Part shown: positions 1 through 64,000 of the stretch, one piece after another
How positions within the stretch are numbered: the stretch's first letter is position 1
How the letters are laid out: each line of letters begins with the position of its first letter
Assembly (NCBI GenBank): GCA_944371995.1
Contig: CALVYD010000007.1
Coordinates: 100 to 64,099, forward strand
DNA from: an uncultured Bacilli bacterium
GTDB lineage: Bacteria > Bacillota_I > Bacilli_A > RF39 > UBA660
Direction: 5' to 3'
Length of the DNA: 64,000 nt
Position numbers and translations under genes: made by a program
Notes under the pieces: model-generated
Seen by the model: the letters and a program-made list of their open reading frames with translations, nothing else
What the model was told of the DNA's origin: nothing
The model's database searches: none

Positions 1-1457
1 TTATTAGGTCTCATTAAAGGAAACAAAATAACGTCTTTAATATTCTGAGAATTAGTAAGAAGTTGTACTACTCGATCAATTCCCATACCCCATCCACTAA
101 TCGGTGGCATACCACATTCCATAGCAGATATATAATCATAATCCATTGGCATTGCTTCCTCATCGCCTTGAGCTTTAAGTCTTGCTTGTTCTTCTAAACG
201 ACGAGCCTGTTCTTCAGGATCAACAAGTTCAGAATAAGCATTAATAATCTCAGCACCATTAATAACTAATTGGAAGCGATCGGTAATAGTAGGATCATCA
301 TCATTAGCACGAGCAAGAGGACTTAAACTAATTGGATGTTCTGTTAAGAAAATTGGATTTACAATATGCACTCTAGCAACTTTTTTATATAATTGGTCAA
401 CTAAATTACCATAACCTAAATTTTCAAGTGGAGTCTCACTATCAATTTCAATACCATCTTCTTTTATTTTTTCTAATAATTTTTCTTTAGTATCATATAT
501 TTTGATATCAATATCACTATAACGTAAGATTAAATCACGAAAACTAACAGCTTCCCATTCACCACTTAAATCTACTTCTTTATCACCAACCGTAATAACT
601 AAAGTACCAAATAATTTCATAATAATGGATTGAAGCATTTCTCTTAAAAACTTCATATTATCTTTATAATTATAAAATGCTGCATAACCTTCTATCATCG
701 TAAAATCTTGTAAATGAGTTGCGTCGATTCCTTCATTTCTAAAACATCTAGCAATTTCAAATACTTTAGTAAACCCTCCAACAACAGCACGTTTTAAATA
801 AGTCTCAGGTGCAATTCTTAAGTATAAATCAATATCTAATGCATTATGATGAGTAATAAACGGTTTAGCACTAGCACCACTTGCTTTATTATTCAATATT
901 GGAGTTTCAATCTCAATATATCCTGCATCATCCAAATAATTTCTAATCTCACGAATAAAACGACTTCTAAATAAGAATTTCTTCTTAGATTCATCATTCA
1001 TAATTAAATCTAAATATCTCTCACGGTAAATTGTCTCTATATCTTCAACACCATGGAATTTTTCAGGTAAAGGTTTAAGAGCTTTTCCTAAAAAAGTAAT
1101 ACTACTAGCTCTAACTGTTTTTTCACCAGTATGAGTAGTAAAAGTCTCACCTTCTACTCCAATAAAATCTCCAATATCATAATTAGATTTAAAATCTTGA
1201 TAAGCTTCTTCTCCAACCATATCTAGTTTAACTGAAATCTGGATTTTCCCTTTAATATCACCAATCGTTAAAAAACTCATCTTACCCATTTTACGCATTA
1301 ATATAATACGTCCAGCAACACGAACACCTGTAACACCATCTTCTAACTGACTAGCATCACATAATTCATAGTTTACTTCAAATCTCTCTGGATAAGGATT
1401 CTTAATATTTTTTAATTTTTCTCTTCTAACAATTTCTTGTTCACTTAATTCTCGCAT
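1..1457 (-). CDS. lysS: lysine--tRNA ligase (class II); the 3' end runs off the window by a few codons
   Basis: Absent from the ORF track because there is no stop inside the window. The minus frame is open from ATG 1457 to base 1. Translation MRELSEQEIVRREKLKNIKNPYPERFEV... carries class II LysRS motifs (CFRNEGID, GWGMGIDRVVQLL, ...LFPLMRPN at the window edge). Confidence 0.9.
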   Translation of the reverse strand, partial: MRELSEQEIVRREKLKNIKNPYPERFEVNYELCDASQLEDGVTGVRVAGRIILMRKMGKMSFLTIGDIKGKIQISVKLDMVGEEAYQDFKSNYDIGDFIGVEGETFTTHTGEKTVRASSITFLGKALKPLPEKFHGVEDIETIYRERYLDLIMNDESKKKFLFRSRFIREIRNYLDDAGYIEIETPILNNKASGASAKPFITHHNALDIDLYLRIAPETYLKRAVVGGFTKVFEIARCFRNEGIDATHLQDFTMIEGYAAFYNYKDNMKFLREMLQSIIMKLFGTLVITVGDKEVDLSGEWEAVSFRDLILRYSDIDIKIYDTKEKLLEKIKEDGIEIDSETPLENLGYGNLVDQLYKKVARVHIVNPIFLTEHPISLSPLARANDDDPTITDRFQLVINGAEIINAYSELVDPEEQARRLEEQARLKAQGDEEAMPMDYDYISAMECGMPPISGWGMGIDRVVQLLTNSQNIKDVILFPLMRPN

Positions 1458-2158
1458 GTTTTCATCTCCTTTACTACATCGCATCGAACAACATCAGTAT
1501 GTGCAACTAAATCATGAAGTCCACGTCTATCCTTACCAAACATAATCATAAAAGTACTAACTGATAGAATACAGAATTGAATAAACGCTAAAAAAGATAC
1601 TCCATAGAAATAACCGCTTTGGTTAGCAAAAATTAAAACTCCAAAACTAATCATATCTAATAAAATAGAATTAATAATTAAAGCTCTAAAAATCATTTGA
1701 TTCATAGATAAGTCACGATTAGAACTATCTACAACTCTAATCTTTAATATTTGTTTTCCTAGCGTCTGTCCATTATTCTTAATCTGATATACAACAAAAT
1801 ATAAAATGTTTAAAAAGATAATAATTAAAGTATTAACGCCTTGTTTCCTAGCTAATTCATAACTAATAGTAGAGCTTTCGTTAAAATACTCTTTCTGATT
1901 AATTTTTCCAGTAGCATAATTTTCCATTACTTCTGCACTAGACTCATTTAATTTTTGAATAGAATCAATATCTAAAAAAGGATATGAGATTATAGAAGCC
2001 ACAATAGATATAAGGAAAATATCTAATAGAAAAGCCAAAAAGCGTTGAACAAATAAAGCCTTTTCAAATTGCTCTCCTTGAGAAGTTAGTTGAACTTTCT
2101 CGTCCTTTTTCTCTTCTTTTTTAGTATCAACAACATTATCTTTTTTTCTCTTCGCCAT
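1445..2158 (-). CDS. RDD-family integral membrane protein
   Basis: 237-aa ORF with a Lys/Glu-rich N-terminus, several hydrophobic spans, and a C-terminal ...GKDRRGLHDLVAHTDVV typical of RDD domain proteins. Its stop overlaps the lysS start. Confidence 0.6.
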   Translation of the reverse strand: MAKRKKDNVVDTKKEEKKDEKVQLTSQGEQFEKALFVQRFLAFLLDIFLISIVASIISYPFLDIDSIQKLNESSAEVMENYATGKINQKEYFNESSTISYELARKQGVNTLIIIFLNILYFVVYQIKNNGQTLGKQILKIRVVDSSNRDLSMNQMIFRALIINSILLDMISFGVLIFANQSGYFYGVSFLAFIQFCILSVSTFMIMFGKDRRGLHDLVAHTDVVRCDVVKEMKTCEN

Positions 2159-3131
2159 CTAATTCCTCCTTAAATGTATTCAATATAGAAATTATATCAC
2201 GAATTTTAGTTGTTTGATAGATTTTATTTTTAACATTATTGCCTCCAGGTACACCTTTTAAATACCATCCAAAATGATTTCTAATCTCTAGTGTTGCAAT
2301 ATGTTCATCTTTTAAATGTGTTAAATAATCCAAATGATGTAAAATCATAGATATTTTATCAGATATACTAATATCAGAGTTATAATATCCACCTTCCAAA
2401 TAAGAAATAGTATTTCGAATAAGCCAAGGATTTCCTAACACACCACGACCTATCATAACTGCATCACAACCAGTCTCTTCTAACATTCTCTTAGCATCTT
2501 CTGGAGTTTTAATATCACCATTTCCAATAACAGGAATAGAAACCACATCTTTTACTTGCTTTATAATAGACCAATCTGCTTTGCCACTATATCCCTGACT
2601 ACGAGTTCTAGGATGCACACAAATAGCAGCAGCACCTGCCTTTTCTATAATCTTAGCAACTTCTACAGCATTGATATGATTCTGATCCCAGCCACTACGG
2701 ATTTTAACCGTTACAGGAATCGGTACAGCACCAACCACAGCCTTCACTATCTCATATATCTTTTCAGGATTTTTTAGTAACGCAGAGCCTGCTTGCGCAC
2801 GAACTGCAACTTTAGGAACTGGACATCCCATATTAATATCTATAATATCAGGACGCATATTTTGATAAATATACTTTGCTGCTTCCACAAATGACTCTTT
2901 ATCACTACCAAAGATTTGTTGGACTAATGGTCTTTCTTCTTCTGTCATATATAGCATATCAATCGTCTTTTTATTTTGAAAACTAATCGCTTTATCACTG
3001 ACCATTTCAGCATAGATAAGACCACATCCCATTTCCTTGCAAATTCGTCGAAAAGCAGAATTACAAATTCCAGCCATTGGAGCAAGAACAACTTGATTTT
3101 CAATAGATACATTTCCAATTTTCCACTGCAT
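2136..3131 (-). CDS. dusB: tRNA-dihydrouridine synthase
   Basis: MQWKIGNVSIENQVVLAPMAGICNSAFR..., DINMGCP, VHPRTRSQ. Start trimmed to ATG 3131, which has GGAGGA 7 nt upstream. Sits next to lysS as in B. subtilis (yacF-lysS). Confidence 0.88.
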   Translation of the reverse strand: MQWKIGNVSIENQVVLAPMAGICNSAFRRICKEMGCGLIYAEMVSDKAISFQNKKTIDMLYMTEEERPLVQQIFGSDKESFVEAAKYIYQNMRPDIIDINMGCPVPKVAVRAQAGSALLKNPEKIYEIVKAVVGAVPIPVTVKIRSGWDQNHINAVEVAKIIEKAGAAAICVHPRTRSQGYSGKADWSIIKQVKDVVSIPVIGNGDIKTPEDAKRMLEETGCDAVMIGRGVLGNPWLIRNTISYLEGGYYNSDISISDKISMILHHLDYLTHLKDEHIATLEIRNHFGWYLKGVPGGNNVKNKIYQTTKIRDIISILNTFKEELDGEEKKR

Positions 3132-3132
3132 A

Positions 3133-3594
3133 TTACATCCTCCTTTTCCTAACATCATTAACATCTTCATTCACCAAAGACACTCGGTAACAATTATTTA
3201 AAATTTTAGCTACAATCAAATCCTTATCAGAATAAGAACTATCCAATACTTTATGTGCACAAGTTAAAGACATAATCAAAATACCTTCATCAGATGAAAA
3301 AAATTCTTTTCCTCGTGCTTTTAAAATATTAAACTGCTGCAACATTTCTACACCATATTCTAGATAATCAATAGCCTCAGGCTTAGAAAAAAATAAATCT
3401 AAATAATACTCAAAACCTGAAACTACCAAATCTAAATAGAAAAAATCATGGTAATTTCCACTTTTATTATTTAAAAAACGAGTAAGTAAGTTAGAATACT
3501 GATTTAATAAATCTGAATAATCACATACAATAGGAACATCATCTCTATGAAAAAACATCTGTGGAAAAGTTGTTAAATATTGTTTATCATACAT
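3133..3594 (-). CDS. hypothetical protein (about 153 aa), no recognisable family
   Basis: ORF in the track. Start trimmed to MYDKQYL... (ATG 3594), preceded by GAGGG. Abuts the dusB start. Confidence 0.5.
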   Translation of the reverse strand: MYDKQYLTTFPQMFFHRDDVPIVCDYSDLLNQYSNLLTRFLNNKSGNYHDFFYLDLVVSGFEYYLDLFFSKPEAIDYLEYGVEMLQQFNILKARGKEFFSSDEGILIMSLTCAHKVLDSSYSDKDLIVAKILNNCYRVSLVNEDVNDVRKRRM

Positions 3595-3652
3595 AACAAT
3601 CCCTCTTTTGCATGCATAATATACCATAATTTAAAAAAAAAGAAAAGACAAT

Positions 3653-4045
3653 TTATCTTTTCTTAACAAAAGTTATTCCTAAAGATTCATTTTTTTGATT
3701 ATAAGAATCTGACAAATCCTTCTTTTCTTGTAAATTTCTTGCAAATATTGCAGATGAAATAGAAAAAGCACCAAGCATAAGTGTAGAAAATAATTCTTCT
3801 GTTGTTGAAGAATTAGCAATAATCCATGCTAAAGAAAGAGCCGAAAAAGAACCACTAGCCAAGAGATTGGCACAAATATCACCATATTTCGTAATAAAAT
3901 CTGCTTTGAAATCATAATATTCAAAAATTTATTCCTTAGACCAATCATGATCAAAAAAATACTCTTCAATAGCGTTATCCTCTTCTCTTAAGGCCTTCGT
4001 TGAAGGAACTCCAAAAATACGCCAGATAAAGTCTTCTGATTTCAT
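3653..4045 (-). pseudogene. 130-codon reading frame interrupted by one in-frame TAA (3929-3931): a pseudogene or two small ORFs
   Basis: ATG 4045 with AAGGAGGG upstream gives MKSEDFIWRIFGVPSTKALREEDNAIEEYFFDHDWSKE, then TAA. The same frame continues IFEYYDFKADFITKYGDICANLLASGSFSALSLAWII... to the stop at 3653. The track ORF 3653..3862 is the tail of this frame. Confidence 0.45.
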
Positions 4046-4104
4046 AATACACCCTCCTTTTATAAGAACTATTAAAATCAATTATACATAAATTTTTCTT
4101 AATT

Positions 4105-4134
4105 GCAAAGAAAAAGCAAACTAATGGTTTGCTT
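4105..4134 (-). terminator. rho-independent terminator overlapping the ftsH stop
   Basis: Minus strand AAGCAAAC-CATTA-GTTTGCTT followed by TTTTTCTTT. Confidence 0.6.
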
Positions 4135-6103
4135 CATCTAATTCTTTTAGTAATTCAGCCTTACTCATTTTAGAATAACCTTTAATTCCTTTTTCTTTAG
4201 CAATTTCCTTTAATTTAGTAACAGACATCTTTTCATAACTAGTCTCATCATCCTCTTCTGGCATTTTTCCATTCTTAACTAAATAATCAATTTGCTCTTT
4301 TGTTAAAGTTTCATATTCTAATAATGTATTAGCAATTAACTCTAATAAATCTTTATTTTTACTAATAATTTCTTTTGCTTTTTCATGACAGTCATTAATA
4401 ATTTTTCTCATTTCCATATCAATTTCATTAGCAACTTCATTAGAGAAATGTTGTGGTTTGTTATAATCTCTTCCTAAGAAAACACTTCCACTTTGTTGCT
4501 CAAATTGTAATGGTCCTAAATCACTCATACCATATTCAGTTACCATAGCACGAGCAAGTTTTGTAGCTTTTTCAAAATCGTTGTGAGCACCAGTAGTAAT
4601 CTCACCAAAAACGATTTCTTCAGCAGAACGTCCACCTAATAATCCAGTAATTTCTTCTAGCAAATCTGTCTTAGTAGAACATAATTTTTCTTCACTTGGA
4701 ACCATCATATTATATCCGCCAGCAGAGCCTCTTGGAATAATAGTAACTTTTTGAACGACATTAGCATGAGCAAGTTTTAAACCAATAACGGCATGTCCAG
4801 CTTCATGGAAAGCAACAAGACGACGATCATTTTCACTATATTTATGAGATGTTTTAGCAGGTCCCATTAATACACGATCAGTTGCTTCATCTATTTCACT
4901 CATAGTAATCTTATCTTTGTTACGACGTACAGCAAGAAGAGCTGCTTCATTAAGTAAATTTTCAAGATCAGCACCACTGAATCCTGGTGTACGTTTAGCT
5001 AAATTACTAAGAGTAATACCATCTGCTAAAATCTTATTTTTAGCATGTACAGCTAAAATTTCTTCACGGCCTTTAACATCAGGTAAATTAACAGTAACTT
5101 GTCTATCAAAACGACCTGGACGAAGCAACGCAGGATCTAATACATCTGGACGGTTAGTAGCAGCAATAATAATAATTCCTTCATTTGCTCCAAATCCATC
5201 CATTTCAGTAAGTAACTGGTTTAATGTTTGTTCACGTTCATCATGTCCTCCGCCTAAACCAGTACCACGTTGACGACCAACAGCATCAATTTCATCAATA
5301 AAAATTAAACATGGAGCATTTCTTTTTGCTTGTTGAAACATATCACGAACACGGCTAGCACCAACACCAACAAAAAGTTCTACGAAATCAGATCCACTAA
5401 TAAAATAGAATGGAACATTAGCTTCACCTGCAACAGCCTTTGCAAGTAATGTTTTACCAGTTCCTGGAGGACCAAACAATAATACTCCTTTAGGAATTCT
5501 AGCACCAAGTTTTTGGAATTTTTTTGGATTTTTTAAGAAATCAATCAATTCCTTAACTTCCTCTTTTTCCTCTTTTAGACCAGCAACATCTTTAAATGTT
5601 ACTTTATTAGAATCTGTATTTAATCTAGCTTTACTCTTACCAAAATCCATAGAACTCTTAGTTCCAGCCATTTGACGACTAAAGAAGAAAAAGGCAAATG
5701 CAATTAGCAACACTATTGGTAATACATTAATTAATATAAACCAAGCAGTAGAAGCATCAGGATCATTAACAGCAGTCAATTCAAAATCTTGAACATCACT
5801 TGCCTCCACAATTTTCTTCATTACTTGTTCACTAAGTGGTAAACGAACAAAGAAAGTTTCATTATCTTTATAATCTTTCAAAGTACCTCTTGCCTCATAT
5901 GTATAGGCACTACCTCTAGCAGTAATTTGTACTTTATCAATATTTCCTTCTTCCATTTCACTCATAAATTCATTATAAGTTAATACATTAACATCATTAT
6001 TCATAATATTAACTACATAGAAAACACCAAGCATAATTAATGCTAAAAATAGATAAGGTAATAAACCTCGTTTAATAGTCTTTTTATCTATAGTTTTATT
6101 CAC
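4121..6103 (-). CDS. ftsH: ATP-dependent zinc metalloprotease FtsH with a C-terminal Rho_N/HeH-like tail
   Basis: Two N-terminal TM segments, Walker A GPPGTGKT, second region of homology, HEAGH zinc site. Tail is [30 protein letters not shown]. Confidence 0.95.
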
Positions 6104-6115
6104 TGTTTTTCCTCC

Positions 6116-7426
6116 TTAACTATATTTTAATATTATATCATAACTTTCGCTTTTTTTCTTATCATATTTAGATTTTTTTAATCCAGGAAGCCAAACAATA
6201 ACTCCTTTAGCATCTACAACAACAGGCCAAAGATCCCTATCACTAGCTTTTACTTTTTTATCAATAAAGATATCTTTAATTTTCTTAGTACCATTTCCTT
6301 TTACTGCCATACGATCTCCAAACCTTCTAGTTCTAACAGTTAAAGGCAAACTAATTTCCGTACTAAGTAAACGACAAGTATCATTACCAGAACCTAAAAG
6401 CTCATCTACCTGTTCAATTACATGATGATTAGGCAACTCTACATATTTAGAAATTTCAACTTCATAAGTTGTGATTTCCGTAGTAACTTTCTTTAACTCT
6501 AACATATGATAAGTCTTAGTTGCAATTACTTCATTAGGCAAATTAACAAAAGCATTCGCCCTATTACTATATATTAAATTTAATAAAAGTTCAATATGTT
6601 TATCATTAATTAGTATCAAATCATCTTGATAATACTCATTCATCAGATAATATAAAACTTCTTTTTGAATAAATAAATCCAATTTTTTAAACTCTTCTAT
6701 TTCTAAAGCATTATTATAAATAACTTTTTTTAATGCCTTATCACGTTCATGTTCAATAAACTGATTAGCTTCATTTAAAACCGTACTAAATTTTAAATAT
6801 TTTAAATGCACATTAGGATCTTCTTCTTTTAAGAAAGGTAAAATATATTTACGATATCTATTTCTTGTATACTTATCTTTAGCATTAGAACTATCAATAT
6901 AGTACATAACATGATTTTTCTTATCATACTCTTCTAATTCTTGTTTCGTATATACTAATAATGGACGTACTATTTGATATCCTTCCATATCGACAACCTT
7001 TTTAAATCCACTATAACCATTTAAATTAGAACCTCTAGTAATTCTCATCAAAATAGTTTCTACCAAATCATCACCATGATGTGCCGTCATTAAATATTGT
7101 GCATGATATTTATAAACAACTTTTTCAAAAAAATTATATCGAATATTTCTAGCTTCGTTATGAAAGTTATCATCACCATACTCTGTTATAACCATACCTT
7201 CAAACATAATATGCTTTTTTTCACAATAATTTCTAAGATATTCTTCTTCTTGTACACTTTGTTTTCTTAAATTATGATTAACATGAGCAACAATCAAGCT
7301 AAGATTATATTTCTCTCTAATCTTTAGCAACATATCAACCAAAGCCATAGAATCAGGTCCTGCAGAACAACCTATAACAATAATATCATTTTTATGAAAT
7401 GTAAAATTATCTTCAATAGAAACCAT
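6116..7426 (-). CDS. tilS: tRNA(Ile)-lysidine synthase
   Basis: PP-loop SAGPDS (VIGCSAGPDSMAL), VAHVNHNLR. Located upstream of ftsH as in Bacillus. Confidence 0.88.
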   Translation of the reverse strand: MVSIEDNFTFHKNDIIVIGCSAGPDSMALVDMLLKIREKYNLSLIVAHVNHNLRKQSVQEEEYLRNYCEKKHIMFEGMVITEYGDDNFHNEARNIRYNFFEKVVYKYHAQYLMTAHHGDDLVETILMRITRGSNLNGYSGFKKVVDMEGYQIVRPLLVYTKQELEEYDKKNHVMYYIDSSNAKDKYTRNRYRKYILPFLKEEDPNVHLKYLKFSTVLNEANQFIEHERDKALKKVIYNNALEIEEFKKLDLFIQKEVLYYLMNEYYQDDLILINDKHIELLLNLIYSNRANAFVNLPNEVIATKTYHMLELKKVTTEITTYEVEISKYVELPNHHVIEQVDELLGSGNDTCRLLSTEISLPLTVRTRRFGDRMAVKGNGTKKIKDIFIDKKVKASDRDLWPVVVDAKGVIVWLPGLKKSKYDKKKSESYDIILKYS

Positions 7427-7483
7427 AAAACACCTCCTTAAAATATTACAAATTACAACTTATCAGCAAAAAAGAAAATTCCT

Positions 7484-7783
7484 TTATTCTTCAGGAATTT
7501 TCAAAATAAATTCTCCATCTTTAGAATAAAGATACTTTTCTCTAGCATATCTAGCAATATAATCTGGATCTTGCAACTTATTAGCATCCACCTTTAACTT
7601 CTTTTCTTTATTCTTTAAAGAAATCAACTCTTTTTCTAACTTCTTTTGTTCCTGATATTTATCATAGATTTCAATCCAATACTTGCCAATAGTAAAAGTA
7701 GTAGCAACGATGACTATAATAGAAGTTAACCCTAAAAATAACATTCTTCTACGACTTTTAGTCTTAGTTTTATTTTTAGTCAT
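7484..7783 (-). CDS. divIC: septum formation initiator (DivIC/FtsB family)
   Basis: Basic N-terminus, single TM, coiled coil, ...DPDYIARYAREKYLYSKDGE motif. Start trimmed to MTKNKTK (ATG 7783). Confidence 0.75.
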   Translation of the reverse strand: MTKNKTKTKSRRRMLFLGLTSIIVIVATTFTIGKYWIEIYDKYQEQKKLEKELISLKNKEKKLKVDANKLQDPDYIARYAREKYLYSKDGEFILKIPEE

Positions 7784-7867
7784 CAAATCACCTACTCTTT
7801 CACAATAAATTATAGACCAGTTTAAAGTATAGAGCAATATTCACAAAAAAAAAATAGAAATTTGACA

Positions 7868-8143
7868 CTATTTTTTACGTATTTTTTTCATAATTGGAAA
7901 ACTAATATAAAAACCAATAGAAATCATAAGATAAAAATAAATATGTATAATACCATCATTAATAAATTTTATAATTAAAAAATATAATAAAGCCATATCT
8001 AGTAAAAACAAAAAAGTCATAAGAACCCTAAAAATCTTTTTCTTTAAAAAAAGATATTGATAATTAAGATTCACACAAAAAGAAAATAGTATTCCGTAAA
8101 AAAAAGAAAAAAGTAAAGAAAAGACTTGTATTTTTAAATTCAT
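7868..8143 (-). CDS. yabQ: spore cortex biosynthesis protein YabQ-like membrane protein
   Basis: 91-aa polytopic membrane ORF. Its ATG overlaps the yabP stop (TAATG). Position matches yabP-yabQ-divIC synteny. Confidence 0.65.
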   Translation of the reverse strand: MNLKIQVFSLLFSFFYGILFSFCVNLNYQYLFLKKKIFRVLMTFLFLLDMALLYFLIIKFINDGIIHIYFYLMISIGFYISFPIMKKIRKK

Positions 8144-8430
8144 TATTTAAACAATCGATTAAATATACTATTTTCTTTATCTTTTTTCGCATCCTCAACA
8201 TAATTAATACTATGAACAAGTCCTTTAATAGAAACATTACCTTGTATAGTATCTAACTTAATCAACTCTAACCCTTCACCTTTAATTAACAAAAAGCCCA
8301 TGATAGTATCTAATAAAAATTGCTCACTGTCAAAGTTTTCTATTTTTTTTACTCCAGTAATAACTAAATTTTTTCTTTCTAACAAACTAATACCATGATT
8401 ATAACTATTAATGCTATCTTGTTTATCCAT
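8143..8430 (-). CDS. yabP: sporulation protein YabP
   Basis: 95 aa, ...LLERKNLVITGVKKIENFDSEQFLLDTIMGFLLIKGEGLELIKLD... matches the YabP/YqfC pattern. Synteny supports the call. Confidence 0.75.
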   Translation of the reverse strand: MDKQDSINSYNHGISLLERKNLVITGVKKIENFDSEQFLLDTIMGFLLIKGEGLELIKLDTIQGNVSIKGLVHSINYVEDAKKDKENSIFNRLFK

Positions 8431-8475
8431 ACATATCCTCCTAATAAAAGATATGCAAGGAAAAAAATATTATGC

Positions 8476-8497
8476 AAAAAAAAGATGCCTTAGCACC
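8476..8497 (-). terminator. possible terminator after spoVG
   Basis: Minus strand GGTGC-TAAG-GCATC (includes one G-U pair) followed by T8. Confidence 0.4.
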
Positions 8498-8776
8498 TTA
8501 TTCTTCATTTTCTACAGGGTCTTCTGTATTTTCATATTCTTCTAAAATAGCTTGCTCAAACATAGCTCTAACTTCAGGATTAATAGGATGAGCAATATCA
8601 CGATAACTACCATTAGCTATTTTTCGGCTTGGCATAGCTATAAATAGACCGTTATCACCCTCGATAATACGAATATCGTGTACTGCAAAGCTATCATCTA
8701 ATAATACTGAAGCAATACCTTTCATACGAGAACCTTCCTTATTAAATTTGTGTACTTTTACAGATGTAATTTTCAT
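8498..8776 (-). CDS. spoVG: septation/RNA-binding protein SpoVG
   Basis: [52 protein letters not shown]... is a clear SpoVG signature. Confidence 0.92.
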
Positions 8777-8870
8777 GTAATATTTCCTCCCTCATAAAGT
8801 ATTACACTTTATAACTTAATTCTATAATACTTGGTAAAAAAAAGCAATCATTTTCTTATTTTCAAAGTAA

Positions 8871-9083
8871 TTAATGCAAAATTTCTAAACTTTGCATTAA
8901 AATATCACTATAACTAAATGTTTTTATATTATGATTACTAAGTTGAATAGTAAAAACAGCGGGATATAACTCCGTAATTACACCTTGAAATTCATCTGTT
9001 TGGTTTCTACTTCCGTGAAAACGAAAAGATCTTTCTATTCCTTGATTAGCAGCAACAATCTGCTTTACACTCTCAATCATCAT
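8871..9083 (-). CDS. veg: Veg-like biofilm/sporulation-associated small protein
   Basis: 70 aa. ...GVITELYPAVFTIQL...FSYSDIL... parallels B. subtilis Veg. Follows yabG as in Bacillus. Confidence 0.7.
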   Translation of the reverse strand: MMIESVKQIVAANQGIERSFRFHGSRNQTDEFQGVITELYPAVFTIQLSNHNIKTFSYSDILMQSLEILH

Positions 9084-9844
9084 CTTGGATACCCCACATA
9101 CATAGTTCCATTTGTAATAATTCCTCCCATTCCATCTTTTCCATATTTTGTTTTTCCCAATATTTTTAATAAATCTATACTTTTATTTCGATCAGAAAGT
9201 GCCAATGAAGTTGCTAAAATAGCGGGATCCAAAGCATGAATATTAATACGCTTAGGACTAGAAGCAAAGTTAGCACCTGCCTTAATTAATTCCTCATAAT
9301 TAGACTGACACGCTCCAGCAATAATAATCAATTTATCTTGACTCTTCTCATACTTTCTAGCTTCTTTCACTGTTTCTATAAAATTAAAAGAATTTTGATA
9401 GTCTCCTCTATTCTTTTTTAGATAAGCATCATGTCCTGTAATCACTACAATATCCGGTTGAAATTCTCTAAGTAAATCTTCTATCTTATTTGGCATTTCA
9501 ATCTCAGGTATAGTAAGTCCATTTGCTTTAACATTCATTTCATGATAAAACTTCATACATCTTTTTAAATAATCACTATCACCATCAATATGCAAAATTT
9601 TTCCAGGTAAATAAAAATATTGACTCCTATCCATTTGTAAGTCTCTAATATTTTCTTCCAATATTTGCTGATCAGAATCAGAAGTAACACTAGCCTGAAC
9701 TAAATCAGAGACTAAACTATCCGCATAAAGTCTTAAATCTACTCCTTTTAACATAGCAATATTTTCATCAATAGAAATTATTTTAAATACGATATCATGA
9801 TTATGAGAAATCCTAGTTACTAAATCACCTTCTCTAAATTTCAA
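9080..9844 (-). CDS. yabG: sporulation-specific protease YabG
   Basis: 254 aa, TTG start. N-terminal GDLVTR.SHNHDIVFKI, central ...PDIVVITGHDA..., C-terminal ...GGIITNGTMYVGYPR. Lies between rsmA and veg. Confidence 0.8.
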   Translation of the reverse strand: MKFREGDLVTRISHNHDIVFKIISIDENIAMLKGVDLRLYADSLVSDLVQASVTSDSDQQILEENIRDLQMDRSQYFYLPGKILHIDGDSDYLKRCMKFYHEMNVKANGLTIPEIEMPNKIEDLLREFQPDIVVITGHDAYLKKNRGDYQNSFNFIETVKEARKYEKSQDKLIIIAGACQSNYEELIKAGANFASSPKRINIHALDPAILATSLALSDRNKSIDLLKILGKTKYGKDGMGGIITNGTMYVGYPR

Positions 9845-9887
9845 AATATCATCTCCAATAAAATCTATGCCAAAAAAAAAGAAATAT

Positions 9888-10703
9888 TCATAAAACTAAT
9901 GCATTAGCCAGTTCAACAAATATTTCTACTGATAATTGTTCTGCTCTAACATTTAAGTCATAACCATATTGACTTAACACCGAACTAATAATAGACAAAT
10001 CATATTTTTTTAAATTATTACGAAGATTTTTTCTCTTAAATTGAAAACTATCTCTTACAATCTGAAAAAACAAATTTTGATCTTTCAAAGGCAACAACTC
10101 ATCTTTTTTTGTAAAAGAAATAACTACACTATCAACATTAGGTTCAGGAACAAATTCCTTCCTAGATACAAAAAACTCTTTTTTAATATGATAAAAATAT
10201 GATAGAAAAACACTAATAGAACCATATTCCCTAGTACCAGGCTGAGCAGAGAAACGATCTCCTACTTCTTTTTGTACCATCATACATACTTTTTTAAAAT
10301 TTAAATTACTTTCTATAATCTTCATCATAATAGGTGTCGTAATATAATAAGGTACATTACTAATAAAATAAAGATTCTGATAAGAAAAAAGAGAAATATC
10401 ATCTGCAATATTACTTTTTAAAAAATCTTGAAACAATATCTTTACATTAGAAAAGTATTCTAATTTTTTAAATAATTCTTCCTGTAAATCTTCATCAATT
10501 TCATATGCTAATACTTGTTTTGATCGTAATGCTAACTCTTTAGTTAAAATAGCTCCTCCAGGACCAACTTCAATAACTAAATCGTCTTTAGTTAAATCAC
10601 ATACATCAGCAATTCTTTCAACAACTACGTGTCGCTTTAAAAAATTTTGACCAAACTTCTTTTTAAAATTTACATTATATTTTTCCACAGACTTCACCAA
10701 CAA
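9888..10703 (-). CDS. rsmA: 16S rRNA (adenine1518/1519-N6)-dimethyltransferase
   Basis: FKKKFGQNFL..., VIEVGPGGAILT, SNVPYYITTPI. TTG/GTG start region. Confidence 0.9.
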   Translation of the reverse strand: MLVKSVEKYNVNFKKKFGQNFLKRHVVVERIADVCDLTKDDLVIEVGPGGAILTKELALRSKQVLAYEIDEDLQEELFKKLEYFSNVKILFQDFLKSNIADDISLFSYQNLYFISNVPYYITTPIMMKIIESNLNFKKVCMMVQKEVGDRFSAQPGTREYGSISVFLSYFYHIKKEFFVSRKEFVPEPNVDSVVISFTKKDELLPLKDQNLFFQIVRDSFQFKRKNLRNNLKKYDLSIISSVLSQYGYDLNVRAEQLSVEIFVELANALVL

Positions 10704-10945
10704 GATTATATCAAAACAACAACGTTAAGTAAACCGAATTTACTTTTCTCCTTACCTTAGAAATTTATTACTTTGCTAACAAAATAATTAAAATATAACT
10801 GCTAGAGTCATCCTTCTATTTTATTTATTTCCTACGTTAATTCTGTCATTTTAAAATCATAGATAATAAACATCATTTTATTATGATAAGCATTAAATAA
10901 AGTTTATTTACTATAAATTTCTTTTACCAAAAAAAACGAAATAAT

Positions 10946-11572
10946 TTAAGCTTTCCGTTTATCTTTATTAGAAATCATCCTACGTACACGTACCACTTCT
11001 GACAATATCAAATATAAAAATGGTATTACAATACATAAAATCCAACCAAAATATGTAGATAAAAAATGTCTTATATATCCTAACATAGGAATTCTAAAAA
11101 TAACTTTACCATAAATATCTTTTTCATTTACTAAAGAAGAATCAGCAACATTATTATGATCTCCTTTAGTACGAAACAATAAACTTCCATCTGAAGACTT
11201 TTCAATACCAATAACACGATGAGTAATAACTTTACCCTTATAATAAGATTCTGTTGCAAGAAAACTAATAATATCACCTTGTTTTATATTTTCAGGTTCA
11301 ATCCTTTGTATAATAATTGCATCCTCTACATTAATTGTTGGAACCATACTAGGACTAACTATAATATAAGCATCAAATAAAGGAGTTTTATTTTCTCCAG
11401 AAGAAATATTATATAATAAATCTACAAAATAAAAAAAGAAAAGAAGAAATATTAACACTAATAAAATTAGTATAACATATAAGACTACTTTAGTAATGAA
11501 ATGAAAAAAGAACTGAACAATTTCTAAAAGAGATACAACATCATCATGATTTGTATCAAAGTACTCTTTCAT
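10946..11572 (-). CDS. sipW: SipW-type (ER/archaeal-type, Ser/His) signal peptidase I
   Basis: N- and C-terminal TM segments. VSPSMVPTINVEDAIIIQR (Ser box), VITHRVIGI (His box), FRTKGDHNNVADS. Confidence 0.8.
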   Translation of the reverse strand: MKEYFDTNHDDVVSLLEIVQFFFHFITKVVLYVILILLVLIFLLFFFYFVDLLYNISSGENKTPLFDAYIIVSPSMVPTINVEDAIIIQRIEPENIKQGDIISFLATESYYKGKVITHRVIGIEKSSDGSLLFRTKGDHNNVADSSLVNEKDIYGKVIFRIPMLGYIRHFLSTYFGWILCIVIPFLYLILSEVVRVRRMISNKDKRKA

Positions 11573-11661
11573 ACCAAAGCCTCCTTATCTTTAATATCAT
11601 AATAACACGCATAGAAAAAAAAAACTATAATTTACCATAAAAAAAAGAGAAATTGACATCT

Positions 11662-12285
11662 CTAAATAGCTTTTGCTGTAACATTTAATTTAACTTGAAA
11701 CTCTCTACTAACAGAATCAATAATAGTATCCTGATCTACCCAAATACGTAATCTAAATTCCTGACTCAATTCCATATCCTCGTCCGTAGTATTAGAAAAA
11801 GTACCTGAATAAATTACCATATCACCTGTTTTAGTTCCAAGAAAACTATCCTCTATTAAAGGCGTAAAAGACTGAGGGATAGTAGTAATTGGTGTATCTA
11901 CAAAATCATTACCATCTTTTTTTTGTAAATATATTTTTACATCTTGATTATCTAAAACAGGTGCATTACTATTTATTTTTTCTAAAGAAATTTCATAATT
12001 TATAGTAGTTTTTCTCGATAAAATGGTATGAACAGAGAAATCATAAACATTTCCATCACCAGTTAAATTTTTACCTGTATCATCAGAAATTGGCATAGCA
12101 TTAACAATTGAAATAGAGTTTGAATTATTAGAAAGCTGCAAAGAAATTGTACCCGTAGAAATTCCATTTTCCTTACTACTTAAAACAGTGTGAAAAGCTG
12201 CATAAGATATTCCTACAAATGCAATAATTAATATAGCAATACCCAGTATAGATAAAATAATTTGCTTTGATTCTGTCTTTAACAT
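11662..12285 (-). CDS. TasA/camelysin-like secreted protein, paralog 3 (SipW-type signal peptide)
   Basis: Start at ATG 12285 with GGAGGAG upstream. Signal-anchor then ...GISYAAFHTVLSSKENGISTGTISLQL (compare TasA ...GTWAAFND...ASGTLDL). Shares motifs with the two upstream paralogs: NAMPISD, YDFSV, YEISL, VKIYL, FRLRIWV, FQVKLNVTAKA. Confidence 0.6.
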   Translation of the reverse strand: MLKTESKQIILSILGIAILIIAFVGISYAAFHTVLSSKENGISTGTISLQLSNNSNSISIVNAMPISDDTGKNLTGDGNVYDFSVHTILSRKTTINYEISLEKINSNAPVLDNQDVKIYLQKKDGNDFVDTPITTIPQSFTPLIEDSFLGTKTGDMVIYSGTFSNTTDEDMELSQEFRLRIWVDQDTIIDSVSREFQVKLNVTAKAI

Positions 12286-12364
12286 AAAAAACTCCTCCAT
12301 CTATCTTACTAATATCATACCATAGAAACCTTTTTTTTCAAAATAAAAAGACTTAAATAGTCTT

Positions 12365-12961
12365 TTAATTAGCTTTACCATAAACATTAACTCTAACTTT
12401 ATAAGTAGCATTAGGATCAGTAATAACAGCTCCTTCTTTAACCCAGATTCTTAATCGATAATTATCAACTTGATTCGCAGATAGTGAAAATTTACTTAAA
12501 ACCATAGATTTAGCAGGACTACCAAGTTCTGTTTTTTTCTTAATAGGCGTAAATTCTTTAGGTTCATCAACTTTGGAATAGGTACCACTAGTTTGCTTTT
12601 CTAAATAAACCATAATATCACTATCAGATATCGTTGAAGAATCATCTTTCACCAAAGCAATCTCATAATCAACCGTAGTGTCACTATCAATATCAGAAGA
12701 TACAGAAAAATCAAAATAACTACCTTCAGCTCTGTTCTCCATCGCAACATCATTAGCAACTGGAGTTATAGAGTTCAACTGTAACCCGTTAACTTCTGTT
12801 TTATAATTCATAGAAACTGTACCTGTTTTAACAACCTCTTTTACATTTTTTTCTTGTTCCTTAAAAAACATAGTAAAAGCAACAGCAATAACCGCAATTA
12901 AAACAATGCTTAATAATACTAAGAAAATAACAATATTTTTTGTTTTACTTTTTGATTCCAT
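12365..12961 (-). CDS. TasA/camelysin-like secreted protein, paralog 2
   Basis: GGAGGAG RBS. TM then ...VAFTMF...KTGTVSMNYK, YFDFSVSS, DYEIALV, IMVYLEK, YRLRIWV, YKVRVNVYGKA. Only 8 nt from paralog 1. Confidence 0.6.
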   Translation of the reverse strand: MESKSKTKNIVIFLVLLSIVLIAVIAVAFTMFFKEQEKNVKEVVKTGTVSMNYKTEVNGLQLNSITPVANDVAMENRAEGSYFDFSVSSDIDSDTTVDYEIALVKDDSSTISDSDIMVYLEKQTSGTYSKVDEPKEFTPIKKKTELGSPAKSMVLSKFSLSANQVDNYRLRIWVKEGAVITDPNATYKVRVNVYGKAN

Positions 12962-12969
12962 AACTCCTC

Positions 12970-13563
12970 CTAATTAATTACCTTAACATATAGTAAAATA
13001 CCAAAACTACGTACTTCTTCAGTAATAGGGTAAGTATCTGCAAGCCACATACGTAATCTAAAGTTTTGAATCTCTCCCTTTTTAAGTACTCCAGAATATA
13101 TCTTTTTACCTGCAGGATTACTAACAGCAACTTTTAAATCACGATAGGTAGGAACAACTTGATCAAATCCTTCTACCGGTTGATCTGTATCTGCATTAGT
13201 TAAATATAATTTTACATAATTCGTAGCAATTTCTGTTGAAACACCAATATTTTTAGCATAAATTTCATAACGAACTTCATCCATACCTTCCATATTAGAA
13301 GAAATACTAAACTCACTATATCCGTGTTTTGTTTGATTTGGTGTAAATGATAATTGCTTTCCAATCGCATCCGTAACTGGCATAGAACTATCCATCATCA
13401 ATAAAGAAGAATCATCAGAACTAGAAAAGATAATAGTAGCATTCTTAGCTGCTGCATCATTACTATGGAAGTATAAAAATAAACACCCTATAAAAACACA
13501 AATAGATAATAGTATTAAAGATATAGAAATAAAAAGTGTTGAACTACCATGTTTTTTTATCAT
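12970..13563 (-). CDS. TasA/camelysin-like secreted protein, paralog 1
   Basis: TM anchor, then ...SSMPVTDAIGK, YSEFSISS, RYEIYAK, VKLYLTN, IYSGVL, FRLRMWL, FGILLYVKV. Same motif order as paralogs 2 and 3. Confidence 0.55.
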   Translation of the reverse strand: MIKKHGSSTLFISISLILLSICVFIGCLFLYFHSNDAAAKNATIIFSSSDDSSLLMMDSSMPVTDAIGKQLSFTPNQTKHGYSEFSISSNMEGMDEVRYEIYAKNIGVSTEIATNYVKLYLTNADTDQPVEGFDQVVPTYRDLKVAVSNPAGKKIYSGVLKKGEIQNFRLRMWLADTYPITEEVRSFGILLYVKVIN

Positions 13564-13619
13564 TAAATACAACCCCTATCTTATATATAAGAATACACTA
13601 TTTTATTACTTTTTGCAAA

Positions 13620-14375
13620 CTAATCTATATGAAAAATCTTTTTTGCATTACGAGTTGTAATTGAAGACACTTCATCGACACTAATATTTTTACAATTAGC
13701 TATAGCTGCTGCGATATATGGAATATATTTAGAACTATTTTTCTTACCACGAAAAGGCTCAGGAGTTAAATAAGGACTATCTGTCTCTAATACTATCTTA
13801 TCTAAAGGAAGTTGTGCTACTACTTCTCTTAATTTACTATTTTTAAAAGTAATAACACCACCGATTCCTAAAGTAAATCCCTGTTGAATATATTCTTTAG
13901 CAGTCTCCAAACTTCCGCTAAAACAATGAATAACTCCAGAAACAGAATATTTTTTTAACAATTGAATAGTATCAAAAGTAGCATCTCTACTATGTATAAC
14001 AACAGGAAGATCTAACTTTTCAGCTAACTGTAATTGCGCTTCAAATAATTGAAGTTGTAAATTTTTATTTTCTTTTCCATAATAATAATCAAGACCAATC
14101 TCTCCAAAGCCAACTATCTTAGAGGTAGAGACAAGTTGTTGTTCTAACAACGATAAATCCTCTTCTGTAATACTATCTGCTTCTGATGGATGATAACCTA
14201 TCGTTAAAAATACATCAGAATAGCACTCTGCATATTTCAAAGACTCTAAAATATCTTTCTTCGTACAACCAGAAATAATAATAGGACTAACACCTACTGC
14301 TCTATTTTCAGTAAGCACTTGATCTATATTTTCATAATCATCTACCGACAAATGACAATGTGTATCAATAAACAT
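13620..14375 (-). CDS. tatD: TatD-family metal-dependent DNase/hydrolase
   Basis: MFIDTHCHL..., GEIGLDYYY, VVIHSRDA, GVIHCFSG, ETDSPYLTP. Start trimmed to ATG 14375 (GGAGG upstream). Confidence 0.9.
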   Translation of the reverse strand: MFIDTHCHLSVDDYENIDQVLTENRAVGVSPIIISGCTKKDILESLKYAECYSDVFLTIGYHPSEADSITEEDLSLLEQQLVSTSKIVGFGEIGLDYYYGKENKNLQLQLFEAQLQLAEKLDLPVVIHSRDATFDTIQLLKKYSVSGVIHCFSGSLETAKEYIQQGFTLGIGGVITFKNSKLREVVAQLPLDKIVLETDSPYLTPEPFRGKKNSSKYIPYIAAAIANCKNISVDEVSSITTRNAKKIFHID

Positions 14376-14404
14376 AATAATACCTCCAAAATAAAAATAC
14401 CATA

Positions 14405-14578
14405 TTAATGATATTTTTTCCACTGACAAAACTTCATTCTAAAATAAATAATCGTAATAACTACTAAATAAATAGCATCCATCAAATTTTGAGTCACACC
14501 CAAATATAAAATAATAAAAAGACTGCCAAAAACATATAAAACATCTAAATAAAAAGACTGCGCTATATTTCTTGCCAT
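14405..14578 (-). CDS. possible 57-aa small membrane protein
   Basis: Below the track cutoff. ATG 14578 preceded by AAAGGA. MARNIAQSFYLDVLYVFGSLFIILYLGVTQNLMDAIYLVVITIIYFRMKFCQWKKYH, two hydrophobic spans. Confidence 0.3.
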   Translation of the reverse strand: MARNIAQSFYLDVLYVFGSLFIILYLGVTQNLMDAIYLVVITIIYFRMKFCQWKKYH

Positions 14579-14623
14579 AATTTTTTCCTTTCATACAGCC
14601 ACTACTCTTTCACTATAGCATAA

Positions 14624-14658
14624 CTAAAAAAAGAAAGATATACTTTACACCTTTCTTT
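14624..14658 (-). terminator. rho-independent terminator after metG
   Basis: Minus strand AAGAAAG-(13 nt)-CTTTCTT followed by a T-run. Confidence 0.5.
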
Positions 14659-14677
14659 TTGACATTGACATAAAACT

Positions 14678-16213
14678 TTACATTTCTTTAAAAAAATCAT
14701 CTCTATTAATCCTTTGAAATAAAGGAGTTGGAGAAAGTAATTGATACTGATTAGATGAATTATAATGAATGCTATTATCATGAATATTAAGTTGTCTCAT
14801 AATCTCTTTACTAGTACTAGGCATAAATGGTTCCAAATAAAGACCACATATACGAATAGATTCTAATAAATGATAAATAACACTCTGTAAACGATCTCTT
14901 TGAGATTCATCTTTTGCTAAAATCCAAGGAGTAGTCTCATCAATATATTTATTAGTAAAACGTAAAACATTAAATATTTCTGTAATAGCATCACTAATTT
15001 GTAAATCATTCATATGTGCATCAACTAAAGACTCTAATGCCTCAAGCTTATTTTCTAACTCTTTATCAATATCCTCTCTGCTATCATTACCAGTAACTAT
15101 ACCATCAAAATATTTGTTTCCCATGGAAATAGAGCGTTGTACTAAGTTTCCTAACACATTAGCAAGTTCTCCATTAATATGGTCAATTAATAAATCATAA
15201 GTAATATTACCATCACTAGCAAATGGAATTTCATGAAGTAAATAATAACGAACAGCATCTACTCCAAAAGCTTCTACCAATTCATCAGCATAAATAACAT
15301 TTCCTTTAGATTTACTCATCTTATCATTATTCATAAGTAACCAAGGATGTCCAAATATTTTCTTTGGTAAAGGAAGTCCTAAAGACCATAAAAAGCAAGG
15401 CCAGTAAATCGAATGAAAACGAACAATGTCTTTACCAATTACTTGCAAATCAGCAGGCCATAACTTTTTAAACTCCCCTGTTACTTCATCTACATCATAT
15501 CCAATATTAGTAATATAATTAGTCAAAGCATCAAGCCATACATAAATCACATGATTAGAATCAAAATCCACTGGAATTCCCCATTTAAATGAAGTACGAG
15601 AAACACATAAATCTTGAAGACCAGGTTTAATAAAATTATTTAACATTTCATTACGTCTTGCCGCTGGTTGTATAAAATCAGGATTAGATTCAATAAAATC
15701 CTCTAATTTCTTTTGATATTTACTTAATTTAAAGAAATAAGCTTCCTCTTTTGCTTCTTTTACTTCGCGCCCGCAATCAGGACACTTACCATCAACGAGC
15801 TGAGACTCCGTCCAAAAAGATTCACAAGGAGTACAATAAAGACCTGTATATTCACCTTTATAAATATCCCCTTGGTCATACATCTTCTTAAAAATATGTT
15901 GAACAATTCTTTTATGATGAGGATCAGTAGTTCTAACAAACTTATCATAACTAGTATCCATCAAATCCCAAATACGTTTAACTTCACCAGCCTGTTTATC
16001 CACAAAATCCTGTGGACTAACTCCTGCAGCAATCGCTTTATCCTCTATTTTTTGACCATGTTCATCAGTACCAGTTTGAAAATAAACATCATATCCTTTA
16101 AATCTTTTATATCTAGCAATCGCATCAGCTAAAACAATTTCATAAGTATTACCTATATGTGGCTTTCCAGAAGTATACGCAATTGCCGTTGTAATATAAA
16201 ATTTTTCTTTCAT
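14678..16213 (-). CDS. metG: methionine--tRNA ligase (short form)
   Basis: MKEKFYITTAIAYTSGKPHIGN (HIGH), CxxC...CPDC zinc knuckle, KMSKS. Start trimmed to ATG 16213 (AGGAGGG upstream). Confidence 0.93.
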   Translation of the reverse strand: MKEKFYITTAIAYTSGKPHIGNTYEIVLADAIARYKRFKGYDVYFQTGTDEHGQKIEDKAIAAGVSPQDFVDKQAGEVKRIWDLMDTSYDKFVRTTDPHHKRIVQHIFKKMYDQGDIYKGEYTGLYCTPCESFWTESQLVDGKCPDCGREVKEAKEEAYFFKLSKYQKKLEDFIESNPDFIQPAARRNEMLNNFIKPGLQDLCVSRTSFKWGIPVDFDSNHVIYVWLDALTNYITNIGYDVDEVTGEFKKLWPADLQVIGKDIVRFHSIYWPCFLWSLGLPLPKKIFGHPWLLMNNDKMSKSKGNVIYADELVEAFGVDAVRYYLLHEIPFASDGNITYDLLIDHINGELANVLGNLVQRSISMGNKYFDGIVTGNDSREDIDKELENKLEALESLVDAHMNDLQISDAITEIFNVLRFTNKYIDETTPWILAKDESQRDRLQSVIYHLLESIRICGLYLEPFMPSTSKEIMRQLNIHDNSIHYNSSNQYQLLSPTPLFQRINRDDFFKEM

Positions 16214-16224
16214 TCTATCCCTCC

Positions 16225-16455
16225 TAAATAAAAAAACTATTATAAACATAAGGACGAAAATTCGCGGTACCACCTTATTTTATAATAGTAAATATTATAC
16301 ACTCAAATAGTTAACGCCTATCTACGATTACACCTACATATCGATGCAACAGTTCAGAAGCCATATCTTATAAAAAGCTTATTTCCTTTTTCACCATCCG
16401 GAATCTCTAAACTAAACTATATTTTTATAAGACTCTTCCTCATCACATTCAACAG
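16225..16455 (-). promoter_or_regulatory. T-box leader (tRNA-sensing riboswitch) upstream of metG
   Basis: Minus strand shows a GA/K-turn (GTGATGAGGAAGAGT), an AGAGA box, CCGGATGGTGAAA, an ATG triplet in the candidate specifier region (AAGATATGGC), the F-box-like GGCGTTAAC, and the T-box AAGGTGGTACCGCGAA about 40 nt before the RBS. Confidence 0.7.
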
Positions 16456-16460
16456 GGTAA

Positions 16461-16489
16461 AGTATAACATAAAAAAAACTATTCTTCAA
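16461..16489 (-). promoter_or_regulatory. sigma-A-type promoter for the metG leader
   Basis: Minus strand TTGAAG-17 nt-TATACT. Overlaps the spoVT stop. Confidence 0.5.
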
Positions 16490-17009
16490 TATGTTTACCT
16501 AAAAATTTAGATACAACATCAGCCATTTTTTCTTCAACCTGCCCGATATCTGAATTATCAGAAACTATCAAAACTAATCCTATTGCATCTCCATTCATAA
16601 TAACCGGACATATAACATAAGCATAATTCTCAGATACTGAATCACATAATTCTATAGAATGTAAACTATGCTCAACAATAGTTTTTCTCTCTTTCATAAT
16701 AAGTTCTAAAGATTTAGAAATAGGTTTACCTAAATATTTTTTCCTTAAATCACCACTGCCAGCAATAAAATTATCACGATCAGTAATAAAAACATTTTGA
16801 TGTATAACAGTATTAACAATATCTACTAACTGCTTAGAAATTTCATCCATATCTGTCATTTTAGAGAACTTCTTTAAAGCAATCATCTCTCTATCAACAA
16901 AAATTTCTAACGACTCTCCATCTCTAATTCTAAGAGTACGGCGAATTTCTTTCGGAATAACAATTCTTCCTAAGTCATCTACTCTTCTAACTACACCTGT
17001 TGATTTCAT
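16479..17009 (-). CDS. spoVT: stage V sporulation protein T (AbrB-type SpoVT/AbrB N-domain plus GAF-like C-domain)
   Basis: MKSTGVVRRVDDLGRIVIPKEIRRTLRIRDGESLEIFVD... and 176 aa length. Lies after mfd as in Bacillus. Confidence 0.88.
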   Translation of the reverse strand: MKSTGVVRRVDDLGRIVIPKEIRRTLRIRDGESLEIFVDREMIALKKFSKMTDMDEISKQLVDIVNTVIHQNVFITDRDNFIAGSGDLRKKYLGKPISKSLELIMKERKTIVEHSLHSIELCDSVSENYAYVICPVIMNGDAIGLVLIVSDNSDIGQVEEKMADVVSKFLGKHIEE

Positions 17010-17167
17010 ACAATTATTCCTCACTTTCCCATACTACTATTGTTTCTAAATTTTTTCAATTTATACCACTTTTCATACTTTATTATAATAAATATTCCCA
17101 AAAATTCCCTTGGTAAATATTTCCATATATTTTCTATCAAAAAAAAAGCGATTAATATCGCTTCAAT

Positions 17168-17839
17168 TTATTCCGAAATTTTATTCTCATTTAATAAATA
17201 AGAATTCATTTTAGTAAATAAAAAACGTTCTCCTTGTTCTCTAACACCATTGATTAATGTAGTATCTTTAACAATTATTTTAAAATCAACACTTTCTAAA
17301 AGCTGTTTAATGTAGTTAGATTGAACATATTTAATCATTTCAGAAGACATATCATCTTTAATTTTTTCATCCACATCAGAAGTAAACAACTGATTTACAA
17401 ATTTTACAATTTTTTTATCGATTACACTAGTTAAATCCTCTTTCATCTTCTTCTTTAACTTACGGTTTAGAGGAGTAAAATCCTTTTTATTAAACTTTAT
17501 AACATCAGATTCTTTTTTAGGAGTAAAAGAAGAAATAATCTTACTTAATTCATCTATCCTAATTTTTTTCCAAGAAGGAAGAAAAGAAATAATGTTAACT
17601 CTATATTCTTCTAAAATCTCATCTAAAACATCAGAACGAATAATAATTTTATGACGTTTTGCCAAATCTAAAAACTTACACTTAATAAGATCCATAGAAT
17701 CAAGTGGTGGCTTTTTCAATAAAGAATAAATATCATCTTCAAATAAAACAGTAGTATTATTTTTCAAAGTCTCCATTACAGCATTCTTATAATTTTCAAA
17801 ATGCTTTTTTCTAAACTCTTCCACTGTTTCTTCTTTCAT
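17168..17839 (-). CDS. hypothetical protein (about 223 aa, Lys/Glu-rich, probably helical)
   Basis: Long ORF between mfd and spoVT. No family recognised. Start probably MKEETVEEF. Confidence 0.5.
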   Translation of the reverse strand: MKEETVEEFRKKHFENYKNAVMETLKNNTTVLFEDDIYSLLKKPPLDSMDLIKCKFLDLAKRHKIIIRSDVLDEILEEYRVNIISFLPSWKKIRIDELSKIISSFTPKKESDVIKFNKKDFTPLNRKLKKKMKEDLTSVIDKKIVKFVNQLFTSDVDEKIKDDMSSEMIKYVQSNYIKQLLESVDFKIIVKDTTLINGVREQGERFLFTKMNSYLLNENKISE

Positions 17840-17893
17840 ACTACCACATCCTAGCATTGTAAGTGTAACAAAACATTCTTCTATAAGTCAAGA

Positions 17894-20800
17894 TTAAGAT
17901 AAAAATTTACGATAGATTAAATCTAACAATGATGTTAAATAATAGATAGGATGTTTTTCTAATTTTATAATATCCAAAATAATAACTAAATTAGATCCTC
18001 TACTTAAAAATCTAAAAGAAGGACTAATTTCATAAGAATCCATAAATAATTCATCCACTTTAATATTAGATACAACCTCCGCAGGGAACACTAATTCAAT
18101 AGAATTTTTCGTTTGAGAAACCCTTTTAACGTGAACATTGTTAGCAAGTTTTTCAAACCATTCCTCATACATATAAACAAGCATATCTTCACTAATACGT
18201 CCAAAACGGTCTTCTAATTCCTGTTTTACTTCTTCTAATTTTTCCTTAGAATCAATTTCATTAATTTTACGATGAATTTCAATCTTTAAGTCGTCTTCAT
18301 TAACATAACTATCATCAATATGCGTACTAACACTTAATAATGGCTTAGTATCTTCTACTTCCTCTTCCTCCGGTAAAGAAAGATTCTTCTTACGCAAAAC
18401 TTCCTCATTTAATAATCTCAAATATAAATCAATTCCAACAGAATCAATAAAACCAGCTTGTTCACTACCAAGAATATCACCAGCACCACGAATAGACAAA
18501 TCTCTTGTTGCAATACTAAAACCACTACCAAGTGCCGTAAACTCCTTAATGACATTAAGTCTCTTAATAGCAGATTCCGTTAATACCTTAGCTGGATGAT
18601 ACATCAAATAAGCATAAGCAAATTTATCGCTACGACCAACCCTACCACGAATCTGATATAACTGACTAAGACCAAATCGATCAGCATCCATAATAATCAA
18701 AGTATTAACATTCGGTATATCAATACCCGTTTCAATAATAGTAGTACACACCAAAATATCATATTCGTGATTAATAAAATCCAAAATTCTATTTTCCAAA
18801 TCACTTTTATTCATTTGTCCATGAGCAGTAATAATTCTAGCATCAGGAACTAAACTTTGTATACGATACTTTTCTTCTTCAATAGACTCTACTTTATTAT
18901 AAAGAATAAAAACTTGACCATCACGAGATAATTCTTTATAAATAGCATCCTTTAAAATTTGCTTATTTTCTTCAATAACATAAGTTTGTACAGGATACCG
19001 ATTAACAGGTGGAGTCTCAATTAATGATAAACTTCGAATACCAACCAAAGACATTTGTAACGTTCTAGGAATTGGTGTAGCAGTTAAAGTCAAAACATCC
19101 ACATTTGTTTTATACTTTTTAATTTTTTCTTTATGAGTAACACCAAATCTTTGCTCTTCATCAATAACCAAAAGACCAAGATTTTTAGGTTTAATATCAT
19201 CACTTAATAAACGATGTGTACCAAAAACCAAATCAATCGTACCATTAGAAAGACCTTCAATAATACGTCTTACTTCTTTAGGAGATGTAAATCTATTTAA
19301 AAGACCAATAGAAACAGGAAAGTCTTTAAACCTAACCATAGCATTCTCATAATGCTGATTAGATAAAATAGTAGTAGGACATAAGAATAATACTTGTTTA
19401 GAATCTAAAATAGCTTTAAAAGCCGCAACAAAAGCCACTTCCGTCTTACCAAAACCAACATCACCACATAATAGACGATCCATAGGAGCCGGTTTTTCCA
19501 TATCTTCTTTAATCTGTACAATAGCTCGTTTCTGATCTGGTGTTAATTCATAAGGAAACCGTGATTCAAAATCAAGCATTAAATCATTATCCGGAGAAAA
19601 AGCAAAACCTTTTCTTGCTTCACGTTCCGCATATAATTGCAATAAATCATCGGCCATATCTTGAACTTTTTTCTTAACACGATTTTTAGTTTTTTGCCAT
19701 TCTGTACCACCAAGTTTATTAATTTTAGGAGCATATCCCTCTTTACCTGTATATTTACTAAGTAAATCAATTTTTTCAACAGGTATATATAATTTATCCT
19801 CTCCCTGATATAAAACTTCTACATAATCTTTAACAACACCAGAAGATGCAAGTGTTTTTATTCCATTATAAACACCAATACCATGAACATTATGAACAAC
19901 ATAATCCCCTACTTCCAATTTGTTAATATCAGAAATAGTAGAAGAATATTTAAACTTTGTACGATACTTTTTCTGCTTTTCTTTAAAAATAAATAATTCA
20001 TTAGCAGTCAAAAAAACATAATCTTGATAAATAAAACCAGAACGTATAGGCTTTGAAACTAAATTTACTTGATTGATTTCTATATGATCAAAATCAGTCT
20101 CAACGACTTTCATATTAAGAAACTTCATAACACTAAATATTTGATACTTCTGTAAACATAAAACAACAGCCTTACCATCATCAATAGCCTTACGAATAAA
20201 CTGATTAATACTGTCAGCATTTTCATTAAAATTATTAATCGTATGAACATTAAAATCTATAATATTATCAGAAAGATAATGGTCAATATTCATATAATAA
20301 ACAGGATAATCTACTGATATTTGCGAAAAATCAAACATATAATTACCATGAAAAGAAACATCTTTAGTACTCTGATAAGTAAATACCTCTTCCATAATTT
20401 GCTGAAAACTTACCTTTAGCTGCTCATAATCTTTAAAAAATGTAATAGCTGGTTTTAAATAATCAGAAATAGAAGATACCTCTTCATACTTTGGTAAATA
20501 TTTTTGTTTAAACGCCTCTTCCTCTAAAACCTGCTTATCAGTTAAAAACTCTGTACAAGGCAAAATTAATACAGAAGAAATATTAGATAATGACTTTTGA
20601 GTATCAGGATCAAAATAACGGATAGACTCAATCTCATCATCAAAAAACTCTATACGAACTGGATTATCACTTTCCACAGGAAAAACATCAATAATAAAAC
20701 CTCGAACAGCAAACTCACCTGTTTTATTAACAATAGTATCTCGATTATACCCTGATTGCACTAGCTTTTCCACCAACTTTTGTGGATTAAATTGTTTACC

Positions 20801-21187
20801 TACACTAAGTTCCACAAAAAACTGTGGATATTTTTCTCTTGCAGGCAAAAATCTCAAATATCCCATCAAATTAGTAATAACAATACCCTTTTTTTCAAAA
20901 ATAGTATGTATTGTTTCTAAACGATTATATTGAAGTTCAGGACTAACAGCCAAAGCTTCACTAGTTAAAAAATCATCCATAGGAAACAAATAAACGTCAT
21001 CAGTATAATTAGATAGTGAAGAATATAACTGGTTTGCTTCATATAAAGAATTTACAACAACTAGTATATTTTTGTTTTGATTTATAAAAGTCGAATATAA
21101 TACAACGCAAAAAAACTCATCGGTAAGACCTGTAATACCTGAGTCCTTTTTTAATTCAATATTTCCTATTTTCTGAAAAACATTCAT
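17894..21187 (-). CDS. mfd: transcription-repair coupling factor
   Basis: 1097 aa. UvrB-homology N-region, CarD/TRCF RNAP-interaction domain (GDYVVHNVHGIGVY), superfamily-2 helicase motifs (GDVGFGKTEVA, DEEQRFG, TATPIPRTL). Confidence 0.95.
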   Translation of the reverse strand: MNVFQKIGNIELKKDSGITGLTDEFFCVVLYSTFINQNKNILVVVNSLYEANQLYSSLSNYTDDVYLFPMDDFLTSEALAVSPELQYNRLETIHTIFEKKGIVITNLMGYLRFLPAREKYPQFFVELSVGKQFNPQKLVEKLVQSGYNRDTIVNKTGEFAVRGFIIDVFPVESDNPVRIEFFDDEIESIRYFDPDTQKSLSNISSVLILPCTEFLTDKQVLEEEAFKQKYLPKYEEVSSISDYLKPAITFFKDYEQLKVSFQQIMEEVFTYQSTKDVSFHGNYMFDFSQISVDYPVYYMNIDHYLSDNIIDFNVHTINNFNENADSINQFIRKAIDDGKAVVLCLQKYQIFSVMKFLNMKVVETDFDHIEINQVNLVSKPIRSGFIYQDYVFLTANELFIFKEKQKKYRTKFKYSSTISDINKLEVGDYVVHNVHGIGVYNGIKTLASSGVVKDYVEVLYQGEDKLYIPVEKIDLLSKYTGKEGYAPKINKLGGTEWQKTKNRVKKKVQDMADDLLQLYAEREARKGFAFSPDNDLMLDFESRFPYELTPDQKRAIVQIKEDMEKPAPMDRLLCGDVGFGKTEVAFVAAFKAILDSKQVLFLCPTTILSNQHYENAMVRFKDFPVSIGLLNRFTSPKEVRRIIEGLSNGTIDLVFGTHRLLSDDIKPKNLGLLVIDEEQRFGVTHKEKIKKYKTNVDVLTLTATPIPRTLQMSLVGIRSLSLIETPPVNRYPVQTYVIEENKQILKDAIYKELSRDGQVFILYNKVESIEEEKYRIQSLVPDARIITAHGQMNKSDLENRILDFINHEYDILVCTTIIETGIDIPNVNTLIIMDADRFGLSQLYQIRGRVGRSDKFAYAYLMYHPAKVLTESAIKRLNVIKEFTALGSGFSIATRDLSIRGAGDILGSEQAGFIDSVGIDLYLRLLNEEVLRKKNLSLPEEEEVEDTKPLLSVSTHIDDSYVNEDDLKIEIHRKINEIDSKEKLEEVKQELEDRFGRISEDMLVYMYEEWFEKLANNVHVKRVSQTKNSIELVFPAEVVSNIKVDELFMDSYEISPSFRFLSRGSNLVIILDIIKLEKHPIYYLTSLLDLIYRKFLS

Positions 21188-21191
21188 AAAA

Positions 21192-21761
21192 TCACCTATT
21201 CTTACGATTATAGCGATTCATTAAAGACAAAAAATCCATAGAAAAATAATCATCTATAACATTTACTAAGTCTGAAAATAATTCATTTAAAATGATATTT
21301 TCTTCTTTAGAAAATCTTCCTAATACATAATCTTTAGTTTCACGATTTTTATCATTAGAAATTCCTATCTTTAACCTCTTATATTCTTGAGTATGGATAC
21401 ATGCTTCAATATTTCTAAGACCATTATGTCCACCACAAGAACCTTTATCTTTTAATTTAAAATTCCCAACATTCAAATCTAAATCATCAGAAATAACCAA
21501 TATATCTGACGTATCTATCTTAAAAAATTGAACAAACTGACTAACAACTATTCCTGATAAATTCATATACGATTGTGGTTTTAAAAACAAAACTTTCTCA
21601 CCATGGATATTAGTCTCAAAACAAAGTCCTTGAAACTTACTTTTCCAGCTTGGAATAATATTCTTTTTAGATAAATAAAAATCAATAAAAGAAAAGCCAA
21701 TATTATGTCTCGTACCCGAGTACTCTTTACCTGGATTACCAAGACCAACGATTAATTTCAC
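21192..21761 (-). CDS. pth: peptidyl-tRNA hydrolase
   Basis: MKLIVGLGNPGKEYSGTRHNIGF..., GGHNGLRNI. Confidence 0.93.
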   Translation of the reverse strand: MKLIVGLGNPGKEYSGTRHNIGFSFIDFYLSKKNIIPSWKSKFQGLCFETNIHGEKVLFLKPQSYMNLSGIVVSQFVQFFKIDTSDILVISDDLDLNVGNFKLKDKGSCGGHNGLRNIEACIHTQEYKRLKIGISNDKNRETKDYVLGRFSKEENIILNELFSDLVNVIDDYFSMDFLSLMNRYNRKNR

Positions 21762-21803
21762 ACAATCACCTCTTAATAATTACTTTAATCTAAAATCCAA
21801 ATT

Positions 21804-21817
21804 ATTTCCCGGGAAAT
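21804..21817. promoter_or_regulatory. Noc-binding site (NBS) palindrome ATTTCCCGGGAAAT
   Basis: Exact match to the B. subtilis NBS 14-mer consensus. Embedded in the 22-bp perfect palindrome AATTATTTCCCGGGAAATAATT (21800-21821) between rsmI and pth. An identical 22-mer is at 29540-29561. Confidence 0.75.
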
Positions 21818-21819
21818 AA

Positions 21820-22662
21820 TTATTTCTTATTTTCATGATATTCTTTATAAATGATAGACTTAGCCACTCCTCTTTCTCTAGCAACTGTCTTAATCGCATC
21901 TTTTTCAGACATTCCATCATCCAAATAAAGTTGTACATGTTCCAAAACAGACATACTAGAATAATCTATTTTCTCATGATTACCATCTACAATTAAAACG
22001 AATTCTCCTCTTAATTCAGAAACAATTGGAATTAGTTCCTGTATTGTACCACGACAAATCTCTTCATGCAACTTTGAAATTTCTCTATGAATACTAATAT
22101 TACGATTACCAAAAACTTCTAACATATACCCTAAAGTTTTTTCAATACGATGTGGTGCTTCATAAAAAATCAACGTATAAGGTAACTTACTTAAGCTCAT
22201 AAGTTCTGCTTTAATCTTAGATTCTTTCGTTTGCAAAAATCCATAAAATAAGAATGGTGATGGAGAAATTCCAGAAGAAGTTAAAGCAGGAACGAATGCT
22301 GTAGCGCCTGGAAGAGCAATAACATTAAAATGATGTTCAATAACTGCCTTAGAAACAACATAGCCAGGATCACTTACAACAGGAGATCCCTGATCAGTAA
22401 TTAGACCTATATTTTTTCCACTAGCTAGTTCAGAAATAACATATTCTTTTATTTTATCTTCATTATACTCATGACAGCTAACAAGTTTTTTCTTAATATG
22501 AAAATGATTAAGTAACTTACTACTTTCTCTAGTATCTTCACATAAAATAAAATCAACAATCTCCAACGTCTTTAGTGCCCTTACTGTAATATCATCCAAA
22601 TTTCCAATTGGAGTAGGAATTAAATATAAACTAGCACTACCATCATAACTACTCTGTCTCAC
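21820..22662 (-). CDS. rsmI: 16S rRNA (cytidine1402-2'-O)-methyltransferase
   Basis: LYLIPTPIGNLDDITVRALKTL..., CEDTRES, tetrapyrrole-methylase fold pattern. Confidence 0.88.
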   Translation of the reverse strand: MRQSSYDGSASLYLIPTPIGNLDDITVRALKTLEIVDFILCEDTRESSKLLNHFHIKKKLVSCHEYNEDKIKEYVISELASGKNIGLITDQGSPVVSDPGYVVSKAVIEHHFNVIALPGATAFVPALTSSGISPSPFLFYGFLQTKESKIKAELMSLSKLPYTLIFYEAPHRIEKTLGYMLEVFGNRNISIHREISKLHEEICRGTIQELIPIVSELRGEFVLIVDGNHEKIDYSSMSVLEHVQLYLDDGMSEKDAIKTVARERGVAKSIIYKEYHENKK

Positions 22663-23392
22663 TAGACTTCACCTCTACTAAAAAACGCTCATACTCTGAA
22701 GAATAACTACCATCATCCATTTTCATAATAAAAGGAGACTCAACTTTTAATCCAAGTTTTCCATGTTTAATTCCTTCTATTAAAACTAACGTAGATGGTT
22801 TATGTACAAACTCATAAACAAAACGAACTCTTTTAGGTTCAATATGATACTTTCTAAATAAATCAAAAATTTCAAGTAACCTTTCTGTCCGATGTACCAT
22901 AGCAAAAGTCCCGTTATTTTTAAGTAATTTACTAGCAACCATCACTACTTCTTCTAAAGATATTTTAACTTCATGTCTAGCAATCGTCTTTTCAACACTT
23001 TCATTAAAATAATTCTTATCATTAACTTTAAAATATGGAGGATTACAAGTAATAACATCATATTTTTCTATTGTATCACTAGAAACATAATCCTTCATAT
23101 CAGAACAGATAATAGATATTTGATTATTTAATTGATTATAAAAAACTGATTTTGAAGCTAAAGCAGATAGTTTAGGCTGAATCTCTACTCCTGTAATTTT
23201 TTTATTTGTACGAAGAGATAAAATCAATGGAATAACACCATTACCAGTACCTAAATCTAATATTTCTTTATCACGTAAACGTATTGTTACAAAATTAGCA
23301 AGCATAACACTATCTAAAGAAAAAGAAAAAAAATCAGTATTTTGATAAATTTTTCGATTAGGATAACCTAAAATATCATTCAGAACTTCCAT
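22649..23392 (-). CDS. SAM-dependent tRNA (adenine-N6) methyltransferase, YabB/TrmN6-like
   Basis: DLGTGNGVIPL (SAM motif I), ITCNPPYF (NPPY). Position equals B. subtilis yabB. Confidence 0.75.
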   Translation of the reverse strand: MEVLNDILGYPNRKIYQNTDFFSFSLDSVMLANFVTIRLRDKEILDLGTGNGVIPLILSLRTNKKITGVEIQPKLSALASKSVFYNQLNNQISIICSDMKDYVSSDTIEKYDVITCNPPYFKVNDKNYFNESVEKTIARHEVKISLEEVVMVASKLLKNNGTFAMVHRTERLLEIFDLFRKYHIEPKRVRFVYEFVHKPSTLVLIEGIKHGKLGLKVESPFIMKMDDGSYSSEYERFLVEVKSSETE

Positions 23393-24179
23393 GGTAATCT
23401 TCCTTTTTTATATCAACAAAACCTTTTTCTTTTAAATCAACTTGAAAGGAACCCTTGAAAACATCTATAGAAGAAACCTTACCAGTACCAAAACTAGTTT
23501 CAACCATAGTCCCAATCTTAGGATAACCCTTTTTTAATTCTGTATAAAGATCATTCTCATAGCCTAAACAACATAAAAGGCGACCACATATACCATTAAT
23601 CTTAGAAGGATTTAAAGCAAGAAATTGATTTTTAGCCATATTAATAGATACACTATTAAAATCTGTTAAAAAGGTATGACAACATAAAAATAATCCACAA
23701 GGACCAAGACCACCAATTTTTTTAGCTTTATCACGAACACCTATCTGCCTTAATTCAATTCTAGTTTTATATTTTTGTGCAAGCTTTTTAGCTAATTCTC
23801 TAAAATCAACACGATTATCAGCAACAAAAGAAAAAATCAACTGACTTTTATCAAAAGTATAAAAACAATCTACAAAATTCATATCTAACCCTAATTCTTT
23901 ACTATACTTTTTAGCTATATCCAAAGCCTTAATAGATTTCTCATTATTATCATTAATCTGCTTCAAATCTTCTGGTGTTGCTACTCTAATAACAGAATAC
24001 GAATCAGTTGGTAAATTATCCTCTGATTCAAGATAAGGTTCTTTCTTCACTACTGCTGAATCTATTCCTGATTCTCCCTTAATTATAACAACATCACCCA
24101 ATTTACACTCTATATTGTTTACATCAGCATATAAAAAAGATTTACTAATAGGTAACATAATTCCAATTACATTTTTCAT
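23376..24179 (-). CDS. ricT: PSP1-domain regulatory protein RicT (YaaT)
   Basis: ...RIELRQIGVRDKAKKIGGLGPCGLFLCCHTFL...GICGRLLCCLGYE..., conserved Cys cluster of YaaT. Follows holB. Confidence 0.85.
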   Translation of the reverse strand: MKNVIGIMLPISKSFLYADVNNIECKLGDVVIIKGESGIDSAVVKKEPYLESEDNLPTDSYSVIRVATPEDLKQINDNNEKSIKALDIAKKYSKELGLDMNFVDCFYTFDKSQLIFSFVADNRVDFRELAKKLAQKYKTRIELRQIGVRDKAKKIGGLGPCGLFLCCHTFLTDFNSVSINMAKNQFLALNPSKINGICGRLLCCLGYENDLYTELKKGYPKIGTMVETSFGTGKVSSIDVFKGSFQVDLKEKGFVDIKKEDYHGSSE

Positions 24180-25019
24180 CTATTTCACCTCCACAAAACG
24201 GGAAAAGATGGAATCTAACCATAATTTATAATTAATATTATACACCAATTTAGGAATTTCCTCCTCAATTATTGTAATATAAGACAAGATTTTATCTCTA
24301 TGAGTATCGTTTAAAAAAGAAGTTTGTTTATTTTCCTGTCCTGACAAAAACTGAATAAATATTTTCTCAACAATATCAAAAACTTCTTTTGCAACAGTTT
24401 TATCAGGCATAATACTATCTAAAATTTCCTTATAATAAACAAACAAATCATCGCCTGAAATTAAATAACGAATAAATCGAATAACCGTATCATCAACAGA
24501 AGAAATTTCAGTAGAATCAACTAAAGATAAAACCTGACATCTAGATAAAATAGTATCTAATACTTGATATCTATTTTTAGTTAGTAAAATAGCAATAATT
24601 CCTTCTTCTGGTTCCTCTAAAAACTTTAAAATAGTATTAGCAGAAGATGGATTAAGTTTTTCAGCTTCTCTAATAATATATACCCTTCTATGACCAATCA
24701 AGGAATAATTTTGATACTCTTCTTTCAAACTTAAAAGTTGTTTTTTCTTAATCTGCATACCATCTGCTTCTATAATCTCTAAATCTGGAAAATTACCTTC
24801 ATCAATCAATTGACAAGTATTACATCTATTACAGTTTAAACCATCTATATTAGAAACTGAATAAGGACATAATATCATTTTTACAAACAACAAAACAAAG
24901 GGATAATCTAAAGAAACATCCCCTAATTCAATTAGATAAGAATGAGATAACTTATCCGTTTTTATAATAGTCTCAATATAATTAACAAATCTCTGTTGTA
25001 TATAAGTTAAATCATTCAT
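24180..25019 (-). CDS. holB: DNA polymerase III subunit delta'
   Basis: ...LSHSYLI..., CNRCNTCQLI zinc module, ANTILKFLEEP, ILSRCQ. Synteny supports the call. Confidence 0.8.
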   Translation of the reverse strand: MNDLTYIQQRFVNYIETIIKTDKLSHSYLIELGDVSLDYPFVLLFVKMILCPYSVSNIDGLNCNRCNTCQLIDEGNFPDLEIIEADGMQIKKKQLLSLKEEYQNYSLIGHRRVYIIREAEKLNPSSANTILKFLEEPEEGIIAILLTKNRYQVLDTILSRCQVLSLVDSTEISSVDDTVIRFIRYLISGDDLFVYYKEILDSIMPDKTVAKEVFDIVEKIFIQFLSGQENKQTSFLNDTHRDKILSYITIIEEEIPKLVYNINYKLWLDSIFSRFVEVK

Positions 25020-25030
25020 ATCATCACCAC

Positions 25031-25216
25031 TTATAAAAATAAAATTCGAAATAATACTAAAGCAAATAAAGCAGGAGTTCCAAGAAAAGTAATAGATAAT
25101 AACGTAATAATGTTGATAGGTAATATCATATTAAAATTAACTGCAATCAAATTATAACCATATAAAATAAAACCGCTAATAATAATTTTTTTAAAACATT
25201 CAACTATTTTTTTCAT
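25031..25216 (-). CDS. bofA: BofA-family (pro-sigma-K processing inhibitor-like) small membrane protein
   Basis: 61 aa. ...NLIAVNFNMILPINIITLLSITFLGTPALFALV resembles BofA ...VNMFG..LGIHVPINLVT...LGIPG. Downstream of recR as in Bacillus. Confidence 0.55.
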   Translation of the reverse strand: MKKIVECFKKIIISGFILYGYNLIAVNFNMILPINIITLLSITFLGTPALFALVLFRILFL

Positions 25217-25256
25217 ATTGTATCACCTTGATAAAAAATATGAAAAAAACCATGAT

Positions 25257-25853
25257 TTATTCTATTTCTTTTCTATCATTTAAAGCTCTTTCTAAAGTTA
25301 GACTGTCAACATATTCCATATCAGCTCCCATGGGAACACCACTAGCAAGTCTAGTAACAACAACACCCAGACCATCCAACACTCGCTTAATATAAAGAGC
25401 TGTAGTCTCACCTTCAATACTTGGACGAAAAGCAAAAATCACTTCTTTAAAATTTTCATTTTTTATTCTATCAATTAGCTTATCTAATCCAATATCTTCT
25501 GGATTAACACCATCTAAAGGAGAAATTAATCCATCCAAAACATGATACATTCCATGAAACATACCCAACCGTTCAAATAAGAATACATTTTTAGTATCTT
25601 CAACTACACATAAAGTCTCTCTATCTCTAGTTGAATCAGAGCAAACAATACATTTATCAGAATCAGTAAACGTATTACAAATAGGACAAGGATGAATTTT
25701 TTCTTTTACAGAAACAAGACTATCTGAGAAAAAAGATACCTGTTCATCCTCAAGTCCTAAAACAGAAAAAGCTAAACGTTCAGCAGTTTTTTCCCCTATT
25801 CCAGGTAAAAACTTAAACGATTCAATTAAGTTTCTAATACTATCTGGATACAT
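25257..25853 (-). CDS. recR: recombination protein RecR
   Basis: MYPDSIRNLIESFKFLPGIGEKTAERLAF, C4 zinc finger CPICNTF...CIVC, Toprim. Confidence 0.95.
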   Translation of the reverse strand: MYPDSIRNLIESFKFLPGIGEKTAERLAFSVLGLEDEQVSFFSDSLVSVKEKIHPCPICNTFTDSDKCIVCSDSTRDRETLCVVEDTKNVFLFERLGMFHGMYHVLDGLISPLDGVNPEDIGLDKLIDRIKNENFKEVIFAFRPSIEGETTALYIKRVLDGLGVVVTRLASGVPMGADMEYVDSLTLERALNDRKEIE

Positions 25854-25861
25854 ATTACCTA

Positions 25862-26158
25862 CTAAAACAATCCAGGAATATTACCAAATTTTCCCATCTT
25901 TTTTTCTGTTGTTTCGTCAACCTTTTTAAATGCTTCATTAATTGCTACTAAAAACATATCCTCTAACATTTCTAAATCATCAGCATCTAAAGAATTAGAC
26001 TTATCAATTTCTACCTTTACAACTTCTTTATTACCTTTAACAGTTACTTTAACAAGAGAACTTTCTCCAACGAATTCCATAGAATCAATTTCTTCTTTAG
26101 CACTCATCATATCTTTTTGTAGTTTTTGAGCTTGTTTTAACATAGCTTGCATATTCAT
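25862..26158 (-). CDS. ybaB: nucleoid-associated protein YbaB/EbfC
   Basis: MNMQAMLKQAQKLQKDM...VKVTVKGNKEV. Start trimmed to the ATG with AGGAGG upstream. Confidence 0.9.
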   Translation of the reverse strand: MNMQAMLKQAQKLQKDMMSAKEEIDSMEFVGESSLVKVTVKGNKEVVKVEIDKSNSLDADDLEMLEDMFLVAINEAFKKVDETTEKKMGKFGNIPGLF

Positions 26159-26171
26159 ATAAACATTCCTC

Positions 26172-27926
26172 CTAATCAATTTCTACAATATCGCCAAATA
26201 ACATACTGGCATCATTAGATATTATATCATCTGTTTCTTCTTTTTTAAACACTTTTTCTGGCTCCTCTAAAACTTCATAATGATTTCCATCTTTTAAATG
26301 TTGAATATACTCTTTCTTTAATTTATCCCATTCTAAGTCAGATACAATAGCAAACTTCTTAGAGGCGTGAGTAATATCCGAATACACCTCTTCCATTTGT
26401 TCTAAATGTAATAAATTCTGCTGTACTATAGATTCATATTCGTAACTTAGAACAATTATATCATTGCTAGCAACACGAAATTTAGAATTTAATAGTTCAC
26501 AAACTAGATAACCTATTTTTTGATCAAAAGTATAGTCATTTAATAATTTTAAATTATCAATTTCATGATTTAAAACTTGTTTATTAGCCAAAGCAAAAGC
26601 GTTATTAATTCGAACTTTTATAATATCATCTAAATTCAAAATATCACCGGTATTAACATTGTCTACAACTTTTTTATCCACAGTAGATAAATCATCTTGA
26701 GAAATAGCATCATCATTAGAATTAGTAGAAATATCCACATTTTTCATTTCAGGTTCAGCAGACTCAACATTTTCATACTTATCATCATTAACAACATTAT
26801 TATGACCTATATTATCATTACTATTTTTTTCAACAGGTTTATTCTTAATTGAACTTACCTTATTATCCACAGATTTTGTGGAATTGGAATCAGAAATATC
26901 AGACATAAAATTCAACAATAATATTTCTATATAAATTTTAGGATTACCACTCTTTTTAATATCGAACATTTTTTCGTTTATAGTAGTGATTAATTTTTCC
27001 ACAAGTAAAACAGAATAATTAATACTATTTTGTTCTACATAATAATCAATCAATAAATCACGTAAATAATACATAAATTGCGACAGAATTTGAATAAGAT
27101 TTTTTCCACTATTATTAAAAGAATTAATTTGATTCAACACTTCTTTATAATTAACGGTAAATACAAAATCACATAATGTTTTTAAATCTTTTTTCGTAAT
27201 CAAACCATTCAATTCAGTATAAATATCCATAGTAATTAAATCATTAGTATAAGAACTAAGCTTATCCAAAATTCCCAAAGAATCGCGCATTCCACCATCA
27301 GATGAGATAGCAATCTCCCTTAAAACGTCATCTTCAATTAAAATATTTTCTTGATTACAAACGTATTTTAATCTTTGCACAATCATATCTGTAGAAATAC
27401 GTTCAAAAGAAAAGCATTGACAACGAGAAATAATAGTCTCAGGAACTTTTTGAGGATCAGTAGTTGCTAAAATAAAGATAGCGTGTTCTGGCGGTTCTTC
27501 TAACGTCTTTAATAACGCATTAAAAGCACCAATAGATAACATATGAACCTCATCAATAATATAAACTTTATATTTCAATTCACCTGGTACAAGATTAATC
27601 TTATTACGTAATTCACGAATCTCATCTACACCATTATTCGAAGCAGCATCAATCTCTAAAATATCAACACATTCTTTTTCACTAGCAATCAAACAATTTA
27701 TACATTTTCCACAAGGATTACCATCAACTGGTTCTAAGCAATTAACTGCTTTAGCAAAAATTTTAGATAAAGAGGTTTTTCCAGTTCCTCTAGATCCAAA
27801 AAACATATACGCATGGCAAAATTTATGCTGCAAAATAGAGTTTTTTAAAACCTTAACTACTGTAGTTTGACCTACAACATCATCAAAAGTTTGAGGCCTA
27901 TATTTTCTATATAAAGCTTGATACAT
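26172..27926 (-). CDS. dnaX: DNA polymerase III subunit gamma/tau
   Basis: MYQALYRKYRPQTFDDVVGQ, GSRGTGKTS, zinc module CGKCINC, IIDEVHML, SRCQ. Low-complexity Asn/Asp-rich linker at about aa 340-430. Confidence 0.95.
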   Translation of the reverse strand: MYQALYRKYRPQTFDDVVGQTTVVKVLKNSILQHKFCHAYMFFGSRGTGKTSLSKIFAKAVNCLEPVDGNPCGKCINCLIASEKECVDILEIDAASNNGVDEIRELRNKINLVPGELKYKVYIIDEVHMLSIGAFNALLKTLEEPPEHAIFILATTDPQKVPETIISRCQCFSFERISTDMIVQRLKYVCNQENILIEDDVLREIAISSDGGMRDSLGILDKLSSYTNDLITMDIYTELNGLITKKDLKTLCDFVFTVNYKEVLNQINSFNNSGKNLIQILSQFMYYLRDLLIDYYVEQNSINYSVLLVEKLITTINEKMFDIKKSGNPKIYIEILLLNFMSDISDSNSTKSVDNKVSSIKNKPVEKNSNDNIGHNNVVNDDKYENVESAEPEMKNVDISTNSNDDAISQDDLSTVDKKVVDNVNTGDILNLDDIIKVRINNAFALANKQVLNHEIDNLKLLNDYTFDQKIGYLVCELLNSKFRVASNDIIVLSYEYESIVQQNLLHLEQMEEVYSDITHASKKFAIVSDLEWDKLKKEYIQHLKDGNHYEVLEEPEKVFKKEETDDIISNDASMLFGDIVEID

Positions 27927-27980
27927 AAATGCACCTCCAAATAAACAAAAATATTATACCATAAAAAAAAGAGAACAAAC

Positions 27981-28430
27981 CTACTTATTTCTCTTCTTTA
28001 CAAAAAATTTTTTCATTAATTCGGATACTTTTTCCACAGCTAAATCATTAGAAATTAAAACATGGGAATTATTTTTATCTTTATTTAATATTTGTTTAAC
28101 AATTTCATAATTAGTAGTATCAGAATTTGATAATCCACAATAAATGTGATTAACTCTCGCCTGTTTTAATAAACTAGCACACATAGGGCAAGGTTCTAGA
28201 GTAACATAAACATCGCAACCTTCTAATCTCCAATTATTTAATTTCTTAGAAGCTTTTTCCACAGCTAAAACTTCTGCATGTTTGCTAGCACAACACAATT
28301 TTTCTTTCTTATTATAAGCTTTAGAGATAACCCTATCATCGCGTACAATAACACATCCAACGGGAACTTCATCAATTAAAAAAGCTTTTTGTGCTTCTTT
28401 TATTGCTAAATCCATAAATTTATTATTCAT
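27981..28430 (-). CDS. tadA: tRNA-specific adenosine deaminase
   Basis: HAEVLA and PCPMC deaminase zinc motifs, 149 aa. Confidence 0.92.
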   Translation of the reverse strand: MNNKFMDLAIKEAQKAFLIDEVPVGCVIVRDDRVISKAYNKKEKLCCASKHAEVLAVEKASKKLNNWRLEGCDVYVTLEPCPMCASLLKQARVNHIYCGLSNSDTTNYEIVKQILNKDKNNSHVLISNDLAVEKVSELMKKFFVKKRNK

Positions 28431-28450
28431 AAAATCACCTAAAAATAAAA

Positions 28451-28521
28451 GTGCACATAAAAGTTGACTATTAAGGCTGCTACCTCCCGGTCCTGACCTG
28501 GTTCTAGTACTTTTATTGCAC
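28451..28521 (-). ncRNA. ffs: small (4.5S-type) SRP RNA
   Basis: Minus strand GTGCAATAAAAGT-ACTAGAACCAGGTCAGGACCGGGAGGTAGCAGCC-TTAATAGTCA-ACTTTTATGTGCAC. The core matches the SRP domain IV consensus (CCAGGUCAGGUCCGGAAGGAAGCAGCC) with a GGGA tetraloop. A closing helix and a U-rich tail follow. Confidence 0.8.
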
Positions 28522-28528
28522 TATAGAT

Positions 28529-28557
28529 ATTTTAATATAAACAATGTTATTTGTAAA
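28529..28557 (-). promoter_or_regulatory. promoter for ffs (and possibly tadA)
   Basis: Minus strand TTTACA-17 nt-TAAAAT, 7 nt before the first G of the SRP RNA helix. Confidence 0.5.
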
Positions 28558-28579
28558 CAGTTTTTTGATTTCATTAATA

Positions 28580-28595
28580 TGTTCCACGTGGAACA
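28580..28595. promoter_or_regulatory. parS site 1: TGTTCCACGTGGAACA (perfect palindrome)
   Basis: Matches the Firmicute parS consensus TGTTNCACGTGAAACA. The palindrome extends to ATGTTCCACGTGGAACAT. Confidence 0.8.
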
Positions 28596-28690
28596 TTGCG
28601 CATAAGTTAGTAATATACAATAAAACAAAGAATAAAATTTAATAATAAGCAAATAATTAATATGTAATCATAACACAAAAGAAAAATTGA

Positions 28691-28706
28691 TGTTCCACGT
28701 AAAACA
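28691..28706. promoter_or_regulatory. parS site 2: TGTTCCACGTAAAACA
   Basis: One mismatch to consensus. Flanks extend the palindrome (TTGATG...CATCAA). Confidence 0.7.
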
Positions 28707-28844
28707 TCAATTGCACCTTGTAAAAAGATTAACTTTAAATAAAAAAACAATAAACTCAAATAAAAGTACTAATTACATAAATAAAGAAAATAATTTATAC
28801 ATATAATTATCAATAAATTAGCAAAAAATCTAACAAACAAAATA

Positions 28845-28860
28845 GGTTTCACGTGGAACA
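28845..28860. promoter_or_regulatory. parS site 3: GGTTTCACGTGGAACA
   Basis: One mismatch (first base) to TGTTTCACGTGGAACA. Confidence 0.7.
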
Positions 28861-28988
28861 TATATTTTTATAAATCATTAACAACACTATATAAATATAT
28901 TTCTTACAATAATAAATAGGTATTCTCAATTACATATAAAAAAGTTACAAAAATTATAAAAACCAAAAATCAACAAACTATATTATAA

Positions 28989-29004
28989 TGTTCCACGTGA
29001 AACA
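28989..29004. promoter_or_regulatory. parS site 4: TGTTCCACGTGAAACA
   Basis: Exact match to the B. subtilis parS consensus 16-mer. Confidence 0.85.
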
Positions 29005-29070
29005 TTACAAATAATCTTACCTAAATAAAAAACACTATAATTTAAAAGAAACAAGTATATTGACTAACTA

Positions 29071-29086
29071 TATTTCACGTGGAACA
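29071..29086. promoter_or_regulatory. parS site 5: TATTTCACGTGGAACA
   Basis: One mismatch (position 2). Confidence 0.7.
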
Positions 29087-29245
29087 TAAAATATTAAATA
29101 TAAAATTAACATATAAAAGATCTAATCAAGAAATTACATTATAATAAAAGTTAAAATTAATCATTTGATTATTCTATCAAAGAATATAAAAATATTTCTA
29201 AATATACAATTAACAAAATCATATTAAAATTAAAATGATATATAA

Positions 29246-29261
29246 TGTTCCACGTGGAACA
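29246..29261. promoter_or_regulatory. parS site 6: TGTTCCACGTGGAACA (perfect palindrome)
   Basis: Palindrome extends to ATAATGTTCCACGTGGAACATTAT (29242-29265). Confidence 0.8.
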
Positions 29262-29441
29262 TTATATTTTATACATAAAATAAACAATGAATGTAATAAG
29301 AAATAATACTTCTAATTTTTTAATAAAAATGAAGCAACCAAATTTATTAAAAAAATTCAAACTAAGAAACAAAATGAAAGAAAATATATTACCATATGAA
29401 CATTAAGAACATATTACTTAAAAAAATCTTAAGTTTCACAT

Positions 29442-29457
29442 AAAACATATAAATTAT
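29442..29457. promoter_or_regulatory. degenerate parS-like site AGTTTCACATAAAACA
   Basis: Three mismatches. Possibly a decayed seventh repeat. Confidence 0.3.
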
Positions 29458-29476
29458 CATAAAAAACAAATTAATT

Positions 29477-29485
29477 TTATCCACA
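29477..29485 (+). promoter_or_regulatory. perfect DnaA box TTATCCACA in the gyrA-ffs spacer
   Basis: Exact consensus 9-mer. A TTTTCCACA box follows at 29585-29593. Confidence 0.55.
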
Positions 29486-29543
29486 ATAAGAATATAAATA
29501 AAAATAATAATAATCTGTTTTTATTCGCAGTTTACGTTTAATT

Positions 29544-29557
29544 ATTTCCCGGGAAAT
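29544..29557. promoter_or_regulatory. Noc-binding site (NBS) palindrome ATTTCCCGGGAAAT
   Basis: Exact NBS consensus inside the 22-bp palindrome AATTATTTCCCGGGAAATAATT (29540-29561), identical to the copy at 21800-21821. Confidence 0.75.
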
Positions 29558-29659
29558 AATTTCCCAAACAATTTAGAAATGTATTTTTCCACAGTTAAAA
29601 CGCAAAAGATGAAATTACGATAAATAAAAACATAGATAAATCAATAGTTTATTAACGCA

Positions 29660-29690
29660 AATAAAAAACGAGAAACAAATTATCTCGTTT
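29660..29690 (-). terminator. rho-independent terminator after gyrA
   Basis: Minus strand ACGAGA-TAATTTGTT-TCTCGT followed by TTTTTTATTT. Confidence 0.65.
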
Positions 29691-29707
29691 TATTACTAAA
29701 AATAATT

Positions 29708-32248
29708 TTAATTATTTTCATCATTGTTTGATTTTTCCACAATATCTGAATTTTCTATTTGCGTATTTTCTACATCTGAATTTGTGCTTTCCACAGTTTG
29801 ATTTTCTTCGCTATTTTCTTCATTTTCGCTCATCTCTTCTTTTTCCACAACCGCAACCGTAGATACTTTTTGATCATCTTTCAAATTAATCAATCTAACA
29901 CCTTGTGTTGCTCTCTTTAACGTAGAAACCTGCTCTAATGGTAATTTTATAATCGTACCACTATCGGTAATAATCATTAAATCGTACTCACCATCAGCAT
30001 CAACACAATCCAAAGCAACCATCATACCATTCTTCTCAGTGATATTTAATGCTTTAACACCTTTACTTCCACGATGAGTTAAACGATATTCCTCAATTTC
30101 TGATTTCTTTCCATATCCATTTTCTGTAACAATAAGAATTAATTGACCTGGCTTAATTACTTCTGCTCCAATAACTTTACTTTCCTCAAGTTCAATACCT
30201 TTAACACCAGAAGCACTACGTCCCATGACACGAACCTCATCTTCATTAAAACGAACCATACGACCGTTATTAGCACCAATTGCTATCTCATCATTACCAG
30301 TAGTAACACCAACATAGATTAATTCATCATCATCTTTTAATCCAATAGCAATCTTACCACTCTTACGTATATTATCAAACTCAGAAAGCTCTGTACGTTT
30401 TACTAAACCTTGACGAGTAACAAATACTAAATACTTATGTTCTTCATTATCAGCAGATAGCGATATTATCGAATTAATGTTCTCGTTTTTTTCTAATGGT
30501 AATAAATTAATAATTGGTAATCCTTTAGATTGTCTACTAAATTCTGGAACTTCATAACCTTTCATACGATAAATTCTACCTTTATTAGAGAAGAATAGAA
30601 TATAATCATGGGTTTTCATTGAAACCAATTGCTCTACAAAATCCTCCTCATTAGTAGACATACCTTTAATACCTACTCCACCACGATTTTGAGTCTTATA
30701 AGTATCAGATTTTAATCTCTTAATATATCCTTTATTAGTTAAAGTAACAATAATATCTTCAACAGGAATTAATGACTCGTCTTCAATATATTCAATTGCA
30801 GTCATATCAATATTTGTACGACGTTCATCTCCATATTTATTCTTAATTTCTATCATTTCGTCTTTAATAATTTGTAATACTTTAGCTTCACTTGCTAATA
30901 TTGATTTTAATTCTTCAATTTCAGCAAGTAATTCTTGTAACTCATTCTCTATTTTATCTCTTTCCAATCCAGTTAAACGTCTTAACTTCATTTCCAAGAT
31001 AGCTTGAGCTTGAGCTTCAGATAATTTATAGTTATTTCTAAGGCCAATCATAGCTTCTTCATCGTTTTTAGCCGATTTTATCAACTGAATAATCTCATCA
31101 ATATGATCCAGTGCAATTTTTAATCCTTCTAAAATATGCGCTCTAGCTTCATCTCTAGCTAAATCAAACTTAGTACGACGAATAATAATTTCCTTTTGAT
31201 AATCAATATATTTAGAAATAATATCTTTTAATCCTAATGTTTTTGGAACACCTTGATCAAGCATTAAGAAAATAATTCCATAATTTGTCTGAAAAGCAGT
31301 ATGCTTATATAAATTATTAAGAACAACCTGAGGATTAGCATCTTTCTTAAGAGTAATCGTAATCTTAATACCATCTTTTAAATCCGTATGATAATCAGTA
31401 ATTCCATCAATTACTTTATTATGAACAAGTTCAGCAACCTTATTCTTTAATTCTAATGTATTAATACCATAAGGAACCTCATCCACAATAATATAATGTC
31501 TTCCATTTTTCTCTTCAATTCGTGCTTTACTACGAATAGTAATACTTCCTCTACCCGTTTCATAAGCCTTTCGAATACCACTATTACCTAAAATAGTAGC
31601 TCCTGTTGGAAAATCAGGACCTTTAATATATTGCATCAATCCATCAACATCAATATCAGGATTATCAATATAAGCAATACATCCATCAATGACCTCTTTT
31701 AAGTTATGTGGAGGAATGTTAGTAGCCATACCAACAGCAATTCCCATGGTACCATTAACTAAAATATTAGGAAATCTAGAAGGTAAAATTTCAGGTTCTT
31801 TTTCAGATTCATCAAAGTTTGGAATAAAATTAACTGTATCTTTATTAATATTTCTTAATAACTCCAACGAAATCTTAGATAATCTGGACTCAGTATAACG
31901 CATTGCTGCAGCACCATATCCCTCAATATTACCAAAGTTACCATGACCATCAACTAACATATAACGATATGAAAAGTCCTGGGCCATTCTAACCATAGCT
32001 TCATAAATACTAGAATCACCATGTGGATGATATTTACCCATGACATCTCCAACGATTCTAGCACTCTTTTTATGAGGTTTATCAGGTGTATAACCAGATT
32101 CATACATAGAATATAAAATACGTCTATGAACAGGCTTTAAACCATCTCTCAAGTCAGGTAAGGCACGAGAAACAATAACACTCATAGAATATTCAAGGAA
32201 AGAATCCCTTACTTCATTAACTATATTATTTTTTTCTAACTTATCCAT
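29708..32248 (-). CDS. gyrA: DNA gyrase subunit A (with acidic Glu/Asn/Ser-rich C-terminal tail)
   Basis: ...[18 protein letters not shown]..., active-site region AAMRYTE, GyrA box QRGGVGIKG-like (NRGGVGIKG), beta-pinwheel repeats. Confidence 0.97.
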
Positions 32249-32262
32249 TCTATCCTACCTCC

Positions 32263-35309
<3,047 letters not shown>

Positions 35310-35432
35310 TCAGACTTAAAAAAAAGACCCATATAATCACCTATCCCCTATTTCGGTATTCCTATACATACAGTAATATTATAGCATAAAATGACCAAAT
35401 AAGATAGTAAAAAGTGATTTTATGAATCATTT

Positions 35433-35882
35433 TTATAAATTTGATTTTCTCTTTCTCATCATAAAATCTAATCTAGAAGCTCTAGATATTTGATTTTCTA
35501 AAGTACGATAGGAAACTGGAACAATAATTTCCTTATTATTATCAAAAATAACTTTGGTATTACTATTATCTATTCTTTCAAAATTCTTAACTCTCTTCAA
35601 AGAAATCCAAATACAATCATCTGATTTTGGTGATGTAGTTGGAAAAACAATTAAATTATCAGTATCTTCAACAATAACAGGAACTTTATATTCAGCACCT
35701 AAAATAAATCTAGCACTATCTTTTCTTCCTTCATAAGTACTACCAAAATACCTACAACTTTCTTCCATAATTTGAAATGGAGACTGTTCTATCAAAAAAC
35801 GATCCTCATCTTCATAAACCAAACTACTTTCATTTTCATTAGGCATAATAGCTAATGTTCCCTTATTAATTTCATATTCCAT
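35433..35882 (-). CDS. comK: ComK-family competence transcription factor
   Basis: Start ATG 35882 with AGGAGGGGG upstream. EINKGTLAIMPNE, QIMEESCRYFGSTYEGRKDSA, KVPVIV, LIVFPTTSPKSDDCIWISLKRVKNFE and VPVSYRTLENQISRASRL align block by block with B. subtilis ComK (EVNGATIAVLPEE, QIVDRSCRFFGSSYAGRKAG, FLFPTLS...CGWIS, LPISYNSFENQVYRTAWL). Confidence 0.8.
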   Translation of the reverse strand: MEYEINKGTLAIMPNENESSLVYEDEDRFLIEQSPFQIMEESCRYFGSTYEGRKDSARFILGAEYKVPVIVEDTDNLIVFPTTSPKSDDCIWISLKRVKNFERIDNSNTKVIFDNNKEIIVPVSYRTLENQISRASRLDFMMRKRKSNL

Positions 35883-35985
35883 AAAATTTCCCCCTCCTAA
35901 ACATGAAATTGTCACTAGAATAACAAAAGAAATTGTAGAGATTTGTCACTTTCTGTAACATCTCATATATATTATTAGAGAAATT

Positions 35986-36020
35986 TAAAAAAAAACTCCA
36001 AATTTTTGGAGTTTTTTTTA
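35986..36020 (-). terminator. rho-independent (bidirectional-looking) terminator after dnaN
   Basis: ACTCCAAA-(2 nt)-TTTGGAGT flanked by an A-run and a T-run. Confidence 0.7.
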
Positions 36021-36022
36021 TT

Positions 36023-37150
36023 TTAATAAGTACGAATTGGTAAAACTAGTTGTGTTAAAGTATCATCCTCACTAGATTTTATTAAAATTGGTTTAATTTC
36101 TCCAACAAAATGAATATCAACAGTTTCTGTGGAAAAGCTTTTTAAAGCTTCCATCATATATTTAGCACTAAATGAGATTTTAATATCCTCATCATTATTC
36201 TTAGTAATAGGCATCTTCTCTTCTACTCTACCTATTTCAACAGAAGAACTCTTAAGTACTAATATATCCCCTCTAGTTTCCAATGTAACGATGTTTTTCT
36301 CTTTATCGCTAGTTAATATACTAACACGATCAATTACGTCGTAGAAGGCATTTAAATTAGTACTAACAACTAAATAAGAACTATCAGGTAATAAATTAGA
36401 AGTATTTGGATAAGTACCATTAATTAAACGAGATTCAAATTTTAAATTTCCTGTCTTAAACAATATCTTATTATTAAAGATATGTAATTCTATATCCCCA
36501 TCTTCTTCATCAATAATTCTAGAAAACTCTAAAATATTATGACTAGGTATAACAATATTATAATTTTCTTCACTTGCTCCAGTTAATTTAACAACTTTTC
36601 TAGCTAAACGATAAGAATCTGTAGAATTACACTCTAATACATCCCCTACTATATTAAAGTTAATACCAGTAAGTACAGGTTTACTTTCTTCATTAGAAGA
36701 AGCAAATGCAGTCTGATTAACAATATCTTTAAATACAGAAGCATTAATACTAACTTTCTTCTTACTTTCTTCTAACCCTATATTAGGATATTCACTTTCA
36801 CTAATACCATTTAAATTAAATTCACTATTTTCTGTGTAAATTAAAATCTTTAATTCATCAATAACCTCTATATTAATATATTTATCAGGTAATTTACGAA
36901 CAATATCTAAAATATATTTACCCTGAATAATAATACTACCCTCTTGCTCTACTTTAAAATCTTCATCATTCGTAGCTTCAATCATCGTTTGAATAGTAAT
37001 ATCATTATCACTAGCAGTTAAAGTTAATCTTTTCTTTTTTAATTCAAACTTAATACCAGCTAATACGGGAATTAAGTTCTTAGTAGAAATAGCTTTAGAT
37101 ACCTTATTTAGTGCATTCAATAATAAATCTTTTTTAATTGTTAATTTCAT
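36023..37150 (-). CDS. dnaN: DNA polymerase III subunit beta (sliding clamp)
   Basis: MKLTIKKDLLLNALNKVSKAISTKNLIPVLAGIKFEL..., 375 aa, three-domain clamp pattern. Confidence 0.95.
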   Translation of the reverse strand: MKLTIKKDLLLNALNKVSKAISTKNLIPVLAGIKFELKKKRLTLTASDNDITIQTMIEATNDEDFKVEQEGSIIIQGKYILDIVRKLPDKYINIEVIDELKILIYTENSEFNLNGISESEYPNIGLEESKKKVSINASVFKDIVNQTAFASSNEESKPVLTGINFNIVGDVLECNSTDSYRLARKVVKLTGASEENYNIVIPSHNILEFSRIIDEEDGDIELHIFNNKILFKTGNLKFESRLINGTYPNTSNLLPDSSYLVVSTNLNAFYDVIDRVSILTSDKEKNIVTLETRGDILVLKSSSVEIGRVEEKMPITKNNDEDIKISFSAKYMMEALKSFSTETVDIHFVGEIKPILIKSSEDDTLTQLVLPIRTY

Positions 37151-37282
37151 ATATATTCCTTCTTTCTTTTATTATTATTTTTATTATTACTGTGGAAAAC
37201 AGTGTAAAACTTATTTTATGCAATCTCATCAATGATTTTATCATATTTTTTCTTGTGGAAAAAGTCAAGTTTTTCCAATTTT
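37151..37282. other. oriC part 2 (dnaA-dnaN spacer): DnaA boxes plus an AT-rich candidate unwinding element
   Basis: TGTGGAAAA at 37191-37199 and 37254-37262. Uninterrupted A/T stretch TTATTATTATTTTTATTATTA at about 37169-37189. Confidence 0.7.
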
Positions 37283-38662
37283 TTACACAACTCCAATATC
37301 TTTTTTTAATTTTTCTATAATATTTGCTAAATCTTTATTAACTTTTATTTCTTTTTCAATTTTTTCTACAGAGTGCATAACTGTAGTATGGTCTTTTCCA
37401 CCAAATTCTGTTCCAATTTTAGGAAAAGATTCATTAGTCATAGTTCTACAGAGGTACATTGCAATCTGTCTTGGAAAAGAAATATTAGAACTTCTCTTTT
37501 TACTACGTATATCTTCAACAGAAATTTGGAAATATTCGGATACAATTTTTTGTATTCGTTGAATATCGTTCTTTTCACCCATTCCTTTACTGATAAAATC
37601 TTTTAAAGCTTCTATTGCCAAATCTAGAGTAATTTCAGCACCACCCATGATAGTAGAATAAGCAATTAATCTAGTAATAGAACCCTCTAATTGTCTAACA
37701 TCAGTACCAATATTAGACGCTATATACTCTACTACATCATCAGGAATTTCTTTTTCAAAATTACCAGCAATTATCTTTTTCTTTAATATTTCTGTTCTAA
37801 GTGCAAAGTCTGGAGGAAAAATATTGACTGTTAATCCCCAGCAAAACCTTGTTCTTAAACGATCTTCCAGTAATTTCAAATCGTCTGGAGAACGGTCTGA
37901 TGAAATAATAATTTGTTTACTATCATTATATAAAGTATTAAAAGTATGAAAAAATTCTTGTTGTGTTTGTGTAGCACCACCTAAAAACTGAATGTCATCA
38001 ATAATAAGTACGTCTATATTTCTATATTTATTTTTAAAGAAATCAACATAATTAAAGTTTGTTCCCTTATCATCTTTCTTATTAATACCAATAAAATCTT
38101 GAATAAATTGATCCGATGTAACATACAGCACTCTTCTATTACTATTTTCGGTAATATAGTTACCAATTGCGTGCATTAAATGCGTCTTACCTAACCCGCT
38201 ATTACCATAAATAAACAAAGGATTATACATATTACCAGGATTTTCAGCAACCGATAATGCCGCAGCATGAGCAAATTTATTACTATTTCCAACAATAAAG
38301 TTATCAAAGGTGTATTTACTCTTTAAATTAGATTGAATTTGATGATTAGGAACGCCAGCTTCCTCACTTTTTACTTGGAATTCTTCTATATCCCCTACTT
38401 TTTCCTCTTCTTCAATCTCTTCTTTTAATAAAAAAACAAGTTCAAAATTAGTACCGGTAATATCATTTAAATGGTTTAAAATTAATTCTGAATAATTATC
38501 TGCTAAATGTTTTTTGTGTATTGGCATAGGAACAATAATATAGGCCTTTCCATTATCCAATTTATATAATTTAGTATCTATAAACCATGTTTCAAAAGAA
38601 AGTGAGGTTAAGTCTTCTTTAACTTCAGTTAGAAATTTTGACCATAAAATATCTACATTCAT
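37283..38662 (-). CDS. dnaA: chromosomal replication initiator protein DnaA
   Basis: MNVDILWSKFL..., Walker A GNSGLGKTHL, IDDIQFL, C-terminal DNA-binding ...FGGKDHTTVMHSVEKI. Start trimmed to ATG 38662. Confidence 0.97.
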   Translation of the reverse strand: MNVDILWSKFLTEVKEDLTSLSFETWFIDTKLYKLDNGKAYIIVPMPIHKKHLADNYSELILNHLNDITGTNFELVFLLKEEIEEEEKVGDIEEFQVKSEEAGVPNHQIQSNLKSKYTFDNFIVGNSNKFAHAAALSVAENPGNMYNPLFIYGNSGLGKTHLMHAIGNYITENSNRRVLYVTSDQFIQDFIGINKKDDKGTNFNYVDFFKNKYRNIDVLIIDDIQFLGGATQTQQEFFHTFNTLYNDSKQIIISSDRSPDDLKLLEDRLRTRFCWGLTVNIFPPDFALRTEILKKKIIAGNFEKEIPDDVVEYIASNIGTDVRQLEGSITRLIAYSTIMGGAEITLDLAIEALKDFISKGMGEKNDIQRIQKIVSEYFQISVEDIRSKKRSSNISFPRQIAMYLCRTMTNESFPKIGTEFGGKDHTTVMHSVEKIEKEIKVNKDLANIIEKLKKDIGVV

Positions 38663-38769
38663 TCGACCATCTCCCCACAAGCAAAATTGATACCAATAGT
38701 TTAGCTCAAAATGTGTAAAAAAGAAATAGAAAAATTAAAAAAAAAGTAATTCACACACAATACACAATA

Positions 38770-38888
38770 AAATCCACAATCAGATAGTAAGTATATATAA
38801 GGAAAAATAAACTTTTCCACATTTTCCACAAATTTAAATACACACTTGCGAGTAAAATAAATCACAACCCTGTGGATTATGTGGAAAA
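38770..38888. other. oriC part 1: DnaA-box cluster upstream of dnaA
   Basis: AAATCCACA 38770-38778, tandem TTTTCCACA 38813-38821 and 38822-38830, and inverted TGTGGATTA 38871-38879 and TGTGGAAAA 38880-38888. Confidence 0.8.
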
Positions 38889-38915
38889 GAAAAAAATAAA
38901 AAAAATAACTTATGA

Positions 38916-38945
38916 TTGACAAAAATGTGATATTATTATTATAAT
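38916..38945 (+). promoter_or_regulatory. sigma-A promoter of the rpmH-rnpA operon
   Basis: TTGACA-18 nt-TATAAT, about 30 nt before the rpmH RBS GGAGGTGG. Confidence 0.6.
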
Positions 38946-38976
38946 AATGTAGATTTATGTCTGGAGGTGGAAGAAG

Positions 38977-39099
38977 ATGAAAAGAACATATCAACCAAAT
39001 AATCGTAAAAAATCAAAAAAATTAGGTTTTTTCGCACGTAAGAAAACAAATATATTAAATCGTCGTCGTCGCAAAGGTCGTAAAAGTCTTTGTAAATAA
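38977..39099 (+). CDS. rpmH: 50S ribosomal protein L34 (40 aa)
   Basis: Below the track cutoff. MKRTYQPNNRKKSKKLGFFARKKTNILNRRRRKGRKSLCK, GGAGG RBS. Confidence 0.92.
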   Translation: MKRTYQPNNRKKSKKLGFFARKKTNILNRRRRKGRKSLCK

Positions 39100-39102
39100 T
39101 TT

Positions 39103-39128
39103 ACCGCTGCCTAAAACAGTGGTTTTTT
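39103..39128 (+). terminator. terminator/attenuator after rpmH
   Basis: ACCGCTG-CCTAAAA-CAGTGGT followed by TTTTT. Confidence 0.55.
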
Positions 39129-39148
39129 ACTTATGAAAAGGTGATTAC

Positions 39149-39496
39149 ATGAAAAAAATGTATATAGTAAAACATCAATATGATTTTGATAGAATAATAA
39201 AAAAAGGGTACAAAAACAAAAATGATATATTTATAGTATATTCCATGCAAAATAATCTAAATTATGCAAGATATGGAATTTCGGTAGGCAAAAAACTAGG
39301 AAATGCTGTATATAGAAATAGAAAAAAAAGACAAATACGTTCTATCATAGATAATTTTGAAAAAGACTATGTAAACAACAAAGATTATATTATAATATTA
39401 AGAGAGAAGGGAAAAAATTTAGACTATCAAACACTAAATCAAAAGTTAAAGTCCCTTATAATGAAGGAAAGGACGAAAAATGAAAAAGCAAAATAA
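39149..39496 (+). CDS. rnpA: ribonuclease P protein component
   Basis: 115 aa, basic. ...GISVGKKLGNAVYRNRKKRQIR (RNR motif). Confidence 0.9.
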   Translation: MKKMYIVKHQYDFDRIIKKGYKNKNDIFIVYSMQNNLNYARYGISVGKKLGNAVYRNRKKRQIRSIIDNFEKDYVNNKDYIIILREKGKNLDYQTLNQKLKSLIMKERTKNEKAK

Positions 39497-40412
39497 ACTT
39501 AAAATCGTAGTAATATTATTATTACTATTAATAACAACAGGGTGTACGACAACATTAGTAGATGACGATAAACAACCAGTAAAAAACGAACAAACAGGTC
39601 AAAACTTAACAGAAAATATTATTTGCCAACCAACAAATAAAGAAAATATAAAATTATACAAAGAAAATGGAGTCAATGTTGATAAACTACCAACTTGTGA
39701 TGAATTTAAAATAACATCAGGAAAATATGAAGGACTTTGGACAAGTATTTTTGTAAAACCATTAGCATTTGTTTTATTATGGTTAGGTAGACTAGTAGGA
39801 AATTACGCAGTATCATTAATTATTATAAGTATTATTATTAGATTAATTGCTTTTCCAATCACCAGAAAAACAGCTTTACAATCAGAATTATTGAAAAAAG
39901 CTCAGCCAGAAATAGAAAAGATAACTAATAAATATAAAGACAGACAAGATCAAGAATCTATGATGAGACAAAGTCAAGAAATGATGATGGTATATAAAAA
40001 ATATAATATAAGTCCAATGTCAGGATGTGTATTTGCAATGTTACAATTACCATTATTTATTGCTTTCTTCGAAGCAGTGCAAAGAACACCTGCAATATTT
40101 GAAGATAAGTTTTTAGGTATGCAATTAGGAACAACTCCTATGATTGGAGTGTCATCATCAACATTTATAGCTTATATCATTTTAATGATATTAATTGCTG
40201 CTACCACATTCTATTCATTTAAAATGAATTTAACAGGAAATACTACAGATCCAAGTATGAAAATGATGCCAATCATGATGAGCGGAATTATTATAATAAC
40301 AGCATTATTCATGCCATCTGCATTAGGAATTTACTGGGTAACATCCAACTTATTAACAATTATTCAAAATATTGTAGTAAAAAGGAGTAAGGAAGTACAT
40401 GGAAAAGCATAG
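39480..40412 (+). CDS. yidC: membrane protein insertase YidC/SpoIIIJ (lipoprotein form)
   Basis: Lipobox LLITTGC, ...ISIIIRLIAFPIT..., multiple TM segments, basic C-terminus. Confidence 0.9.
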   Translation: MKKQNKLKIVVILLLLLITTGCTTTLVDDDKQPVKNEQTGQNLTENIICQPTNKENIKLYKENGVNVDKLPTCDEFKITSGKYEGLWTSIFVKPLAFVLLWLGRLVGNYAVSLIIISIIIRLIAFPITRKTALQSELLKKAQPEIEKITNKYKDRQDQESMMRQSQEMMMVYKKYNISPMSGCVFAMLQLPLFIAFFEAVQRTPAIFEDKFLGMQLGTTPMIGVSSSTFIAYIILMILIAATTFYSFKMNLTGNTTDPSMKMMPIMMSGIIIITALFMPSALGIYWVTSNLLTIIQNIVVKRSKEVHGKA

Positions 40413-41019
40413 ATTTGTAGGAAAAACAAAAGAAGAAGCCTTAGAAAACGCTAAAATAGGATTACAAGAATTAGAAGAAAACCTAATTATAAAAGAAACA
40501 GACGTTCAAAAAGGTGGACTATTTAAAAGTAAAAAAGTAGAAATAGAAGTAATAGAAAAAAGAGAAGTAGTAAAAGAAATTAAAAATTACTTATCAAAAT
40601 TACTGAAAGATTTAGGATTTACTGCTAATATTGAAGTAAAAACCAAAGATAATATTCCAACTTATACAATTTATTCTGATAATGATGCATTATTAATTGG
40701 AAAAAATGGTAAAAATCTTCAAGCATTATCAACAGTAGCAAGCCAATATATAAAAAAAGAAATAGGGGAGTCTTATAAATTTTTAATAGATATTAACTCA
40801 TATAAAGAAAAACATGAAAAACAATTAGTAAGACTTGCTAAAAACGTGGCAAAAGAAGTTGCAACAACCAAAATAGAAGCTAAAATGGATTCTATGAACT
40901 CCTATGAAAGAAGAATTATACATAACGCTTTAGCCAACAACAAAAAAGTATATACAGAAAGTGAAGGAGAAGAACCAAATCGTTATGTAGTAATAAAACC
41001 GAAAGAAGAGATTGAATAA
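40399..41019 (+). CDS. jag: RNA-binding protein Jag/KhpB (KH plus R3H)
   Basis: N-terminal Jag_N, KH region, R3H motif ...MNSYERRIIHNAL... Confidence 0.88.
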   Translation: MEKHRFVGKTKEEALENAKIGLQELEENLIIKETDVQKGGLFKSKKVEIEVIEKREVVKEIKNYLSKLLKDLGFTANIEVKTKDNIPTYTIYSDNDALLIGKNGKNLQALSTVASQYIKKEIGESYKFLIDINSYKEKHEKQLVRLAKNVAKEVATTKIEAKMDSMNSYERRIIHNALANNKKVYTESEGEEPNRYVVIKPKEEIE

Positions 41020-41102
41020 TTTCTTTTTTTTTAAAATAAAAGAAAACGTGATATAATTACTAACAAAGAAATTGAAAAAGGGGAAAAGGAAGGAGAAAAC
41101 AC

Positions 41103-41831
41103 ATGGACTTAGTGAACGAGAAAAAAAAGTTAGAAGAAACCTTAAAAAGTCTTATAGAGAAACAAGAACAATTAAACCAATTACCAGCTATTCAAAAGTA
41201 TTTAGAAATTGAAAAACAGATACAATCTCTACTAAAAAAAATGGATATGATACAAAATAGAATTCAATATTCAGAAAAAGCAAACTGTTATTACACTAAA
41301 CCAGAAATAGGAAGTGGAATTTATATAAAAGGAACGCAAAGAATTAATTTGTCCATGATACTTGCTAGAATATTTATAGAAAAATATAAAGCACAAATAG
41401 AAAATTTTGATTTAATCTCGTTGGAAGAATTAGAAAGATATTCACAAATAGTACACGCCAAATTAACAGAAGAAAAATGTTATGAAGATGATCCTCGAAA
41501 TGAAGAAGTAAGTAAAATGTTACAGATACCTATATATGTTAACCCGGCAAATAATATAAGCTATATTTTTAACAATGATAGTCAATCAAAAAAAGTATTA
41601 AAAGAAGAATTAGAAAGATATTCTCATGATATAGCAGAAAATATAAATACAAAATATTATGACCAAGGTTATATTGTACTAAATAGAAATGCACTAATAG
41701 AAACATTAACGAAAAAATATAGTATAGAAAATGCGAGCTCTAGAATTAAAGAAGCATTATCTAGTTCTGAATCTTTAAAAGCACTAAAAATAAAACAAGA
41801 ATTACCAAAAAAGAAGGTATATCATCAATGA
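41103..41831 (+). CDS. hypothetical protein (242 aa, coiled-coil N-terminus), translationally coupled to mnmE
   Basis: ORF inserted between jag and mnmE. Its stop overlaps the mnmE start (ATGA at 41828-41831). No family recognised. Confidence 0.55.
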   Translation: MDLVNEKKKLEETLKSLIEKQEQLNQLPAIQKYLEIEKQIQSLLKKMDMIQNRIQYSEKANCYYTKPEIGSGIYIKGTQRINLSMILARIFIEKYKAQIENFDLISLEELERYSQIVHAKLTEEKCYEDDPRNEEVSKMLQIPIYVNPANNISYIFNNDSQSKKVLKEELERYSHDIAENINTKYYDQGYIVLNRNALIETLTKKYSIENASSRIKEALSSSESLKALKIKQELPKKKVYHQ

Positions 41832-43195
41832 AAAGTAGTATGGAAGACACTATAGTAGCAATTTCAACAGCCCTAGGTGTTGGAGCAATCTCTATTGTGA
41901 GATTAAGTGGAAATGAAGCTATAGAAATTGTAAATAAATGTTTTAAGGGTAAAGATTTAACAAAAGTAGAAAGCCATACCATTAATTACGGGTACATTAT
42001 AGATAATGATGAAGTAATTGATGAAGTATTAGTATCTATTATGAAAGCTCCAAAAACATATACCACAGAAGATGTAGTAGAAATTAACTGTCATGGAGGA
42101 ATTATATCAACAAAGCGTATTCTAGAGACAATGTTAACACATGGAGCAAGATTAGCAGAACCAGGTGAGTTTACAAAACGTGCATTTCTAAACGGAAGAA
42201 TTGACTTAGTAAAAAGTGAAGCAGTGATGGATATCATTGATAGTAAAAATGAAGAAGCAAGTAAATTAGCTTTATCTCAACTTACTGGAACAACATCAAA
42301 TATGATTAAAGAATTTAGAGATAAACTAAAACAATTATTAGCAAGTATTGAAGTAAATATTGATTACCCGGAATACTATGATATAGAAGTAGTAACAAAA
42401 GAAAAGATAGAAAAAGAATTAAAAGTAATGAAAGAGGATTTAACCAAAGTAATTAAAGAATCTAAAAACTCAACTTTAATTAAAGAAGGAATAAAAACAG
42501 TAATTATTGGTCGTCCTAATGTAGGAAAAAGTAGCATTTTAAATAAATTACTAGAGCAAGAAAAGGCAATTGTAACAGATATTGCTGGAACAACCCGTGA
42601 TATTGTAGAAGGAGAAATATATCTAGATGGTATTCTATTAAATATTATAGATACAGCAGGTATTCGTTCAACAGAAGATGTCGTTGAAAAATTAGGAGTA
42701 GAAAAAAGCTTATCGATGATAGATGATGCTGACTTAGTAATTGTTGTATTAAATAATAACGAAATTCTAACAAAAGAAGATGAAGAAATATTAGAAAAGA
42801 CAAAAGAGAAAGAAAGAATTATTGTAGTAAATAAAAATGATTTAGAAAAGAAAATCAATCTTGATTCTAAAAAATTAAAAGATATAGTATATACAAACAC
42901 AAATACAACAGAAGGAATCAAATCTTTAAAAGAAAAAATAGTTGAATTATTTCAATTAGAAAGTATAAAATCAAAAGACTATACATATCTAACAAATGCA
43001 AGACAAATATCTCTAGCAACGAAAGCCTATCAAAGCTTACATGATGCCGAAGAAGGATTAAAAAACGACTTACCAATAGATATGATAGAAATTGATTTAA
43101 AGGAATCTTTTGACCTGTTAGGGGAAATTATAGGAGAAACCTATAGTGATGAAATACTAGATCATTTATTTGCAAACTTTTGTGTAGGGAAATAA
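41828..43195 (+). CDS. mnmE: tRNA modification GTPase MnmE
   Basis: DTIVAISTALGVGAISIVRLSG, G-domain GRPNVGKSS / DTAGIR / NKND, C-terminal FCVGK. Confidence 0.96.
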   Translation: MKSSMEDTIVAISTALGVGAISIVRLSGNEAIEIVNKCFKGKDLTKVESHTINYGYIIDNDEVIDEVLVSIMKAPKTYTTEDVVEINCHGGIISTKRILETMLTHGARLAEPGEFTKRAFLNGRIDLVKSEAVMDIIDSKNEEASKLALSQLTGTTSNMIKEFRDKLKQLLASIEVNIDYPEYYDIEVVTKEKIEKELKVMKEDLTKVIKESKNSTLIKEGIKTVIIGRPNVGKSSILNKLLEQEKAIVTDIAGTTRDIVEGEIYLDGILLNIIDTAGIRSTEDVVEKLGVEKSLSMIDDADLVIVVLNNNEILTKEDEEILEKTKEKERIIVVNKNDLEKKINLDSKKLKDIVYTNTNTTEGIKSLKEKIVELFQLESIKSKDYTYLTNARQISLATKAYQSLHDAEEGLKNDLPIDMIEIDLKESFDLLGEIIGETYSDEILDHLFANFCVGK

Positions 43196-43204
43196 GGTGA
43201 TAAA

Positions 43205-45058
43205 ATGAAATATGAAATAATCGTCGTAGGAGGCGGTCATGCAGGTTGTGAAGCCGCTTTAGCATCTGCAAGATTAGGCCATAAAACACTATTAGTAACA
43301 TCAAATATAAATAATATAGCAGATATGCCATGTAACCCTTCTATCGGAGGACCAGCGAAAGGAATTGTAGTTAGAGAAATAGATGCTCTAGGTGGAGAAA
43401 TGGGAAAAAATGCTGACAAAGCAGCACTTCAAACAAAAATGCTAAATACTAAAAAAGGCCCTGCCGTCCAAGCATTACGTTTTCAAGCAGATAAAATTAT
43501 TTATCCAAAAGAAATGCTAAAAACACTAAATTCTACTGAAAATCTTGAAATAAAAGAAGCAATGGTTGAAAAATTACTGGTAAAAGATAAAAAAATAGAG
43601 GGTGTAGAACTAGAAAATGGCGAGAAAATATTAGCAAGTGCTGTAATTTTAACAACAGGAACCTATCTAAAAGCAGTAGTTTTAGCAGGTGCAAATCGTA
43701 AATCTTCCGGTCCTCACGGTGAAAAAGAGTCTAAATTTTTAAGTGACAGTTTGAAAGACCTAGGTTTTACCATCAAACGTTTAAAGACAGGAACACCACA
43801 AAGAATAGATAAAAACTCTATTGATTATAGTAAAACAAAAGAAGAAAAAGGAGATGTTATTACTCATACTTTCTCTTTTGATAACATAATTTATCGCCAG
43901 CCTGAAGACCAAATTTCCTGTCATTTAATTTATACAACAGAAAAAACTCATGAAATAATAAAAGAACATTTAAAAGAATCAAGTATGTATGGTGGATATG
44001 TAGAAGGAGTAGGTCCAAGATATTGTCCTTCTATAGAAGACAAAGTAGTAAGATTTAGTGATAAAGAACGTCATCAACTATTTCTTGAGCCAGAAAGCCT
44101 TTATTATGATGACATCTATCTTCAAGGATTCTCTACCAGTATGCCAAATGAAATTCAAGATTTAATGGTACACAGTCTTCCAGGATTAGAACACGCTAAA
44201 ATATTAAAATATGGTTATGCCATAGAGTATGATGCAATTGATTCAATGCAATTAAAAAGATCTCTAGAAACTAAATTAGTAGAGAATTTATATACTGCTG
44301 GACAAATAAACGGAACTAGTGGATATGAAGAAGCAGCTGGTCAAGGATTAATTGCCGGGATAAATGCCTCATTAAAACTAGAAGGAAGAAAACCATTAAT
44401 ATTAAAGAGAAATGAATCATACATTGGTGTATTAATTGATGATTTAGTAACCAAAGGAGTAAAAGATCCCTATAGACTTTTAACATCTCGTGCAGAATAT
44501 AGATTATTGTTAAGAAATGATAATGCTGACTTAAGATTGAGAGATTATGGCTATCAAGTAGGATTAATTAGTGAAGAAAAATACAAGGAATTCTGTAAGA
44601 AAAAAGAAAACATAAAAGAATTAGAAGAGTTATTAAAATCAACAAGAATAACACCTAAAAAAGGAATTAATGAATATATAGAAACAATTCCTTCCACACC
44701 TTTAAAAGATGGAATATCACTATATGATTTCTTAAAAAGACCAGAGATAACATTAGAAAATATTAAACATTTTATAGAACTGAATTATACAAAGGAAGAG
44801 CTAGAACAAGTAGAAATTAATGCTAAATATGAAGGTTATATCAAAAAAGCCAACAAAGAAGCAGAAAAAATGTTATCTCTAGAAGAAAAAAAGATTCCAG
44901 AAGATATCAATTATGATACAATTCCTAATTTAGCTAGTGAAGCAAGACAAAAATTAAGAGAAGTAAGACCAACAACAATAGGTCAAGCATCAAGAATCAG
45001 CGGAGTAAATCCTGCCGATATATCTATATTGATGGTATATCTAAGAAGGAATGCCTAA
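43205..45058 (+). CDS. mnmG: tRNA uridine 5-carboxymethylaminomethyl modification enzyme MnmG
   Basis: YEIIVVGGGHAGCEAALASARLG, GPRYCPSIEDK, QINGTSGYEEAAGQG. Confidence 0.97.
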   Translation: MKYEIIVVGGGHAGCEAALASARLGHKTLLVTSNINNIADMPCNPSIGGPAKGIVVREIDALGGEMGKNADKAALQTKMLNTKKGPAVQALRFQADKIIYPKEMLKTLNSTENLEIKEAMVEKLLVKDKKIEGVELENGEKILASAVILTTGTYLKAVVLAGANRKSSGPHGEKESKFLSDSLKDLGFTIKRLKTGTPQRIDKNSIDYSKTKEEKGDVITHTFSFDNIIYRQPEDQISCHLIYTTEKTHEIIKEHLKESSMYGGYVEGVGPRYCPSIEDKVVRFSDKERHQLFLEPESLYYDDIYLQGFSTSMPNEIQDLMVHSLPGLEHAKILKYGYAIEYDAIDSMQLKRSLETKLVENLYTAGQINGTSGYEEAAGQGLIAGINASLKLEGRKPLILKRNESYIGVLIDDLVTKGVKDPYRLLTSRAEYRLLLRNDNADLRLRDYGYQVGLISEEKYKEFCKKKENIKELEELLKSTRITPKKGINEYIETIPSTPLKDGISLYDFLKRPEITLENIKHFIELNYTKEELEQVEINAKYEGYIKKANKEAEKMLSLEEKKIPEDINYDTIPNLASEARQKLREVRPTTIGQASRISGVNPADISILMVYLRRNA

Positions 45059-45694
45059 ATGACAGAAAAAGAATTTATAGAAGAAGTACAAAAATTAGGA
45101 ATAATGCCAACCAAAGAACAATTGCAACAATTAGAGAAATTTTATCAATTATTAATAGAATGGAATCAAAAAATCAATTTAACAAGAATAACAGAGAAGG
45201 AAGATGTTTACTTAAAGCATTTTTATGATAGTCTAACAATAGTAAAAGAAATAGAGCTTTCTAAAGTAGAAACACTATGTGATGTTGGAACAGGAGCCGG
45301 ATTTCCAGGTATTGTATTAAAAATATTTTATCCTAATTTAAAAATAATTTTAATTGATTCTCTCCTAAAAAGAGTAAACTATTTAAACGAAATAATAAAA
45401 GAATTAGAGCTAAAAGATATAAAAGCAATTCATACAAGAGGAGAAGAATATCATGAGACTTTTGATGTAGTAACAGCCCGTGCCGTAGCTAACATAGAAA
45501 AACTACTAAAATATACCATGCATTTAGTAAATAAAAACGGAAAATTGGTAGCTATGAAAGGAAATATAGATGAAGAACTAACCGAAGAAGTAAAGAAAAA
45601 AATTAGTAAAAAATATAAAATAATAAAAATAAATAAGTTTTTATTACCAAAAGAAAATAGTAATCGTAGCTTAATAGTAATAGAAAACAGATAG
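45059..45694 (+). CDS. rsmG: 16S rRNA (guanine527-N7)-methyltransferase
   Basis: ...WNQKINLTRI...HFYDSL..., DVGTGAGFPGI. Confidence 0.92.
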   Translation: MTEKEFIEEVQKLGIMPTKEQLQQLEKFYQLLIEWNQKINLTRITEKEDVYLKHFYDSLTIVKEIELSKVETLCDVGTGAGFPGIVLKIFYPNLKIILIDSLLKRVNYLNEIIKELELKDIKAIHTRGEEYHETFDVVTARAVANIEKLLKYTMHLVNKNGKLVAMKGNIDEELTEEVKKKISKKYKIIKINKFLLPKENSNRSLIVIENR

Positions 45695-45842
45695 TAAAAG
45701 GACTACAAACCAATCTATATAACCGAATATATATAGAAAGAAAAAAACAGGTAGTTCTTTTTCTTATGAACTTATTCTTGAAAGCATAAAGAAAATAGTC
45801 TATAATGATACTATAGGAATACTAGAAAGAATAAAGCGAGGG

Positions 45843-47327
45843 ATGAAAATGAATCAAGAACAAAAAGATGAAATTGTTTATCTATACTTAGACGATATAA
45901 TACCCAATAGATTTCAACCTCGCGAAGTCTTTGATGAAAGAGCATTAAAAGAACTTGCTGTATCAATAAAAGAACATGGTGTAATACAACCTATCATTGT
46001 ACGAAACGTTAATGGAAAATATGAAATAATTGCTGGAGAGCGAAGATATAAAGCATCAGCAATGGCAGGACTTACTAAAATACCAGCAATCATTAGAAAT
46101 TTGGATGATAAAGAAAGTTCAAAAGTAGCATTATTAGAAAATCTTCAAAGAAGAAACTTAAATCCAATAGAAGAAGCTAGAACTTATCAAAAAATATTAG
46201 AAATAGATCAAATGACACAAGAAGAATTAGCCAAAACCATGGGAAAAAGTCAATCAGCAGTGGCTAATAAAATTAGATTGTTAGGCCTTTCAGACGAAGT
46301 ACAAACAGCTTTATTAAAAGAACAAATTTCTGAACGACATGCACGAACCTTATTAAATATTCCAGATAAGAAAAAACAAAATGAAATGCTTAAAAAGGTA
46401 ATCAATGAAAAAATGACCGTTCGACAATTAGAACAAGAAATAAAAGATATGTACCCTAGAGAGAAAGGAGAACCTATGAATAATCCAGCCATGAACATGT
46501 CATCTGCTCCGATAACATCCACATCATTTGTAAATAGTAGCCCTTTAATGCCTACTGCAGATTTACCAGAGGATACTTCAGATTATGGAAAAATAAGAAT
46601 AGCACCGCCAGATGGCGAAAATACAGAAGAGCATACTCCTAGATTTATTAACTATGGAGAAATCAATGACGACGATGACGATCAAGATGATAATCCTGTA
46701 GGAGGATTCAATCCAAACAGCAACCAGCAAATACCAAATATAAATGATATAAAAGCGAATGCAATGGATATCAATGCTCCAGCAGCAAAACCAAGTGCAG
46801 ATCTAGATAGCTTATTAAATCTTAGTGCAGCACCAATACCTACAACTACAAACCCTGAACATGAAAACTTTAGATTTATTACGCCAGCAGAAGAAATAGT
46901 AAAAACAGATGAAAATAAGGTAAATCAAGTAAAAAATGAAGATTACTTTAAAACACCAGATTTAATCCCTGTTGATTTGCCTTCAGAAGTACAAACAAAA
47001 AATACCAATACTGTTTCTTTAGACGAAATAGAAGGAAATCCACTGTTATCTTTAACTAAATCAAATGTTAATACGGATTCGCGTAGAGAAAAACCAAATC
47101 AAGCAATGAAAACCAATTCTAATCTAAATACAGCATTGTTCGGTGAGGTAAAACGTCCAGAAGTAAATTCCAAAAAGAATGAACAATTTACAGTACAAAA
47201 ATCAATAGATATGGTAAGAAATTTAGTAGAAGAATTAAATCGACATGGTGTAAAAGCTGATATTGATGAAATGAATTTTGCAAAATCATATCAAATTATC
47301 ATAAAATTAGATAAAACAGCAGAATAA
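45843..47327 (+). CDS. noc: ParB-family nucleoid occlusion protein Noc, atypical: no N-terminal amphipathic helix and a roughly 230-aa low-complexity insertion
   Basis: ParB N-domain (IIPNRFQPR, IIAGERRYKAS). HTH with Noc-type specificity residues (GKSQSAVANKIRLL, ISERHARTLL). Then a Pro/Asn/Asp/Thr-rich region at about aa 205-440 and a short structured C-terminus (...VRNLVEELNRHGVKADIDEMNFAKSYQIIIKLDK). The true start may be ATG 45849. Confidence 0.8.
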   Translation: MKMNQEQKDEIVYLYLDDIIPNRFQPREVFDERALKELAVSIKEHGVIQPIIVRNVNGKYEIIAGERRYKASAMAGLTKIPAIIRNLDDKESSKVALLENLQRRNLNPIEEARTYQKILEIDQMTQEELAKTMGKSQSAVANKIRLLGLSDEVQTALLKEQISERHARTLLNIPDKKKQNEMLKKVINEKMTVRQLEQEIKDMYPREKGEPMNNPAMNMSSAPITSTSFVNSSPLMPTADLPEDTSDYGKIRIAPPDGENTEEHTPRFINYGEINDDDDDQDDNPVGGFNPNSNQQIPNINDIKANAMDINAPAAKPSADLDSLLNLSAAPIPTTTNPEHENFRFITPAEEIVKTDENKVNQVKNEDYFKTPDLIPVDLPSEVQTKNTNTVSLDEIEGNPLLSLTKSNVNTDSRREKPNQAMKTNSNLNTALFGEVKRPEVNSKKNEQFTVQKSIDMVRNLVEELNRHGVKADIDEMNFAKSYQIIIKLDKTAE

Positions 47328-47328
47328 C

Positions 47329-47378
47329 AAAGTAGATAATGAAGATAAATTTATTCTCTTCAAAAAATCTACTTTTTT
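47329..47378 (+). terminator. terminator after noc
   Basis: AAGTAGAT ... (inner GAAGA/TCTTC helix) ... ATCTACTT followed by TTTTT. Confidence 0.55.
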
Positions 47379-47449
47379 TGCGAAAAGCATTTAAAAAACA
47401 CTATTTATTTGATACAATATATTAGTAAAAATGGAAACAGGTGATAAAC

Positions 47450-48235
47450 ATGGGAAAGGTGATATCATTAGTAAATCAAAAAGGTGGAGTAGGAAAAACC
47501 ACAACTAGTATCAATCTTTCTGCATCATTAGCAGTATTAGGAAAGAAAGTATTATTAATCGATTTAGATCCTCAAGGTAATACAACTACAGGTGTTGGAA
47601 TTAACAAAGGAGATATAGAACGCAGTGTTTATGATGTTTTAATTGGAGAATGCAAAATAGAAGAAGCAATGATTAAAACAAAATACAAAAACTTATATGT
47701 ATTACCAGCTACAATTAATTTAGCAGGATTAGATATAGAATTAGTAGAAAAAAGTAAACAAGAATCTGGATTCTTAAAAGGAGAACAATTAAAAATTCAT
47801 TTATTAGACATAAAAGATAGCTTTGATTATATAATTATTGATTGTCCACCATCATTAGGAATCATTACTACAAATGCTTTAACAGCATCTAATTCTGTAA
47901 TAATTCCAGTACAATGTGAATTCTTTGCTCTAGAAGGAATCACACAATTATTAAAAACAATTATGTTAGCTCAGAAAAGTCTAAATCCAACACTAGATAT
48001 TGAAGGTGTCTTATTAACAATGTTAGATTCTAGAACCAATTTAGGTTTTGAAGTAGTAGATGATATTAGAAAGTTCTTTAAAGAAAAAGTATATAACACA
48101 ATTATTCCAAGATTAGTAAGATTAACTGAAGCTCCATCACATGGAGAACCAATCATAGCATATGACCCTAAAAGTAGAGGTAGTGAAGCTTATTTAAACC
48201 TAGCAAAGGAAGTGATTGAAAGAAATGGAAAATAA
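47450..48235 (+). CDS. soj: chromosome partitioning ATPase ParA/Soj
   Basis: MGKVISLVNQKGGVGKTTTSINL (deviant Walker A), DCPPSLG. Confidence 0.95.
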   Translation: MGKVISLVNQKGGVGKTTTSINLSASLAVLGKKVLLIDLDPQGNTTTGVGINKGDIERSVYDVLIGECKIEEAMIKTKYKNLYVLPATINLAGLDIELVEKSKQESGFLKGEQLKIHLLDIKDSFDYIIIDCPPSLGIITTNALTASNSVIIPVQCEFFALEGITQLLKTIMLAQKSLNPTLDIEGVLLTMLDSRTNLGFEVVDDIRKFFKEKVYNTIIPRLVRLTEAPSHGEPIIAYDPKSRGSEAYLNLAKEVIERNGK

Positions 48236-49115
48236 TAAAAGAAGAGCTTTAGGTAGAGGATTAGAAGAATTATTTTATAATGAACCAATTGCTTATGATA
48301 AAATGGAAGAAAAAATACTAACTGAAACACCAAAAGAAGAAATAATAAAAGTAAAATTAGATGAACTTAGAAGCAATCCATATCAACCAAGACAAGTATT
48401 TAATGAGGAAGCATTACAAGAATTAGCTGACTCTATTAAAGAACATGGCGTATTTCAACCTATTATTATAAAAAAGAGTATCAAGGGATATGAAATTATT
48501 GCCGGAGAACGTCGTGTAAAAGCTTCTAAATTAGCAGGATTAGATGAAATTCCAGCTATTGTTAGAGATTTTACTGATGAAGAAATGATGGAAATTGCTC
48601 TTCTAGAAAATCTACAAAGAGAAAACTTAAATCCAATGGAAGAATCGCGTGCTTATAAAAAGTTAATAGAAACATTAAATATAACCCAGGAAGAACTAGC
48701 TAAGAAATTAGGTAAAAGTAGAAGTTATATTACAAATATGATAGGATTACAAAAACTTCCATCATCAATTCAAACGATGATTTCTGATAACAAAATGAGT
48801 ATGGGACATGCCAGGGTTTTAAGTAAACTAGAAAATGAAGAACAACAAAAGGAATTAGCAGATAAAATAACAACAGAAGGAATTAGTGTAAGAGAGTTAG
48901 AAAACATGACTCAGTCTACTGAAAAATTTGCAAGAACACACCAAATTCAAAAACACGTGCCAAAAACAAATGAATATCAATACTTAGAAGAAGAGTTATG
49001 TGATAAATTGGGAACCAGAGTAAAAATTAAATCAAATAAAATAGAAATTAGTTTTGTAAATGGAAACGACCTAAATCGCCTACTAGAAATAATGAATCTA
49101 GACACAAGGAGGTAA
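48216..49115 (+). CDS. spo0J: chromosome partitioning protein ParB/Spo0J
   Basis: RRALGRGLEELF, LRSNPYQPRQVF, IIAGERRVKAS. HTH with ParB-type residues (GKSRSYITNMIGL, MSMGHARVL). Confidence 0.93.
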   Translation: MKEMENNKRRALGRGLEELFYNEPIAYDKMEEKILTETPKEEIIKVKLDELRSNPYQPRQVFNEEALQELADSIKEHGVFQPIIIKKSIKGYEIIAGERRVKASKLAGLDEIPAIVRDFTDEEMMEIALLENLQRENLNPMEESRAYKKLIETLNITQEELAKKLGKSRSYITNMIGLQKLPSSIQTMISDNKMSMGHARVLSKLENEEQQKELADKITTEGISVRELENMTQSTEKFARTHQIQKHVPKTNEYQYLEEELCDKLGTRVKIKSNKIEISFVNGNDLNRLLEIMNLDTRR

Positions 49116-49121
49116 TCCTAA

Positions 49122-49934
49122 TTGAAAATGTTTGATGTAATACAAATAGATTTGAAACATATAATTTTTCCAATAATTTATATAATTCTTGGGATTGTTT
49201 GTTATAAAATTGCCAAAAAGGTCATAAATCAAGCACTATATAAAACAGCCAAACTAAAAGGCCATCAAAAACAAAGAGCAAATACAATCAGAATAGTAAT
49301 ATTAAATATTATAAAATATGTAATCGGTGCTCTTGTGATACTAGCAATATTAGCCAATTTTGGAATCAACGTAAGATCAATTGTGGCAGGACTTGGTATC
49401 ACAACAGCAATTATAGGTTTGGCTTTTCAAGATTTAGCCAAAGACTTTATTGCTGGAATCTCTATTATTACAGAAAACCAATTTGAAGTAGGAGATACGA
49501 TTGAATATGATGGATTCATGGGAGAAGTAGTCTTCCTAGGGTTAAAAACAACAAGAATTAGAGATTATAAAGGTGCAACTAAAATTATTGCAAATCATAA
49601 ATTAGATACTGTAATTAATTATAGTTTACATGATTCGCTAGCTGTTGTTGACCTTGGAATATCTTATGAAGAAGATCCTGCAAAAGTATCTGCAGCTTTA
49701 GAAGAGATAAAGAAAGAATTAGAAGGAAAAATTCCAAGCGCAACAGGAGAACTTCAAGTATGGGGATTAGATGAGTTTGATGATTCTAATATGAAATATA
49801 GAATTGCAGTAGAAACAAAACCAAATGAACAATATGGTGCTCAGAGATTTTTACGTAGTGAGTTCAAAAAAGGCTTAGATAAAAGAAATATAAAAGTATC
49901 TTATCCACAAATCGAGGTGCATAATGGAAAATAA
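49122..49934 (+). CDS. MscS-family mechanosensitive channel
   Basis: Three N-terminal TM segments, ...GLAFQDLAKDFIAGISIITENQFEVGDTIE... beta-domain pattern. Confidence 0.8.
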   Translation: MKMFDVIQIDLKHIIFPIIYIILGIVCYKIAKKVINQALYKTAKLKGHQKQRANTIRIVILNIIKYVIGALVILAILANFGINVRSIVAGLGITTAIIGLAFQDLAKDFIAGISIITENQFEVGDTIEYDGFMGEVVFLGLKTTRIRDYKGATKIIANHKLDTVINYSLHDSLAVVDLGISYEEDPAKVSAALEEIKKELEGKIPSATGELQVWGLDEFDDSNMKYRIAVETKPNEQYGAQRFLRSEFKKGLDKRNIKVSYPQIEVHNGK

Positions 49935-50118
49935 TAAATACACAGTAGGTACAAAAGTAATAATGAAAAAACAACATCCTTGTGGTACAAATGAATGGGA
50001 AATTACTAGAGTAGGTGCAGATATAAAGATAAAATGTATCAATTGTGGAAGAACAGTATTAATACCCAGAATTGAATTTAATAAAAAATTAAAGAAAATT
50101 ATATCTCAGGAAGGATAA
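49924..50118 (+). CDS. DUF951-family small protein (YyzM-like)
   Basis: 64 aa. ...MKKQHPCGTNEWEITRVGADIKIKCINCGR... four-Cys pattern. Synteny with ychF. Confidence 0.7.
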   Translation: MENNKYTVGTKVIMKKQHPCGTNEWEITRVGADIKIKCINCGRTVLIPRIEFNKKLKKIISQEG

Positions 50119-50122
50119 AAAT

Positions 50123-51718
50123 ATGACGGAAAAAAGAAAATTAAAACTCAAAAAATTCTATTTTCATCCAATTACTGTATTTTTATGTCTAATCATATTA
50201 ACGATGATAGCCAGTGGAATATTATCTGCTTTAGAAATGCAAGCAACTTATAATGTTGTAAACCCTAATACCAATGAATTAGAACCAACACTAGTAGCAG
50301 TAGAAAACTTGCTAAGTTTTGACGGGATGAAATTTATAATTGGAAATGCAACAACTAATTTTATTAGCTTTGCTCCTTTAGGAACCTTGCTACTAGCTTT
50401 AATAGGAATTACAATAGCAGAAGCGACAGGTTTAATAGAAACATTAACCAAAAGATATTTTTCAAAAATGCCAAAAGGTATATTCACTTTTTTAATTATA
50501 TTTATTGCTACTATCTCATCTTTGATTAATGAAGTAGGTTATGCAATTTTAATACCTTTAGCAGCTCTAATTTATTTTATGAATGGTAGAAATCCACTTC
50601 TAGGAATAATTACAGCATTCTGTGGAGTAGCATTTGGTTATGGAGTTACTATCTTTGTAGGATCTATGGAAATATCATTAATGGACTATACAAAAACCGC
50701 ATCATGGTTAATTGATGAAGGAATGCATATATCATTAACATCAAACTTGTTTTTTATAATAGCAACATCAATATTAATATCTATTATAGGAACAATCATC
50801 ATTGAAAATATAATTGCTCCAAAATTAGGAAAATATAAAAAAGAAGAAGAATTTGCCAAAACAGAACAATATAGAGTAATTGATTTAGAAGAAGAAGAAC
50901 AAAAGAAAATAGAAAAAGAAAAATATGAAAAAAGAGGCTTACGCTTTGCTTTAATTACATGTATTATAGTGTTATTGTTCTTTATATATATGCTAATTCC
51001 AGGCCTACCATATTCTGGAATGTTACTAGATATGACAGAAAAAACATATTTAAATCAATTGTTTGGTGATACATCTTATTTCCAATCAGGCTTTACTTAT
51101 CTAGTAACCTTATTATTAGTTATTACTGGTTTAGCCTATGGATTTGGTGCCAAGACGATAAAAAATGATAAAGAATTAATTGAAGAGATAGGAAAAAAGT
51201 TTAGTAAAACAACTTATATTTTCGTTTTAATATTTGTAGTATCACAATTTATCGCAGTATTTAAAGAAACTAATATAGATATTGTAATAACAGCATGGTT
51301 AGCTAATGCATTAGAATATTTAGAATTTAGTGGTATTCCATTAATAGTAGTGACATTAATTATAATTGCTATAGCCAATTTATTTCTTACCAATCCAGCA
51401 ACCAAGTGGATGATTTTTGCACCAATTGTAGTACCAATGTTTATGCAAGCAAATATTTCACCACAATTTGCACAAATTGTAATGAGAGTTGGAACTTCTA
51501 TGACAAATGGATACACTCCAGTATTAGCATCATTTGTAATTTATATTGGATACTTAAATATATATAATTTAAATAAAACAAGACCTATTACGATAAGAAA
51601 ATCTTTAAGAATGATAACACCATACTTTTTAATTATTTCAGCAGCATGGATTTTAATAGTAGTAGGATGGTATATTACAGGTTTACCAATAGGTCCTGGC
51701 GTATATCCAACGCTATAA
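50123..51718 (+). CDS. AbgT-family transporter (p-aminobenzoyl-glutamate/antimetabolite exporter family)
   Basis: 531 aa polytopic. N-terminal ...FHPITVFLCLIILTMIASGILS..., overall AbgT/YdaH-like layout. Confidence 0.7.
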   Translation: MTEKRKLKLKKFYFHPITVFLCLIILTMIASGILSALEMQATYNVVNPNTNELEPTLVAVENLLSFDGMKFIIGNATTNFISFAPLGTLLLALIGITIAEATGLIETLTKRYFSKMPKGIFTFLIIFIATISSLINEVGYAILIPLAALIYFMNGRNPLLGIITAFCGVAFGYGVTIFVGSMEISLMDYTKTASWLIDEGMHISLTSNLFFIIATSILISIIGTIIIENIIAPKLGKYKKEEEFAKTEQYRVIDLEEEEQKKIEKEKYEKRGLRFALITCIIVLLFFIYMLIPGLPYSGMLLDMTEKTYLNQLFGDTSYFQSGFTYLVTLLLVITGLAYGFGAKTIKNDKELIEEIGKKFSKTTYIFVLIFVVSQFIAVFKETNIDIVITAWLANALEYLEFSGIPLIVVTLIIIAIANLFLTNPATKWMIFAPIVVPMFMQANISPQFAQIVMRVGTSMTNGYTPVLASFVIYIGYLNIYNLNKTRPITIRKSLRMITPYFLIISAAWILIVVGWYITGLPIGPGVYPTL

Positions 51719-51738
51719 CACCGAAAGGTGTTTTTTTC
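51718..51738 (+). terminator. rho-independent terminator after the abgT-like gene
   Basis: ACACC-GAAA-GGTGT followed by TTTTTT. Confidence 0.75.
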
Positions 51739-51766
51739 TTGAAAAAATGAATAATTATTATATAAT
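51739..51766 (+). promoter_or_regulatory. candidate sigma-A promoter upstream of ychF
   Basis: TTGAAA-16 nt-TATAAT. A second extended -10 (TGATATAAT) lies at about 51855-51865. Confidence 0.4.
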
Positions 51767-51888
51767 AAGAAACGGGAGAATATAGAACAAAAGAAATAGA
51801 AAAATACAATATAAGAGATTTCTAATGTCCATAGGATACAAATGATAAGTTAATATGATATAATAGGAAAAGAAAAGAGGTAGATAAT

Positions 51889-52989
51889 ATGAGTTTAACA
51901 GCAGGAATAGTAGGATTACCTAATGTAGGAAAATCAACACTTTTTAATGCTATTACAAATCAAAAAATATTAGCAGAAAACTATCCATTCGCAACAATCG
52001 AACCAAATGTAGGAGTTGTAACAGTACCAGATGCTAGAATGGATAAGTTAAAAAGTATGTATGAACCAGATAGATTTATTCCTACAGCATACGAATTTAC
52101 AGATATCGCAGGACTAGTAAAAGGTGCATCTCAAGGAGAAGGACTAGGAAATAAGTTCTTATCACATATTAGAGAAGTAGATGCTATTGTGGAAGTAGTG
52201 CGTTGTTTTGATGATGGAAAAATAATCCATGTAGATGGCAATATTGATCCAATAAGAGATATAGAAACAATTAACCTAGAATTAGCAATTGCAGATTTAG
52301 ATGTAGTAAACAACAGACTAGAAAAAGTTGCTAAAAAAGCAAGAACCACAAAAAATAAAGATGACATAACAGAAGTAGAAGCTCTAGAAAAAGCCAAAAA
52401 AGCCTTAGAAGAAAATAAAGCATTAAGACAAGTAGATTTTACGGAAGATGAAAAAAAACTATTAAAATCATACAGTTTCTTAACACTAAAACCAATCATC
52501 TATCTAGCAAATATCAAAGAAAGTGAATTAGGAAATCTTGATAATGAATATGTACAACAAGTAAAAGAATATGCAGCTAAAGAAAATGCAGAAGTAGTAA
52601 GTCTATGTGCTAAAGTAGAAGAAGATCTAAGTGAGTTAACAAAAGAAGAAAAACAAGAAATGTTAGAAGCTTTAGGACTAGAAGAATCAGGACTAGACAA
52701 GTTAATTCAAGCAACATATGACATTTTAGGACTAGCAACTTATTTTACGGTAGGAAAGGATGAAGTAAGAGCCTGGACTTTTAAAAAAGGAATGAATGCA
52801 AAACAATGTGCAGGAATTATTCATACAGATTTTGAAAAAGGTTTTATTCGTGCCGAAGTAATCTCTTATGATGATTTAATAGAATATGGCAGTGAATTAA
52901 AAGTAAAAGAAGCAGGACGTGCTAGATTAGAAGGAAAAGACTATATCATGCAAGATGGAGATATTTGTCACTTTAGATTTAATGTTTAG
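51889..52989 (+). CDS. ychF: redox-regulated ATPase YchF
   Basis: MSLTAGIVGLPNVGKSTLFNA, DIAGLVKGAS, C-terminal TGS ...FIRAEVISYDDL... Confidence 0.96.
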   Translation: MSLTAGIVGLPNVGKSTLFNAITNQKILAENYPFATIEPNVGVVTVPDARMDKLKSMYEPDRFIPTAYEFTDIAGLVKGASQGEGLGNKFLSHIREVDAIVEVVRCFDDGKIIHVDGNIDPIRDIETINLELAIADLDVVNNRLEKVAKKARTTKNKDDITEVEALEKAKKALEENKALRQVDFTEDEKKLLKSYSFLTLKPIIYLANIKESELGNLDNEYVQQVKEYAAKENAEVVSLCAKVEEDLSELTKEEKQEMLEALGLEESGLDKLIQATYDILGLATYFTVGKDEVRAWTFKKGMNAKQCAGIIHTDFEKGFIRAEVISYDDLIEYGSELKVKEAGRARLEGKDYIMQDGDICHFRFNV

Positions 52990-53041
52990 AAAAATATCAT
53001 AAATCATAATTTGTATAATAGAAGAGGATAAATGATAATAA

Positions 53042-53845
53042 ATGAAAAAGAAAAAATATAAATTAATTATTTTTGAATCAAATAGAAAAGAAGGCTGTAT
53101 GTCTCTTGCTAAAAAATTTTATCCTGCAACTTATAGTGAAGAAGACCGAAAAAGAGCTTTAAAAGAAGTAAAAGATAAAATAGGAAAGAAGTATAATTTT
53201 AATGGCAATCATGTTCTACAACCAAAACAAAAAGATGTAGAGTTTAAAGAAGACTATCCTGATGGAAAGTATGTAAGAATAACAAACGAATATCTTATGA
53301 AAGAAGATTACTGGGATGAAGAAATAATTTGTGATATTTTATTAATAGATACTAAGTTTCCAAATATTGTAATAGGACACAGAATGGCAGATTGTCCAGT
53401 AATCATTGCCGAAGACCGAAAAAAGCAAACTGTTGCAGTATCACATTGTGGAACAAGTCAGATTAATAGAGAAGTACCGAAATGGACAATAAAAGCTTTA
53501 AAAAAAGAGTGCAATAGTAATGTAGAAGATATTTATGTCTATATAGGGAGTTGTATTAAAAAAGATAACTATCAATATGATAGATATCCTTCCAGGGCAA
53601 CCAACAAAGAAGTTTGGGAAAACTGTATCATAGAGCAGGATAACATATATTATATAGATCTAATACAAGCAATAAAAAGACAATTAAATAACGAAGGAAT
53701 AATAAGTAATCATATAAAAGTAAGTCCTATTGATACATATAGTAACAAAGACTATTATTCTCATACAGAAGAAATAAAGAACCCTGATTGTGAGATAGGT
53801 CAAAACTTCGTAGGATGCTTCTATCAAGAAATACAAAGTGAGTAA
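53042..53845 (+). CDS. divergent YfiH/PgeF-family (laccase-domain, DUF152) protein
   Basis: ...GHRMADCPVIIAED...AVSHCGTSQ..., IGSCIKKDNYQYD, DLIQAIKRQL..., SPIDTYSN.DYYSH follows the YfiH motif order (ADC.P / HAGW.G / C.YEV / CT...FSYR), but the central HAGWRG is replaced by HCGTSQ. Confidence 0.5.
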   Translation: MKKKKYKLIIFESNRKEGCMSLAKKFYPATYSEEDRKRALKEVKDKIGKKYNFNGNHVLQPKQKDVEFKEDYPDGKYVRITNEYLMKEDYWDEEIICDILLIDTKFPNIVIGHRMADCPVIIAEDRKKQTVAVSHCGTSQINREVPKWTIKALKKECNSNVEDIYVYIGSCIKKDNYQYDRYPSRATNKEVWENCIIEQDNIYYIDLIQAIKRQLNNEGIISNHIKVSPIDTYSNKDYYSHTEEIKNPDCEIGQNFVGCFYQEIQSE

Positions 53846-53942
53846 CAAGATTGTAACTCACTTTTTAAATTTCACAAATTTACCACATAAAATTCACGAT
53901 ATTTTAACAAAACCTACATAGAATGAAACAAAGGAGGAAGCA

Positions 53943-54919
53943 ATGAAAAGAATAGCCTATTTTGATAATGCAAAAGGAATATTAATTATATTTATAATAT
54001 TAGCACATGTATTAAGTCTATGCTCAAAATACTATAACTATAGTGATGACTTTTTTAAGTTTGCAGCACTTTTTATGTTACAATGTTTCTTTTTTATATC
54101 GGCATATTTTCAATCCAAAAGTAAAACACCAAGAAAAAAAAGAGTATTAATTTATTAAAAATATATCTATTATGGCAAACTATTATAACAATATACTATG
54201 CCTTTGTTTTACAAATCATAGATTTTAATCTAAATTATCTAATACCAAGATATACATTATGGTTTTTAATTACGATGTTTTTTTATAATATGGCAGAGTG
54301 GATATTAGAAAAGATAAGCTATAAAATAATGATTACAATATCAATAATAATAGGATTAATAGTAGGATTTATTCCTATAACAGGTTCAACTCTATCACTA
54401 TCAAGGACATTTGTATTTTTTCCTTTCTATGTTTTAGGATATTATGCTAAAGACTTAAATCTATTATCAAAAATAAAAAGCAAACAAGTAAAAACAATAA
54501 CTATCATTTTATCAATAATAATATTAATAGTCATTCTAGAGTATAATAATATTTTATCTATTAAAATTTTAAAAGGAAAGTACAGTTACTTTGATATAGA
54601 TAATGTAAATATAATATTAGCCTGTGGAGAGCGACTACTATTTTATATAGTAAGTATAATTGTTAGTATTACATTTTTAAACTTAGTACCTAAAAAAGAA
54701 AGTATGTTAACAACACTAGGTAGAAATACATTATATATTTATTTGAGCCAGGGCATGATTTTAAAAACTTTTGTAACTGAAAAAATCTTACTAGATAATA
54801 GAATAGTAGGAACATTACTTTTATTTTTATGTGCTTTTATCCTTACAATCGTAGTGACAAGAATAATAAATAAAGTACAAAGCTATAAAAAATATAAATT
54901 GGAGGTAATACATGGATAA
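53943..54919 (+). pseudogene. Acyltransferase_3-family membrane O-acyltransferase, split by a frameshift in an A8 tract (54134-54141)
   Basis: Track ORFs 53943..54158 (MKRIAYFDNAKGILIIFIILAHV...) and 54275..54919 belong to one polytopic protein. The downstream frame is open from 54125 (...KKKKSINLLKIYLLWQTIITIYYAFVLQ...YTLWFLITMFFYN...). One extra A would fuse them into about 326 aa. Confidence 0.7.
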
Positions 54920-56177
54920 CAAGTTCAAAAATTTTAAAATGGAATTGAATAGAGTATATCGTAAAAATAAAATATATAAAGAAAAGATGCAAGAGCAAGG
55001 TATTACGCCAGAAGATATCAATTCCTGGGAAGATATTAAAAAATTACCTTTAACAACCAAACAAGATTTATTAAAGGACTATCCAAATGGTTGGAATTGT
55101 GTTCCAACATCAAAAATTAAAATGTATCATTCCTCAAGTGGAACAACAGGAAAACCATTAATTGTAGGACTTACAGAAAAAGATATAGAGTTTAGAAAAA
55201 AGACAATAAAAGAAAATGCCAGACAAGCAGGTATTACCAAAGAAGATACGATAGAAATATGTTACGGATTTGGAATGTTTACAGGTGGATTTAGTTTTTA
55301 TGAAGGATTAAAAGACTTAGGATGTAAAATAATCCCTACAGGTACAATGTCGACAGAAATGCAATTATTTTATATGCAAAAACTAAAAGCCACTGTATTA
55401 ATATCTAGTCCATCACACGTAATGCATTTATATGAAAAAGCTAAGGAATTAAAAATAGGTGTGAAAGAAATTACAATTAGAATTATTAGAGTAGGTAGTG
55501 AATTATTAACAGAGCCAATGCGAAAAAAGATAAAAGATGCCTGGGGAGAAAATGTTAGTGTAACACAAGATTATGGAATGACAGAAACATTAGGACCTGG
55601 TTTAGGAATGGAATGTATTTACGAAAATGGAATGCATCTAAATTCAAATTATTATTTTGAATTAATAGATCCAATAACCAAATTACCTACAGAAAATGAG
55701 ATAGGAGAATTAGTAGTAACAACAATATATAATGAATGTTTTCCAATAATAAGATATGCAACAAATGATTTAGTAAAATTAAGTAAAGAAAAATGTCCTT
55801 GTGGTTCAACTAGTCCAAGAATAGTAAAATTCTTGGGAAGAACAGATGATATGTTAAAAGTAAAAGGTGTAAAAATATTTGTAAGTCAAATAGAAGATTT
55901 TCTTTTTATGCATCCTTATTTTAATCATCAATATGAAATTGTCATATCAAAAGAAGAGTATAAAGATATCTTAACAATTAATATTGAGTATAAAGAAGAT
56001 TTAATAAATGTTCCTAAAGAAAAAATAACAAATTATAAAATAGAAGTAGAGCAAGAGTTTAAAAACAAATTTGGAATTACTAGTCAGATTAATATAGTAG
56101 ATAATAAAACAATAAAACCATCTCCAGGTAAAATCATTCGAGTAAGAGATTTAAGAAAATTAAAAATATCGAACTAA
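54912..56177 (+). CDS. adenylate-forming enzyme, phenylacetate-CoA ligase (PaaK)/coenzyme F390 synthetase-like
   Basis: HSSSGTTGKPL (AMP-binding P-loop), QDYGMTE, ...RTDDMLKVKGVKI..., about 420 aa as in the PaaK family. Confidence 0.7.
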   Translation: MDNKFKNFKMELNRVYRKNKIYKEKMQEQGITPEDINSWEDIKKLPLTTKQDLLKDYPNGWNCVPTSKIKMYHSSSGTTGKPLIVGLTEKDIEFRKKTIKENARQAGITKEDTIEICYGFGMFTGGFSFYEGLKDLGCKIIPTGTMSTEMQLFYMQKLKATVLISSPSHVMHLYEKAKELKIGVKEITIRIIRVGSELLTEPMRKKIKDAWGENVSVTQDYGMTETLGPGLGMECIYENGMHLNSNYYFELIDPITKLPTENEIGELVVTTIYNECFPIIRYATNDLVKLSKEKCPCGSTSPRIVKFLGRTDDMLKVKGVKIFVSQIEDFLFMHPYFNHQYEIVISKEEYKDILTINIEYKEDLINVPKEKITNYKIEVEQEFKNKFGITSQINIVDNKTIKPSPGKIIRVRDLRKLKISN

Positions 56178-56180
56178 CCC

Positions 56181-56209
56181 TAGACAAATAAATGAATTAT
56201 TGCTATAAT
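56181..56209 (+). promoter_or_regulatory. sigma-A promoter of the rpsF-ssb-rpsR operon
   Basis: TAGACA-17 nt-TATAAT (TGcTATAAT extended -10). A leader of about 60 nt precedes the AAGGAGGTG RBS. Confidence 0.55.
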
Positions 56210-56275
56210 ACTAACGAGTATTTTAAATACTCCTTGCTACAGATGTAGCCATAAGTCCAAAAGGAGGTGTAATAA

Positions 56276-56563
56276 ATGAGAAAGTATGAAATTATGTTCA
56301 TCGTAAGACCAGATATGGAAGAAGCTGAAATTACTAAGACAGCAGAAAATCTTAAAAAGGTTTTAGAAGATCAAAAAGCTAAAATGTTAGAAGAAAAGGC
56401 CATGGGACCAAAAGAATTAGCTTATGAAATCAAAAAGTTTAAAACAGGATATTATTACTTATTCGTAGTAGAAGCAACTCCAGAAGCAGTTGCTGAATTC
56501 GACCGTGTTGTAAGAATTAATGAAAACTTACTTCGTCACTTAATCGTAAAAGTAGAAGACTAA
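56276..56563 (+). CDS. rpsF: 30S ribosomal protein S6
   Basis: MRKYEIMFIVRPDMEE..., 95 aa. Confidence 0.96.
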   Translation: MRKYEIMFIVRPDMEEAEITKTAENLKKVLEDQKAKMLEEKAMGPKELAYEIKKFKTGYYYLFVVEATPEAVAEFDRVVRINENLLRHLIVKVED

Positions 56564-56578
56564 AAAAAGAGGTAAAAT

Positions 56579-57088
56579 ATGAATAAAGTATTTTTAATAG
56601 GAAGATTAACTAGAGACCCTGAATTAAGATATACAGGAAGTAATACTGCTGTTGCAACTTTTTCATTAGCAGTAAATAGAAATTTTACAAATGCTAGTGG
56701 AGAAAGAGAAGCAGACTTCATTAACATTGTTGTTTGGAGAAAACAAGCCGAAAATGTAAAAAACTACTTATCTCAAGGTAGTCAAGTAGCAATCGATGGC
56801 CGTATTCAAACTAGAAGTTACGATGATCAAAATGGTCAAAAACGTTATGTAACAGAAGTAGTAGCAGACAATGTTGAATTTTTAGGTTCCAAAGGGTCAT
56901 CTAATAATATGAATGTGAATGTGAATGTTAATTCTAATGGAAACACACCTGCTCAATCAAATAATGCAGGTCCTACACCATATGACTTTGGAGCTAATAC
57001 AGAGCCAAAGACAACCGATGTAGATAGCAATCCTTTCGCTGATTTCGGTTCTAGTATTGAAATAAGCGATGATGAATTACCATTCTAA
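56579..57088 (+). CDS. ssb: single-stranded DNA-binding protein
   Basis: [21 protein letters not shown] fold, Asn-rich linker, acidic tip DDELPF. Confidence 0.96.
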
Positions 57089-57104
57089 AAAAGGAGGAAG
57101 AAAA

Positions 57105-57320
57105 ATGGCAGAATTTGGACGCAGAAAGAAAAAAGTATGTATGATGTGTACTGGTGCAACAGTTGACTATAAAAATCCTGAAACATTAAAAAGATATGTA
57201 AATGAAAAAGGAAAAATTGTTTCAAGAAGAGTAACTGGAAACTGTGCTCGTCATCAAAGATATATTTCAACACAAATTAAAAGAGCAAGAGCTATCGCAT
57301 TAATGCCTTATACTAGATAA
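57105..57320 (+). CDS. rpsR: 30S ribosomal protein S18
   Basis: Start at ATG 57105 after AAGGAGGA. ...KKKVCMMC...[13 protein letters not shown]...[17 protein letters not shown]... Confidence 0.95.
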
Positions 57321-57346
57321 AGGGTTCGTTTGTGAACTCTTTTTTC
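57321..57346 (+). terminator. rho-independent terminator after rpsR
   Basis: AGGGTTC-GTTTGT-GAACTCT followed by TTTTT. Confidence 0.65.
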
Positions 57347-57403
57347 ATTTTACAAACAACAGAAAGTATTATATAATAAGAAATAGGAATACAGGAGGGA
57401 AAA

Positions 57404-58393
57404 ATGAGAATAATTGAAGAAAGAAGAAAGATAAATAAAAAAGTAAGAAAAGCAAAAGTAATCTTTTTAATGGCTCATAAAGACTTAGATTTAGACGCCC
57501 TAGGAAGCTGTGTAGGATTAAGTTTAATCTTAAAACAAAAAAGAAAAGACTGCTATATCATAGTGGACGATAAACAACATGAACTAGGTGTAGAAAAAAT
57601 TTTAAAAGAATTAGATGGTTGTATTCCTATAATAAGAGGAGAAGATATTGATAAATATCTATATCCAAATAATAAAAAGAATTTATTAATTATTCTAGAT
57701 ACAAATAAAACAGAGTTAGTACAAAATCAAAATGTATTAAAGAAAATAGATGAAAAAATAATCATTGATCATCATGACTTAGGAAAAACAACAATTAAAA
57801 ATGCCTTAATTATTGATGATGATGAAGTATCAAGTACATGCGAAATGATTACCGAATTAACAGAGTTTTATGATGTAGAACTAGATCCTTATTATGCAAC
57901 AGTTCTCTTATCAGGAATTGTATTAGATACGAATAACTTTACTTTAAAAACAAGTGCAGAAACCTACTATGCAGCATATTATTTAGCTAATTTAGGTGCC
58001 AGTGCTAAAAAAGTTCAATATTTATTGAAACAAGATATAGAAGAATATACAGAAAGGCAGAAATTATTAAGTGATATCGAAACAATTAATAAAAAAATTG
58101 CCTTTACGAAAGCCACACCTTATACTATATACCGTAGAGAAGATTTGGCTAAAGTTGCAGATACTTTATTATTCTTTAATAATATTGAAGCATCCTTTGT
58201 CATTGGAAAAATTGGTAAAGATACCGTAGGAATTAGTGCTAGAAGCCTAGGAAATTTTAATATAACTAAAATATTAGAAAAATTAGGTGGCGGCGGAGAT
58301 GACTACAATGGAGCTGCCCGTTTTGAAAATACAACAATTGGTAAGGTAGAGCAAGAATTAAAGAAAATAATTGCAGAAGAAGAAGGTGAATAA
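57404..58393 (+). CDS. DHH/DHHA1 phosphoesterase (GdpP-like catalytic portion only)
   Basis: [26 protein letters not shown]1 motif [12 protein letters not shown]. Occupies the yybT(gdpP) slot between rpsR and rplI but lacks the TM/PAS/GGDEF N-terminal half. Confidence 0.7.
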
Positions 58394-58394
58394 A

Positions 58395-58835
58395 ATGGAA
58401 GTAATTTTTATTAAAGATTTAAAAAATCAAGGAAAAAAAGGCGAAATAAAGAAAGTAAAAGATGGTTATGCAGAAAATTTCTTAATAAAGAATGGTTATG
58501 CCATAATAAAAAATAAAGAAAACTTAGCAAAATTAGAAAAAGAAAAGCAAAATAAAGCGAAAGAAGATGAAAAAAATAAACAAGAAGCACAAGAATTAAA
58601 AAAGAAATTAGATACCTTAGTTTTAGAATTTAAAGTAAAAACTGGAGAAGGAGATAAAGTCTTTGGAAGTGTCAGTCTAAAGCAAGTAAAAGATGCTTTA
58701 GAAAAAGAAGGATATAAAATTGACAAAGGACAAATAGAATTAACATCTTCTATGTCTAGCCTAGGATTTCATCATGTAGATATTAATCTATATCCAGGAA
58801 TTAAAGCAACAGTAAAAGCACATATCGTAAAATAG
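58395..58835 (+). CDS. rplI: 50S ribosomal protein L9
   Basis: [31 protein letters not shown]... Start trimmed to ATG 58395. Confidence 0.95.
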
Positions 58836-58845
58836 AGGTGAAGAA

Positions 58846-60198
58846 ATGCCAATAAAATCATTGCCAAATAACATTGAAGCAGAAGAGTCTGTTTTAGGAG
58901 CATGTTTCTTATCAAAATATGCCTTACAAAAAGCCTGTGAAAATTTAACACCAGACTCTTTTTATGATGAAAAAAATGGGAAAATCTTTGCCGCAATGAA
59001 TGCTTTGGTAGAAGAAAAAACTCCAATTGATATTACCACCATAACAAGTTATCTTAAGAAAAATAATCAATTAACAGAAGTAGGAGGAGTAGAATATCTT
59101 ACAGAAGTATTAAACTTCGTCCCAACAGCAAGTAATATTGATTATTATATAAAAAATGTAGAAGATGCATCTATTCTAAGAAGTTTAATAGAAACCGCAA
59201 CAGAAATAGCATCAGAAGGATATAGGACAGACGAAACAGTAAATGAAATATTAGACAATTCTGAAAAGAAAATATTAAACATAGTAAAAAATAGAAAATC
59301 GAGTGAATTTAGATCTATTAAAGATATCTTACAAAAAACGCAAGCTGATCTAGAAAGATTATCAGAACATAAAGGAGAAGTAACAGGTCTAGCAACCGGC
59401 TGGTACGATGTGGATAAACTAACAACCGGGCTACATCCGAATGAATTAATAATAATTGCTGCACGTCCTGCCATGGGTAAAACAGCCTTTGCTCTAAATC
59501 TCGCAACACACGCTGCAATGACACAAGATAAATCAGTTGCCTTATTTAACTTAGAGATGAGTGCCGAACAACTAGCGATGCGTATTATCTCTTCTCTAGG
59601 ACAATTAGAAGGATTTAAATTACGTACTGGAAACCTAATGAATAATGATTGGAAAAGGATAAATGAGGCAGTATCTCAATTATCTAATACGAATTTAGTA
59701 ATGGACGATACTCCGGGAATTACGATTGGAGAAATCAGAGCAAAATGTAGAAGACTTGCATCAAGTGAAAAAGGATTAGGACTAGTTGTAATTGATTATT
59801 TACAATTAATATCAGGTGGAAAGAATTATGGAGCTAATAGACAACAAGAAGTATCTGATATTTCAAGAAGCCTAAAAACATTAGCGATGGAATTACAAGT
59901 TCCAGTAATTGCGTTATCTCAGCTATCGCGTAGTGTAGAAGCTCGTGAGGATAAAAGACCAATTATGAGCGACTTACGTGAATCAGGATCAATTGAACAA
60001 GATGCTGATATTGTCGCCTTCTTATATCGTGATGATTACTATAAAAAAGAAGCTAGGAATGAAGACAATACAAGTATTGTAGAATTAATTATAGGAAAGC
60101 ATCGTAACGGACCAACCGCAACTGTAGAACTACTATTTAAGAAAAATACATCTACATTTTTAAATCTAAGTAAAGGAAATAGAGGTGAAGAAGAATAG
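58846..60198 (+). CDS. dnaB: replicative DNA helicase (DnaB family; DnaC in B. subtilis nomenclature)
   Basis: LPNNIEAEESVLGA, Walker A ARPAMGKTAFALN, VIDYLQLI, LSQLSRSVE, RESGSIEQDAD. Confidence 0.96.
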   Translation: MPIKSLPNNIEAEESVLGACFLSKYALQKACENLTPDSFYDEKNGKIFAAMNALVEEKTPIDITTITSYLKKNNQLTEVGGVEYLTEVLNFVPTASNIDYYIKNVEDASILRSLIETATEIASEGYRTDETVNEILDNSEKKILNIVKNRKSSEFRSIKDILQKTQADLERLSEHKGEVTGLATGWYDVDKLTTGLHPNELIIIAARPAMGKTAFALNLATHAAMTQDKSVALFNLEMSAEQLAMRIISSLGQLEGFKLRTGNLMNNDWKRINEAVSQLSNTNLVMDDTPGITIGEIRAKCRRLASSEKGLGLVVIDYLQLISGGKNYGANRQQEVSDISRSLKTLAMELQVPVIALSQLSRSVEAREDKRPIMSDLRESGSIEQDADIVAFLYRDDYYKKEARNEDNTSIVELIIGKHRNGPTATVELLFKKNTSTFLNLSKGNRGEEE

Positions 60199-60199
60199 T

Positions 60200-61693
60200 A
60201 TGAAACAAAAATTAGTATCAATTTTATTAATTCTTGTTTTAGCAGGAACCATACCACTCTTAACAGCATTTTCAAACAAAGAGCCACAAACTTTATACCG
60301 TGTTTATCTAAAAGGTAAATCAATTGGATTAATAAAATCAAAAGAGGCCTTAGAAGACTATATCGATAATAGACAAAATCAAATTAAAGAAAAATTTGGA
60401 GTAAATAAAGTATATTTACCAGAAGACTTAGATATAGAAAAAGAAGTTACATTTGATAATGATGTATCAAGTATCAAAGAAATATATAAAAAAATAGAAA
60501 ATATATCTCCATTTACTATTAGAGGATATGAAATTACGATAGGTGCAGTAGATTCCCAAGCCGTAGATGGTACAGAAATCAAAGGAAAAAAGCAAAAGGT
60601 ATATGTACTAGATAAAAAAATATTTGAAGAAGCAGTAGATAATATTGTTCATTCTTTTGTATCAGAAGAAGATTATGAAAATTATGCTAATGGTACACAA
60701 AAAGAGATTAAAGATGTCGGAAAAATTATAGAAAGTATTACTATTGAAAACAAAATAACAATAAAAAGAGCAAACATACCAGTAGACAAAACCATATATC
60801 AAGATACAAGTACCTTAAGTAAATACTTAATGTTTGGTACAATAGAAGATCAACAAAAATATATTGTTCAAGAAGGAGATACTATCGAAGACATTGCTTT
60901 TAATAATAAAATATCAACAGAAGAATTTATGATCGCTAATCCCAGTTTTACTAGTACAAATAGTTTATTATATCCAGGACAAGAAGTCACATTGGGAATA
61001 TTAAAACCTCAATTTAGAGTAGTAGAAGTAGACCATGTTGTATTTGATGAAGAAACAAACTATCAGACAGAAACGCAATATGATAATACCAAAGAAGTAG
61101 GATATAGTGAAATTAAACAACATGGTGTAAAAGGTGTTACAAGAATTACTCAAAAAATTCAGAAGGTAAATGGAGCAACAGTCGATGTTGCAGCTGTAGG
61201 AACTGGAGAAGTATTAAAAGAACCAGTAAATGAAATAATAGTCAGAGGAGGAAAGAAAACAAGCTATTATAGTGGTGGCTATGGAACGGTAGTCGCAACA
61301 AGAGGACAATGGGGATGGCCTGCAACTTGTTCTTCTGTATCAAGTCCATTTGGCTATCGTTGGGGAACCTTACATGATGCGATTGATATTGCAGGATGTG
61401 GGTATGGATCTAATATATTTGCTGCTCAAGATGGAACAGTAGTTCAGTCAGCATATAAATATGATAATGGAGAATTTATCACAATCGATCACCATAATGG
61501 ATATTATACGATGTATGCACATATGGTATCAGGTTCACGTAGAGTAAAAGTTGGAGACTATGTAGTAAAAGGTCAAGTAATAGGAAGTATGGGAATGACC
61601 GGAGCCGCATCAGGTGTACATGTACACTTTGCTATCTGGAGAGGTTATCCATATCGTGGTGGAACACCTCTAAATCCATTGAGTTTTTACTAA
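60200..61693 (+). CDS. secreted LysM/G5/M23 peptidoglycan DD-endopeptidase
   Basis: Signal peptide, LysM (YIVQEGDTIEDIAFNNKIS), G5 (...GYSEIKQHGVKGVTRITQK...NEIIVRG), M23 (HDAIDIAG, IDHHNGYYTMYAHM, GMTGAASGVHVHF). Confidence 0.85.
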   Translation: MKQKLVSILLILVLAGTIPLLTAFSNKEPQTLYRVYLKGKSIGLIKSKEALEDYIDNRQNQIKEKFGVNKVYLPEDLDIEKEVTFDNDVSSIKEIYKKIENISPFTIRGYEITIGAVDSQAVDGTEIKGKKQKVYVLDKKIFEEAVDNIVHSFVSEEDYENYANGTQKEIKDVGKIIESITIENKITIKRANIPVDKTIYQDTSTLSKYLMFGTIEDQQKYIVQEGDTIEDIAFNNKISTEEFMIANPSFTSTNSLLYPGQEVTLGILKPQFRVVEVDHVVFDEETNYQTETQYDNTKEVGYSEIKQHGVKGVTRITQKIQKVNGATVDVAAVGTGEVLKEPVNEIIVRGGKKTSYYSGGYGTVVATRGQWGWPATCSSVSSPFGYRWGTLHDAIDIAGCGYGSNIFAAQDGTVVQSAYKYDNGEFITIDHHNGYYTMYAHMVSGSRRVKVGDYVVKGQVIGSMGMTGAASGVHVHFAIWRGYPYRGGTPLNPLSFY

Positions 61694-61694
61694 A

Positions 61695-62450
61695 ATGAAA
61701 GTTAAAACAATTGCCAGTGGTTCAAAAGGAAATTGTACAATAGTATTATGTGATAATACCAATATAATAATAGATATGGGAATTTCCTACTTAACTCTAA
61801 AAAGGAGTTTAGAAGAAAATTCCCTTTCTTTTGAACAATTTAATGGAATTTTAATAACACATAGTCATAAAGATCATATTAATGGTTTAAAATCACTAAT
61901 AAATCATACCAACTTAACTGTCTACATACCGGAGAAAATGTATGATGACCTGCAAGATATCGTACCAAGATACCGCTGTGAGTTTATAGAAGATAATTTT
62001 AATATCCAAGATGTAGAAATAGAATTAATTCATACATCTCATGATGCACCATGTTCTGTAGGATATATTATAAAATATAATGATAAATCACTAGTCTATG
62101 TTACTGATACAGGATATATCAATAGAAAGTACCTAGCCAAAATGACGGAAAAAGATATCTACATTATGGAAGCAAATCATGATGAAGTCATGTTAATGGA
62201 TGGTCCATATCCAAGATTCTTAAAAGAAAGAGTAATTAGTGATAAAGGGCATTTATCTAATAAAACAACTGCCAAATATTTAAAAAAAATTATAGGAAGA
62301 AACACCCGATACATAGTACTAGCCCATTTAAGTGAAAAAAATAATACAGAAGAAAAAGTATTAGAAGCAATAGAAGAAGAGCTAGGAGAAACAAACATAA
62401 ATATTTTAATAGCCAAGCAAAAAGAAGAAAGTCCAATGATTGAGGTATAA
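61695..62450 (+). CDS. MBL-fold metallo-hydrolase (YycJ/WalJ-like)
   Basis: ITHSHKDHINGL (HxHxDH), ...DTGY..., HLS...; 251 aa. Confidence 0.8.
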   Translation: MKVKTIASGSKGNCTIVLCDNTNIIIDMGISYLTLKRSLEENSLSFEQFNGILITHSHKDHINGLKSLINHTNLTVYIPEKMYDDLQDIVPRYRCEFIEDNFNIQDVEIELIHTSHDAPCSVGYIIKYNDKSLVYVTDTGYINRKYLAKMTEKDIYIMEANHDEVMLMDGPYPRFLKERVISDKGHLSNKTTAKYLKKIIGRNTRYIVLAHLSEKNNTEEKVLEAIEEELGETNINILIAKQKEESPMIEV

Positions 62451-62451
62451 T

Positions 62452-62907
62452 ATGATTAAAATTATTACAGTAGGTTCTATCAAAGAAAAGTACTTAAAAG
62501 ATGCGATAGAAGAATATCAAAAGCGATTAAAAAAATATACAGACCTAGAAATAGTAGAAATAAAAGATGAAGGACTATTACCAGCAAAACAAGCTATGGA
62601 AAAAGAAGCAGAAAAAATTAACAAGCATATCAATGAAAAAGAATATATCATTACCTTAGAAATAGAAGGAAAAGAATTAACATCAGAGGAATTGTCTAAA
62701 AAAATAGAAGATATAATGATTATTAATAGTAATATAACATTTATTATTGGTGGTAGTTATGGAATAGATAAATCAATTAAAGATAAGGCAAAATACCATT
62801 TATCTTTTTCTAAAATGACATTTCCTCATCAATTATTTAGAGTTCTATTGCTAGAACAAATTTATAGAGCATTTAAGATTATGAACAATGAAAGTTATCA
62901 TAAATAA
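62452..62907 (+). CDS. rlmH: 23S rRNA (pseudouridine1915-N3)-methyltransferase
   Basis: MIKIITVGSIKEKYLKDAIEEYQKRL..., FIIGGSYG, SFSKMTFPHQLFRVLLLEQIYRA. Confidence 0.93.
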   Translation: MIKIITVGSIKEKYLKDAIEEYQKRLKKYTDLEIVEIKDEGLLPAKQAMEKEAEKINKHINEKEYIITLEIEGKELTSEELSKKIEDIMIINSNITFIIGGSYGIDKSIKDKAKYHLSFSKMTFPHQLFRVLLLEQIYRAFKIMNNESYHK

Positions 62908-62931
62908 TAATGGTAGAGAAGAGGTAAGCGT

Positions 62932-63594
62932 ATGATTGGAAATCACTGGGATGAGTTATTAAAGCAAGAATATCAAAAGGAATACTTTAAAAACTTAATG
63001 GATTTTATTAAAGAAGAATATAAAACAAAAACTGTATACCCAAAGCAAAGTGAAGTGTTTAATGCGTTCAGATATACAGATTTTGACAATGTAAAAGTTG
63101 TAATTCTAGGACAAGATCCATATCACGGACCAAATCAAGCAGAAGGATTATCCTTTTCAGTAAGTAATGAAGTATTAAAACCACCTTCACTACAAAACAT
63201 TTTTAAGGAACTAGAAAGTGATTTAGGAATACCATTTCCAAAACATAACTCACTTAAACCCTGGGCAAAAGAAGGTGTTTTACTATTAAATGCAGTATTA
63301 ACAGTAGAAGCACATACACCAACATCACATAAAAATCATGGCTGGGAACAATTTACAGATCAAGTAATAGAAATAATTAATAAAAAAACAACACCTGTTG
63401 TATTTATTCTCTGGGGAAGCTATGCAAGAGCAAAAAAGAAATTAATTACAAATCCTATTCATTATGTAATAGAGTCAGCACATCCTTCGCCATTTTCAGC
63501 ATATAATGGATTCTTTGGCAGTAAACCATTTTCGAAAACAAATAATTTCCTAAAAAGTAAAGGATTAAAACCAATTGATTGGAGAGTAGAATAA
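62932..63594 (+). CDS. ung: uracil-DNA glycosylase (family 1)
   Basis: VVILGQDPYHGPNQAEGLSFSV, GVLLLNAVLTV, ESAHPSPFSA. Confidence 0.95.
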   Translation: MIGNHWDELLKQEYQKEYFKNLMDFIKEEYKTKTVYPKQSEVFNAFRYTDFDNVKVVILGQDPYHGPNQAEGLSFSVSNEVLKPPSLQNIFKELESDLGIPFPKHNSLKPWAKEGVLLLNAVLTVEAHTPTSHKNHGWEQFTDQVIEIINKKTTPVVFILWGSYARAKKKLITNPIHYVIESAHPSPFSAYNGFFGSKPFSKTNNFLKSKGLKPIDWRVE

Positions 63595-63595
63595 A

Positions 63596-64000
63596 ATGGT
63601 ATTTTCACAAAAAGACCAGGAAAAAATAAATGATTTTAGAAGTATTACAAGAGTATTTCTAAATTCAGAAAATAATCCAGAAAAAGAGAAAGTAATTGAT
63701 GCCATATTTCTAAATATAGAAAAGTATTATGAAGAATTTAAAGAGGAAGTGCCATTTATACCAGAAGGGTTAGAATCATATCAATATCATTTGTTACAAC
63801 AAGTAAATGGTAGCTACTCTCTATTAGAATTTTTAATAAACAGAGCATTAACAAATATAGAAGGAATATGTATAAATGATAGTACCAATTGTTTTGATCA
63901 TGCCAAAATAGTTGAAATAAATACAGAAAGATATGAAGGCTATAATAATTTATCAAAAGAGTTCATCGATATGCAGAAATTAAAAAGCAGACTTCATGAA
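63596..64000 (+). CDS. hypothetical protein, 5' part (open to the window edge)
   Basis: Not in the track because there is no stop. ATG 63596 lies 2 nt after the ung stop. MVFSQKDQEKINDFRSITRVFLNSENNPEKEKVIDAIFLNIEKYYEEFKEE... is open for 135 codons. The antisense track ORF 63756..63956 is less plausible. Confidence 0.5.
   Translation, partial: MVFSQKDQEKINDFRSITRVFLNSENNPEKEKVIDAIFLNIEKYYEEFKEEVPFIPEGLESYQYHLLQQVNGSYSLLEFLINRALTNIEGICINDSTNCFDHAKIVEINTERYEGYNNLSKEFIDMQKLKSRLHE

Follow-up and report, generated by a model that had tools for sequence, protein, structure and literature searches.

A candidate surface-assembly cassette of a SipW-like signal peptidase and three exported paralogs at a conserved chromosomal site in uncultured gut Bacilli

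We detected a block of four minus-strand genes, oriented in one direction between tatD and rsmA (10946-13572), in the window, a 64,000-nucleotide stretch of DNA from an uncultured Bacilli bacterium. The genes encode three paralogous proteins (P1, P2 and P3) and a signal peptidase. We suggest, with the balance of probability standing about level, that they form a clade-conserved surface-assembly cassette, in which a dedicated SipW-like peptidase works with three Sec-exported beta-sandwich paralogs, P3 providing the polymer and P1 and P2 its anchors. SipW-dependent donor-strand fibres are already known from Bacillus (TasA) and Clostridium (BsaA); new here would be the combination of such a front end for export, cleavage and strand donation with a different beta-sandwich body, in a family whose clusters number over 5,000 and which has no database name.

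The features are collected in Table 1. The ORF coordinates agree with the co-directional, tightly spaced arrangement reported in the initial annotation, and the listed ORFs reproduce its intergenic gaps (8, 64 and 89 nt) exactly. The likelier start of P1 is ATG 13563, which is preceded by a GGGG ribosome-binding site and gives a protein of 197 aa, and the P3 start at ATG 12285 is backed by homologs and a GGAGGAG ribosome-binding site. AGGAGG at 12971-12966, in the ribosome-binding site region of P2, overlaps the stop of P1; from this arrangement we propose translational coupling of P2 to P1 and co-transcription of the two genes.

Table 1. Features of the tatD-rsmA region, in window coordinates
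Feature	Coordinates	Strand	Description or basis
tatD	14429..13620	-	flanking gene
promoter-like element, tatD-P1 gap	13590..13618	-	TTGCAA (13618-13613), 17 nt, TATTCT (13595-13590); read from sequence
P1	13572..12970	-	family paralog, 200 aa as listed; ORF and BLASTP paralogy
P2	12961..12365	-	family paralog, 198 aa; ORF and BLASTP paralogy
terminator-like hairpin and T-run	12340..12366	-	directly after P2 stop; single-sequence folds
P3 promoter	12314..12341	-	TTGAAA, 16 nt, TG-n-TATGAT (extended -10); 10/12 matches, with TG
P3	12300..11662	-	212-aa ORF; 207 aa from ATG 12285 (11662..12285)
terminator-like hairpin and T-run	11638..11663	-	after P3 stop; 19/21 species
extended -10-like element	11599..11607	-	TGTTATTAT, upstream of peptidase gene, then AAGGAGG
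signal peptidase	11572..10946	-	ER/archaeal-type (SipW-like, S26B), 208 aa
rsmA	10703..9888	-	flanking gene

The four genes had been read as a single operon; the P3 promoter and the terminator-like hairpins after P2 and P3 speak against this, and the cassette looks like three transcription units. The element in the tatD-P1 gap may act as a promoter, and the AATAGTGTATTCT block recurs 3' of tatD genus-wide, with TTGAAA/TTGCAA upstream where the compared stretch extends far enough. A hairpin followed by a T-run was found after P2 in 19 of the 21 species (-5.9 to -12.7 kcal/mol), with stem sequences that differ between species (AAGACT, GGC, GTGAC). TGnTA(T/A)(G/A/T)AT lies 21-30 nt upstream of the P3 start in 19/21 species, and the hairpin after P3 has five consensus pairs, each of which at least one species preserves through changes in both partners. 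For P3, a promoter of its own and terminator hairpins on either side would suit a major subunit made in large amounts. Upstream of the peptidase gene, (C/A)(G/A)TG(T/A/G/C)TAT(T/C)AT is present in all 21 species, and the TGTTATTAT element is a putative promoter for this gene.

All 20 congeners carry the cassette at the tatD-rsmA site, and this synteny was found in 61 of the 78 related gut Bacilli loci. Judged by synteny, the cassette is ancestral and its fixed chromosomal site is common to the clade. The block was initially described as inserted, in an unusual context; because its G+C (0.24-0.32) is the same as that of the flanks and it is syntenic across the clade, it is "inserted" only by comparison with Bacillus.

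The TIGR02228 profile matched the peptidase with 106.2 bits (cut-off 51.85) over model positions 6-156 of 158. The motifs SPSM (73), THRV (117) and GDHN (137) were identified, and the alignment to human SEC11C (E 9.7e-8) and SEC11A places S75 in SxSM, H118 in HRV and D138 in GDxN, whose SEC11 counterparts are the catalytic residues. The predicted catalytic residues of the peptidase are Ser75, His118 and Asp138, and not Ser/Lys as in LepB. The ER/archaeal-type Ser/His assignment made in the initial annotation is thus upheld, and the transmembrane segments it placed at both ends correspond to hydrophobic stretches around residues 20-55 and 170-197. The cytoplasmic N-terminal tail, MK(E/Q)YFDTNHDDVVS, is conserved. 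The score with the Bacillus SipW equivalog NF046067 was 92.2 bits, under the cut-off of 190, and by this measure the enzyme is SipW-like and no SipW ortholog. It is not the sole signal peptidase of the organism: the genome also encodes a LepB-type enzyme (TIGR02227, 148 bits, G000:C24:115-552), adjoining an rplS-like gene, and at least four further archaeal-type signal peptidases. Since a LepB-type housekeeping enzyme coexists with it, the cassette peptidase is accessory, and very probably it is a dedicated peptidase with cognate exported substrates.

The paralogy of P1-P3, recognised at the outset, lies far beyond chance in BLASTP (P2/P3, E=1e-22; P1/P3, 1e-10; P1/P2, 2e-9). The motif set attributed to all three proteins is shared in part: YEI, YL and RLRxW are invariant across them, and AAF and TGT(I/V)S are present in P3, partly in P2 and absent from P1, which reads LYF...KNATIIF at these positions. 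Pfam and NCBIfam scans assigned no family to P1-P3, none of ten family representatives checked for names had one, and the small proteins at other SipW-type loci had no NCBIfam name. The family is large (5,434 clusters at 50% identity) and often fused to adhesin-like repeats. Its best-conserved part is the hydrophobic segment, and the signal peptide and first strands are among the better-conserved regions; profiles built from 3 and from 87 sequences, searched against the PDB, yielded nothing beyond noise or weak matches driven by the hydrophobic helix.

The family cleavage motif, derived from 84 representatives, has G at -5 (80), S/T/A at -3 (82), Y/F at -2 (74), A at -1 (79) and F/Y at +2 (72), and matches T-W-A↓A-F of TasA (↓, cut). 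Within the genus only P3 retains an intact site, S-Y-A↓A-F, which is kept in 21/21 species and at which P3 is probably cleaved. The predicted signal peptide of P3 is TasA-like and 29 residues long, and the mature protein of 178 aa is predicted to have a 12-residue flexible N-terminal arm followed by a beta-sandwich. At the same position P1 reads C-L-F-L↓Y-F, with L at -3 in 19 and L at -1 in 20 of the 21 species, a small residue at -3 or -1 in none of them and an invariant Cys at -4. P2 reads A/S-F-(V/F/M/L/I)↓x-F-F, with a bulky -1 residue in 17/21 species and T or S in the other four. The -1/-3 rule is general for type I and Sec11-type peptidases. Because P1 and P2 lack the small -1 residue, they are probably uncleaved membrane anchors (predicted signal-anchors), a reading that we favour with some reserve; an unusual specificity of the cassette peptidase could still allow their cleavage. 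Three fibre-subunit candidates had been counted in the initial annotation; the absence of a small -1 residue from P1 in 21/21 and from P2 in 17/21 species restricts the cleavable site to P3. In the 78 related loci, 213 members have the canonical site and 44 do not, and 35 of the 65 multi-member cassettes contain at least one non-cleavable member.

P1 was also considered as a lipoprotein modified at the invariant Cys, and this was rejected: the preceding residue is G in only 14/21 species, otherwise F, L, V or I, and hydrophobic residues follow the Cys. An alternative downstream site in P1, DAAA↓K, is missing from the orthologs, so it is no conserved feature. The SipW-cognate signal peptide profile TIGR04088, a short model of low sensitivity, gave no match in P1-P3 at E<=1 and weak matches in 6/87 family members (best E 0.07).

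Membership of P1-P3 in the TasA/camelysin family, as proposed initially, was not borne out. PF12389 gave no match in P1-P3 at E<=1, none elsewhere in the genome, weak matches in 3/87 family members (best E 0.0048) and, in 200 genomes of the class, N-terminal partial matches only (profile positions 3-78). The TasA equivalog profile matched 6/87 family members weakly, and in the P1-P3 scan NF046066 stayed at 13.5 bits (cut-off 450), over N-terminal residues 12-78 only. Since PF12389 gave only N-terminal partial matches, TasA relatives were collected with a TasA query 99% identical to B. subtilis TasA. When the family was compared with 35 TasA-family proteins by hhalign, only P3 9-70 aligned, with TasA 2-62 (prob 61%, E 7.9e-5), a match that is partly driven by the hydrophobic signal peptide. 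This stretch spans the signal peptide followed by three elements of TasA defined in PMC9674648, namely its donor strand (28-38), hinge (39-47) and swap strand (48-61). Together with the S-Y-A↓A-F site, this alignment sustains the resemblance to the TasA signal and first strand noted at the start for the N-terminus. The cleavage site of TasA and its P2' Phe are taken from PMC10269814 and from the assignment of residues 28-38 in PMC9674648.

The model of mature P3 has pLDDT 90 and pTM 0.85, with residues 1-12 below 50. Foldseek was run against the PDB with two monomer models, the full-length protein (helix included) and the mature domain. The best matches were generic beta-sandwiches (best E 7e-4, TM <=0.38), and the chaperone-usher pilins FimG, EcpA and CS20 were among the weak ones for the mature domain. 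TasA chains, whose jelly-roll is represented by PDB 5OF1, 5OF2 and 8AUR, were missing from the best 50 PDB matches of either model, those of the mature domain also contained no AbpA or thread pilin, and neither model had a close structural neighbour. The conservation of the P3 N-terminal arm is 0.48 vs 0.43 in the remaining mature protein, only a slight excess.

We suggest the following mechanism. A strong extended -10 promoter of its own would drive P3, and the P3 signal peptide would be cut at the S-Y-A↓A-F site, freeing the 12-residue arm. By donating this arm as a strand to the beta-sandwich of the adjacent subunit, P3 would build a polymer in the style of TasA and BsaA. P1 and P2, having lost the small -1 residue needed by type I signal peptidases, would remain membrane-held as N-in/C-out signal-anchored paralogs and would serve as base, nucleator or terminator of the P3 polymer, tethering it to the cell. 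P3 is likely the major exported or polymerising subunit. Its donor-strand polymerisation, at which the disordered 12-residue arm hints indirectly, is a tentative proposal, falling somewhat short of an even chance, and the anchoring role of P1 and P2 is likewise putative.

It is also conceivable, though rather unlikely, that P1-P3 are non-polymerising envelope proteins, monomers at the surface such as lectin- or adhesin-like beta-sandwiches or structural proteins of the envelope, with P1 and P2 membrane-anchored, P3 released to the wall or medium, and the peptidase processing P3 only, without a role in assembly. The best Foldseek neighbours, among them carbohydrate-binding modules, PA14 and lectin domains, are consistent with this, TasA homology was undetected past the N-terminus by hhalign, and the adhesin-type repeats of long family members fit simple surface display. 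However, ordinary secreted proteins would seldom keep an accessory peptidase beside them clade-wide where a LepB-type enzyme is available, the long members would be left without means of retention once cleaved, and the signal peptide and first strands rank among the better-conserved parts of the family, as ordinary signal peptides do not. Another possibility, in line with the initial annotation, that all three proteins are divergent true TasA/camelysin (PF12389) members with the same jelly-roll fold, forming a three-component TasA fibre, appears improbable. The empty PF12389 scans of P1-P3 and the genome, the confinement of matches across the class to positions 3-78, the absence of TasA from the best 50 Foldseek matches of the pLDDT-90 model and the missing cleavage site in P1 and P2 argue against it, whereas the N-terminal hhalign match and the weak TasA equivalog, TIGR04088 and PF12389 matches speak for it. 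Iterative HMM searches connect very divergent BsaA/TasA-like proteins (PMC11580942), so a remote whole-domain link of the family to TasA is possible.

A spore-surface system, made in sporulation and giving a coat-associated layer or spore appendage, is quite improbable. Sporulation genes abound nearby (yabG, spoVG, yabP, yabQ and a SpoVT-like gene), and TasA was first described as spore-coat associated; these neighbours nevertheless belong to the usual origin-proximal housekeeping string and form no sporulation operon. Moreover, the three conserved promoter-like elements look like the vegetative sigma-A type (TTGAAA -35, TGnTATGAT extended -10), and we take them to be unlike the sigma-E/K/F/G consensus sequences. 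Highly improbable is the possibility that P1-P3 are type IV pilin-like subunits, retaining the N-terminal hydrophobic helix as the core of a helical filament that the genome's own type IV pilus machinery would assemble; a PilB-like ATPase and a prepilin peptidase are encoded on contig C11. The hydrophobic segment is the most conserved part of the family, Pfam Pilin_N weakly matched 4/87 family members, and the PDB profile search gave weak matches to archaeal type IV pilins (6nav, E 0.026; 8tib, 8fjs, 6w8x), but these matches have E >=0.026 and rest on hydrophobic helices. We found neither the prepilin site Gly↓Phe/Met-Thr-Leu-x-Glu nor the archaeal (K/R)G↓ site in P1-P3 or in the family consensus ...SKQILLSVLGVAILVVAVVGVSFAAF; no Gly stands ahead of the hydrophobic stretch, the small -3/-1 site comes after the helix and not before it, and the peptidase conserved next to these genes is of the S26B signal peptidase type and not an A24 prepilin peptidase.

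The proposed P3 polymer with P1/P2 anchors resembles tapA-sipW-tasA of B. subtilis (PMC9674648) in the ER/archaeal-type signal peptidase gene beside exported substrates, in the signal peptide end (small-aromatic-Ala↓Ala-Phe, here in P3), in the roughly 60 N-terminal residues of P3 that align with TasA, and in a minor accessory component beside the major subunit. It differs from that system in having a beta-sandwich body without sequence or Foldseek similarity to TasA/PF12389, no TapA, accessory components that are paralogs of the major subunit minus the cleavage site, a peptidase under the SipW equivalog cut-off, and three transcription units at the fixed tatD-rsmA site. In the sipW-bsaA-bsaB-bsaC operon of Clostridium perfringens (PMC11580942), SipW likewise adjoins several paralogous TasA-like matrix proteins, and both the occurrence of multiple paralogs per operon and possible heteropolymers are noted there. 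The "N-terminal disordered loop" of BsaA is its proposed donor strand, and the disordered arm of the P3 model parallels it. In the model proposed for BsaA (PMC11580942), a subunit still tethered by its signal peptide takes up the growing oligomer's disordered N-terminal arm, and the SipW cut comes only afterwards; a non-cleavable paralog would therefore fit as a permanent anchor. BsaA-type fibres are locked by an intermolecular isopeptide bond that an Asn-Glu-Lys triad forms. Unlike the C. perfringens operon, the cassette contains no von Willebrand A protein.

The subunits of archaeal bundling pili (AbpA) and Sulfolobus threads are processed by type I (Sec11-like) signal peptidase. According to PMC9245690 and PMC9715654, these pili and threads are donor-strand-linked surface filaments. 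They belong to another domain of life, and no sequence or Foldseek link between them and P1-P3 was found. In chaperone-usher pili, a terminator or anchor such as PapH, and in sortase pili, the basal pilin, is a paralog with an altered terminus that ends growth and fixes the fibre. The likeness to these pili is by analogy only, in a paralog of the major subunit as the proposed anchor; the cassette has no usher, chaperone or sortase, and the anchor here would be the uncleaved signal peptide. If the proposal is true, the cassette would be a natural case of a fibre anchored by a paralog minus the signal-peptidase site.

The long family members (n=54, 320-1743 aa), whose sampled representatives contain Big_2, Flg_new, LRR_5 or cadherin-like repeats, have a small -1 residue in 54/54 N-terminal stretches (A in 52, S in one); a C-terminal LPXTG-like motif and a second hydrophobic segment were found in none of the 54. 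Since the cleaved long members lack both, they could be retained on the cell only via the N-terminal family module. A broader and more speculative reading, which we consider doubtful at present, is that the family supplies the module for polymerisation and attachment in a form of surface display that uncultured gut Bacilli run without sortase: a Sec11-type cut would expose the N-terminal strand for insertion into the following subunit, the membrane base would consist of uncleaved paralogs (P1 and P2; elsewhere the ~180-aa TS(M/I)LWY type), and large adhesins with the same N-terminal module would be plugged into the filament. If true, this would explain how these bacteria retain fibres and very large LPXTG-less adhesins on the surface. 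That many family members in other genomes are located far from any such peptidase gene speaks against the cassette proposal. The family occurs mainly in uncultured gut Bacilli with small genomes, whose MAG records are often labelled "Tenericutes" or "Mycoplasma".

P1, P2 and P3, the three ~200-aa proteins encoded beside the SipW-like signal peptidase gene, are true paralogs by BLASTP (P2/P3 E=1e-22; P1/P3 1e-10; P1/P2 2e-9), sharing the invariant aligned positions F-S, Y-E-I, Y-L and R-L-R-x-W. The four minus-strand ORFs have exactly the coordinates and gaps (8, 64 and 89 nt) initially annotated, and that observation of three paralogs with a peptidase holds as a whole. The P3 homologs are 207 aa long and GGAGGAG is placed 7 nt upstream of the ATG at 12285, so this ATG is probably the real P3 start. 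Pfam and NCBIfam searches assigned no family to P1-P3. When a family profile built from 39 relatives was run against a set of 1.84 billion representative proteins, 5,434 clusters were detected at E<=1e-3 (2,288 at E<=1e-10), and none of the ten representatives checked is named. A SipW-type peptidase with cognate putative fibre-like substrates is a system of known kind; new here are the nameless family as building material and, conserved among its paralogs, a predicted split between cleavable and non-cleavable ones.

We tallied the segment following the hydrophobic core in 84 family representatives and detected G at -5 (80/84), S/T/A at -3 (82/84), Y/F at -2 (74/84), A at -1 (79/84) and F/Y at +2 (72/84). 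Judged by sequence, the segment forms a textbook site for signal peptidases (-3/-1 rule), and its shape is that of T-W-A|A-F in TasA. The N-termini were then aligned for the cassettes (P1-P2-P3 and the peptidase) of the window genome and all of its congeners (20 species). The P3 site, S-Y-A|A/T, is present in 21/21 species. In P2, -3 is still A/S and -2 still F, but -1 is bulky (V, F, M, L or I) in 17/21, and the P1 site is C-L-F-L|Y-F, a small residue occurring at -1 or -3 in 0/21. No conserved alternative cleavage site was found in P1 or P2 in this alignment; a lipobox around the invariant Cys of P1 was rejected, as it is not conserved. The -3/-1 rule, which is a general one, predicts that P1 and P2 stay in the membrane as N-in/C-out proteins and that P3 is released. 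The pattern extends beyond this genus: 78 related-species loci hold 213 members with a canonical site and 44 without, and at least one non-canonical member, often of a ~180-aa T-S-(M/I)-L|W-Y type standing last, is found in 35 of the 65 cassettes with several members.

Reading of the minus strand and the 21-species comparison suggested that the block is not the single operon proposed in the initial annotation, since promoter-like elements and terminator-like hairpins would divide it into three units. P1 and P2 are coupled, with AGGAGG overlapping the P1 stop, and GGAGG stands between the P3 promoter and P3. A strong promoter of its own and flanking terminators would be expected of a highly expressed structural protein, with P3 as the putative major subunit.

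Features of the cassette region in the window, in the order of the minus-strand gene row
Feature	Coordinates	Strand	Position or conservation
metG	16273..14678	-	first gene of the row
tatD	14429..13620	-	between metG and P1
Promoter-like element TTGCAA-17-TATTCT		-	tatD-P1 gap; conserved
P1	13572..12970	-	between tatD and P2
P2	12961..12365	-	between P1 and P3
Hairpin and T-run		-	after P2; 19/21 species, stem sequences differ
P3 promoter TTGAAA-16-TGGTATGAT		-	between P2 hairpin and P3; extended -10 in 19/21 species
P3 (listed ORF, 212 aa)	12300..11662	-	between P2 and peptidase
Second hairpin and T-run		-	after P3; compensatory changes in 5/5 consensus pairs
Element TGTTATTAT and AAGGAGG		-	upstream of peptidase gene; conserved
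Signal peptidase	11572..10946	-	between P3 and rsmA
rsmA	10703..9888	-	between peptidase and yabG
yabG, veg, spoVG, yabP, yabQ		-	beyond rsmA, in this order

The peptidase-rsmA spacer (10704-10945) is 242 nt long in the window and only ~50 nt in most congeners, where a conserved TG(T/A)(T/G)ATA(T/G)(T/A) element is located immediately upstream of rsmA. The extra spacer sequence is shared by the window genome and three others (loci L045, L051 and L053).

The peptidase passes the model for archaeal/ER-type signal peptidase I, TIGR02228 (106 bits, cut-off 51.85), and scores 92 bits against the Bacillus SipW equivalog, below its cut-off of 190. Alignment to human SEC11C and SEC11A via SxSM, HRV and GDxN assigns Ser75, His118 and Asp138, and both ends carry hydrophobic segments. 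The concern that it might be the sole general signal peptidase of the organism is answered by a LepB-type peptidase elsewhere in the genome (contig C24, 115-552; 148 bits) and at least four further archaeal-type genes on contigs C22 and C24; the cassette enzyme is, by this gene content, not the general one. Its N-terminal cytoplasmic tail of ~25 residues, MK(E/Q)YFDTNHDDVVS... (11500-11572, minus strand), is near-invariant in 21 species, and its conservation far exceeds that of the membrane segment, suggesting contact with a partner or a regulatory contact.

A second and larger locus beyond the window (C22:2678-28248; L004, L007, L008 and L010) carries four SipW-like genes, two of which (C22:2678-3199 and C22:18192-18776) apparently have no SxSM catalytic serine motif, and one of whose products, 418 aa long, has a long additional C-terminal domain. 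The locus also encodes several nameless ~190-310-aa proteins with signal-anchor N-termini (e.g., ...SSYAKYRRQ, ...STYTSYESE) and one 2,694-aa protein; comparison of the small proteins with NCBIfam gave no name. At C24:12908-16545 (L006; likewise outside the window), a 387-aa protein starts with a long, strongly hydrophobic part and ends in an archaeal-type signal peptidase domain (89 bits); on its flanks are small exported proteins whose N-termini read ...GYALLSQ and ...SSYALLSS.

The relation to TasA was analyzed by hhalign of 87 family members against 35 aligned TasA-family proteins, collected with a TasA query whose best match was B. subtilis TasA (99% identity). There was a single match, P3 9-70 to TasA 2-62 (probability 61%, E 7.9e-5), and the bodies of the two families did not align with each other. 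According to the cryo-EM study of TasA fibres, TasA 2-62 comprises the signal peptide, donor strand (28-38), hinge (39-47) and monomer self-complementing strand (48-61) (PMC9674648). A PF12389 profile search of the whole genome gave no match. The AlphaFold model of mature P3 (pLDDT 90, pTM 0.85) is a nine-strand beta-sandwich after 12 disordered residues. Foldseek against PDB found nothing close to it (best E 7e-4, TM <=0.38); the matches were carbohydrate-binding modules, viral jelly-rolls and chaperone-usher pilins (FimG, EcpA, CS20), and TasA was absent from the top 50 for this and the full-length model. The initial interpretation thus survives in its SipW-type peptidase and TasA-like front end, and loses PF12389 membership, the one operon and the insertion.

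With likeness limited to the front end, it is unlikely that P1-P3 are genuine, highly divergent TasA members. A role at the spore surface is less probable still, as the cassette promoters look vegetative. Type IV-pilin-like subunits, to which weak PDB matches to archaeal pilins and machinery encoded on contig C11 might point, are very improbable, given that the prepilin motif is absent and the adjoining peptidase is of the wrong type. That P1-P3 are simple, non-polymerising surface proteins is a serious, though minority, possibility. We favor, at roughly even odds, a P3-type system that would work TasA-like at the export and donor-strand end, yet lies outside PF12389.

In this putative TasA-like system, P1, P2 and P3 would be exported by Sec and the peptidase would cleave P3 at Ala34|Ala35 (numbering of the listed 212-aa ORF). 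The freed arm (AFHTVLSSKENG) could enter another subunit as donor strand, a step known from TasA and proposed for BsaA, and an uncuttable paralog could serve as permanent membrane anchor or terminator; these steps are inferred. In the BsaA model, the signal peptide holds subunits until the growing oligomer docks, with SipW cleavage afterwards (PMC11580942). Many family members are proteins of 320-1743 aa that begin with the ~200-residue module, and of 10 such long members scanned, 9 contain Big_2, Listeria-Bacteroides repeats, BspA-type LRR or cadherin-like domains. Among the best 150 matches, all 54 long members have a small -1 residue in the printed N-terminal stretch (A in 52, S in one), and an LPXTG-like motif or second hydrophobic segment was found in 0/54. 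Cut long members could therefore be held to the cell only by the N-terminal module, a pattern that would give indirect support to the donor-strand scheme. Many long members (P0122, P0156, P0174, P0189, P0228, P0238, P0242) share the C-terminal motif ...(V/I)RP(V/A)V(F/Y/H)L(K/N/S/V)S...G(G/D/T/S)G(T/S/A)...(D/N/K/S)P(Y/F)..., possibly a further conserved module at that end of the proteins; there was one faint DUF6273 match.

The order tatD-P1-P2-P3-peptidase-rsmA is conserved in 20/20 congeners (over two contigs in one), with identities to the window of 81-99% for metG, 70-91% for the peptidase and 53-95% for P1-P3. In species-representative genomes, the peptidase adjoins 1-8 family genes at 61 of 78 loci, nearly always between metG-tatD and rsmA-yabG; the remaining loci are mostly contig ends or one MAG's dispersed copies. 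The hosts are uncultured gut Bacilli, MAGs labelled 'Tenericutes' or 'Mycoplasma', Candidatus Faecimonas, Candidatus Onthousia and Clostridium sp. CAG:451. Because of this synteny the cassette is read as ancestral to the clade, not as a recent insertion; the G+C of the block is no different from that of its flanks. Nor are tatD and rsmA contiguous in Bacillus, as had been assumed, because yabE and rnmV lie between yabD (tatD) and ksgA (rsmA) on the B. subtilis map.

The tatD-side cassette of a different genus within the same family has four paralogs of the protein family and is broken by a 384-aa ORF on the opposite strand (L028:6511-7665, plus strand, contig C2 of genome G024), possibly the gene of a mobile element; three more small membrane ORFs lie downstream of its peptidase gene. 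G024 has 26 family matches, many being N-termini of ~490-660-aa open frames. The rabbit-gut MAG 'Lapin-012__bin84' contains at least 12 dispersed copies on separate contigs (L081, L090-L092, L094-L096, L098, L100, L103, L107, L111), all with a near-identical N-terminus, GISFAAFT, and none close to a peptidase gene, which indicates expansion of the family in this MAG.

Follow-up and report, generated by a model that had tools for sequence, protein, structure and literature searches.

A gene-free spacer after gyrA carries six parS sites and a Noc-type site and is probably the origin-proximal centromere in an uncultured Bacilli lineage

No chromosome-partition system is more widespread among bacteria than parS–ParB, and Noc is the textbook case of a duplicated ParB that gained both a different DNA specificity and a different role. 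In Bacillus subtilis, the parS sites are scattered singly and lie mostly inside genes. The clusters of Myxococcus xanthus, Streptomyces coelicolor, Corynebacterium glutamicum, and Caulobacter crescentus span several kb to 200 kb, genic sites included, and plasmid centromeres such as sopC of F are tandem ParB-box repeats. In numbers, B. subtilis has 10 parS, 8 of which are origin-proximal, and the origin-proximal clusters comprise 22 sites in M. xanthus, 21 in S. coelicolor, 10 in C. glutamicum, and 5 in C. crescentus (PMC7022226, Table 1). Specificity for parS is conferred by the equivalents of R173 and G201, and specificity for the Noc-binding site (NBS) by Q173, R201, and a lysine at 179 and/or 184 (PMC7383237). 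The N-terminal amphipathic membrane-targeting helix of Noc is needed for nucleoid occlusion (PMC8429893).

We analyzed a 64-kb stretch of DNA from an uncultured Bacilli bacterium, referred to below as the window. A gene-free spacer of ~1.2 kb (28528..29707) extends from ffs to the stop codon of gyrA, and it holds six parS sites, a decayed parS-like copy, an NBS, and two DnaA boxes. Coordinates of the spacer, the parS sites, and the NBS are given without strand. We consider it probable, at roughly 0.8, that this spacer is the origin-proximal centromere of the chromosome, and that the NBS loads a Noc-type paralogue at the same locus, which would make it a composite centromere.

Scanning the whole window for the 16-bp palindrome TGTTNCACGTGNAACA at ≤2 mismatches returned exactly six matches, all with 0–1 mismatch, in agreement with the first-pass annotation. 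These are parS 1 (28580..28595, TGTTCCACGTGGAACA, 0 mismatches), parS 2 (28691..28706, TGTTCCACGTAAAACA, 1 mismatch), parS 3 (28845..28860, GGTTTCACGTGGAACA, 1 mismatch), parS 4 (28989..29004, TGTTCCACGTGAAACA, 0 mismatches), parS 5 (29071..29086, TATTTCACGTGGAACA, 1 mismatch), and parS 6 (29246..29261, TGTTCCACGTGGAACA, 0 mismatches). Dinucleotide-preserving shuffles gave a mean of 0.14 sites, and none of 100 shuffles reached six or more. The intervals between successive sites measured 111, 154, 144, 82, and 175 bp, matching the range of 82–175 bp read earlier, and the six sites occupy 0.7 kb of non-coding DNA. As had also been noted, no parS was found at ≤2 mismatches in parB (spo0J) or in any other part of the window. 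The decayed copy was present with 3 mismatches (AGTTTCACATAAAACA), although it occupies 29432..29447 and not 29442, where it had been placed; it is one of only three matches in the window with exactly 3 mismatches, and its flanking DNA shows 72% similarity to that around parS 2 (28691; flank family D4).

The earlier description of the array as tandem did not hold for the window. TRF found no repeat unit containing parS there, the similarity around each palindrome reaches only ~10–25 bp outward, and the spacing is irregular; a strict head-to-tail repeat was therefore rejected. The distance from dnaA had been put at about 9 kb. Judged by the GC-skew switch and dnaA, oriC maps to ~38.7–39.1 kb, 9–10 kb from the array; the parS sites lie 8–10 kb from dnaA and the switch. 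The identical six sites were recovered in six independent metagenome assemblies (L001–L006), and thus the array is not an assembly artefact, a concern that the first-pass annotation had raised.

No two neighboring ORFs of ≥90 aa in the window are farther apart than the two that flank the spacer, tadA (27981–28430) on one side and gyrA (29708–32248) on the other. The only ORFs between them are 43 and 50 aa long, which bears out the claim that the interval has no ORF of ≥60 aa. Its sole gene is ffs, encoding the small SRP RNA (28442..28527, minus strand; Rfam, 57.5 bits), which bounds the array; Rfam and a motif scan detected no other ncRNA or hidden element in the spacer. The motif scan located an ffs promoter-like site at 28557–28529 on the minus strand, and parS 1 lies ~25 bp upstream of its –35 hexamer. 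Toward gyrA, a terminator-like hairpin (29660..29688, minus strand) was read by eye as ACGAGA, a 9-nt loop, and TCTCGT, followed by a T-run on the minus strand; the hairpin scan had overlooked it due to its loop limit of 8 nt. Lying past the gyrA terminator and ahead of the ffs promoter, the array would offer loading sites outside genes that are not swept by long-operon transcription.

A comparison of the gyrA–tadA spacer in related genomes, proposed in the first-pass annotation, was carried out on 87 related loci (1.45 Mb), each of which spans only 10 kb either side. All 313 parS sites detected at ≤1 mismatch in these loci fall 1–2119 bp downstream of the gyrA stop, and at least two were present in every one of the 64 loci having ≥500 bp of sequence after gyrA. 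Fourteen positions of the 16-mer and a flanking A...T were nearly invariant among 271 sites. The spacer itself ranged from 211 to 2285 bp in 59 relatives (median 792), and the DNA between the sites could hardly be aligned even among close relatives (mean column identity 55%). Between the window and its closest relative, L007, GyrA is 97% identical, yet the parS sites number six versus three. Strict tandem parS units do exist in relatives such as L077, L045, L035, and L076, with periods of 36–136 bp. A metagenome scan for loci covering both the array and the parB operon, anchored on a DnaA alignment, used patterns that proved too generic; the only relatives among its matches, L087–L092 and L104, confirmed the arrays. 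With parS kept at one syntenic place amid poorly aligning spacer, the comparison shows selection on the sites rather than on the spacer.

The window encodes the proteins expected to use such sites. The canonical ParB/Spo0J (48216..49115, plus strand) carries an N-terminal peptide of the ParA-interaction type, KRRALGRGLEELF, and the CTP motif GERRVKA. The two positions that determine parS specificity are occupied by R and G, within a stretch reading ...GKSRS...SMGHAR. Its closest solved structure is B. subtilis Spo0J (6sdk, E 1e-62). The ParA/Soj ATPase is encoded at 47441..48235 (plus strand), and both genes lie 19 kb from the array. In their consensus, location, cognate ParB, and conservation, the palindromes agree with chromosomal parS, and on this sequence evidence we assign them as parS and the array as origin-proximal. 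The core of the earlier proposal, a compact centromere, was borne out by the parS match, the confinement to non-coding DNA, the encoded ParA and parS-type ParB, and the selection on the sites. It is highly improbable that the palindromes are something other than ParB sites, such as targets of a different CACGTG-binding regulator, REP/MITE-like repeats, or RNA hairpins. The palindromes are perfect and one of them was scored as a terminator-like hairpin in the hairpin scan, as that reading would predict; against it, the parS consensus is matched at 14 specified positions in more than 300 sites, these occur at one syntenic locus only with no REP/MITE-like dispersal, Rfam gave no match, and a cognate ParB is encoded.

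Two exact NBS were found in the window. The first, ATTTCCCGGGAAAT at 29544 (palindrome TATTTCCCGGGAAATA, 29543..29558), lies ~150 bp from the gyrA stop, where the first-pass annotation had read it, and in L007 both it and its flanking sequence are conserved. The second (21804..21817) is located between the ORFs 21192–21761 and 21820–22662, homologues of Pept_tRNA_hydro and TP_methylase, and is kept at an equal distance from the array in L007, L010–L014, and L020. In the origin-proximal DNA of the related loci, the NBS density was 1.89/kb inside parS arrays ±300 bp versus 0.035/kb elsewhere. This 54-fold enrichment extends to the clade the juxtaposition of ParB and Noc sites described for the window. 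An NBS lies ≤300 bp from a parS in 58 of 77 loci and ≤60 bp in 46, and in relatives (e.g., L077, L045, L035, and L043) the two site types often alternate in tandem units. Judged by this distribution, the NBS at 29544 is non-random. We found no published account of an alternating parS/NBS layout. The composite array looks like a new variant, the clustered parS themselves being already known in other phyla.

The predicted reader of the NBS is a 494-aa Noc-type ParB paralogue (45843..47327, plus strand). Its closest solved structures are those of Noc (7nfu, E 2e-62), and the NBS-specifying residues are present as Q137, K143, and R165; the fourth position holds G148. None of 121 homologues departs from Q, K, and R. 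It is not a canonical Noc, as the helix is missing and a long disordered linker is present. The protein starts with MKMNQEQKDE, only ~10 residues before ParB-N, and has no N-terminal amphipathic membrane-targeting helix. All homologues share this short N-terminus. B. subtilis Noc is ~19 residues longer at this end (its chain residue 25 aligns with query residue 6). The linker (residues 206–445, ~240 aa) is predicted to be disordered and includes the conserved short motifs RFINYGEI, DLDSLLN, FITPAEEIVKTD, and DYFKTPDL. In the AlphaFold2 model (pLDDT 62 overall), only the DNA-binding and C-terminal domains were confident. Homology of the small C-terminal domain to those of Noc and ParB found little support: Pfam returned no match, and NCBIfam gave only a weak one (E 0.03), in which the L087 orthologue matches the Noc model over its final 38 positions.

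The NBS may also be independent of the centromere. The spacer would then be an ordinary parS centromere, an NBS would merely share the sole sizeable non-coding DNA near the origin, and the two paralogues would be uncoupled. We regard this as unlikely, though well worth weighing. The window has a single NBS in the array, separated from the last and nearest intact parS by 283 bp (298 bp start to start), with no tight pair. Some NBS lie away from the arrays, one at 21804 in the window and, in relatives, others at +1.7, +5, and +6.8 kb. The basal clades have parS-only arrays despite a Q/K/R paralogue, and duplication of any unit with both sites would yield the alternation automatically. On the other side stand the strong enrichment in arrays, the rarity of NBS in other intergenic DNA (1.3 Mb examined), and the recurrence of pairs within 60 bp in many lineages, with periods of 56, 62, 64, 75, 84, 97, and 136 bp. 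Tight pairs in lineages of differing repeat period indicate that the pairing was kept or rebuilt repeatedly.

In favor of a composite centromere, a relative with tight parS/NBS pairs (L074/L171) has the same operon of long paralogue, ParA, and ParB. Co-variation of the array NBS with the Noc-type DNA-binding domain gave a mixed picture and was not used as support. L087, with a parS-only array, fits, since its paralogue lost the ParB-N and HTH domains. The basal L076/L167 and L173 do not fit: both retain the long Q/K/R paralogue. The sequence covered for L076/L167 includes the array and yielded no NBS; that for L173 stops short of the array. No parA–parB follows the paralogue in L167, L173, or L087. 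With a basal Q/K/R paralogue lacking both an NBS and a following parA–parB, protein and site do not correspond cleanly.

The first-pass annotation had included DnaA as a third partner at the spacer. The boxes were confirmed, a perfect 9-mer TTATCCACA at 29477..29485 on the plus strand and one with a single mismatch at 29585–29593; their significance is doubtful. A role of DnaA as a hub component was set aside as unsupported, since no more than 25 of 75 related arrays contain a perfect box and boxes in the spacer and its surroundings are about as dense as the local strand-biased background. The same data bear on the possibility that the array is chiefly regulatory, either in ParB/DnaA/Soj replication control or as a ParB roadblock or insulator between gyrA and ffs. 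This is improbable in our estimate. It would accommodate the two boxes, the conservation of the variant box and the adjacent NBS in L007, the higher density of perfect boxes in arrays (0.39/kb versus 0.11/kb elsewhere in the related loci), and the position of parS 1 near the ffs promoter-like site. However, conservation of the perfect box is weak, boxes with ≤1 mismatch are common on the same strand throughout 26.6–29.9 kb and show no clade-wide enrichment, and the free variation in parS number and spacing suits a loading platform more than a fixed promoter architecture. The enrichment of DnaA boxes at the neighboring dnaX likewise did not recur across the clade.

The analysis shows what the sites are, how many there are, where they lie, and how they are conserved, and it shows which proteins are present and their residue signatures. 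From this we infer that ParB and its paralogue bind and load as clamps, that SMC is recruited, and that the two paralogues are functionally coupled. ParB would nucleate on the six high-affinity parS, close as a CTP-bound clamp, and slide onto the neighboring DNA. ParA would act on the resulting partition complex, which may recruit SMC as in other Bacillota; no smc gene was found in the 64-kb window, and SMC loading is thus proposed entirely by analogy. The NBS at 29544 would serve as the loading site for the second ParB-family CTPase, the 494-aa paralogue, and its place beside the parS array suggests that the two paralogues load at one locus. The arrays presumably expand and contract through local duplication and decay, with selection preserving the 16–18-bp palindromes. 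A more specific proposal, which we offer tentatively and at somewhat less than even odds, is a two-reader element. Here, interleaved parS and NBS would bring ParB and the helix-less Noc-derived paralogue into one mixed partition complex, the Noc lineage having been redeployed from nucleoid occlusion to origin organization or segregation, or retaining an ancestral role that preceded nucleoid occlusion.

Even on a conservative reading, these results define the centromere of a clade known only from metagenomes and supply a strong synteny marker for it. Throughout a large gut lineage that is uncultured and genome-reduced, two site types stay adjacent at a fixed locus, and the Noc-type protein found here is without the defining feature of nucleoid occlusion. 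Should both proteins load, the locus would be a natural case of two CTP-dependent DNA clamps on one loading platform. It would then bear on the evolution of Noc function, illustrate the expansion and contraction of centromere arrays, and provide ready-made orthogonal arrays for DNA-labelling tools.

The array shares with the B. subtilis Spo0J/ParB–parS system the 16-bp consensus, the protein family, the ParA/Soj partner, and the origin-proximal position. Unlike in B. subtilis, six parS are packed into 0.7 kb of non-coding DNA after gyrA, and none lies in parB. This contrast with Bacillus, pointed out in the first-pass annotation, is real, but dense origin-proximal clusters in other phyla mean that it is not unprecedented (PMC7022226, Table 1). 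As in M. xanthus, S. coelicolor, C. glutamicum, and C. crescentus, many origin-proximal parS form one partition region; the differences lie in the phylum, the dedicated spacer, the interleaved second site type, and the true tandem units (36–136 bp) of relatives. Plasmid F sopC resembles the locus in that palindromic ParB sites are repeated in non-coding DNA, with a copy number that varies by duplication, whereas the consensus and the ParAB proteins here are chromosomal and the spacing in the window is irregular instead of a strict repeat. The NBS palindrome is identical to that of the Noc–NBS system of Bacillus, Geobacillus, and Staphylococcus (PMC7383237, PMC8429893, PMC4331003). The paralogue also resembles Noc in having the Q173, K179, and R201 equivalents and in its gene position between rsmG and parA, as for noc, and it differs in lacking the N-terminal amphipathic membrane-targeting sequence and in its predicted disordered linker of ~240 aa. 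In the Noc–NBS system, the NBS are scattered and depleted near the terminus, whereas here, within the origin-proximal DNA compared, they are concentrated in the centromere array.

A pattern search of the window for TGTTNCACGTGNAACA, allowing up to two mismatches, returned exactly six matches, all inside the spacer between ffs and gyrA. They start at 28580, 28691, 28845, 28989, 29071, and 29246, so the parS coordinates, sequences, and spacings of the first-pass annotation were reproduced. The chance expectation in shuffled sequence was 0.14 matches, and none of 100 shuffles reached six. The decayed seventh copy was also found, although ten bases away from the position first assigned to it, at 29432–29447; it carries three mismatches, and only three matches of that grade occur in the window. 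The spacer (28528–29707) is free of genes, its longest ORF being 50 aa, and it is the widest gap among ORFs of at least 90 aa within the 64 kb. On one side it is bounded by ffs, the small SRP RNA gene (28442–28527, minus strand; Rfam, 57.5 bits), and on the other by the gyrA stop codon (gyrA, 29708–32248, minus strand; NCBIfam). A terminator-like hairpin followed by a T-run was read directly from the sequence at 29660–29688 on the gyrA (minus) strand, and a promoter-like site precedes ffs at 28557–28529; therefore, the array sits between two transcription units. The sites had also been described as tandem, which did not hold for the window in the strict sense: Tandem Repeats Finder gave no unit containing the parS sites, and the similarity between copies fades within 10–25 bp of the palindrome.

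The GC content of the window is 23–34%. The GC skew changes sign at 38–40 kb, beside dnaA (37283–38680), which places the array 8–10 kb from dnaA/oriC. Four DnaA-box-like sites immediately upstream of dnaA (38813–38888) are the likely oriC. They are overlapped by a 97-aa ORF (38701–38994, minus strand) without a Pfam match, which gene callers annotated in L004, one of the independent assemblies of the array, yet it is probably not a gene. Between dnaN and recF, we noted a ComK-family ORF (35433–35915, minus strand; PF06338, E = 2e-47), with a ComK-family gene in the equivalent place in each of the 29 related loci examined for that interval. A T-box leader (16247–16452, minus strand; Rfam, 101.9 bits) overlaps the 5′ end of a 531-aa ORF (14678–16273), into which it probably leads. 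The window GyrA shares 97% identity with GyrA from MAGs that bear the labels "uncultured Bacilli bacterium" and Candidatus Faecimonas intestinavium (a genus placed by NCBI in Bacilli incertae sedis), and 75–94% with GyrA from dozens of gut MAGs whose labels read Bacilli, Tenericutes, Mollicutes, or Erysipelotrichaceae.

Twenty-three contigs encode the exact TadA protein, and six independent assemblies spanning the spacer (L001–L006) share the same six parS sites, which rules out an assembly artefact. For a wider comparison, 87 related loci (1.45 Mb) were collected, 80 fetched with GyrA and seven with DnaA. These hold 313 parS sites with at most one mismatch, every one lying 1–2119 bp downstream of the gyrA stop codon. 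All 64 loci having at least 500 bp of sequence after this stop carry at least two sites. Across 271 full-length sites, 14 of the 16 positions are near-invariant, as is a flanking A...T that extends the palindrome to 18 bp. The surroundings vary: the gyrA–tadA spacer ranges from 211 to 2285 bp in the relatives, with 0–12 parS sites between the two genes, and between close relatives the spacers can scarcely be aligned (mean column identity of 55%). The closest relative, L007, shares 97% GyrA identity with the window and has three parS sites against six. Many relatives (e.g., L076, L075, L077, L045, and L035) have the sites arranged as perfect tandem repeats, whose periods are 36–136 bp. Conserved sites, varying spacers, and tandem repeats together are a signature of selection on the sites, and they indicate an array whose copies arise by duplication and are lost by decay while selection maintains the sites.

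Downstream of rsmG, the window encodes a 494-aa ParB-family paralogue (45843–47327), ParA (47441–48235), and a 299-aa ParB (48216–49115), in this order. Among solved structures, B. subtilis Spo0J (6sdk, E = 1e-62) gave the best alignment with the 299-aa ParB. This ParB contains the GERRVKA motif, its N-terminal peptide is KRRALGRGLEELF, and it has arginine at position 173 and glycine at 201 (Caulobacter numbering), residues absolutely conserved in parS-specific ParB (Jalal et al. 2020, PMC7383237). Six parS sites, an array conserved across the clade, and an encoded Spo0J-type ParB give good in silico support (probability of about 0.8) to the proposal that the spacer would act as a compact ParB centromere.

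The window contains two exact copies of the Noc-binding site (NBS) core, ATTTCCCGGGAAAT, one in the spacer (29544) and one at 21804, both lying within the full 16-mer TATTTCCCGGGAAATA. The second site (21804–21817) falls in the gap between the ORFs 21192–21761 and 21820–22662. Its counterpart lies at the same distance from the array (6.7–6.9 kb) in L007, L010–L014, and L020, and thus it is a conserved solitary site. In the related loci, NBS density (at most one mismatch) was 1.89 per kb in the parS arrays ±300 bp and 0.035 per kb elsewhere, a 54-fold enrichment. An NBS lies within 300 bp of a parS in 58 of 77 loci, and within 60 bp in 46. Neighbouring sites were parS/NBS in 268 pairs, parS/parS in 148, and NBS/NBS in 32, the commonest start-to-start distance being 26 bp. 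Many lineages have one parS and one NBS per repeat unit, with periods of 56 (L029), 62 (L043), 64 (L045), 75 (L077), 84 (L035), 97 (L039), and 136 bp (L066). This enrichment and pairing make the noted juxtaposition with a Noc-type site real and clade-wide. No description of natural parS/NBS interleaving was found in the literature searched. At the gyrA-proximal end of the spacer, the close relatives L013 (12515–13000) and L007 (~12600–12700) contain a repeated module in which the DnaA-box variant CTGTGGAAAA precedes an NBS or near-NBS; this may be a small conserved unit separate from the array's parS portion.

For the 494-aa paralogue, the best-aligning structures were those of Noc (7nfu, E = 2e-62), which outranked every ParB. 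At positions 173, 179, 184, and 201 (Caulobacter numbering), the paralogue has Q, K, G, and R, respectively; Q173 and R201 combined with one lysine, at either 179 or 184, are enough to confer NBS specificity (PMC7383237). All 121 homologues compared (430–510 aa) have the same Q, K, and R. Judged from its sequence, the protein is nevertheless not a canonical Noc. The Noc proteins of B. subtilis and Geobacillus bind the membrane via a 10-residue N-terminal amphipathic helix, and nucleoid occlusion is impaired without it (PMC8429893). The paralogue begins with MKMNQEQKDE and passes directly into the ParB-N domain, whereas B. subtilis Noc has ~19 extra N-terminal residues (chain residue 25 aligned with query residue 6); all homologues share the short N-terminus. 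A linker of ~240 aa (residues 206–445), rich in N, P, D, E, T, and S, separates the DNA-binding domain from a small C-terminal domain. AlphaFold2 gave the linker low confidence (block mean pLDDT 39–68) and almost no secondary structure, predicting disorder, and the C-terminal domain a confident helix–strand–strand fold. Short linker motifs are kept in 59 non-redundant homologues (FVNxxPLxPT, YGKxxIAPP, (R/K)FINYGEI, DLDSLLN, FITPAEEIVKTD, and DYFKTPDL), and we take them to be putative docking peptides.

In the GyrA tree, arrays without NBS lie in basal branches and mixed arrays in the crown, which includes the window. We asked whether NBS in the arrays tracks the Noc-type DNA-binding domain of the paralogue, using the genomes L087, L076/L167 (one genome), L173, and L172; the outcome was mixed. 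In the basal relative L087, with a parS-only array, the gene after rsmG (933–2279) encodes 448 aa comprising only the linker and C-terminal domain; the ParB-N and HTH domains are missing, as is a downstream parAB. In L167 (14499–16271) and L173 (14037–15851), likewise basal, this gene encodes a 590–604-aa protein keeping Q/K/R, with no parA–parB after it. No NBS was seen in the 33 kb examined of the L076/L167 genome, although its long protein keeps Q/K/R. L172 has all three genes. L074, with tight parS/NBS pairs, has the operon of the window (long paralogue, ParA, ParB, and MscS), as seen in L171 from the same genome.

The juxtaposition with DnaA fared differently. Both boxes exist in the spacer, a perfect one at 29477 and a variant at 29585, the latter conserved in L007 together with the NBS. 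However, we do not count DnaA as an established partner of the locus: of 75 related arrays, only 25 contain a perfect box (0.39 per kb in arrays vs. 0.11 elsewhere). Among the 41 boxes of the window (at most one mismatch), 13 fall within 26674–29849, all on the plus strand and mostly inside dnaX and tadA. Since dnaX is not enriched clade-wide (median of 1.17 vs. 0.96 per kb), this run probably reflects strand or codon bias. The suggested hub is supported for the Noc-type site, but not for DnaA. That the array is a composite centromere with two readers is a possibility we raise tentatively.

Origin-proximal, multi-copy parS sites are well documented, with 10 in B. subtilis (8 near the origin), 4 in S. 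pneumoniae, 10 in C. glutamicum, 21 in S. coelicolor, 5 in C. crescentus, and 22 in M. xanthus (PMC7022226, Table 1). The parS cluster as such is already known elsewhere. The present array differs from the documented clusters in its density (six sites in 0.7 kb), in having a dedicated spacer of non-coding DNA, fixed at one syntenic position throughout the clade, and in the true tandem architecture of relatives. The chief difference is the shared array with NBS, accompanied by a Noc-type paralogue that lacks the membrane helix and has a long linker.
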